A stretch of 24,000 bases of DNA from Pseudomonadota bacterium (GTDB taxonomy: Bacteria; Pseudomonadota; Gammaproteobacteria; Burkholderiales; Burkholderiaceae_C), in the NCBI GenBank assembly GCA_021845505.1, contig JAJZVU010000003.1, positions 90,813-114,812 of the forward strand. Reading direction: 5' to 3'. Positions 1 to 24,000 of this stretch are shown one piece after another. The notes under the pieces are model-generated. The model was not told the origin of the DNA. It saw only the letters and a list, made by a program, of their open reading frames with translations, and did not search any database. The position numbers and the translations under genes are program-made. Each line of letters opens with the position of its first letter. The first letter of the stretch is position 1.

Positions 1-53
1 CTGGGCCCGGGGCGCCGTCCGGCGCCGCTTCCGGGCCTCGCCGGGAAGTCGAA

Positions 54-1454
54 GTGCGCAGCCAGTCATCCAGTCATACCGCGTTGTTGTGGATCGTCGC
101 CGCAGGCTTTTTCATGCAGGCGCTGGACACGACCATTGTCAATACCGCGCTGCCGTCGATCGCACGCAGCCTGGGGGTGCAGCCGCTGGTGACCGAGTGG
201 GTCATCGTGTCCTACATCCTCACCATGGCCCTGCTCACCCCGGCGTCGGGGTGGCTCGCCGACCGCTTCGGTACCCGCCGCGTCTACCAGGCGGCGATCA
301 CCTTGTTCGTCGTCGGCTCTCTGAGCTGTGCCGGCGCGCATACCTTGCCGCAACTGGTGGCCGCGCGGGTCGTGCAGGGGCTGGGCGGCTCGATGCTGCT
401 GCCCATCGGCCGCCTGGCGGTGCTGCGCCGGGTCGGCGGCGAGCAGTTCGTCGCGGCGCTGGCGCTGATCTCGGTGGCCGGGCAGGTCGGGCCGATCGTC
501 GGCCCGACGCTCGGCGGCTGGTTCGTCGAGGCCATGTCGTGGCATTGGATCTTCCTGATCAACGTGCCGATCGGCGTCGCCGGCCTGCTGGCGGTGCAGC
601 GCTACCTGCCGCACGACAGCGCCAGCGCGACTCCGCCCTTCGACATCGTCGGCTGCACGCTGCTGTCGCTGGCGATGATCGCGCTGTCGCTGGCGGTCGA
701 CGCGCCGGTGCAGTCGCATCGCGCCGCCTGGTCGGCCGCGCTGTCCGGCGTCGGCGCGGCCGCCGCGCTGGCCTATCTGCCCTACGCCAGACACCGCCGC
801 CACCCGCTGTTCCGGCTCGGGCTGTTCGGCGAGCCCAACTTCGGCGTCGGGCTGCTGGGCAACCTGGTCTGCCGCGTCGGCTCCAGCGCGGTGCCCTTCC
901 TGCTGCCGCTGCTGCTGCAACTCGAGCTGGGCTACAGCCCGCTGCAATCGGGACTGATGATGCTGCCGGCGGCGCTGGCCGGCGTCGTGGCCAAGCGCTG
1001 GATCGCCCCGCTGGTGCAGCGCCACGGCTACGACGCCTTCCTGCGGGTCAACACCACGGTGGTCGGCGGCTCGATCGTCGGCTTCGCGTTCATCGGTCCG
1101 CACACTCCCCCGTGGCTGGCAATCGGGCTCCTCGCAGCGTTCGGCGCGTCGAACTCCATGCAGTTCGCTGCGATGAACAGCGTCACGCTGAAAGGCCTGT
1201 CGCACGCCGACGCGGGCAGCGGCAACAGCCTGTTCTCGATGGTGCAGATGCTGGCGATGAGCCTGGGGGTGTCGATCGGCGGCGCGCTGGTCAAGCTGTT
1301 CTCCGGGCCGTCCGGGCCCGAGTTGCTGGGCTTCCGCATGAGCTTTGCCTGTGTCGGGGTCATCGCGCTGGCCGCGGTGCTGGTCTTCCGCGGCATCGAC
1401 CGGGAACCCGGCGCGAGCCGCGCCCACGCCCCGGCAGCGGCGGCGGGCCGCTGA
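54..1454 (+). CDS. MFS transporter, DHA2/EmrB-like drug:H+ antiporter family
   Basis: 466-aa ORF. MFS N-terminal signature LWIVAAGFFMQALDTTIVNTALPSIA, loop motif GWLADRFGTRR, hydrophobic helices throughout. GTG start at 54; the frame stays open to the window edge, so the true start could lie upstream. Confidence 0.85.
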   Translation: MRSQSSSHTALLWIVAAGFFMQALDTTIVNTALPSIARSLGVQPLVTEWVIVSYILTMALLTPASGWLADRFGTRRVYQAAITLFVVGSLSCAGAHTLPQLVAARVVQGLGGSMLLPIGRLAVLRRVGGEQFVAALALISVAGQVGPIVGPTLGGWFVEAMSWHWIFLINVPIGVAGLLAVQRYLPHDSASATPPFDIVGCTLLSLAMIALSLAVDAPVQSHRAAWSAALSGVGAAAALAYLPYARHRRHPLFRLGLFGEPNFGVGLLGNLVCRVGSSAVPFLLPLLLQLELGYSPLQSGLMMLPAALAGVVAKRWIAPLVQRHGYDAFLRVNTTVVGGSIVGFAFIGPHTPPWLAIGLLAAFGASNSMQFAAMNSVTLKGLSHADAGSGNSLFSMVQMLAMSLGVSIGGALVKLFSGPSGPELLGFRMSFACVGVIALAAVLVFRGIDREPGASRAHAPAAAAGR

Positions 1455-1523
1455 GCACCTGGGTACCATGGGGTCAGCCGCGCGCCGCCCGGGCGCGCGC
1501 ACCGCTTGGCGGAGACCCGGCCC

Positions 1524-3137
1524 ATGAGCGTGCCCTTCGACTGGAGCAACCCCTACCCGACCATTCGCAGTCCGCTGATGGCGCGCAACGTGGTCGCGAC
1601 TTCGCAGCCGCTGGGCGCGCAGGCCGGGCTGCGCATGCTGCTGGCCGGGGGCAACGCGGTCGACGCGGCCATCGCGGCCGCGGCCGCGATGGCCATCGTC
1701 GAACCGGTGTCCAACGGGCTGGGCAGCGACCTGTTCGCCCTCGTCTGGGACGGCGAGCAACTGCTGGGGCTGAACGCCTCGGGAGTCGCGCCGGCGGCGT
1801 GGAGCCCCGAGTACTTCACGCGCCGCCACGGCGGTACGCTTCCGGTGCGCGGCTGGGACAGCGTGACCGTGCCGGGCGCGGTCGCCGGCTGGGTCGCGCT
1901 GTCGCGCCGCCTGGGTCGGCTGCCCTTCGAGGACCTGCTCGAGCCGGCCATCGAACTGGCCGAACGGGGCCACGCAGTGGGCTGCATCGTCGCCCGCAAA
2001 TGGGCGGCGCTGGTACCGCTGCTGCAGGACCAGCCCGGCTTCGCCGAGGCCTTCATGCCGCGCGGACGCGCCCCGCTGCCCGGCGAGCGCTTCGTGTTCG
2101 GCGATGCCGCGGCCACGCTGCGGCGGATCGCCCGCAGCGTGGGCGAGGACTTCTACCGCGGCGAACTCGCCGAGCGCATGGCCGCGCATTCCCGCGAGCA
2201 CGGCGGCGGCATGGCCTTGCAGGACCTCTGCGGCTACCAACCCGAGTGGGTGGAGCCGATCCGCAAGGACTACGCCGGCTACACGGTGCACGAGATCCCT
2301 CCCAACGGACAAGGCATCGCGGCGCTGATGGCGCTGGGCATGCTCGACAGCCTCGACCTCGGGCGCCATGCGGTCGACAGCGTGGAGTCGCAGCACCTGC
2401 AGATCGAGGCGATGAAACTGGCCTTCGCCGACACCTACCGCTGGGTCGCCGATGCGCGCGCGATGACCGAGGTGCGCGCTGCCGACCTGCTCGACGATGC
2501 CTACCTGGCCGCGCGCGCCGCGCGCATCGACCCCCGGCGCGCCGGCGACTTCGGCCCCGGCACGCCGCCGCGCGGGGGCACCATCTACCTCAGTGCCGCC
2601 GACGAGCGGGGCATGATGGTCAGCCTGATCCAGTCCAACTACATGGGTTTCGGCAGCGGCGTGGTCGTGCCCGGCACCGGGATCAGCCTGCAGAACCGCG
2701 GCCAGGGCTTCACGCTGCAAGCCGGGCATCCGAACCTGGTGCGCGGCGGGCAGCGGCCGTTCCACACCATCATCCCCGGTTTTGTCACCCGCCAGGGCAA
2801 GCCCTGCATGAGCTTCGGGGTGATGGGAGGCAACATGCAGCCGCAGGGGCACCTGCAGACCCTGGTGCGCATCCTCGCCAGCGCGCAACAGCCCCAGGCC
2901 GCCTGCGACGCGCCGCGCTGGAAGCTGGGCAAGGGCATGGCGCTGGACTGCGAGTCGACCATGGATGCGGCGCTGCTCGAGGGTCTGCGCGCGCTGGGCC
3001 ACCCGATCGCCCCGCAGCCCGACCCCTACATGGACTTCGGATCCGGTCAGTTCATCTGGAAGCTGTCGGACGACCCGCAGGACGGCTATGTCGCGGCCAG
3101 CGACTCGCGGCGCGACGGCCAGGCCGTCGGCTTCTGA
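1524..3137 (+). CDS. ggt: gamma-glutamyltransferase (gamma-glutamyltranspeptidase family)
   Basis: The ORF 1506-3137 starts at a TTG; I prefer the ATG at 1524 (MSVPFDW). GGT-like N-terminus ATSQPLGAQAGLRMLLAGGNAVDAAIAAAAAM and an autoprocessing-type Thr in PPRGGTIYLSAAD. C-terminal FGVMGGNMQPQGHLQ is typical of the small subunit. Confidence 0.9.
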   Translation: MSVPFDWSNPYPTIRSPLMARNVVATSQPLGAQAGLRMLLAGGNAVDAAIAAAAAMAIVEPVSNGLGSDLFALVWDGEQLLGLNASGVAPAAWSPEYFTRRHGGTLPVRGWDSVTVPGAVAGWVALSRRLGRLPFEDLLEPAIELAERGHAVGCIVARKWAALVPLLQDQPGFAEAFMPRGRAPLPGERFVFGDAAATLRRIARSVGEDFYRGELAERMAAHSREHGGGMALQDLCGYQPEWVEPIRKDYAGYTVHEIPPNGQGIAALMALGMLDSLDLGRHAVDSVESQHLQIEAMKLAFADTYRWVADARAMTEVRAADLLDDAYLAARAARIDPRRAGDFGPGTPPRGGTIYLSAADERGMMVSLIQSNYMGFGSGVVVPGTGISLQNRGQGFTLQAGHPNLVRGGQRPFHTIIPGFVTRQGKPCMSFGVMGGNMQPQGHLQTLVRILASAQQPQAACDAPRWKLGKGMALDCESTMDAALLEGLRALGHPIAPQPDPYMDFGSGQFIWKLSDDPQDGYVAASDSRRDGQAVGF

Positions 3138-3177
3138 TGCCCGGCGCTCCTTCGGCAGGCCCGCAGGTCCCGCTGCG

Positions 3178-4149
3178 ATGAACCCTCTGCCCGACCTGCA
3201 GTCCCTGGAAGCGGCCGCCGCGCTGGTGTACCAGGCGATGCCCGCGACCCCGCAATACGCCTGGCCGCTGCTGCAGGGCCGGGTCGGCGCCGAGCTGTGG
3301 GTCAAGCACGAGAACCACACCCCGACCGGGGCCTTCAAGGTGCGCGGAGGCCTGACCTACTTCGACGCACTGCGTCGGCGCGAGCCCGGCTGCACCGGGG
3401 TGATCTCGGCGACCCGCGGCAATCACGGCCAGAGCGTGGGCTTCGCGGCGCGCCGCCACGGCCTGCGGGCGACCATCGTCGTGCCCCACGGCAACAGCCG
3501 CGAGAAAAACGCCGCGATGCGCGCCTACGGGGTCGACCTGGTCGAGCACGGCGAGGACTTCCAGGAGGCGCGCGAACACGCCGGGAAGCTGGCGCGCAGC
3601 GAAGGCCTGCACATGATCCCGTCGTTCCACGAAGACCTGGTGCGTGGGGTCGCCAGCTACTGGCTGGAACTGCTGCGCGCGGTGCCCGGGCTGGACGTCG
3701 TGGTCGTTCCGGTGGGTCAGGGCTCGGGGATCTGCGCGGCGGTCGCGGCGCGCGAGGCGCTGGGGCTGCGCACCCGGGTCGTCGGCGTCGTATCGGCGCA
3801 TGCCGACGCCTATGCGCGCGCCTTCGAGAGCCGGCGCATCGAGGCCGTCGCGGCGCGCACCCGGATCGCCGACGGCATGGCGTGTCGCCTGCCCGACGAG
3901 CAGGCGATGGACATCATCTGGCGCCACGTCGAGGACATCGTGCGGGTCGACGACGACGCGGTACAGCAGGCGATGCGCCTGTACTACACCGCCACCCACA
4001 ACCTGGCCGAGGGGGCCGGAGCCGCCGGGCTGGCCGGCGCGCTGGCGCTGCGCGAGCGCCTGCGCGGCCTGCGCGTGGCGGTGGTGCTCAGCGGCGCCAA
4101 CGTCGACCTCGACCTGTTCGGCGACGCGGTGCAGCGGGCCGCGGGCTGA
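3178..4149 (+). CDS. PLP-dependent threonine/serine dehydratase-family enzyme (fold-type II, PALP)
   Basis: ATG at 3178 inside ORF 2965-4149; the upstream part overlaps ggt and is low complexity. PLP-lysine motif HENHTPTGAFKVRG, SATRGNHGQSVG, glycine loop PVGQGSGICA. Confidence 0.85.
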   Translation: MNPLPDLQSLEAAAALVYQAMPATPQYAWPLLQGRVGAELWVKHENHTPTGAFKVRGGLTYFDALRRREPGCTGVISATRGNHGQSVGFAARRHGLRATIVVPHGNSREKNAAMRAYGVDLVEHGEDFQEAREHAGKLARSEGLHMIPSFHEDLVRGVASYWLELLRAVPGLDVVVVPVGQGSGICAAVAAREALGLRTRVVGVVSAHADAYARAFESRRIEAVAARTRIADGMACRLPDEQAMDIIWRHVEDIVRVDDDAVQQAMRLYYTATHNLAEGAGAAGLAGALALRERLRGLRVAVVLSGANVDLDLFGDAVQRAAG

Positions 4150-4226
4150 ACGACCGGCCGCGGCGGCCGCCGTTCGGCGCGCCCGCGAAATCCCGCGCGA
4201 AGTCCCGCGCGATGTCGTTCCCGCCG

Positions 4227-5348
4227 TCAGGCGCCGACCCCGCGCAGCGCGGCGTCGAGGTCCTTCCACAGGTCCTCCACGTCCTCGATGCCCACGCTCA
4301 GCCGCAGCAGCGAGGGCGGCAGGTGCTGCTGCCCGGACAGCGCCGCGCGGCGCTCGATGGTGGATTCGACGGCCCCCAGGCTGGTGGCGTGGCGGATCAG
4401 CCCGAGGCCGCGGCAGACGGCCTCGGCCGCGGCGGCATCGCCCCGCACGTCGAAGGAGATGATCGTGCCGTAACCCTTGAGCACCCGCCTGGCCGTGGCG
4501 TGGGTCGGGTGCGAAGGCAGGCCCGGGTAGCGCGTCAGCTGCACGCCGGGATGCCCGTGCAGCCGCTGCGCCAGGATCATCGCCGACTCCTGCGCCCGCT
4601 GCAGCCGCAGAGCCATGGTCCTGGCGCCCCGCACGGCCAGGAAGGCCTCCAGCGCGCCCGGCGTGGCTCCGTGGATCTCGCGGGACCTCCTCAATGCGTG
4701 CCAGAAGGCCTCGTCCCGGGTCGTCGCGACGCCGGCAAGCAGGTCGGAATGCCCGCCGATGAACTTGGTCGCCGACTGCAGCGAGACCGTCGCGCCCAAG
4801 TCCAGCGGCCGCTGGTTCAGCGGCGTCGCGAAGGTGTTGTCGACCGCCACGATGGTGCCGCGCCGGCGCGGCGCGCTGACGATCGCCTCCAGGTCCGCCA
4901 CGCCCAGCAAGGGGTTCGACGGCGACTCCACCCACACCAGGTCGGCCGTGCGGCAGGCGTCGATCCAGCCCGCGGTGTCGGACAGCGCCAGCCGGCGCAC
5001 CGACCAGCGCCCGCGCTGCGCGCCGGCCTCGACCAGGCCGCACACCCCTTGATAGCAGTCGTCGGGCAACACCACGGCGGCGCCGGCAGGCAGCTGGTCG
5101 AACACCGCGGCGATGGCTGCCATCCCCGAGCCGAAGGCCACTGCCCGCCCCGACTCCAGGCCGCCGACCACTTCCTCCAGCGCTTCCCAGGTCGGCGTCC
5201 CGTCGTCGCGCGCATAGTGGCGCCCCTGCCCGATGAGGAAGTTCGATGCCGGGACCAGCGGCACGTTCAGCGGGGCGCCAGGCCGCGAGGGGCGGCCTGC
5301 GGTGACCAGCCACGATGCGAGCTGGAGGTCGGTGGGTCGGGTCGTCAT
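4227..5348 (-). CDS. Cys/Met-metabolism PLP enzyme (cystathionine gamma-synthase/lyase family)
   Basis: 373-aa ORF. PLP-lysine motif SATKFIGGHSDLLAG, ESPSNPLL, VDNTFATP, C-terminal LLRLSVGIEDVEDLWKDL are all hallmarks of the trans-sulfuration family. Confidence 0.85.
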   Translation of the reverse strand: MTTRPTDLQLASWLVTAGRPSRPGAPLNVPLVPASNFLIGQGRHYARDDGTPTWEALEEVVGGLESGRAVAFGSGMAAIAAVFDQLPAGAAVVLPDDCYQGVCGLVEAGAQRGRWSVRRLALSDTAGWIDACRTADLVWVESPSNPLLGVADLEAIVSAPRRRGTIVAVDNTFATPLNQRPLDLGATVSLQSATKFIGGHSDLLAGVATTRDEAFWHALRRSREIHGATPGALEAFLAVRGARTMALRLQRAQESAMILAQRLHGHPGVQLTRYPGLPSHPTHATARRVLKGYGTIISFDVRGDAAAAEAVCRGLGLIRHATSLGAVESTIERRAALSGQQHLPPSLLRLSVGIEDVEDLWKDLDAALRGVGA

Positions 5349-5463
5349 GTCGATGCCTTCGGGATGCGCCGCCGCGGGAGCGAGCGGCCAACCAGGGCAG
5401 TCTAGTGTCCTGTCCCGCCGGCTCGATCGTCCTGCGCCCGGGCCTGCCGGCCGGCGCGGCTGG

Positions 5464-6012
5464 TCAGCCGACCCAGCTCACCTGCGCGGCGCGGCGCGGC
5501 GGGGGATGGGCCACCCCGCGCGGATGTCCGACGGCGATCGGCGCGACGACCACCTGCTCGTCGGGCAGCTGCAGCAGGCCCTTGCCCTCGGCGGTGTTGA
5601 GATAGGCCTGCGCCAGGCCGATCCAGCAGCTCCCCAGGCCGACCCCGTAGGCCGCCAGCATCAGGTTCTGCGCGGCCAGCGCACAGTCCTCGACCATCCA
5701 CGGCGTGTCGCGCCTGGCGGAAATCGCGATCAGCACCGGCGCGTGATAGAAGACGTGGAAACCGGGGTCGTCCAGCCGCTGCCGCAGCTCCACCACCGAC
5801 TCGGTCTGCAACCTGTGCGTCCTGGCCGCGCCCGAGATGCGATCGAGCAGCGAGCGGTCGCGCACCACCGCGAAGTGCCAGGGTTGCCGATCGATCGCGC
5901 TGGGCGCCTGGATGGCCGCCTCGATCAAGGCCGTGATCGTGGCGTCGCCCACCGCCTCGGAGGTGTAGTCGCGCACCGCGCGCCGGCCCCTGATCGCGTC
6001 GAATAGTTCCAT
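5464..6012 (-). CDS. nitroreductase-family oxidoreductase
   Basis: Start taken at MELFDAIRGRRAVRDYT (start codon complement at 6010-6012) within ORF 5464-6246. RRAVRDY, QAPSAIDRQPWHF and CALAAQNLMLAAYGVGLGSCW are nitroreductase-fold motifs. The 78 codons upstream are Arg-rich junk. Confidence 0.8.
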   Translation of the reverse strand: MELFDAIRGRRAVRDYTSEAVGDATITALIEAAIQAPSAIDRQPWHFAVVRDRSLLDRISGAARTHRLQTESVVELRQRLDDPGFHVFYHAPVLIAISARRDTPWMVEDCALAAQNLMLAAYGVGLGSCWIGLAQAYLNTAEGKGLLQLPDEQVVVAPIAVGHPRGVAHPPPRRAAQVSWVG

Positions 6013-6260
6013 GCCGCTGCCCTCCCCGCGCCGGCCCGGGCGGGCTGCTCGCGCCCGCCCCCGCATGCCGGCCATCAGTATGCTGCGGCAGGTGGCGCGT
6101 GGAGTGGCTGCGCGCGACGTCCCCATGGTCTGGATCAACCCGTACGCGCGGCGGCCGACGACGAAAGCGCTGCGCTCGCGCCGGATAGTTGATCCCGGCA
6201 AAGGAAATCCCCGGCTGGGCTGCCTACGATGGGCCATCGGCAGCAAAGGGAGAATTGGCC

Positions 6261-6824
6261 GTGCGACTCGCGCGCGTGATGCTGGCGCTCTGGGCTTCGA
6301 GCCTGGTGGCCGCCTGCTCGTCGATGTTGCCTCACGGCCAGGCCCATACCGACCGGCCGTGGGGCAGCTACGAGCAGGCCAGGCAGGCCTATGTGTCGAT
6401 CGAGCCCGGCCGAACGACCTTCGCCGAGCTGCGCGCCGCCGGTCTCGACCCGACGGCGATTCCCAATGTCAAGCTGCTGAGCTACTCCGACCTGCTGCGC
6501 CGCCTGGTGCCTCCGACCGCCGACATCAGGCTGGATCCGGGAATCCGCGAATGCCTGAACGCCCAGCGCGAGTGCGAGGGCTTCGAGGTCGTGGAGAACC
6601 ATGTCACCCAACAGCGAGTCGGGAACTTCCTGATGGACTTCCTCGACTTCCGCCGCGAGACCCACACCACCGGCTGGAACTTCGACATGGTCGTGCTGGT
6701 GGCTCGCGGTCGCGTGGTCTACAAGACCTGGAGCGGCGAGCCGACCGTGTCGCGGGATTCGTCGACCCGCAACCCGCTCGGCCCGCTGCAGGGATTCGGC
6801 GCCAGCGGGCTGGGTCGGTTCTAG
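6261..6824 (+). CDS. hypothetical lipoprotein
   Basis: GTG at 6261 preceded by AGGGAG (6248-6253). Signal plus lipobox VRLARVMLALWASSLVAAC. No family recognised. The codon pattern looks genuine and not Arg/Ala/Pro-skewed. Confidence 0.6.
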   Translation: MRLARVMLALWASSLVAACSSMLPHGQAHTDRPWGSYEQARQAYVSIEPGRTTFAELRAAGLDPTAIPNVKLLSYSDLLRRLVPPTADIRLDPGIRECLNAQRECEGFEVVENHVTQQRVGNFLMDFLDFRRETHTTGWNFDMVVLVARGRVVYKTWSGEPTVSRDSSTRNPLGPLQGFGASGLGRF

Positions 6825-6867
6825 TCCGCCAGGGACCCCCGGGGCCGGGTCGCGCCGCCGCAACGCG

Positions 6868-8268
6868 CTACCGCGGCGCCTCGTCGCCCGCGTCGTGGCG
6901 GGGCTGCGCGCCCGCCATGCCGTGGCGCTCCATCATGCGGTACAGCGTGGCGCGCGACACCCCGAGGTCGCGCGCCGCCCGCGCCACGACGTGGCCGTTG
7001 CGCTCCAGCGCCGCGTGGATGGCGTCGCTGGTGGCACGACCGAGCGCGGCGTCCAGCCCGCCGCGGGCAGGCGCGGCCCGACCCTCCACGCCCTCCAGGC
7101 CGAGGTCGGCGACTCCGATGCGGCCACTCTCGCACAGCACGATGGCGCGCCGCACCCGGTTGATGAGCTCGCGGATGTTGCCGGGCCATTCGTGCGCCAG
7201 CAGGGCGTTGCGCGCGCCCTCGTCGAAGCCGCCGATCGGGTGCCGCGCCTCGCCCCGGTAGCGCTGCAGCGCGTACTGCGCGAGCAGCAGCACGTCGTCG
7301 CCGCGCTCGCGCAGCGCCGGCACCTGCAGCTCGATGACACACAGCCGGTGGTACAGGTCGGTACGGAAGCGCGCGGCGCGCTGGGCCTGCAGCAGGTCGA
7401 CATGGGTGGCGGACAGGATGCGCAGGTCCACCGCGATCGGACTGTGTCCGCCCAGGCGCTCGATCTGCCCTTCCTGCAGGAAGCGCAGCAGCCCGACCTG
7501 GGCATCGAGCGGAAGGTCGCCGATTTCGTCGAGCAGCAAGGTGCCGCCGTCGGCCGCCTCGATACGCCCGATGCGGCGCTGCCCGGCTCCGGTGAAAGCG
7601 CCCTTTTCGTGGCCGAACAGCTCGGACTGCAACAAGTGCGGGGGCACCGCGCCGCAATTGATCGCGACAAAGGGCTTGTCGCGCCGCGCCGACAGCCGGT
7701 GGATCGCGCGCGCCACCATCTCCTTGCCGACCCCGGTCTCGCCGGTGATCAGCACGGCGGCGTCGGTCGCCGCCACCCGCTCGAGTTGCGCGCCGAGCCG
7801 CTGCATCACGGCGCTGGCCCCGACCAGTTCGCCGGCCGCGCCCGCGCGGGGCGCGGCCGGCTCGCCGCCCACCTGCTCGAGCAGCCGCAGCCGGCGCTGC
7901 AGGCTGTCCAGCGAAAGCTTCAGCACGTCCTCGCAGACGGGGTCGCGCAAGGTGTCGATGCAATAGCGCAGCGAGAGTTCGGCCAGTTCGTCGAGCTGCC
8001 CGGCCGCGCCGCCCTGCACGCACAGGCCGCGGATGCGAGGCTGCGCCAGCTCGGCGCCCAGCGCGCGCAGCACCGCCGGGTCGTCGACCTCGCGCAGGTC
8101 CAGCAGCACGCCGCACACCCGCTGCGGATGTTCGCGCAACGCCTGGCGCAGCGCCGGCAGGTCCGGTGCCTCCCGCAACGCGAAACCCGCGCCGCGGATC
8201 GCGGCTCGCCAGGCCGGGCAAGCCGGCGCTCCAAACAGCATCAGGCGCATCGGATCGCCCTCGGACAT
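6868..8268 (-). CDS. sigma-54-dependent transcriptional activator (bacterial enhancer-binding protein, Fis-type HTH) with degenerate N-terminal receiver-like domain
   Basis: AAA+ core with Walker A GETGVGKE, sigma-54 contact loop GAFTGA (HEKGAFTGAG), Walker B LLLDEIGD, WPGNIRELIN. C-terminal HTH GVSRATLYRMMERHGM. Start ambiguous: ATG codons end at 8274, 8268 or 8250. GGGAGG (complement of 8276-8281) gives the best spacing for 8268. Confidence 0.9.
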   Translation of the reverse strand: MSEGDPMRLMLFGAPACPAWRAAIRGAGFALREAPDLPALRQALREHPQRVCGVLLDLREVDDPAVLRALGAELAQPRIRGLCVQGGAAGQLDELAELSLRYCIDTLRDPVCEDVLKLSLDSLQRRLRLLEQVGGEPAAPRAGAAGELVGASAVMQRLGAQLERVAATDAAVLITGETGVGKEMVARAIHRLSARRDKPFVAINCGAVPPHLLQSELFGHEKGAFTGAGQRRIGRIEAADGGTLLLDEIGDLPLDAQVGLLRFLQEGQIERLGGHSPIAVDLRILSATHVDLLQAQRAARFRTDLYHRLCVIELQVPALRERGDDVLLLAQYALQRYRGEARHPIGGFDEGARNALLAHEWPGNIRELINRVRRAIVLCESGRIGVADLGLEGVEGRAAPARGGLDAALGRATSDAIHAALERNGHVVARAARDLGVSRATLYRMMERHGMAGAQPRHDAGDEAPR

Positions 8269-8378
8269 TGGCATGCCTCCCGCAAGGCCACGACAAACAG
8301 CGTGGCATGACGGGGATTGTGGAAGCGCCAGAGCTCCGACTTCCCTGATCCATCGCAGCATCGCCGACCGCGGACGGA

Positions 8379-8429
8379 TGTCGCAGCGTCGACACAGCGT
8401 ACGCCGGGGTGTCTCGGCGCCGCGACACC
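8379..8429. promoter_or_regulatory. candidate upstream activator sites (two dyads) for the adjacent enhancer-binding protein
   Basis: TGTC-N8-GACA at 8379-8394 and the near-perfect 22-bp palindrome GGTGTCtcGGCGCCgcGACACC at 8408-8429. Centres are about 32 bp apart, and about 119 and 87 bp upstream of the -24 GG. Function is inferred from position only. Confidence 0.3.
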
Positions 8430-8503
8430 CTGGCACTGCGCCCTGTCCGGCGAGGGTCGGCAAAACCCAATGGTGACAAAGCGTTACGAAGCGCATCGAA
8501 ACG

Positions 8504-8519
8504 TGGCACGGAATTCGCA
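8504..8519 (+). promoter_or_regulatory. sigma-54 (-24/-12) promoter of the fap-like operon
   Basis: TGGCACG-GAAT-TCGCA versus consensus TGGCACG-N4-TTGCW. GG (8505-8506) and GC (8517-8518) are separated by exactly 10 nt. It lies 40 nt upstream of the ATG at 8559 and is divergent from a sigma-54 activator gene. Confidence 0.65.
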
Positions 8520-8558
8520 AGATCCCCGCTGCGAACCATGCCGCCCAACGGAACCGAA

Positions 8559-9173
8559 ATGCCAGCACTGTCCACGTCGATCGCACTGCGCGCCGCCTTC
8601 GCCGCCTGCGCGGCCATGGCCGGACTGCTGGGCAACGCGCGCGCCGGGCAGACGGCGCTGGTGGAGCCCGGTGCCGGCGCCCACAGCGCCGGCCACGTCG
8701 CGCTCAATGTCGCCGCCGGGGTGGGCAACGTCCAGCTCAACCAGGCCGCGCTGGCACCCACCGGCACCGCCGGCGCGACCGTCGAACAAGCGGCGAGCGG
8801 CGGCTCGGCAGGCGCGAGCCTGCGCGCCGCCGTGGGAGCCGGCGCCTTCGCCGGCTCCAGCGGGCTGGTGGCCGTCAACGAGGCCAGCGGCGCGGCCAAC
8901 CTTCAGTCGAACATCGCGCTCTTCGGAGCGCACACCCACGTCGGGATCGCCAGTGACGGCCAACTGGCCACAGCGCTCCCACGTCCGGCGCCGGGCGCAG
9001 GCCCTGCCCCATCGACCGTCAGCAGGATCGTGTCGATCGATCCCGGCGCCTTCCACGGCGCCACGGGCCTGGTGCAGGTCAACCAGACGGCCGGCTCCGG
9101 CAACTCCACCGGCAATGCGTTCATGTTGCAACTGCCGGGTTCTTCCTTGAGCAACTTCAGGAGCATTCCATGA
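8559..9173 (+). CDS. fapB: secreted repeat protein, FapB-like minor/nucleator amyloid subunit
   Basis: Signal peptide MPALSTSIALRAAFAACAAMAGLLGNARA/GQ. Three imperfect repeats: GHVALNVAAGVGNVQLNQAAL, GLVAVNEASGAANLQSNIALF, GLVQVNQTAGSGNSTGNAFML. First gene after the sigma-54 promoter. An alternative ATG at 8538 would leave almost no leader. The stop overlaps the next start (ATGA at 9170-9173). Confidence 0.65.
   Translation: MPALSTSIALRAAFAACAAMAGLLGNARAGQTALVEPGAGAHSAGHVALNVAAGVGNVQLNQAALAPTGTAGATVEQAASGGSAGASLRAAVGAGAFAGSSGLVAVNEASGAANLQSNIALFGAHTHVGIASDGQLATALPRPAPGAGPAPSTVSRIVSIDPGAFHGATGLVQVNQTAGSGNSTGNAFMLQLPGSSLSNFRSIP
8691..8753 (+). repeat. FapB-like protein repeat 1 (GHVALNVAAGVGNVQLNQAAL)
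   Basis: Read directly from the translation; same G-x-[VI]-x-[VL]-N-x-[AT]-[AS]-G-x-x-N-x-x-x-N register as the repeats in the next gene. Confidence 0.7.
8862..8924 (+). repeat. FapB-like protein repeat 2 (GLVAVNEASGAANLQSNIALF)
   Basis: Read directly from the translation. Confidence 0.7.
9066..9128 (+). repeat. FapB-like protein repeat 3 (GLVQVNQTAGSGNSTGNAFML)
   Basis: Read directly from the translation. Confidence 0.65.
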
Positions 9174-9988
9174 ACACTCGATTCACTGCCAGGATCGCCG
9201 CCGTCGCGGTCGCTGCATTGTTCGCAGGGGGCGCTGCGTATGCGAGCGGCCCCGGGGACCACGACGGTCCGGGGCACGGCGACCACGGCGGCATCCTCGT
9301 CAAGGGGCTGATCACCGTCAACGCCGCAGCCGGCGCCAGCACCAACAATGTGCAGAACACCGGCAACGCAGCGGTAGGGCCGTCGTCGATGGACATGGGT
9401 TCGGGCATGGGTTCGGGCATGGACTCGGGCCACGGCCACAACCCGCCTCCCAGTCAGGGTCCGGACATGAACTCGACCATCGGCAACAACGCCGGCCAGA
9501 ACGCCAGCGGCAACATCGCGGTGAACTCGGCCGCAGGCATGCAGAACCTGCAGGCCAATGATGCGTCGGTCGCCCGCATCGCGGCGCAAAGCGTGTTCGG
9601 CAGTGCCAGCGTCGCCAACCTGCAAGGCGCCTCCGGCAACTCGCTGGGTTCGGGCGGCCCGTTCGGCGGCTTCTCGACCAACGCCGCGCTGGGCGACAAC
9701 GCGCTGCACGGCGCGTCGGGCAACATCGCGGTGAACGTCGCGGCAGGCGTGGGCAACGCCCAGTCGAACGGCATGGCGATCACCCAGAGCGCCAACCCGA
9801 CGCTGGCGCTGGCCACCGCCACCAGCGTGCAGCAGGCCAGCGGCAACACCGAGCATGGCAGCTTCACCAACACCGCGTCGATCGGCGGCAACGCGCTGAT
9901 GGGTGCGTCGGGCAACATCGGCGTCAACGTGGCCTCGGGGGTCGGCAACCTGCAGCACAACGGGTTGTCGATGATCGTCGCTCCCTGA
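9170..9988 (+). CDS. fapC: secreted repeat protein, FapC-like major functional-amyloid subunit
   Basis: AGGAG at 9159-9163, ATG at 9170. Signal peptide MNTRFTARIAAVAVAALFAGGAAYA/SG. Three well-conserved ~36-aa repeats ending ASGNIAVNSAAGMQNLQAN, ASGNIAVNVAAGVGNAQSN, ASGNIGVNVASGVGNLQHN, plus one degenerate copy (GLITVNAAAGASTNNVQN). As I recall, Pseudomonas FapC repeats carry GN[IV]GVNVAAGxGNQQxN. Asn/Gln/Gly/Ala/Ser-rich, no Cys. Confidence 0.8.
   Translation: MNTRFTARIAAVAVAALFAGGAAYASGPGDHDGPGHGDHGGILVKGLITVNAAAGASTNNVQNTGNAAVGPSSMDMGSGMGSGMDSGHGHNPPPSQGPDMNSTIGNNAGQNASGNIAVNSAAGMQNLQANDASVARIAAQSVFGSASVANLQGASGNSLGSGGPFGGFSTNAALGDNALHGASGNIAVNVAAGVGNAQSNGMAITQSANPTLALATATSVQQASGNTEHGSFTNTASIGGNALMGASGNIGVNVASGVGNLQHNGLSMIVAP
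9395..9430 (+). repeat. 12-bp tandem DNA repeat (atgggttcgggc x2, then atggactcgggc) encoding MGSG-MGSG-MDSG
   Basis: Seen directly: two perfect copies and a third with two substitutions, in frame inside the FapC-like gene. Confidence 0.85.
9473..9580 (+). repeat. FapC-like protein repeat R1 (STIGNNAGQNASGNIAVNSAAGMQNLQANDASVARI)
   Basis: Read directly from the translation; aligns with R2 and R3 without gaps. Confidence 0.8.
9674..9787 (+). repeat. FapC-like protein repeat R2 (STNAALGDNALHGASGNIAVNVAAGVGNAQSNGMAITQ)
   Basis: Read directly from the translation. Confidence 0.8.
9866..9979 (+). repeat. FapC-like protein repeat R3 (TNTASIGGNALMGASGNIGVNVASGVGNLQHNGLSMIV)
   Basis: Read directly from the translation; the repeat runs almost to the C-terminus (…MIVAP). 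Confidence 0.8.
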
Positions 9989-10002
9989 GCCCCGGAGCGG
10001 CC

Positions 10003-10728
10003 ATGCGCGCAAGCCCCGCAGCGTTCCGGCCGAAGGCCGGGCGTCGCGCGCCGCGCGCCGCGTGGCTGGCCGCCGCGCTGCTCGCACTCGGCGTGCGGGC
10101 GGTCGCGGCGGCCCAGTTGCTGCCGGTGCCTGGGCTGCTGGTCTCCAGCGACATGCAGGGGCTGCGCGCGCTGCGCTACGCCAACATGGTCGCGCAGCAG
10201 CGCGACTACAGCTGCGGCGCGGCGGCACTGGCCACCTTGCTCGACTACGGCTACGGCTTTCGCCTCAGCGAGACCCAGACCATCGAGGCGATGCTGCGAC
10301 ATGTCGACCAGCCGGCCGAGGTGCTGCGCAACGGCTTCTCGATGCTCGACATGAAGCGCTATGTCGAGAGCCTGGGCATGCATGCGGTCGGCTTCGACGT
10401 CAACCTGGCCGCGATGCGCCGGCTGCGCATCCCGGTGATCGCGCTGCTCGACGTCGACGGCTACAGCCACTTCGTCGTGGTCAAGAAGGTCGACCACGAC
10501 CTGGTGTTCCTCAGCGACCCCGCGCTGGGCCAGCGCGCGATCGACGTCGACACCTTCGCGCGCGACTGGCACGGCCTGGTGCTGGCGGTGATCGGCAGGC
10601 CCTTCCTGGCCGACTCGCCGCTGCTGCGGGACAACGTCTCGCGGGCCCGCGCTGCCAGCGACTCGCTGCTGCACCAGGCGGTCGCACCGCGGCTGGACTT
10701 CGGCATCCCGCGGGTCGGCACCTTCTGA
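10003..10728 (+). CDS. fapD: stand-alone periplasmic C39-family cysteine peptidase, FapD-like
   Basis: GGAG at 9994-9997. N-terminal signal/anchor RAPRAAWLAAALLALGVRAVAA. Catalytic Cys context QQRDYSCGAAALATLL, His in DVDGYSHFVVVKK, Asp in VFLSDPALG. No fused ABC transporter domain. Confidence 0.85.
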   Translation: MRASPAAFRPKAGRRAPRAAWLAAALLALGVRAVAAAQLLPVPGLLVSSDMQGLRALRYANMVAQQRDYSCGAAALATLLDYGYGFRLSETQTIEAMLRHVDQPAEVLRNGFSMLDMKRYVESLGMHAVGFDVNLAAMRRLRIPVIALLDVDGYSHFVVVKKVDHDLVFLSDPALGQRAIDVDTFARDWHGLVLAVIGRPFLADSPLLRDNVSRARAASDSLLHQAVAPRLDFGIPRVGTF

Positions 10729-10783
10729 CCATCTGCATCGCCGGCCCGCACTTTCCTCTCCTTCCATGCCATCGAGGTGTCCC

Positions 10784-11500
10784 ATGCGCCGACTCCTACC
10801 TTGCGCGGCCCTGCTCGGACTGGGCCTGGCCTGCACCGCCCGCGCCGAAACGGCGGTCCCCCGCATCGTCGCGCTGGACGACGCCCAGCTGGCGCAGGCG
10901 CGCGGCCGCGGACTTCCGGCCGGTCAGGCCATCACCGGGTTCCAGCTCCAGCTGGTTTCGACCTGGATCGCCCCGCAAGGCGCCGTGGGCGCAGCCGGCA
11001 CGGTGCAGGTCGAGGGCCTCGGCGGCGGCCCACCCAGCGTGCGGGTAGCGGGCCAGGCCTCGGGCAACGGAGCGCCGGGCGGCGGCGGACCGGGCAGCGC
11101 CAGCGGCGGGCTGCCGGTGCAGGGCGTCGGCCAGCTGACCCAGGTCGCGGGCGACGCCAACCAGGGCTACAACCGCTTCACCCTGCGACTGGTCGACACC
11201 TCCACGGGCCTGCCCGCGCTGTCCGCCGGCTCGCTCGGCGCGTCGTACGCCGGCCGGGGAACCAGCGCCAGCGTCGCAGGCGACGGCCATGGCGGACTGG
11301 TCGTGGCCATCTCGACCCCGGCGGGCTCGGCGCTGCAATCGGTGGGCGGCGTGGGATCCTTCACCCAGGCGCTGCGCATCGTCGGCAACGGCCAGAGGGT
11401 GGACAACAGCGCGGTGCTCACCGTGCTCACCCGCAGCGCGCCGGGACTCGGCGCCGCCGGATTGCTGAGCACCCTGCAGAACATGATTCCCCGCCACTGA
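10784..11500 (+). CDS. fapE: secreted Gly/Ala-rich protein, FapE-like by position
   Basis: GAGG at 10774-10777, ATG at 10784. Signal peptide MRRLLPCAALLGLGLACTARA/ET. 238 aa, with a Gly-rich centre. Assigned only from its slot between the C39 peptidase and the outer-membrane protein; I cannot verify sequence similarity to FapE from memory. Confidence 0.5.
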   Translation: MRRLLPCAALLGLGLACTARAETAVPRIVALDDAQLAQARGRGLPAGQAITGFQLQLVSTWIAPQGAVGAAGTVQVEGLGGGPPSVRVAGQASGNGAPGGGGPGSASGGLPVQGVGQLTQVAGDANQGYNRFTLRLVDTSTGLPALSAGSLGASYAGRGTSASVAGDGHGGLVVAISTPAGSALQSVGGVGSFTQALRIVGNGQRVDNSAVLTVLTRSAPGLGAAGLLSTLQNMIPRH

Positions 11501-11508
11501 GCCCGCCG

Positions 11509-12774
11509 ATGAAACCCGCACGACTGGCCGCCAGCGCGGCCCCTCTGTTCCTGTTCCTGCTCGGCAACGCGCTGGCCGATGCGCCGCCCGACGCCGATGC
11601 GCTGGCGCGGCTGCAGCAGCAGGTGCAGGATCTCACGCGCCGCGTCGCGCAGCAGCAGCAGGAGATCGTCGACTTGCGCGCGCGCATGCCGGCGCAGCCC
11701 GCGCAGCAGGCCGCCGCCCAACCCGGCCCGCCCCCGGCAGCCGGCCCGCAGGCCGTTGCGGCAGCGCCCGCGCAGGCCGCGCCTGCGCTGGCCACCTCGC
11801 GCCAGGACGCCGCCTCCGAGGCCGCGCAAAGTCCCGCCGAGGTCGCGGCGCAGGGCCACGCGCCCCAGTTCCAGCATCGGCTGACCCTGACCGCCGGCTG
11901 GAGCGACACCTACTACGACCGCCGGCAGCTCGCGCTCAGCGGCTTCCTGGCGCTCGATGCCATCTTCCTGGGCAACATCTCGGTGGCGCAGACCAAGGCG
12001 CATGTCGAGACCTTCGACCTGGCCATGCAGTACGGCCTGAGCGACGACCTCGCGCTCAACTTCGACCTGCCCTACGTGGTGCGCAACAGCCGCTTCCTGA
12101 GCGCCGGGCAGAACGCCTCGACGTCGGCGATCAGCGAGGCCTCGGTGACCAACGCCGACGTCGGCGACGTCACCTTCGGCGCCGACTACCGGCTGATCCG
12201 CGAGCACGGCGACATCCCCGATGTGGTCGCGTCGCTGAAGGTCACCGCGCCCACCGGCACCTCGCCCTTCGGCATCGCCGTGGTGCAACCCGACCCGCAG
12301 AACACCAACCTGCAGGTTCCCCAGCGCCTGCCCACCGGCAACGGCGTGTGGACCATCAACCCCAGCGTGTCGGTGCTCAAGAGCCGCGACCCGGTGGTGC
12401 TGTTCGGCAACATCGGCTATGTCTACAACGTGGCGCGCGACGTGGCGGTGATCAACCCGGCCTCGATCGACGGCCCGGGGCGGGTCAAGCTGGGCGACGG
12501 CATCCAGCTGGGCGGCGGCTTCGCCGTGGTGCTCAACGAGCGCGCGTCGATCAGCACCAGCATCGCCGGACTGTTCTCCCGCGCCACCGAGGTGCGTCTG
12601 CCCGGGCAGGGCTGGCAGTCGGTCAACGGCAGCGCCAGCGCCAGTGTCTCGCTGGGCTTCGGGCTGAACTACGCGCTCAGCCGCCACCTCACCCTCAGCG
12701 CCATGCTGCAGGCCGGGCTGACCCCGGATACGCCCAATTACGCGCTGTCCATCCGCTTTCCCTACGTGTTCTGA
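11509..12774 (+). CDS. fapF: outer-membrane beta-barrel secretion channel with N-terminal coiled coil, FapF-like
   Basis: ATG at 11509 within ORF 10777-12774 (the upstream part overlaps fapE-like out of frame). Signal peptide MKPARLAASAAPLFLFLLGNALA/DA. Heptad-like segment DALARLQQQVQDLTRRVAQQQQEIVDLRARM, then a Pro/Ala/Gln-rich linker of about 60 aa. Alternating-polarity strands follow (GDVTFGADYRL, ASLKVTAPTG) and the protein ends in the OMP-type C-terminus IRFPYVF. Confidence 0.75.
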   Translation: MKPARLAASAAPLFLFLLGNALADAPPDADALARLQQQVQDLTRRVAQQQQEIVDLRARMPAQPAQQAAAQPGPPPAAGPQAVAAAPAQAAPALATSRQDAASEAAQSPAEVAAQGHAPQFQHRLTLTAGWSDTYYDRRQLALSGFLALDAIFLGNISVAQTKAHVETFDLAMQYGLSDDLALNFDLPYVVRNSRFLSAGQNASTSAISEASVTNADVGDVTFGADYRLIREHGDIPDVVASLKVTAPTGTSPFGIAVVQPDPQNTNLQVPQRLPTGNGVWTINPSVSVLKSRDPVVLFGNIGYVYNVARDVAVINPASIDGPGRVKLGDGIQLGGGFAVVLNERASISTSIAGLFSRATEVRLPGQGWQSVNGSASASVSLGFGLNYALSRHLTLSAMLQAGLTPDTPNYALSIRFPYVF

Positions 12775-12780
12775 AGCCTG

Positions 12781-13077
12781 TTGAAGCGCCGCCGGGGGTG
12801 CGACGCGGGGCCGGCTCAGCGCGCGGCTGCGTCGTTGCGGCTGGCCGGCAACGGCACCATGACCGCGCTGGGCCTGCTGCGCGCGGACAAGCGAGTCTGG
12901 GTGGTGGGCAATGCCAGCGGTTCGCGCCGCCCGGCCGACCACGCGGCGGCGATGGACAGGCTGTCTCGCGCCGGCGCCACGGTCGTGAGCCACGAGATGG
13001 TGCTGTTCGAGTGGCTGGCCGACTGCCGGCACCCGCGCTTTCGGGAAGTGCTGGCGCTGCTCAAGTCCGCCGGCTGA
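12781..13077 (+). pseudogene. 3' remnant of an isochorismatase-family hydrolase gene
   Basis: Only the C-terminal part of the fold is recognisable (TALGLLRADKRVWVVGNASGSRRPADHAAAMDRLSRAGATVVSHEMVLFEWLADCRHPRFREVL). The catalytic Asp/Lys/Cys-bearing N-terminal half is absent. The frame is closed upstream by the fapF-like stop at 12772-12774. There is no SD, and the only start candidates are a TTG at 12781 and an internal ATG at 12856. Confidence 0.5.
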
Positions 13078-13086
13078 GCGCGGCGA

Positions 13087-13932
13087 TCAAGGGCTGGCGG
13101 CGCCCTTCAACAGGTGCACATGACGGTGCATGAACTGCCGTAGACGCTGGTCCTGCGGGGCATCGAACACCGTCTTCGGCGGCCCTTGTTCGGCGATCAC
13201 GCCATCGGCGAAAAAGACCACGCGATCGGCAACCTCTCGCGCGAACAGCAGTTCATGGGTCACCAGAATCATGGTCATGCCATCCCGCGCCAGATCGTGC
13301 ATGACCTGCAAGACCTCGCCGACCAGTTCCGGATCGAGCGCCGACGTCACTTCGTCGAACAGGATGATCGCCGGATTCATCGCGAGAGCCCTTGCGATCG
13401 CCACGCGCTGCTGCTGTCCCCCCGACAACGTGGCCGGATAGGCGGAGCATTTCATTCCCAACCCCACTCGCTCGAGCAGCTTCTTGCCGCAGCTCTCGGC
13501 TTCCGGGCGGGACTTCCCCAGGACATGCACCGGCCCCAGCGTGACATTGTCGATCACGCGCAGATGCGGGAAGAGATTGAAGGACTGAAACACCATGCCG
13601 ACGCGCGTGCGCAGCTCCTTGTTCTCCCTTTCCGAACAGCGGCGCCGCGCCCCGGAGGCCTCGGCTCGGTATCCGACCAACTTGCCCTCGATATGGATCT
13701 CCCCCGCGTCGTACTCTTCGAGGAAATTCAGACAGCGCAAGAAAGTGGTCTTCCCGGATCCGCTGGCCCCGATGATCGCGATCACCTCCCCCGCGTACAC
13801 GTCCAGATCCACCCCCCGCAACACCTCGTGCTCCGCGTAGCGCTTTCGCAATCCGCGCACGGCGATCAGCGGCTGCGTCGCCGCCCTCTGCTCGGCAGGC
13901 GCCACGCCTCGGTCCAAGGCCGATTCCAGCAT
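13087..13932 (-). CDS. polar amino acid ABC transporter ATP-binding protein (GlnQ/HisP-like)
   Basis: Start at MLESALD (13932) within ORF 13087-14196. Walker A GASGSGKTT, Q-loop MVFQSFNLFPHL, signature LSGGQQQRVAIARAL, Walker B ILFDEVTSALD, H-loop LVTHE. Confidence 0.9.
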   Translation of the reverse strand: MLESALDRGVAPAEQRAATQPLIAVRGLRKRYAEHEVLRGVDLDVYAGEVIAIIGASGSGKTTFLRCLNFLEEYDAGEIHIEGKLVGYRAEASGARRRCSERENKELRTRVGMVFQSFNLFPHLRVIDNVTLGPVHVLGKSRPEAESCGKKLLERVGLGMKCSAYPATLSGGQQQRVAIARALAMNPAIILFDEVTSALDPELVGEVLQVMHDLARDGMTMILVTHELLFAREVADRVVFFADGVIAEQGPPKTVFDAPQDQRLRQFMHRHVHLLKGAASP

Positions 13933-13934
13933 CG

Positions 13935-14573
13935 CTAGTGCCCCCCATGTCGCAACCTGGCCTCCGCGACTCGCCCTATGCGGGTCAGCGCGTAGCAGAT
14001 GACAAAGAACATCACCAGATCGAATCCGTAGACCTGGAACGGTGCGTCGGTCCTCTGCGATACCTCGGTGCTTGCGGTCATCAATTCCCAGACACCGATC
14101 ACCGACGCGTAGGTGGTACCTTTGATGAGCACGATCCACAGATTCATCAGGGGCGGAATGGCCGAGCGGAAGGCCTGCGGAAGGATGACCAGCCACATGC
14201 GCTTCCAGAAGGTCAATCCGATCGATTTGGCTGCCTCCATCTGACCCAGCGGAATGGCCAGGATGGCGCCCCGAATGACCTCGCTGATGAAAAAAGTGAA
14301 GTAAAAGCTCAGTGCCACCAGCGCCGCCAGATACGGGCTGATATCGGCGGGCAGGCTGTAGTACATCAGGAACAGCATCACGATGAGCGGCACGCCGCGC
14401 ACGATCCCGACGCCGACCATGTTCAGATACCTGGCGGCCCGCACGCCGACCGCGCAGCCGACACCGACGAGAGTGCCCAGGGCCGTGCTGATCAGGATGC
14501 CCGAGACCGCGAGCCAGAGCGTATTGACGCTGGCCCGAAGCAGGTACTGCCAGTTTGCCGCGATCACATGCAT
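13935..14573 (-). CDS. amino acid ABC transporter permease (His/Glu/Gln/Arg/opine family)
   Basis: 212 aa, multi-helix. EAA-like loop GQMEAAKSIGLTFWKRMWLVILPQA. Its stop lies 2 nt from the ATPase start. Confidence 0.85.
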   Translation of the reverse strand: MHVIAANWQYLLRASVNTLWLAVSGILISTALGTLVGVGCAVGVRAARYLNMVGVGIVRGVPLIVMLFLMYYSLPADISPYLAALVALSFYFTFFISEVIRGAILAIPLGQMEAAKSIGLTFWKRMWLVILPQAFRSAIPPLMNLWIVLIKGTTYASVIGVWELMTASTEVSQRTDAPFQVYGFDLVMFFVICYALTRIGRVAEARLRHGGH

Positions 14574-14598
14574 GGATGGAGCCTTCCCGACGGGCCGG

Positions 14599-15258
14599 TC
14601 ACTCGGCGAATCGGATGCGCTTCTCGATCACGTGCGCCGCGGCGGTCACGACCCCGGTCACGCATAGGTAGTAGAACGCCACGGCGACGAATGCGAGCGT
14701 CTCCGATGCCGTCTGTCCGGCCAACGTTCCTCCTCTCAGGGTCAGTTCCCCGACAGCGATCGTCGAGGCTACCGAAGTGTCCTTCACGATCTGCACCACC
14801 TCGTTGGTGATCGCTGGCAGCACCTTCGCGATGGCCTGTGGCAGGATCACCAGCCATACCGTCTTCCAATACCCCAGCCCCAGTGCCTTGGCTGCCTCCG
14901 AGCTGCGCTTGCTGACGGCCAGCCAGCCGCCACGATAGATTTCCGAGAAAAAGGCCGCGTGCTGCAACGCCAGCGACATGAGTGCGGCATCGAATGCGGA
15001 AACGCGGATGCCCAGGAATGGCAGCCCCAGGAAAATGAAGAACATCTGCACGAGCAGCGGCGTGTTCCTCAGGACCTCCACGTAGCCAGCAACCAGGAAC
15101 CGGGCCGGCGCAAACCTCGACACCGCCAGCAAGGTGAGCATCAAGCCCGCAATCGCCGCAATGCCGGTCGCACCGACCCCCAGGGCCAAGGTCACCCAGA
15201 GTCCGGGAAGAAGCCGCGGAAGCACATGGAGAAACAGCTTGAGAAAAGCCACTGTCAT
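14599..15258 (-). CDS. amino acid ABC transporter permease (second subunit)
   Basis: 219 aa. EAA-like loop SSEAAKALGLGYWKTVWLVILPQA. Hydrophobic helices. Confidence 0.85.
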   Translation of the reverse strand: MTVAFLKLFLHVLPRLLPGLWVTLALGVGATGIAAIAGLMLTLLAVSRFAPARFLVAGYVEVLRNTPLLVQMFFIFLGLPFLGIRVSAFDAALMSLALQHAAFFSEIYRGGWLAVSKRSSEAAKALGLGYWKTVWLVILPQAIAKVLPAITNEVVQIVKDTSVASTIAVGELTLRGGTLAGQTASETLAFVAVAFYYLCVTGVVTAAAHVIEKRIRFAE

Positions 15259-15278
15259 CGCTCCGCGCTAGCCACGCG

Positions 15279-16097
15279 TCACTCCGGTGGCGCGTGCTCT
15301 CCGAACCACTGTTCGTACAGCGAATTGTATTCCGGGTACAGGGACCCATGTTTCATTTCGTTCACGATGGTGTTCAGATAAAGCCACCACGCGAAATGCC
15401 CCTGTTTCAGGAAGACCGCGTTGTTCAAGGTGCCGGCCGTATCGCCGGGGAGCATGCGCAGCTGTCCGGGGTGCTGCTTGACGATCCAGGCGAGAAAAGG
15501 ACGATCGGTACACGCCGCCTGCGCTTGCCCGCTAAGCACCGCTGCGTATTGTGCTGATTGCGTCGGAAAGTACAGGGCGTTGGCCTTCGGATAAAGCGTC
15601 GCATGCCGCTGGTGATCGGGGAGAACGTTCAACAGCGCGACCGTGATGCCCTTCTGGTTGATATCCTGGAAGGTCTTGATCGGCGAATCCTTCTTCACCA
15701 GGCAGCCATTCCCCGACTTGAAATAACCCTCGGTGAAGGCGACCTTCAGAATCCGCGCGGGATAGATGGTGGTGGTCATGATCCCGAAATCGGCACGACC
15801 CGAGTTGACGGTCGTCCATCGAGCGGGAAACGATGTGCGGACGAATTCGATGGCATTGGGATTGTTGAATAGCGACTTCGCTATCAACCTTGCGATGCCG
15901 ATCTCGAAGCCCTCCAGATGACCGTCCTGCCCGATGAACTCGAAGGGCGGCGAGGCCGAGGTCACGGCAACACGCACTTTGCCCCTTGCCAGCACGGCTT
16001 TCAATATGGAGTGCCCCTGCGCGAAGGCGGGCGAGGCCGCCAGCCCCATCGCGATCGCCATCGCCATGGGCGCCATCAGAAATCTGAAGAGTTTCAT
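15279..16097 (-). CDS. periplasmic substrate-binding protein, family 3 (polar amino acids/opines)
   Basis: Start at MKLFRFLMAPMAMAIAMGLAASPAFA/QG (16097) with AAGGAGA 6 nt upstream. GKVRVAVTSASPPFEF…GFEIGIARLIA is typical of SBP_bac_3. The ORF-track extension to 16187 is rejected. Confidence 0.85.
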   Translation of the reverse strand: MKLFRFLMAPMAMAIAMGLAASPAFAQGHSILKAVLARGKVRVAVTSASPPFEFIGQDGHLEGFEIGIARLIAKSLFNNPNAIEFVRTSFPARWTTVNSGRADFGIMTTTIYPARILKVAFTEGYFKSGNGCLVKKDSPIKTFQDINQKGITVALLNVLPDHQRHATLYPKANALYFPTQSAQYAAVLSGQAQAACTDRPFLAWIVKQHPGQLRMLPGDTAGTLNNAVFLKQGHFAWWLYLNTIVNEMKHGSLYPEYNSLYEQWFGEHAPPE

Positions 16098-16338
16098 CGT
16101 GCTGTCTCCTTCGGTTGGATCCGCGTTATCGCGTTCCGGGAATGCTGTTTGACCCTGCCTCCGGAATTCCACCGCCGACACGTCCACGGCGCACGCTTGC
16201 CCGGGTGTCCACGGCGATCTCCGGCTCCGTGCTTCGCTTCATTGACCTCCTCTCGTGCAGTGCGTGATCGATATTTCGCGCAGCGCCAGGGGTTCCGGCG
16301 CAGACACTCTGCCTCGCCGCGGATCGCTCAGCGTGGAC

Positions 16339-17733
16339 TCAAGCCCGGCGAAGGTCATCCGCCGCCAGCGACCCGGTCTTCCGGTAATCGGTCTGCGCCG
16401 GCGCGCCCTGCCCCGCGCGCGTCAACGCGACACCCAAGCGCCCGACGATGTCGTCGATCTCCGACTGAGTCGTGATGATCGGCGGGCAGATGCGGATGTA
16501 GTTCTTCACACAGATCAGCACGAGCCCCTCCAGCAGCGCGTAATACCGTATGCGCTCGGCCATCGCGTGATCGGGCTCGCGGGTTTCCGGATCGGCCACG
16601 ATGTCCAGCATGTGGTAGAGCCCACGCCCGCGTACGTCGCCGATGCATTCGTGTCGCTGCTGCAGCCCCAGCAGCCCCTGCTGAAGATGCCGCCCGACGT
16701 TCTCGGCGTGTTCGGTGAGCTTGTCGCGCAGGACGATCTGGAGTTGCTTCAGAGCGACGGCACAAGCCAGTGGATCCTGGGGATAGGTTCCGGACCACGG
16801 GATGCCCTTCTTGCCCCGCGCAGCGCTGGCGATCTTCGGGGTGGTGACCGTTCCGCACGTCGCGAATCCGGCCGTCATTCCCTTGGCGAAGGTGACGATA
16901 TCGGGGAGCACGTCGTAGTGTTGGAAGCCCCACAGCTTGCCGGTGCGGCCGGGAGCCAACTGGGCCTCGTCGAAGATCAACAGTGCACCCCACCGGTCCG
17001 CGAGTTCGCGCAGGCCCCGCAGCCACCGCTGCGATGGCACGATCATCCCTCCCGCCACCATCATCGGCTCGACGATGATCCCGGCAATCTCCTGGCTCGT
17101 CGTGTACTCGAGCATGTCGGCTGTCATCTGCAGGCTGATGCGATCCCATTCATCGGCGTCACGCACCGGCGCCCGATAGTAGAAGGGCGGAACGATGATG
17201 TTGGACCGCGCCGGCATGGTCAGCGGGCCCAGGCCGCGCTTGCGCCCGCCCCCCACGGTCGTGACCGCTTCCGCCGCGAGCGAACCGCCGTGCAAACCCC
17301 TTACGACGGAGCAGATCTCGAAGCCACCGGTGGCACCCAGGGCCATGCGCATCGCCACCTCATTGGCCTCGGAGCCGGTCACGGCAAAATTGACCATTTT
17401 CAAATCGCCGGGCAAAGTGCTTGCAATCAATTCTGCAAACTCGATGGCCCAGGGGTTCGTATACCAGGAAGACTGGTGCACGAACTGCTCCGCCATGGTC
17501 TTGATGGTATCGACCAGCTCCGGGTGGGCGTGGCCGAGGAGCAGCGACATCATGCCGCCACTCATGTCGTAATACTCGTGGTTGTCGACGTCGTAGATCT
17601 TCACCCCCTTGCCGCGCGTGAAGATGATTCGCGGCTCGTATCGCCAGCCGAGTACGGATTCCGCATCGCGCGCCATCAGCGCTCGATGGGACGCGGAGAG
17701 CTGGAAGGCCTTCTCGACGTGCTTGTCCGACAT
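16339..17733 (-). CDS. class-III (omega) PLP aminotransferase family protein, dialkylglycine-decarboxylase-like subgroup
   Basis: Start at MSDKHVEKAF (17733) with GAGGAG 6 nt upstream. SGGMMSLLLGHAHPELV, VTGSEANEVAMRMA, IIVEPMMVAGGMIVP, LIFDEAQLAPGRTGKLWG, PLP-lysine in DIVTFAKGMTAG, CIGDVRGRGL. The 123-codon upstream extension in the ORF track is rejected. Confidence 0.9.
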   Translation of the reverse strand: MSDKHVEKAFQLSASHRALMARDAESVLGWRYEPRIIFTRGKGVKIYDVDNHEYYDMSGGMMSLLLGHAHPELVDTIKTMAEQFVHQSSWYTNPWAIEFAELIASTLPGDLKMVNFAVTGSEANEVAMRMALGATGGFEICSVVRGLHGGSLAAEAVTTVGGGRKRGLGPLTMPARSNIIVPPFYYRAPVRDADEWDRISLQMTADMLEYTTSQEIAGIIVEPMMVAGGMIVPSQRWLRGLRELADRWGALLIFDEAQLAPGRTGKLWGFQHYDVLPDIVTFAKGMTAGFATCGTVTTPKIASAARGKKGIPWSGTYPQDPLACAVALKQLQIVLRDKLTEHAENVGRHLQQGLLGLQQRHECIGDVRGRGLYHMLDIVADPETREPDHAMAERIRYYALLEGLVLICVKNYIRICPPIITTQSEIDDIVGRLGVALTRAGQGAPAQTDYRKTGSLAADDLRRA

Positions 17734-18080
17734 GAATAGCTCCTCGTGCGTTAGGGCGTGCCACGGCGTGTCGTCTGGTTTGCCGCGCCCCCCCGGAAAA
17801 GTGAATGACTTGCCGGCCGTGAGCGTCGCCACTTTCCACCGGACTTGCCGCCGCGAATAACCGTGCCGGTGATCCCTTGATTCCTGGATCCCGGTGCGCT
17901 TCGATACCTGGTTCGGCGGGATCACATCCGACCGATTCGCCCCTGCCGAGGCGCTCTGTTCATTCGTCTTCTGGTTTCTATCCCGCAGACCCCGAAAAAC
18001 CGCGCGCACAGCGGCTGCGCGCGTATTGTCCGCCGCCTGGTGTGTGGCCCTCATCGCCCGTCGTTCCTGACTGTGCCTAG

Positions 18081-18144
18081 AATAGGAACCAGCTGACTTC
18101 ACGTCTACTGATCTTTTCTTACGTGATACGTTAGAATTCCTATT
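18081..18144. promoter_or_regulatory. AT-rich divergent control region with 8-bp inverted repeat and ACGT dyad (candidate LysR operator)
   Basis: AATAGGAA (18081-18088) and TTCCTATT (18137-18144) are exact reverse complements 48 nt apart. Between them lies the imperfect dyad TTACGTgatACGTTA (18119-18133). Local GC is about 45% by hand count. The region is 32-95 nt upstream of the LysR start. Confidence 0.3.
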
Positions 18145-18175
18145 GAAATAGCGAGCTTACGGCGGGGGGGCGCGC

Positions 18176-19081
18176 ATGAACGCTGTTCGATTGCGGGTGC
18201 TGCGTGAGGTCGCACGTTGCGGGACGATGGCGGCGGCTGCGGAAGCGTTGTTTCTCTCGCCGTCCGCCGTGTCACAACAGATTGCGCAGTTGGAGATGGA
18301 AGCAGGAGTTCCCTTGACGAAGAGAGATGGTCGAGGGGTACGTCTTACCCCCGCCGGCCTGGCCCTCGTTTCGTATGCGGAGCGGGTCATGGAAGTACTC
18401 GACGAGGCAAAATCGGAGATGGCGAAATACCGCCGCGAAATTGTCGGGGAATTGCGCATCGCCGCGTTCCCTTCCATAGCGTCTGTGCTACTTCCGAATA
18501 CGATCAAATCACTCAAGCAGGATTTTCCGCGCCTGTGCATCGTCGTCGATGAAATGGAGTCGCTCGATTGCCTTGCCGCCCTCCGGTCCTGGCGCGCCGA
18601 TGTGGCGCTGGTGGATGATCTGCCGGTGATGTTCAGCGATCGACACGAGGGCATCGATCATCTTCCCTTGACCGAGGACCTGCTCTTCGTGCTGGTACCG
18701 GAATGCCATGAGCTGGCGACAAGGGAATCCGTGAGCATCGCCGAGCTCAGAGGCGAGACATGGGCGCTCAATACTGCGAGCGGCGCGTTTGGCGATTTCA
18801 TCATCAGCCTGTGCCGTCTCGCCGGCTACGAGCCGCACATCAACGCGGCCTGCAAGAGCTTCACGATGGTGTCCGCGATGGTGTCGTCAGGATGCTCGGT
18901 ATCGGTCGCGCCCGGCTTGCGACTGATCCACCCCATCGAGGGCATCAAGGCGATCAGACTCTGCCCCGAAGTTCGCAGGAAGACATCGGCGGCCTATCGC
19001 TCTGGTGAAAAGGAGCATCCGGCGATCAGGGTACTGCTCCAACACCTGCTGCGAAACCGCGCCAACGGCCAGCAGTCTTGA
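18176..19081 (+). CDS. LysR-family transcriptional regulator
   Basis: 301 aa. N-terminal wHTH LRVLREVARCGTMAAAAEALFLSPSAVSQQIAQLE…GVPLTKRDGRGVRLTPAG. C-terminal LysR substrate-binding-like region. Confidence 0.9.
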   Translation: MNAVRLRVLREVARCGTMAAAAEALFLSPSAVSQQIAQLEMEAGVPLTKRDGRGVRLTPAGLALVSYAERVMEVLDEAKSEMAKYRREIVGELRIAAFPSIASVLLPNTIKSLKQDFPRLCIVVDEMESLDCLAALRSWRADVALVDDLPVMFSDRHEGIDHLPLTEDLLFVLVPECHELATRESVSIAELRGETWALNTASGAFGDFIISLCRLAGYEPHINAACKSFTMVSAMVSSGCSVSVAPGLRLIHPIEGIKAIRLCPEVRRKTSAAYRSGEKEHPAIRVLLQHLLRNRANGQQS

Positions 19082-19111
19082 GCCGCGCGCGAGCGATCGC
19101 GCCCCGGCGGC

Positions 19112-19801
19112 TCAGTCGATCGGCCGGCCGTCCTCGAACATGCCGCCCGAGGGTCCGTCGGCCGGCAGCCGCACGCCCCACAGCAGGCTTGCAGCGCCCT
19201 GTCGCACCGAGCGGGGAGCCGAGGCGCCGCCCATGTCGGTGCGCACCCAGCCGGGGCTGATCGAATTGACCAGGATCCCGCGGTCCTGCCAGCGCGCGGC
19301 GAACACCCGCGCCATCGCGGTGACCGCCGCCTTGCTCGCGCCGTAGCCCCCGGGCGCCTGCCGCGCCAGGGCCTCGATGTCCTGCAGCGACAACCCGGGG
19401 TCGCGCAGGCGCTTGGCGAGTTCGCGAGGCTGCGCCGACAGCCTGCCCAGTCCGCTGCTGACCATCACGACGCGCGCTCCCGCCACCAGCAGCGGCTCCA
19501 GCGCCAGCGTCAGGCGCAACGGCCCGAGCACGTTGACATCCCAGACCAGCCGCGCCGGCGCCTGGTAGACCCCGGCGTTGTTCACCAGCGCGTCCAGGTT
19601 CTGCGTCTCGGCGCGCAGCCGCCCGGCCAGCGCGTCGATGGAGCCCGGGTCGGCCATGTCGACCCGCTCGGCCCGCGTGCCGGCGGGCGCAGACGCGGGG
19701 TCGCGAACCCCCGCCAGCACCTGCCAGCCCTCGGCTGCCAGGATGCAGGCGAGTTCGCGGCCGATTCCCCGGCTGGCTCCGGTGATCAGTGCGGTCGGCA
19801 T
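19112..19801 (-). CDS. short-chain dehydrogenase/reductase (SDR)
   Basis: Start at MPTALITGASRGIGRE (19801) within ORF 19112-20701. TGxxxGIG cofactor motif, NNAG, catalytic YGASKAAV. The 300-codon upstream extension is shadow sequence overlapping the opposite-strand lipoprotein gene. Confidence 0.85.
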   Translation of the reverse strand: MPTALITGASRGIGRELACILAAEGWQVLAGVRDPASAPAGTRAERVDMADPGSIDALAGRLRAETQNLDALVNNAGVYQAPARLVWDVNVLGPLRLTLALEPLLVAGARVVMVSSGLGRLSAQPRELAKRLRDPGLSLQDIEALARQAPGGYGASKAAVTAMARVFAARWQDRGILVNSISPGWVRTDMGGASAPRSVRQGAASLLWGVRLPADGPSGGMFEDGRPID

Positions 19802-19966
19802 GGTCGGGTGGTCGTCTCGGGCGGGCTGGTGTCGCGTCCGAGTGTACGAGCCTGCCGCGACGGGCGCGCGGCGCTGCGCGCCCGTCGCGTTTACCCGGTG
19901 ACCCCACGGATCGACATGCACTATTCTGCACAACGACCCTGGATACACGACCACCTGGAACAGGAC

Positions 19967-20977
19967 ATGCGCGACTTCTCGCACGGACATTGCACAAACC
20001 TTCGAATCTGGGCTTGGGCCTTGCTCTGCGTGCTGCCGCTGTGGCTGGCTGGCTGCGGCGGCGGCGGCGGCGGTTCGGGCGTCGCGGCGGCCCCGCCCCC
20101 GACCCCGACCCCGACCACCCTGTCGACCACGCTGGCCGCCAGCGTGTCCTCGCTGGCGCTGTCGGTGAACGACCCGGGGTTGAACCCGGCGCTGACCGGC
20201 AACCCGCGGATCATCACCGTCACCAACACCGGCAGCGTGACGGCCACGGATGTCACCGTCAGCGTGGCACCCGCGCTGCCCTCCGGCACGACCGTCGCCA
20301 GCAACTGCACCAACCTGGCCGCCGCGGCGAGCTGCACCCTCACCGTCACCCCCGGCGCGACGCCCAGCGCTGCGGCCGGGGTGCTGGCACCCGCGGTGCC
20401 GGTGGCGACCATCGCGGCGAGCAACGGCAACACGCTTGCGGTGCCGATCCAGGTGCTGGGCTACGGCAGCGTCTACCAGGGCGGCTACGTGTTCGCGATC
20501 GACGACACGACCCCCGACACCGGCAGCGTCGGCGGCAAGGTCGCCGCGCTCAGCGACGCGTCCACTGCGCTGGTCTGGGGCGGCCTCGGAACGGCCACCG
20601 GGGCCAGCAGCCTGAGCGACGGCCAGACCAATACCCCGACCATCGTCACCGTGCTGGGCACGGGAACCTATGCGGCCTACGCCTGCACGCTGCCCGACCA
20701 CGGCTACACCGACTGGTATCTGCCGGCGATCTGTGAAATGGACACGAGGGGGAGCGGCTGCCCGGCGTCGACGCAGACCATGCAGTCGAGTCTGGTGGAC
20801 AACGGCAACGTCGGTGCGCTGAGCGGCAACAACTACTGGAGTTCCAGCGAGGATCTGGCCAACACCACCTTCGAGGCCTGGGGGGAGTTTTTCTCGACCG
20901 GAGGCACCGACGTGGCATACACTGCCACCAAGGGGTTTGCGCTGGACGTTCGCTGTGCGCGCCAGCTGACGCCCTGA
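19967..20977 (+). CDS. lipoprotein with Ig-like NTG…SC domain and C-terminal DUF1566 (Lcl C-terminal-like) domain
   Basis: Lipobox LPLWLAGC, then a Gly6 and (Pro-Thr)3 linker. ITVTNTGSVTATDVTVS…CTNLAAAASCTLTVTPG matches the common beta-sandwich motif. C-terminal DWYLPAICEM…NYWSSSE…VRCAR is DUF1566-like. An alternative ATG lies at 19916. Confidence 0.7.
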   Translation: MRDFSHGHCTNLRIWAWALLCVLPLWLAGCGGGGGGSGVAAAPPPTPTPTTLSTTLAASVSSLALSVNDPGLNPALTGNPRIITVTNTGSVTATDVTVSVAPALPSGTTVASNCTNLAAAASCTLTVTPGATPSAAAGVLAPAVPVATIAASNGNTLAVPIQVLGYGSVYQGGYVFAIDDTTPDTGSVGGKVAALSDASTALVWGGLGTATGASSLSDGQTNTPTIVTVLGTGTYAAYACTLPDHGYTDWYLPAICEMDTRGSGCPASTQTMQSSLVDNGNVGALSGNNYWSSSEDLANTTFEAWGEFFSTGGTDVAYTATKGFALDVRCARQLTP

Positions 20978-21031
20978 CGCGGGACTCCGCGCGGCCGATG
21001 CCGCGAGGCGCGCGCCGGGTCGCGGCGCGGG

Positions 21032-21727
21032 TCAGCGCGCCAGCCGCAGCCTCGCTGCCGCCGCCCGGATCGCCTCCTCCCGCGCCGGGCGAACGCTGTC
21101 GATGCGCGAGTTGACCGCGGCCAGCACCGCCGGGGCGGCATCCTCCGGGCGTCCGCAGTCGAAGGCGGGTTGCGGCGCGTATTCGATCGCCAGCTGCACC
21201 TGCTGGGCGCAGGACGGCCCCGCCACCTCGGCGATCACGCTCAGCGCCAGGTCGATTCCGGCGGTCACGCCGCCTCCGGTGTACAGATGGCCGTCGCGCA
21301 CCACCCGCGCCGCATCGGGCTGGGCGCCGAAGGCTGCGAGGCGGTCGCGCCAGGCCCAGTGGCAGGCCGCGCGCCGGCCCTGCAGCAGCCCCGCGGCGCC
21401 GAGCAGCAGCGAGCCGGTGCACACCGAAGTCAGGTAGCGCGCCGACCCGGACAGGCGGCGCAGCTGCGCCAGGAACTCGGCGTCGCCCATCGCCTCGGCG
21501 GTGCCCGGGCCGCCCGGCACGCACAGCAAGTCGCAGACGGCGACATCGCCCAGGCGCTCGACGCCGGCGAAACGCAGCCCGCCCTCGGCGGTGATCGACC
21601 CGCCCGTGGTCGAGGCCAGGATGCACTGCGCGCCCGGCAGCCGGGACAGCACCTCGTGGGGCGCGGTGAAGTCGAGCTGGGTGACTCCCGGGTAGACGGC
21701 GAAGACGACGCGGAAGGCTTGCGGCAT
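21032..21727 (-). CDS. DJ-1/PfpI family protein (isonitrile-hydratase-like class I glutamine amidotransferase-like fold)
   Basis: Start at MPQAFRVVFAVYPGVTQLDF (21727) with AGGAG 6 nt upstream. Nucleophile elbow SVCTGSLLLGAAGLL. GGGVTAGIDLAL. Confidence 0.85.
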   Translation of the reverse strand: MPQAFRVVFAVYPGVTQLDFTAPHEVLSRLPGAQCILASTTGGSITAEGGLRFAGVERLGDVAVCDLLCVPGGPGTAEAMGDAEFLAQLRRLSGSARYLTSVCTGSLLLGAAGLLQGRRAACHWAWRDRLAAFGAQPDAARVVRDGHLYTGGGVTAGIDLALSVIAEVAGPSCAQQVQLAIEYAPQPAFDCGRPEDAAPAVLAAVNSRIDSVRPAREEAIRAAAARLRLAR

Positions 21728-21808
21728 GGCGGGCTCCTGGATCGCGATGCCCGTATGTTCGGCGCATAATCGCCTGGCGCAAAGGACAATGTTCCCACCT
21801 TTTCTGCC

Positions 21809-22750
21809 ATGCGCGACATCGCCCTGTTCATCTTCCCGGGTTTCCAGATCCTCGATGCCAGCGGGCCGATCGCGGCCTTCGAGATCGCCGAGCGCTACCT
21901 GCCCGGCAGCTATGCGCTGCAGGTGGTCGCCGCCGCCGGCGGCGCGGTGCCCAGTTCGTCCGGCGTGTGCCTGCAGGCGCGCGGCATGCGCGGGATGCGC
22001 CCGGTCGACACCTTGCTGATCGCAGGCGGCGACGGCGTGGACGCGGCCTGCGAGTGCGTCGCCACGCGCCGCTTCGTGCAGCGCATGGCGCGCTCGGCGA
22101 GCCGCGTGGCCAGCGTGTGCTCCGGGGCCTATCTGCTGGCCAGCGCGGGCCTGCTCGACGGCCTGCGTGCGACCACCCACTGGGGCCGAACTCCCGACTT
22201 CGCGCGGCGTTTTCCCGCAGTGCGACTCGAAGCCGACCGCATCTTCATCCGCCAGGGGCGGGTCTGGACCTCGGCCGGGATCAGCGCGGGGATCGACCTC
22301 GCGCTGGCGCTGATCGCCGATGACCTGGGCGAAGCGCTGGCGCGCAAGACGGCCCGGCAACTCGTCGTGTACTACCGCCGCCCCGGCGGCCAGTCGCAGT
22401 TCTCCGCGCTGCTCGACATGGACCGGCCGAGCGGCCGCTTCAGCGGGTTGCTGGACTACGTCCGCGAGCACCTGCGCGAGCGCCTGAGCGTCGAGGACCT
22501 CGCCGAGCGCAGCCACCTCAGTGCGCGGCAGTTCTCCCGGCTGTTCCATGCCGAGGTCGGGGTGTCGCCGGCCCGGGCCGTGGAGGCGCTGCGGGTCGAG
22601 GCGGCCAGGGCGCTGCTGGAAAGCGGCGCGCCGTCGATCCAGCGTACCGCCAGCGACTGCGGCTTCGGCCATGCCGAACGCATGCGCCGCAGCTTCCTGC
22701 GCATCACCGGTGCGCCGCCGACCGCTGCCCGGCGGCGCGCCCGGCCCTGA
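21809..22750 (+). CDS. GlxA-family transcriptional regulator (DJ-1/PfpI-like sensor domain plus AraC-type HTH)
   Basis: N-terminal IALFIFPGFQILDASGP…SVCSGAYLLASAGLLDG. C-terminal AraC HTH LSVEDLAERSHLSARQFSRLFHAEVGVSPARAVEALRVEAAR…CGFGHAERMRRSF. Divergent from the DJ-1/PfpI gene. Confidence 0.9.
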   Translation: MRDIALFIFPGFQILDASGPIAAFEIAERYLPGSYALQVVAAAGGAVPSSSGVCLQARGMRGMRPVDTLLIAGGDGVDAACECVATRRFVQRMARSASRVASVCSGAYLLASAGLLDGLRATTHWGRTPDFARRFPAVRLEADRIFIRQGRVWTSAGISAGIDLALALIADDLGEALARKTARQLVVYYRRPGGQSQFSALLDMDRPSGRFSGLLDYVREHLRERLSVEDLAERSHLSARQFSRLFHAEVGVSPARAVEALRVEAARALLESGAPSIQRTASDCGFGHAERMRRSFLRITGAPPTAARRRARP

Positions 22751-22790
22751 GCGCGCGGCAGCTCCGCGCCGCGTGCCGCGCCGCCGCCTC

Positions 22791-23363
22791 TCAGCGGCCG
22801 TCCAGCCGCAGCAGCATGCGGCCGCGCTGCTCGACCATCTGCATGCGCGACAGCACGTTCATTCCCAGCAGCGCGGTGCCGGGCAGCATGTCGGGCAGCA
22901 CCGCGACCCGCACGTCGCGTGCGCTGAAGGGCCCGAACCGCAGTTCGCGGGCCAGCGCCATGCAACCCGCCGTGCGACCGTTGGCGGTCTGCGACGCGAT
23001 GCCCTGGCACCCCACCAGGCGCATGCGGCGGGCCGCTGCCGCGGAAACCGACACCGTCGAGGCCCCGGTGTCGACCAGGAAGCGGATCGGCACGCCGTCG
23101 ATCGATCCGGGCAGCGTGTAGTTGCCCGCGCGGTCGGGACTCAGCAGCACCTCGCGCGCCTGCACCGCGCGCACCCGCACCGGCCGCAGGCCGGGCACGA
23201 AGGCCTGCATCATCAGGTACAGCGCTCCGCCGATCAGCAGCCACAGCACGACCATCGAGAACGTGCCGCCCGACGGCCGACCCCGGGGGACCCAGCCGGG
23301 AGCAGGCCCCCCAGGCTGCTGCTGCGGGGCCCGCCCGCAGCCGTCACGGTCGTCGTTGGCCAT
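22791..23363 (-). CDS. retropepsin-like (clan AA) membrane-anchored aspartic protease
   Basis: TM helix MVVLWLLIGGALYLMMQAF, then GNYTLPGSIDGVPIRFLVDTGASTVSV (D-T-G active-site motif) and LLGMNVL. The start could instead be the ATG at 23255 (MVVLW…). Confidence 0.75.
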   Translation of the reverse strand: MANDDRDGCGRAPQQQPGGPAPGWVPRGRPSGGTFSMVVLWLLIGGALYLMMQAFVPGLRPVRVRAVQAREVLLSPDRAGNYTLPGSIDGVPIRFLVDTGASTVSVSAAAARRMRLVGCQGIASQTANGRTAGCMALARELRFGPFSARDVRVAVLPDMLPGTALLGMNVLSRMQMVEQRGRMLLRLDGR

Positions 23364-23388
23364 GTCGGGGATTGTGCTCCCTGCGCGG

Positions 23389-24000
23389 TCAGTGATGCCC
23401 GGCGGCGTCCGCGCGCGTCAGCGAGCAGACGATCGCGGTGCCTGCGGAATCGCCGGCTCCGATGCTCAGCGTGGCGCCGATCGCAGCGGCGCGAAAGCGC
23501 ATGGTCGACAAGCCGAGGCCTTGCTGGACGTCGGCGCCGATGCCGCATCCGTCGTCGCGCACGCACAGGGTCAGGACCTGGTCTTCGGCGCGCAGCAGCA
23601 GATCCACCGTCCGCGCCCCCGAATGCCGGATCGCGTTGCTCAGCGCCTCCTGGGCAATGCGGTAGAGCTGCAGCGCCACGTCGGGGTCCAGGTCGCCGGG
23701 CTGTCCCTGCGGCGCGTAGCGGCAGCCCAGGCTCGCGCACAGCGCAGCCAGGGCCTCCGACAGGCTGCCCGGCGCCAGCCGCAGCGGCGCGATGCCACGG
23801 ACCAGCCCACGCACCTCGTTCAGCGCTTCCCCCGCAGACCGTTCCAGTTCGGCGGCCATGCGTGCTGCGTGCGCGCTGTTGCCGTGCCCCAGGCCGCGCT
23901 GCACGGCACGGGCGAGCAGCCCGATGGCGACCAGGCGCTGCCCGGTGCCGTCGTGCAGTTCGCGCCCCAGGCGCTCCTGTTCGACGCGCGTGGCCTCGAG
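23389..24000 (-). CDS. sensor histidine kinase, HisKA_3/NarX-type (3' part; continues beyond window end)
   Basis: The frame is open to position 24000. Phospho-His box …RELHDGTGQRLVAIGLLA… is read from 23940-23990. HATPase_c motifs LYRIAQEALSNAIRHSGA, VRDDGCGIG, GLGLSTMRFRAAAIGATL. The ORF-track GTG at 23904 is internal. Confidence 0.8.
   Translation of the reverse strand, partial: LEATRVEQERLGRELHDGTGQRLVAIGLLARAVQRGLGHGNSAHAARMAAELERSAGEALNEVRGLVRGIAPLRLAPGSLSEALAALCASLGCRYAPQGQPGDLDPDVALQLYRIAQEALSNAIRHSGARTVDLLLRAEDQVLTLCVRDDGCGIGADVQQGLGLSTMRFRAAAIGATLSIGAGDSAGTAIVCSLTRADAAGHH

Follow-up and report, generated by a model that had tools for sequence, protein, structure and literature searches.

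A probable fapBCDEF-type functional-amyloid operon and its candidate activator, a divergently encoded BrfA-like sigma-54 protein, from an uncultured proteobacterium of high GC content

Positions 8269-12774 of the window, the whole 24,000-nucleotide stretch of DNA that was analysed, very probably constitute a functional-amyloid operon of the fapBCDEF type, complete and maintained by selection and accompanied by a divergent gene for a BrfA-like sigma-54 activator (6868-8268), in an uncultured proteobacterial MAG of ~72% GC. The operon is a genuine but ordinary member of the Fap family, the Pseudomonas system that makes secreted amyloid fibres of biofilms, as both the fapBCDEF layout and the sigma-54 control are already known, the latter from Pseudomonas. 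The first-pass annotation of this DNA had read the locus as a variant of a known system and not as wholly new biology, which is borne out by the matches of the five proteins to five Fap families and by the published layout.

The five genes lie on the + strand. The fapB-like gene (8559, or 8538, to 9173; 204 aa), which encodes a candidate minor amyloid subunit or nucleator, overlaps in an ATGA (9170-9173) with the fapC-like gene (9170-9988; 272 aa, no Cys), which encodes the candidate major amyloid subunit. These are followed, after gaps of 14, 55, and 8 nt, respectively, by fapD (10003-10728; 241 aa), fapE (10784-11500; 238 aa), and fapF (11509-12774; 421 aa), whose family matches assign them as a periplasmic C39 cysteine peptidase, a secreted Gly-rich minor fibre component, and an outer-membrane amyloid secretion channel. 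The strand, overlap, and gaps described in the first-pass annotation agree exactly with the ORF coordinates. Sec-type, signal-like N-termini are present on all five proteins, as judged by eye. Directly after fapF, ~2.7 kb has been deleted and a foreign island begins. The GC content is 0.68-0.75 across the operon and ~0.72 in the flanks. The composition of the host, given earlier as ~70% GC and non-Pseudomonas and regarded as a departure from the textbook system, is thus correct, but Fap systems beyond Pseudomonas are common: a FapF relative was found in 346 species genomes, many of them Burkholderiaceae, in line with the earlier statement that Fap operons exist outside Pseudomonas. With this recurrence and a significant family match for every gene, the arrangement is more than a chance one.

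In profile searches against NCBIfam, every protein gave a significant match, and the best curated families were, in order, FapB (E = 4.9e-16), FapC (1.3e-19), C39_FapD (6.9e-54), FapE (1e-15), and FapF (2e-98); no better alternative family was found in NCBIfam for any of the five. These results support the Fap type and the B-C-D-E-F order that had been proposed. In addition, both repeat proteins have a recorded assignment to the newer Pfam family PF27129 (FapBC). The NCBIfam scores are all well under the curated equivalog cut-offs (FapB, 59 vs 190; FapC, 71 vs 195; FapF, 330 vs 700), indicating a distant branch of Fap. The identities to the P. fluorescens Fap proteins, 29-40%, are in the range published for Fap homologues outside Pseudomonadales (PMC3792158).

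The peptidase also matches the NCBIfam model pilus_FilB (1.5e-29), and the barrel also matches pilus_FilC (2e-14), which would be in keeping with a Fil-type "putative pilus" system, composed of a FilB C39 peptidase and a FilC outer-membrane protein, in place of Fap. However, the Fap models score far higher for both proteins (FapD, 182 vs 103 bits for FilB; FapF, 330 vs 54 bits for FilC), the three substrate proteins match Fap models only, and the PDB matches are FapF and FapC themselves, leaving a vanishingly small chance that the locus is of the Fil type.

As members of the Fap family, the two repeat proteins differ in how strictly they preserve the repeat core. The strict motif, GNI[AG]VN[VS]A[AS]GxxNxQxN, occurs in three copies in the second protein, FapC, only (aa 114, 184, and 248; nt 9503-9571, 9713-9781, and 9905-9973, + strand), whereas the three copies in FapB, SAGHVALNVAAGVGNVQLN, SSGLVAVNEASGAANLQSN, and ATGLVQVNQTAGSGNSTGN, are degenerate (nt 8685-8753, 8856-8924, and 9060-9128, + strand). 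The earlier description of both Sec proteins as built from this core therefore applies to FapC as it stands and to FapB only loosely, while the noted resemblance of the core to the FapC repeat signature is supported by the three strict copies and the FapC profile match. Three imperfect repeats of the GNxGxNxAAGxGNxQxN type, with linkers between them, are an almost universal feature of FapC. The NCBIfam FapB match spans 11-186 of the 190 model positions, and FapB exhibits 32% identity to P. fluorescens FapB. FapC matches the PDB FapC fibrils 9NQD and 9U4U (E ~1e-11; 1.3e-11), and lacks the C-terminal CxxC that is present in P. fluorescens FapC. Its N-terminal part carries a His/Asp-rich stretch (9248-9292), a conserved pseudo-repeat (9302-9370), and an (MGSG)n linker (9389-9439), all on the + strand.

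The His/Asp-rich N-terminus of mature FapC is kept across the clade (GDHDGPGHGDHGG; HHHHHHEH in the sister locus L010). Together with the Met/Gly/Ser repeats of FapC, the differences in the FapF gating residues described below, and the uninformative AF2 single-sequence model of FapC (pLDDT 35), it could point to a Fap-like machinery that exports non-amyloid repeat proteins, such as a metal-binding surface layer or an adhesin. We consider this improbable, since the three cross-beta-core repeats are the best-conserved parts of FapC in the clade alignment and align to the solved fibril. The N-terminal extras fall in a region known as variable (PMC3792158), and could confer a further property while leaving amyloid formation in place. 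We infer from the protein sequences that the operon products would form amyloid.

For FapD, the Pfam Peptidase_C39 match (2.6e-23) substantiates the stand-alone periplasmic C39 Cys peptidase suggested earlier. The protein is 40% identical to P. fluorescens FapD, and in the alignment of the two, the predicted catalytic residues Cys71 (YSCGAAAL), His156 (YSHFVVV), and Asp172 (LSDPALG) are intact. For FapE, previously described as a secreted Gly-rich protein, the Gly content is 18.9% and the NCBIfam FapE match spans 15-225 of the 247 model positions, in agreement with that description. FapE exhibits 30.5% identity to P. fluorescens FapE and has a conserved N-terminal motif, LDDAQLAQARGRG (nt 10874-10912); the motif LDDAQLAQARGR is shared with the P. 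fluorescens protein, which has LNDAQMAELRGR.

For FapF, the domain order is a signal peptide, a coiled-coil helix (aa 27-60), an Ala/Pro-rich linker, a short helix (aa 109-114), and a beta-barrel (aa ~125-421), which carries two PTG motifs. The NCBIfam match covers the full length, and the sequence matches the PDB FapF entries 5O65, 5O67, and 5O68 (E = 4e-68). In the AF2 model (pLDDT 71.7; barrel mostly >80), a helix at aa 29-59 is followed by a disordered segment (60-106), a helix (109-114), and the barrel. The top Foldseek matches of this model are all FapF, with a TM-score of 0.91 (normalised to the target, 5O67) and rmsd values of 2.3-2.6 Å. The predicted structure thus has the FapF fold, and the long helix (29-59) before the barrel corresponds to the earlier description of an outer-membrane barrel preceded by a coiled coil.

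In contrast, residues to which the UK4 FapF structure had drawn attention are replaced in the window: E98 by Q, F103 by Q, E111 by T, R157 by Q, F325 by V, F335 by T, F367 by L, and K401 by R. All that remains of these features is a positive charge at K401 (R416) and the pair of PTG motifs, with the alignment of the plug region being uncertain. The plug salt bridge E98-K401, the pair E111-R157, and the trimer ladder F325/F335/F367 of UK4 are therefore not conserved, and plug gating and trimer packing may differ from those of UK4 FapF. These residues are not family-defining, because the Burkholderiaceae proteins also lack the Phe ladder.

The window and four sister MAG loci together have 1017 ORFs, none of which is FapA-like (best E of at least 2), whereas an HMM built from Burkholderiaceae FapA only, used as the positive control, recovers P. 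fluorescens FapA with an E of 1.6e-5. Furthermore, the sigma-54 promoter described below ends only 39 bp from the ATG of fapB, and therefore leaves room for no gene in between. The gene order is kept in the four sister MAG lineages and in ~70 Burkholderiaceae loci. In the synteny survey, fapA was absent from the four sister MAG loci, but every Burkholderiaceae locus with sufficient sequence upstream (65-66 loci) carries both fapA and a small gene X. The nearest named relatives are Burkholderiaceae, with FapF identities of 42-51%. The lack of fapA from this locus, noted earlier as a departure, is thus confirmed, but it is not unusual: fapABCDEF and fapBCDEF, the two canonical syntenies, account for >90% of 1602 GTDB clusters (PMC12822426), 6 of 16 genera have no fapA (PMC3792158), and loss of this gene is the commonest published fap variant. 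Pseudomonas can form fibres without FapA, which many fap operons do not encode (PMC3792158, PMC12822426), so that its absence is no bar to Fap membership.

The absence of both fapA and X from the window, set against their presence in the Burkholderiaceae loci, and the deletion and foreign island next to fapF could also be taken as marks of an operon that is being lost, a remnant in decay or already silent. This has a very slight probability, because neither the five ORFs nor the regulator gene is disrupted, and they exhibit dN/dS values of 0.11-0.40 relative to a 94% identical relative (fapB, 0.27; fapC, 0.21; fapD, 0.11; fapE, 0.30; fapF, 0.22; regulator, 0.40), indicating purifying selection on all six genes. 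In addition, the fapA-less layout is retained in lineages with FapF only 65-75% identical, the promoter and the candidate upstream sites are conserved, and natural operons of the canonical fapBCDEF form exist, fapA being dispensable for fibre formation in Pseudomonas (PMC3792158, PMC12822426). The maintained operon therefore remains our reading.

A sigma-54 (-24/-12) promoter, TGGCACGGAATTCGCA, with GG-N10-GC spacing and one mismatch to the consensus, is located at 8504-8519 on the + strand. Almost every one of ~70 related loci has the same element, TGGCA[CT]-N5-TCGC[ATG], ahead of the operon's first gene. In 3.04 Mb of locus sequence (both strands), there are no more than 65 sites of this quality, about two thirds of which are these fap promoters, and the background rate of the -24/-12 element is ~0.006 per kb. 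An equivalent site, CGGCACGCCTTCTGCT, precedes P. fluorescens fapA, and the P. fluorescens fap promoter was mapped by 5'-RACE (PMC9207406). Two palindromes, TGTCGCAGCGTCGACA (8379-8394) and TGTCTCGGCGCCGCGACA (8410-8427), detected as the inverted repeats I1, I2, and I8, precede the -24 element by ~80-125 bp, and are candidate activator-binding sites (UAS), as judged from the sequence. GTCTCG-N4-YGCGAC is found at ~-93 in the window and in L005, L009, and L012, and L010 has a variant of it; by background, GTC-N10-GAC would occur 0.06 times per 260 bp.

The gene for the sigma-54 enhancer-binding protein (EBP; 6868-8268, - strand, 466 aa) is located 290 bp from fapB, and is a candidate BrfA-like fap activator. 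The protein matches Pfam Sigma54_activat (5e-67), AAA_lid_14, and HTH_8, and its sequence contains the GAFTGA, Walker A, and Walker B motifs. Over 349 aa of the AAA+/HTH part, it is 49% identical to the regulator in the BrfA position of the P. fluorescens locus L088, in which both an adjacent EBP and a -24/-12 promoter were found. By phmmer, it scores 303-367 bits against fap-linked regulators and at most 265 bits against any solved EBP. The N-domain is collinear with the BrfA/VpsR-like N-domain, although the match is weak (hhalign E = 5.8e-5, probability 66%) and no VpsR Pfam match was found in the regulator. The sister loci L009, L010, and L012 are bordered by GGDEF genes.

It may be argued that this activator is a mere neighbour regulating something else, with the operon under another promoter: the central AAA+ domains of EBPs are all 40-50% identical, so that 49% to BrfA is no proof of orthology, the best curated match of the regulator is a different family, PEP_resp_reg, and its gene switches side and strand between lineages. 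We regard this as unlikely. A homologous EBP gene adjoins fap in every clade examined, Pseudomonas included, and flanks it in every related locus with enough flanking sequence. Moreover, the conserved -24/-12 site is the only good promoter-like element of the operon, no sigma-70-like site having been found within 8100-13300, and promoters of the sigma-54 type depend on an EBP. Expression of fap in P. fluorescens requires the EBP encoded alongside (PMC9207406). The first-pass annotation was thus probably right in giving the operon its own sigma-54 regulator, but not in counting this as a departure, because an RpoN -24/-12 promoter and the adjacent EBP BrfA are known for P. fluorescens fap (PMC9207406, PMC13101488).

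By analogy with the Fap mechanism and the RpoN/BrfA control described previously (PMC5557850, PMC12822426, PMC9207406, PMC13101488), the activator would bind the candidate palindromes at ~8379-8427 and open the RpoN promoter at 8504-8519 using ATP. A response of the activator to c-di-GMP is a guess from its likeness to BrfA, in view of the weak N-domain match and the missing VpsR Pfam match. All five proteins, judging from their signal-like N-termini, would enter the periplasm via Sec. FapF is predicted, from its sequence and the match of its model, to be a plugged outer-membrane barrel with a periplasmic coiled coil. FapD, with its intact Cys/His/Asp triad, would perform the cleavage needed for export, and unfolded FapB, FapC, and FapE would travel through FapF. 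At the cell surface, FapB would nucleate and FapC would form cross-beta fibres, polymerising via its three imperfect N/Q/G/A repeats, with FapE as a probable minor or anchoring component. No FapA chaperone would be involved, as in many natural fapBCDEF systems.

Compared with known systems, curli (csgBAC/csgDEFG) follows a like logic, with a secreted nucleator and a major subunit, imperfect N/Q-rich repeats, and extracellular polymerisation. Its machinery is unrelated, as the window has no CsgG, CsgE, or CsgF homologues and export would presumably proceed through a FapF-type barrel with a C39 peptidase. The Fil putative pilus system has a C39 peptidase and an outer-membrane protein distantly related to those of the window, which score much more weakly against it than against Fap and accompany Fap-type substrates. 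BrfA, which senses c-di-GMP and is the bEBP activating fap in P. fluorescens PF07 (PMC9207406, PMC13101488), shares with the window regulator an AAA+ domain with GAFTGA, a Fis-type HTH, a gene adjoining fap, and a paired -24/-12 fap promoter, whereas the similarity of the N-terminal sensory domain is marginal and the gene position differs.

Among named organisms, all five proteins have their closest homologues in the Burkholderiaceae fap loci (Pandoraea, Burkholderia, Paraburkholderia, and Trinickia), which share the promoter core TGGCA[CT]-N5-TCGC and flanking homologous EBPs, often as two paralogues. These loci have fapA and X, a small secreted ORF, upstream, and a much longer FapC (~460 aa); the window clade has neither fapA nor X, and the upstream palindrome is its own. 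With Pseudomonas fapABCDEF (UK4, PAO1, and P. fluorescens PF07), the window has in common the B-C-D-E-F order and the five protein families, three imperfect repeats in each of FapB and FapC, a periplasmic C39 peptidase FapD with Cys/His, a FapF with a coiled coil and a FapF-fold barrel, and a sigma-54 promoter with an adjacent EBP. It differs in the absence of fapA, the low identity, the His/Asp-rich FapC N-terminus, the replaced salt-bridge and Phe-ladder residues of FapF, and the regulator, which is upstream and divergent with a strongly diverged N-domain, whereas that of Pseudomonas is downstream and convergent. Finally, the natural fapBCDEF operons (PMC3792158, PMC12822426) have exactly the gene content and order of the window, with three repeats in FapB and in FapC, and there is no difference in kind between them and the operon described here.

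The five plus-strand ORFs claimed in the first-pass annotation were found at 8559–9173 (fapB), 9170–9988 (fapC), 10003–10728 (fapD), 10784–11500 (fapE) and 11509–12774 (fapF), with the claimed ATGA overlap and successive gaps of 14, 55 and 8 nt, and in the claimed background of about 70% GC (0.68–0.75 in the operon and ~0.72 in the native flanks). In a comparison with the relative that has 94% FapF identity, the dN/dS values ranged from 0.11 to 0.40 across six genes, the five fap genes and the adjacent regulator, indicating that all six are real and maintained. Long opposite-strand ORFs over the operon, such as 8903–10228 (−), were taken as high-GC artefacts, because the plus-strand frames hold the family matches and are under purifying selection. 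No rRNA or other Rfam family was detected within the window. That the operon is a decaying remnant is highly improbable, since its ORFs are intact and under purifying selection, and the identical layout is conserved at 65–75% identity.

The assignment to the Fap family was right. A profile search against NCBIfam yielded FapB, FapC, FapD, FapE and FapF in gene order (E = 4.9e-16, 1.3e-19, 6.9e-54, 1e-15 and 2e-98, respectively), and each match spanned nearly the whole model. All five scores were far under the equivalog cut-offs, indicating that the operon proteins represent a distant branch of the family. The alternative that they belong to a Fil-type pilus system is extremely improbable, as the Fil scores on the operon proteins were much weaker than the Fap scores. 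The local Pfam scan recognised only Peptidase_C39 and Phenol_MetA_deg among the five proteins, with zero matches for the two repeat proteins and FapE; PF27129 (FapBC) was seen on both repeat proteins in the precomputed annotation of an identical public contig only. In FapD, the Cys, His and Asp motifs are retained and line up with those of P. fluorescens FapD. The identities to the P. fluorescens counterparts were 32% (FapB), 29% (FapC), 40% (FapD), 30.5% (FapE) and 36% (FapF), and the published range for Fap homologues outside Pseudomonadales covers these values (PMC3792158). The strict repeat core, which had been described for both repeat proteins, was observed in three copies in the second (aa 114, 184 and 248), whereas the first contains three looser copies only. 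Three repeats in FapB and FapC were almost universal in a 2025 GTDB screen (PMC12822426).

An identical FapF is encoded by an ENA contig of 242 kb and by the MAG GCA_021849335.1. The nearest relatives are from other MAGs labelled 'Proteobacteria bacterium' (65–94% identity), followed by those of Pandoraea, Burkholderia, Paraburkholderia and Trinickia (42–51%), and a FapF relative is encoded in 346 species-level genomes. The proteins of the close MAG relatives are nameless and the Burkholderiaceae homologues are mostly 'hypothetical protein', because the curated NCBIfam equivalogs are not broad enough to put a name to Fap members this distant.

The claimed absence of fapA is correct at the locus: the window and four sister lineages contain neither FapA nor ORF X, an extra small ORF of the Burkholderiaceae fap loci. 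The best E-value of a FapA HMM against the 1017 ORFs (≥40 aa) of the window and the four sister loci was 2, whereas, as a positive control, a Burkholderiaceae-only FapA HMM recovered P. fluorescens FapA at 1.6e-5. The promoter-to-fapB ATG distance in the window is only 39 bp. This absence had been taken as a departure from the textbook system, but published surveys show that it is not unusual: fapA is missing in 6 of 16 genera, which Dueholm et al. termed the most common deviation (PMC3792158), and more than 90% of the 1602 clusters in the 2025 GTDB screen are fapABCDEF or fapBCDEF (PMC12822426).

The interval from the promoter to fapB holds two small secreted ORFs in 65–66 Burkholderiaceae loci, of which the fapB-proximal one is FapA (NCBIfam chaperone_FapA, 8.6e-11). 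The distal one, ORF X, is an unannotated secreted protein of about 120–175 aa, located between the sigma-54 promoter and fapA in the Pandoraea, Burkholderia, Paraburkholderia and Trinickia loci (L036:4805–5170, L013:4939–5463 and about 65 other Burkholderiaceae loci) and missing from the window clade and P. fluorescens. No Pfam or NCBIfam family was found for ORF X, whose conserved C-terminus reads ...ALDDEVLSRQRGR...VTLWDE...PLPIPVD...Y.RK. The sole motif in common with the FapE N-terminus is LDDxxLxxxRGR; the similarity is confined to 13 residues (12.7 bits), and a paralogous relationship to FapE was not established. ORF X may be an unrecognised seventh fap gene.

The operon is preceded by a predicted sigma-54 promoter of the GG-N10-GC type at 8504–8519 (+), TGGCACGGAATTCGCA, and no sigma-70-like site was detected in 8100–13300. 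In nearly all related loci, the leading gene of the operon is preceded by the same element, TGGCA[CT]-N5-TCGC[ATG]; across 3.04 Mb of locus sequence, with both strands counted, there are only 65 sites of such quality, about two-thirds being these fap promoters. In P. fluorescens (L088), CGGCACGCCTTCTGCT lies upstream of fapA, and in strain PF07 an RpoN −24/−12 promoter of fapA has been mapped by 5'-RACE (PMC9207406, PMC13101488). The members of the window clade share a conserved palindrome at about −93, GTCTCG-N4-YGCGAC, which is, on its sequence, a candidate activator-binding site. It is absent from the Burkholderiaceae loci and thus provides no evidence for a common binding site.

The gene for a sigma-54 activator lies at 6868–8268 (−), divergent from the operon. 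Its start was placed at 8268 on the basis of the public-assembly gene call and a GGAGG ahead of the ATG, and a longer ORF up to 8586 was rejected as an over-extension. A homologous enhancer-binding protein (EBP) flanks fap in every lineage compared. For the window and two related metagenomic loci (L005 and L010), the EBP gene is upstream and divergent, and for two others (L009 and L012) it is downstream and convergent. For Pandoraea, a single gene lies upstream on the same strand, and for Burkholderia, Paraburkholderia and Trinickia (L021–L087), two paralogous EBP genes are found, one divergent upstream and one downstream, as at 2874–4277 (−) and 10998–12473 (+) of L036. This universal linkage, together with the sigma-54 promoter, makes it quite unlikely that the activator is an unrelated neighbour gene.

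A dedicated sigma-54 regulator had also been regarded as a departure from the textbook system, but P. fluorescens PF07 possesses, besides its RpoN promoter, an adjacent reverse gene, brfA, whose product, a bEBP that senses c-di-GMP, is needed for fap expression (PMC9207406, PMC13101488). In L088, fapABCDEF is followed by a convergent gene for a 441-aa EBP whose N-domain is of the VpsR type. Across the AAA+/HTH part, this EBP and the window regulator share 49% identity; the alignment of their N-domains is collinear but weak (hhalign E 5.8e-5, probability 66%). The window regulator scored 303–367 bits against fap-linked regulators, and at most 265 bits against any solved EBP. In the literature searched, no description of sigma-54 control of fap outside Pseudomonas was found.

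GGDEF/GGEEF diguanylate cyclase genes adjoin fap in three sister MAG lineages (L009:5314–6369, L012:3202–4302 and L010:3203–4642), which suggests a linkage to c-di-GMP control there; no GGDEF gene is present in the window. In L009 and L012, the cyclase gene is separated from fapB by a conserved ORF of ~90 aa.

Residues 103–421 of FapF match the crystal structures of FapF from Pseudomonas strain UK4 (E 4e-68). The claimed outer-membrane barrel preceded by a coiled coil agrees with the AF2 model (18 homologues), which consists of a signal helix, a long helix (29–59), a disordered Ala/Pro linker, a short helix (109–114) and the barrel. In a Foldseek search with this model, the top 18 matches were all FapF chains (TM 0.86–0.92 relative to target). 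A comparison with UK4 FapF at aa 115, 120, 128, 174, 340, 350, 382 and 416 of the window protein (11509–12774, +) revealed three differences. The plug salt bridge E98–K401 is replaced by Q/R, the E111–R157 pair is replaced by T/Q in the window clade, both residues together, and is D–R in Burkholderiaceae, and the Phe ladder of the trimer interface is replaced by V/T/L. The Phe-ladder positions are aliphatic (L/I/V/T) in all betaproteobacterial-type FapFs compared.

Among solved structures, FapC matches the fibrils 9NQD and 9U4U of FapC (E about 1e-11); a single-sequence AF2 model of it was uninformative (pLDDT 35). A non-amyloid function of the exported repeat proteins is very unlikely, as the fibril-core repeats are the best-conserved parts of FapC. 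P. fluorescens FapC ends in CxxC, whereas the window FapC is devoid of Cys. Two N-terminal features are conserved in the FapC of the window clade: a pseudo-repeat, and a mature N-terminus rich in His and Asp (9248–9292, +) that reads GDHDGPGHGDHGG in the window, GHDGHDGHD in L009 and HHHHHHEH in L010. After this N-terminus comes an (MGSG)n stretch at 9389–9439 (+), encoded by a 12-nt tandem repeat (9394–9430, 3.1 copies). One (MGSG) unit fewer is present in the near-identical metagenome contig L006 (FapC of 268 vs 272 aa). Metal binding by this N-terminus and length polymorphism of the linker are possible, judging from these residues.

The sequence past fapF differs from L005. A 98-aa ORF at 12775–13077 is what is left of the 3' end of an isochorismatase-family gene, with 94% identity to residues 119–189 of the 189-aa gene that is intact in L005. 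Compared with L005, a deletion has removed ~2.7 kb, comprising the genes for HpaB and a TetR regulator and two-thirds of the isochorismatase gene from its 5' end, and the junction lies ~70 nt past the fapF stop. Next comes a block of lower GC (13087–~19100, 0.60–0.65 vs about 0.72) with genes for an ABC transporter of amino acids (binding protein, ATPase and two permeases), a class-III aminotransferase of 571 aa and a LysR regulator. Since the 94%-identical L005 lacks this block at the same position, it was probably inserted by horizontal transfer. The matches to the flanking Cys/Met PLP enzyme are ~80% identical, and all are either unnamed metagenomic sequences or entries labelled 'Proteobacteria bacterium', Longimicrobium or Gemmatimonadota. 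A predicted 187-aa lipoprotein with an LVAAC lipobox (6261–6824), between the nitroreductase gene and the fap regulator, matched no family and is probably unrelated to fap, since it is conserved in the nearest relative only.

The gene content, folds, catalytic motifs, promoter motif and conservation were observed directly in this analysis, and the working of the system can be proposed by analogy with Pseudomonas (PMC5557850, PMC12822426). All five proteins would be exported via Sec, and FapF would form a trimeric channel that is plugged and carries a coiled coil on the periplasmic side. Cleavage by FapD would be essential for export, with the FapE N-terminus or the FapF linker as a possible target. 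FapB would nucleate outside the cell, FapC would polymerise via its three repeats, and FapE would be a minor or anchoring component.

These observations can be combined in a tentative reading, on balance somewhat doubtful as a whole, of an ancestral, near-universal sigma-54/BrfA-type control of fap that was rewired in the window clade, together with a minimal, chaperone-free five-gene machine. The sigma-54 promoter and flanking BrfA-type activator may span Pseudomonas, Burkholderiaceae and the window clade, and the rewiring may consist of the clade's own upstream palindrome and a strongly diverged sensory domain. The machine may operate without a periplasmic anti-aggregation chaperone, i.e., without FapA or X, with a FapF that has neither the plug salt bridges nor the Phe ladder known from Pseudomonas, and FapC may have gained its possibly metal-binding N-terminus. 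If true, this combination would imply other means of subunit solubility and pore gating.

Overall, one more uncultured, high-GC proteobacterial lineage is probably able to build a Fap amyloid biofilm matrix, and the occurrence of an RpoN promoter and a BrfA-like activator with fap well beyond Pseudomonas offers a testable general model for the activation of Fap amyloid. The current understanding is not overturned by any of these findings. The operon has the canonical fapBCDEF form, its regulatory design is already known from Pseudomonas, and the differences in FapF and FapC are details of this branch, not a new kind of system.
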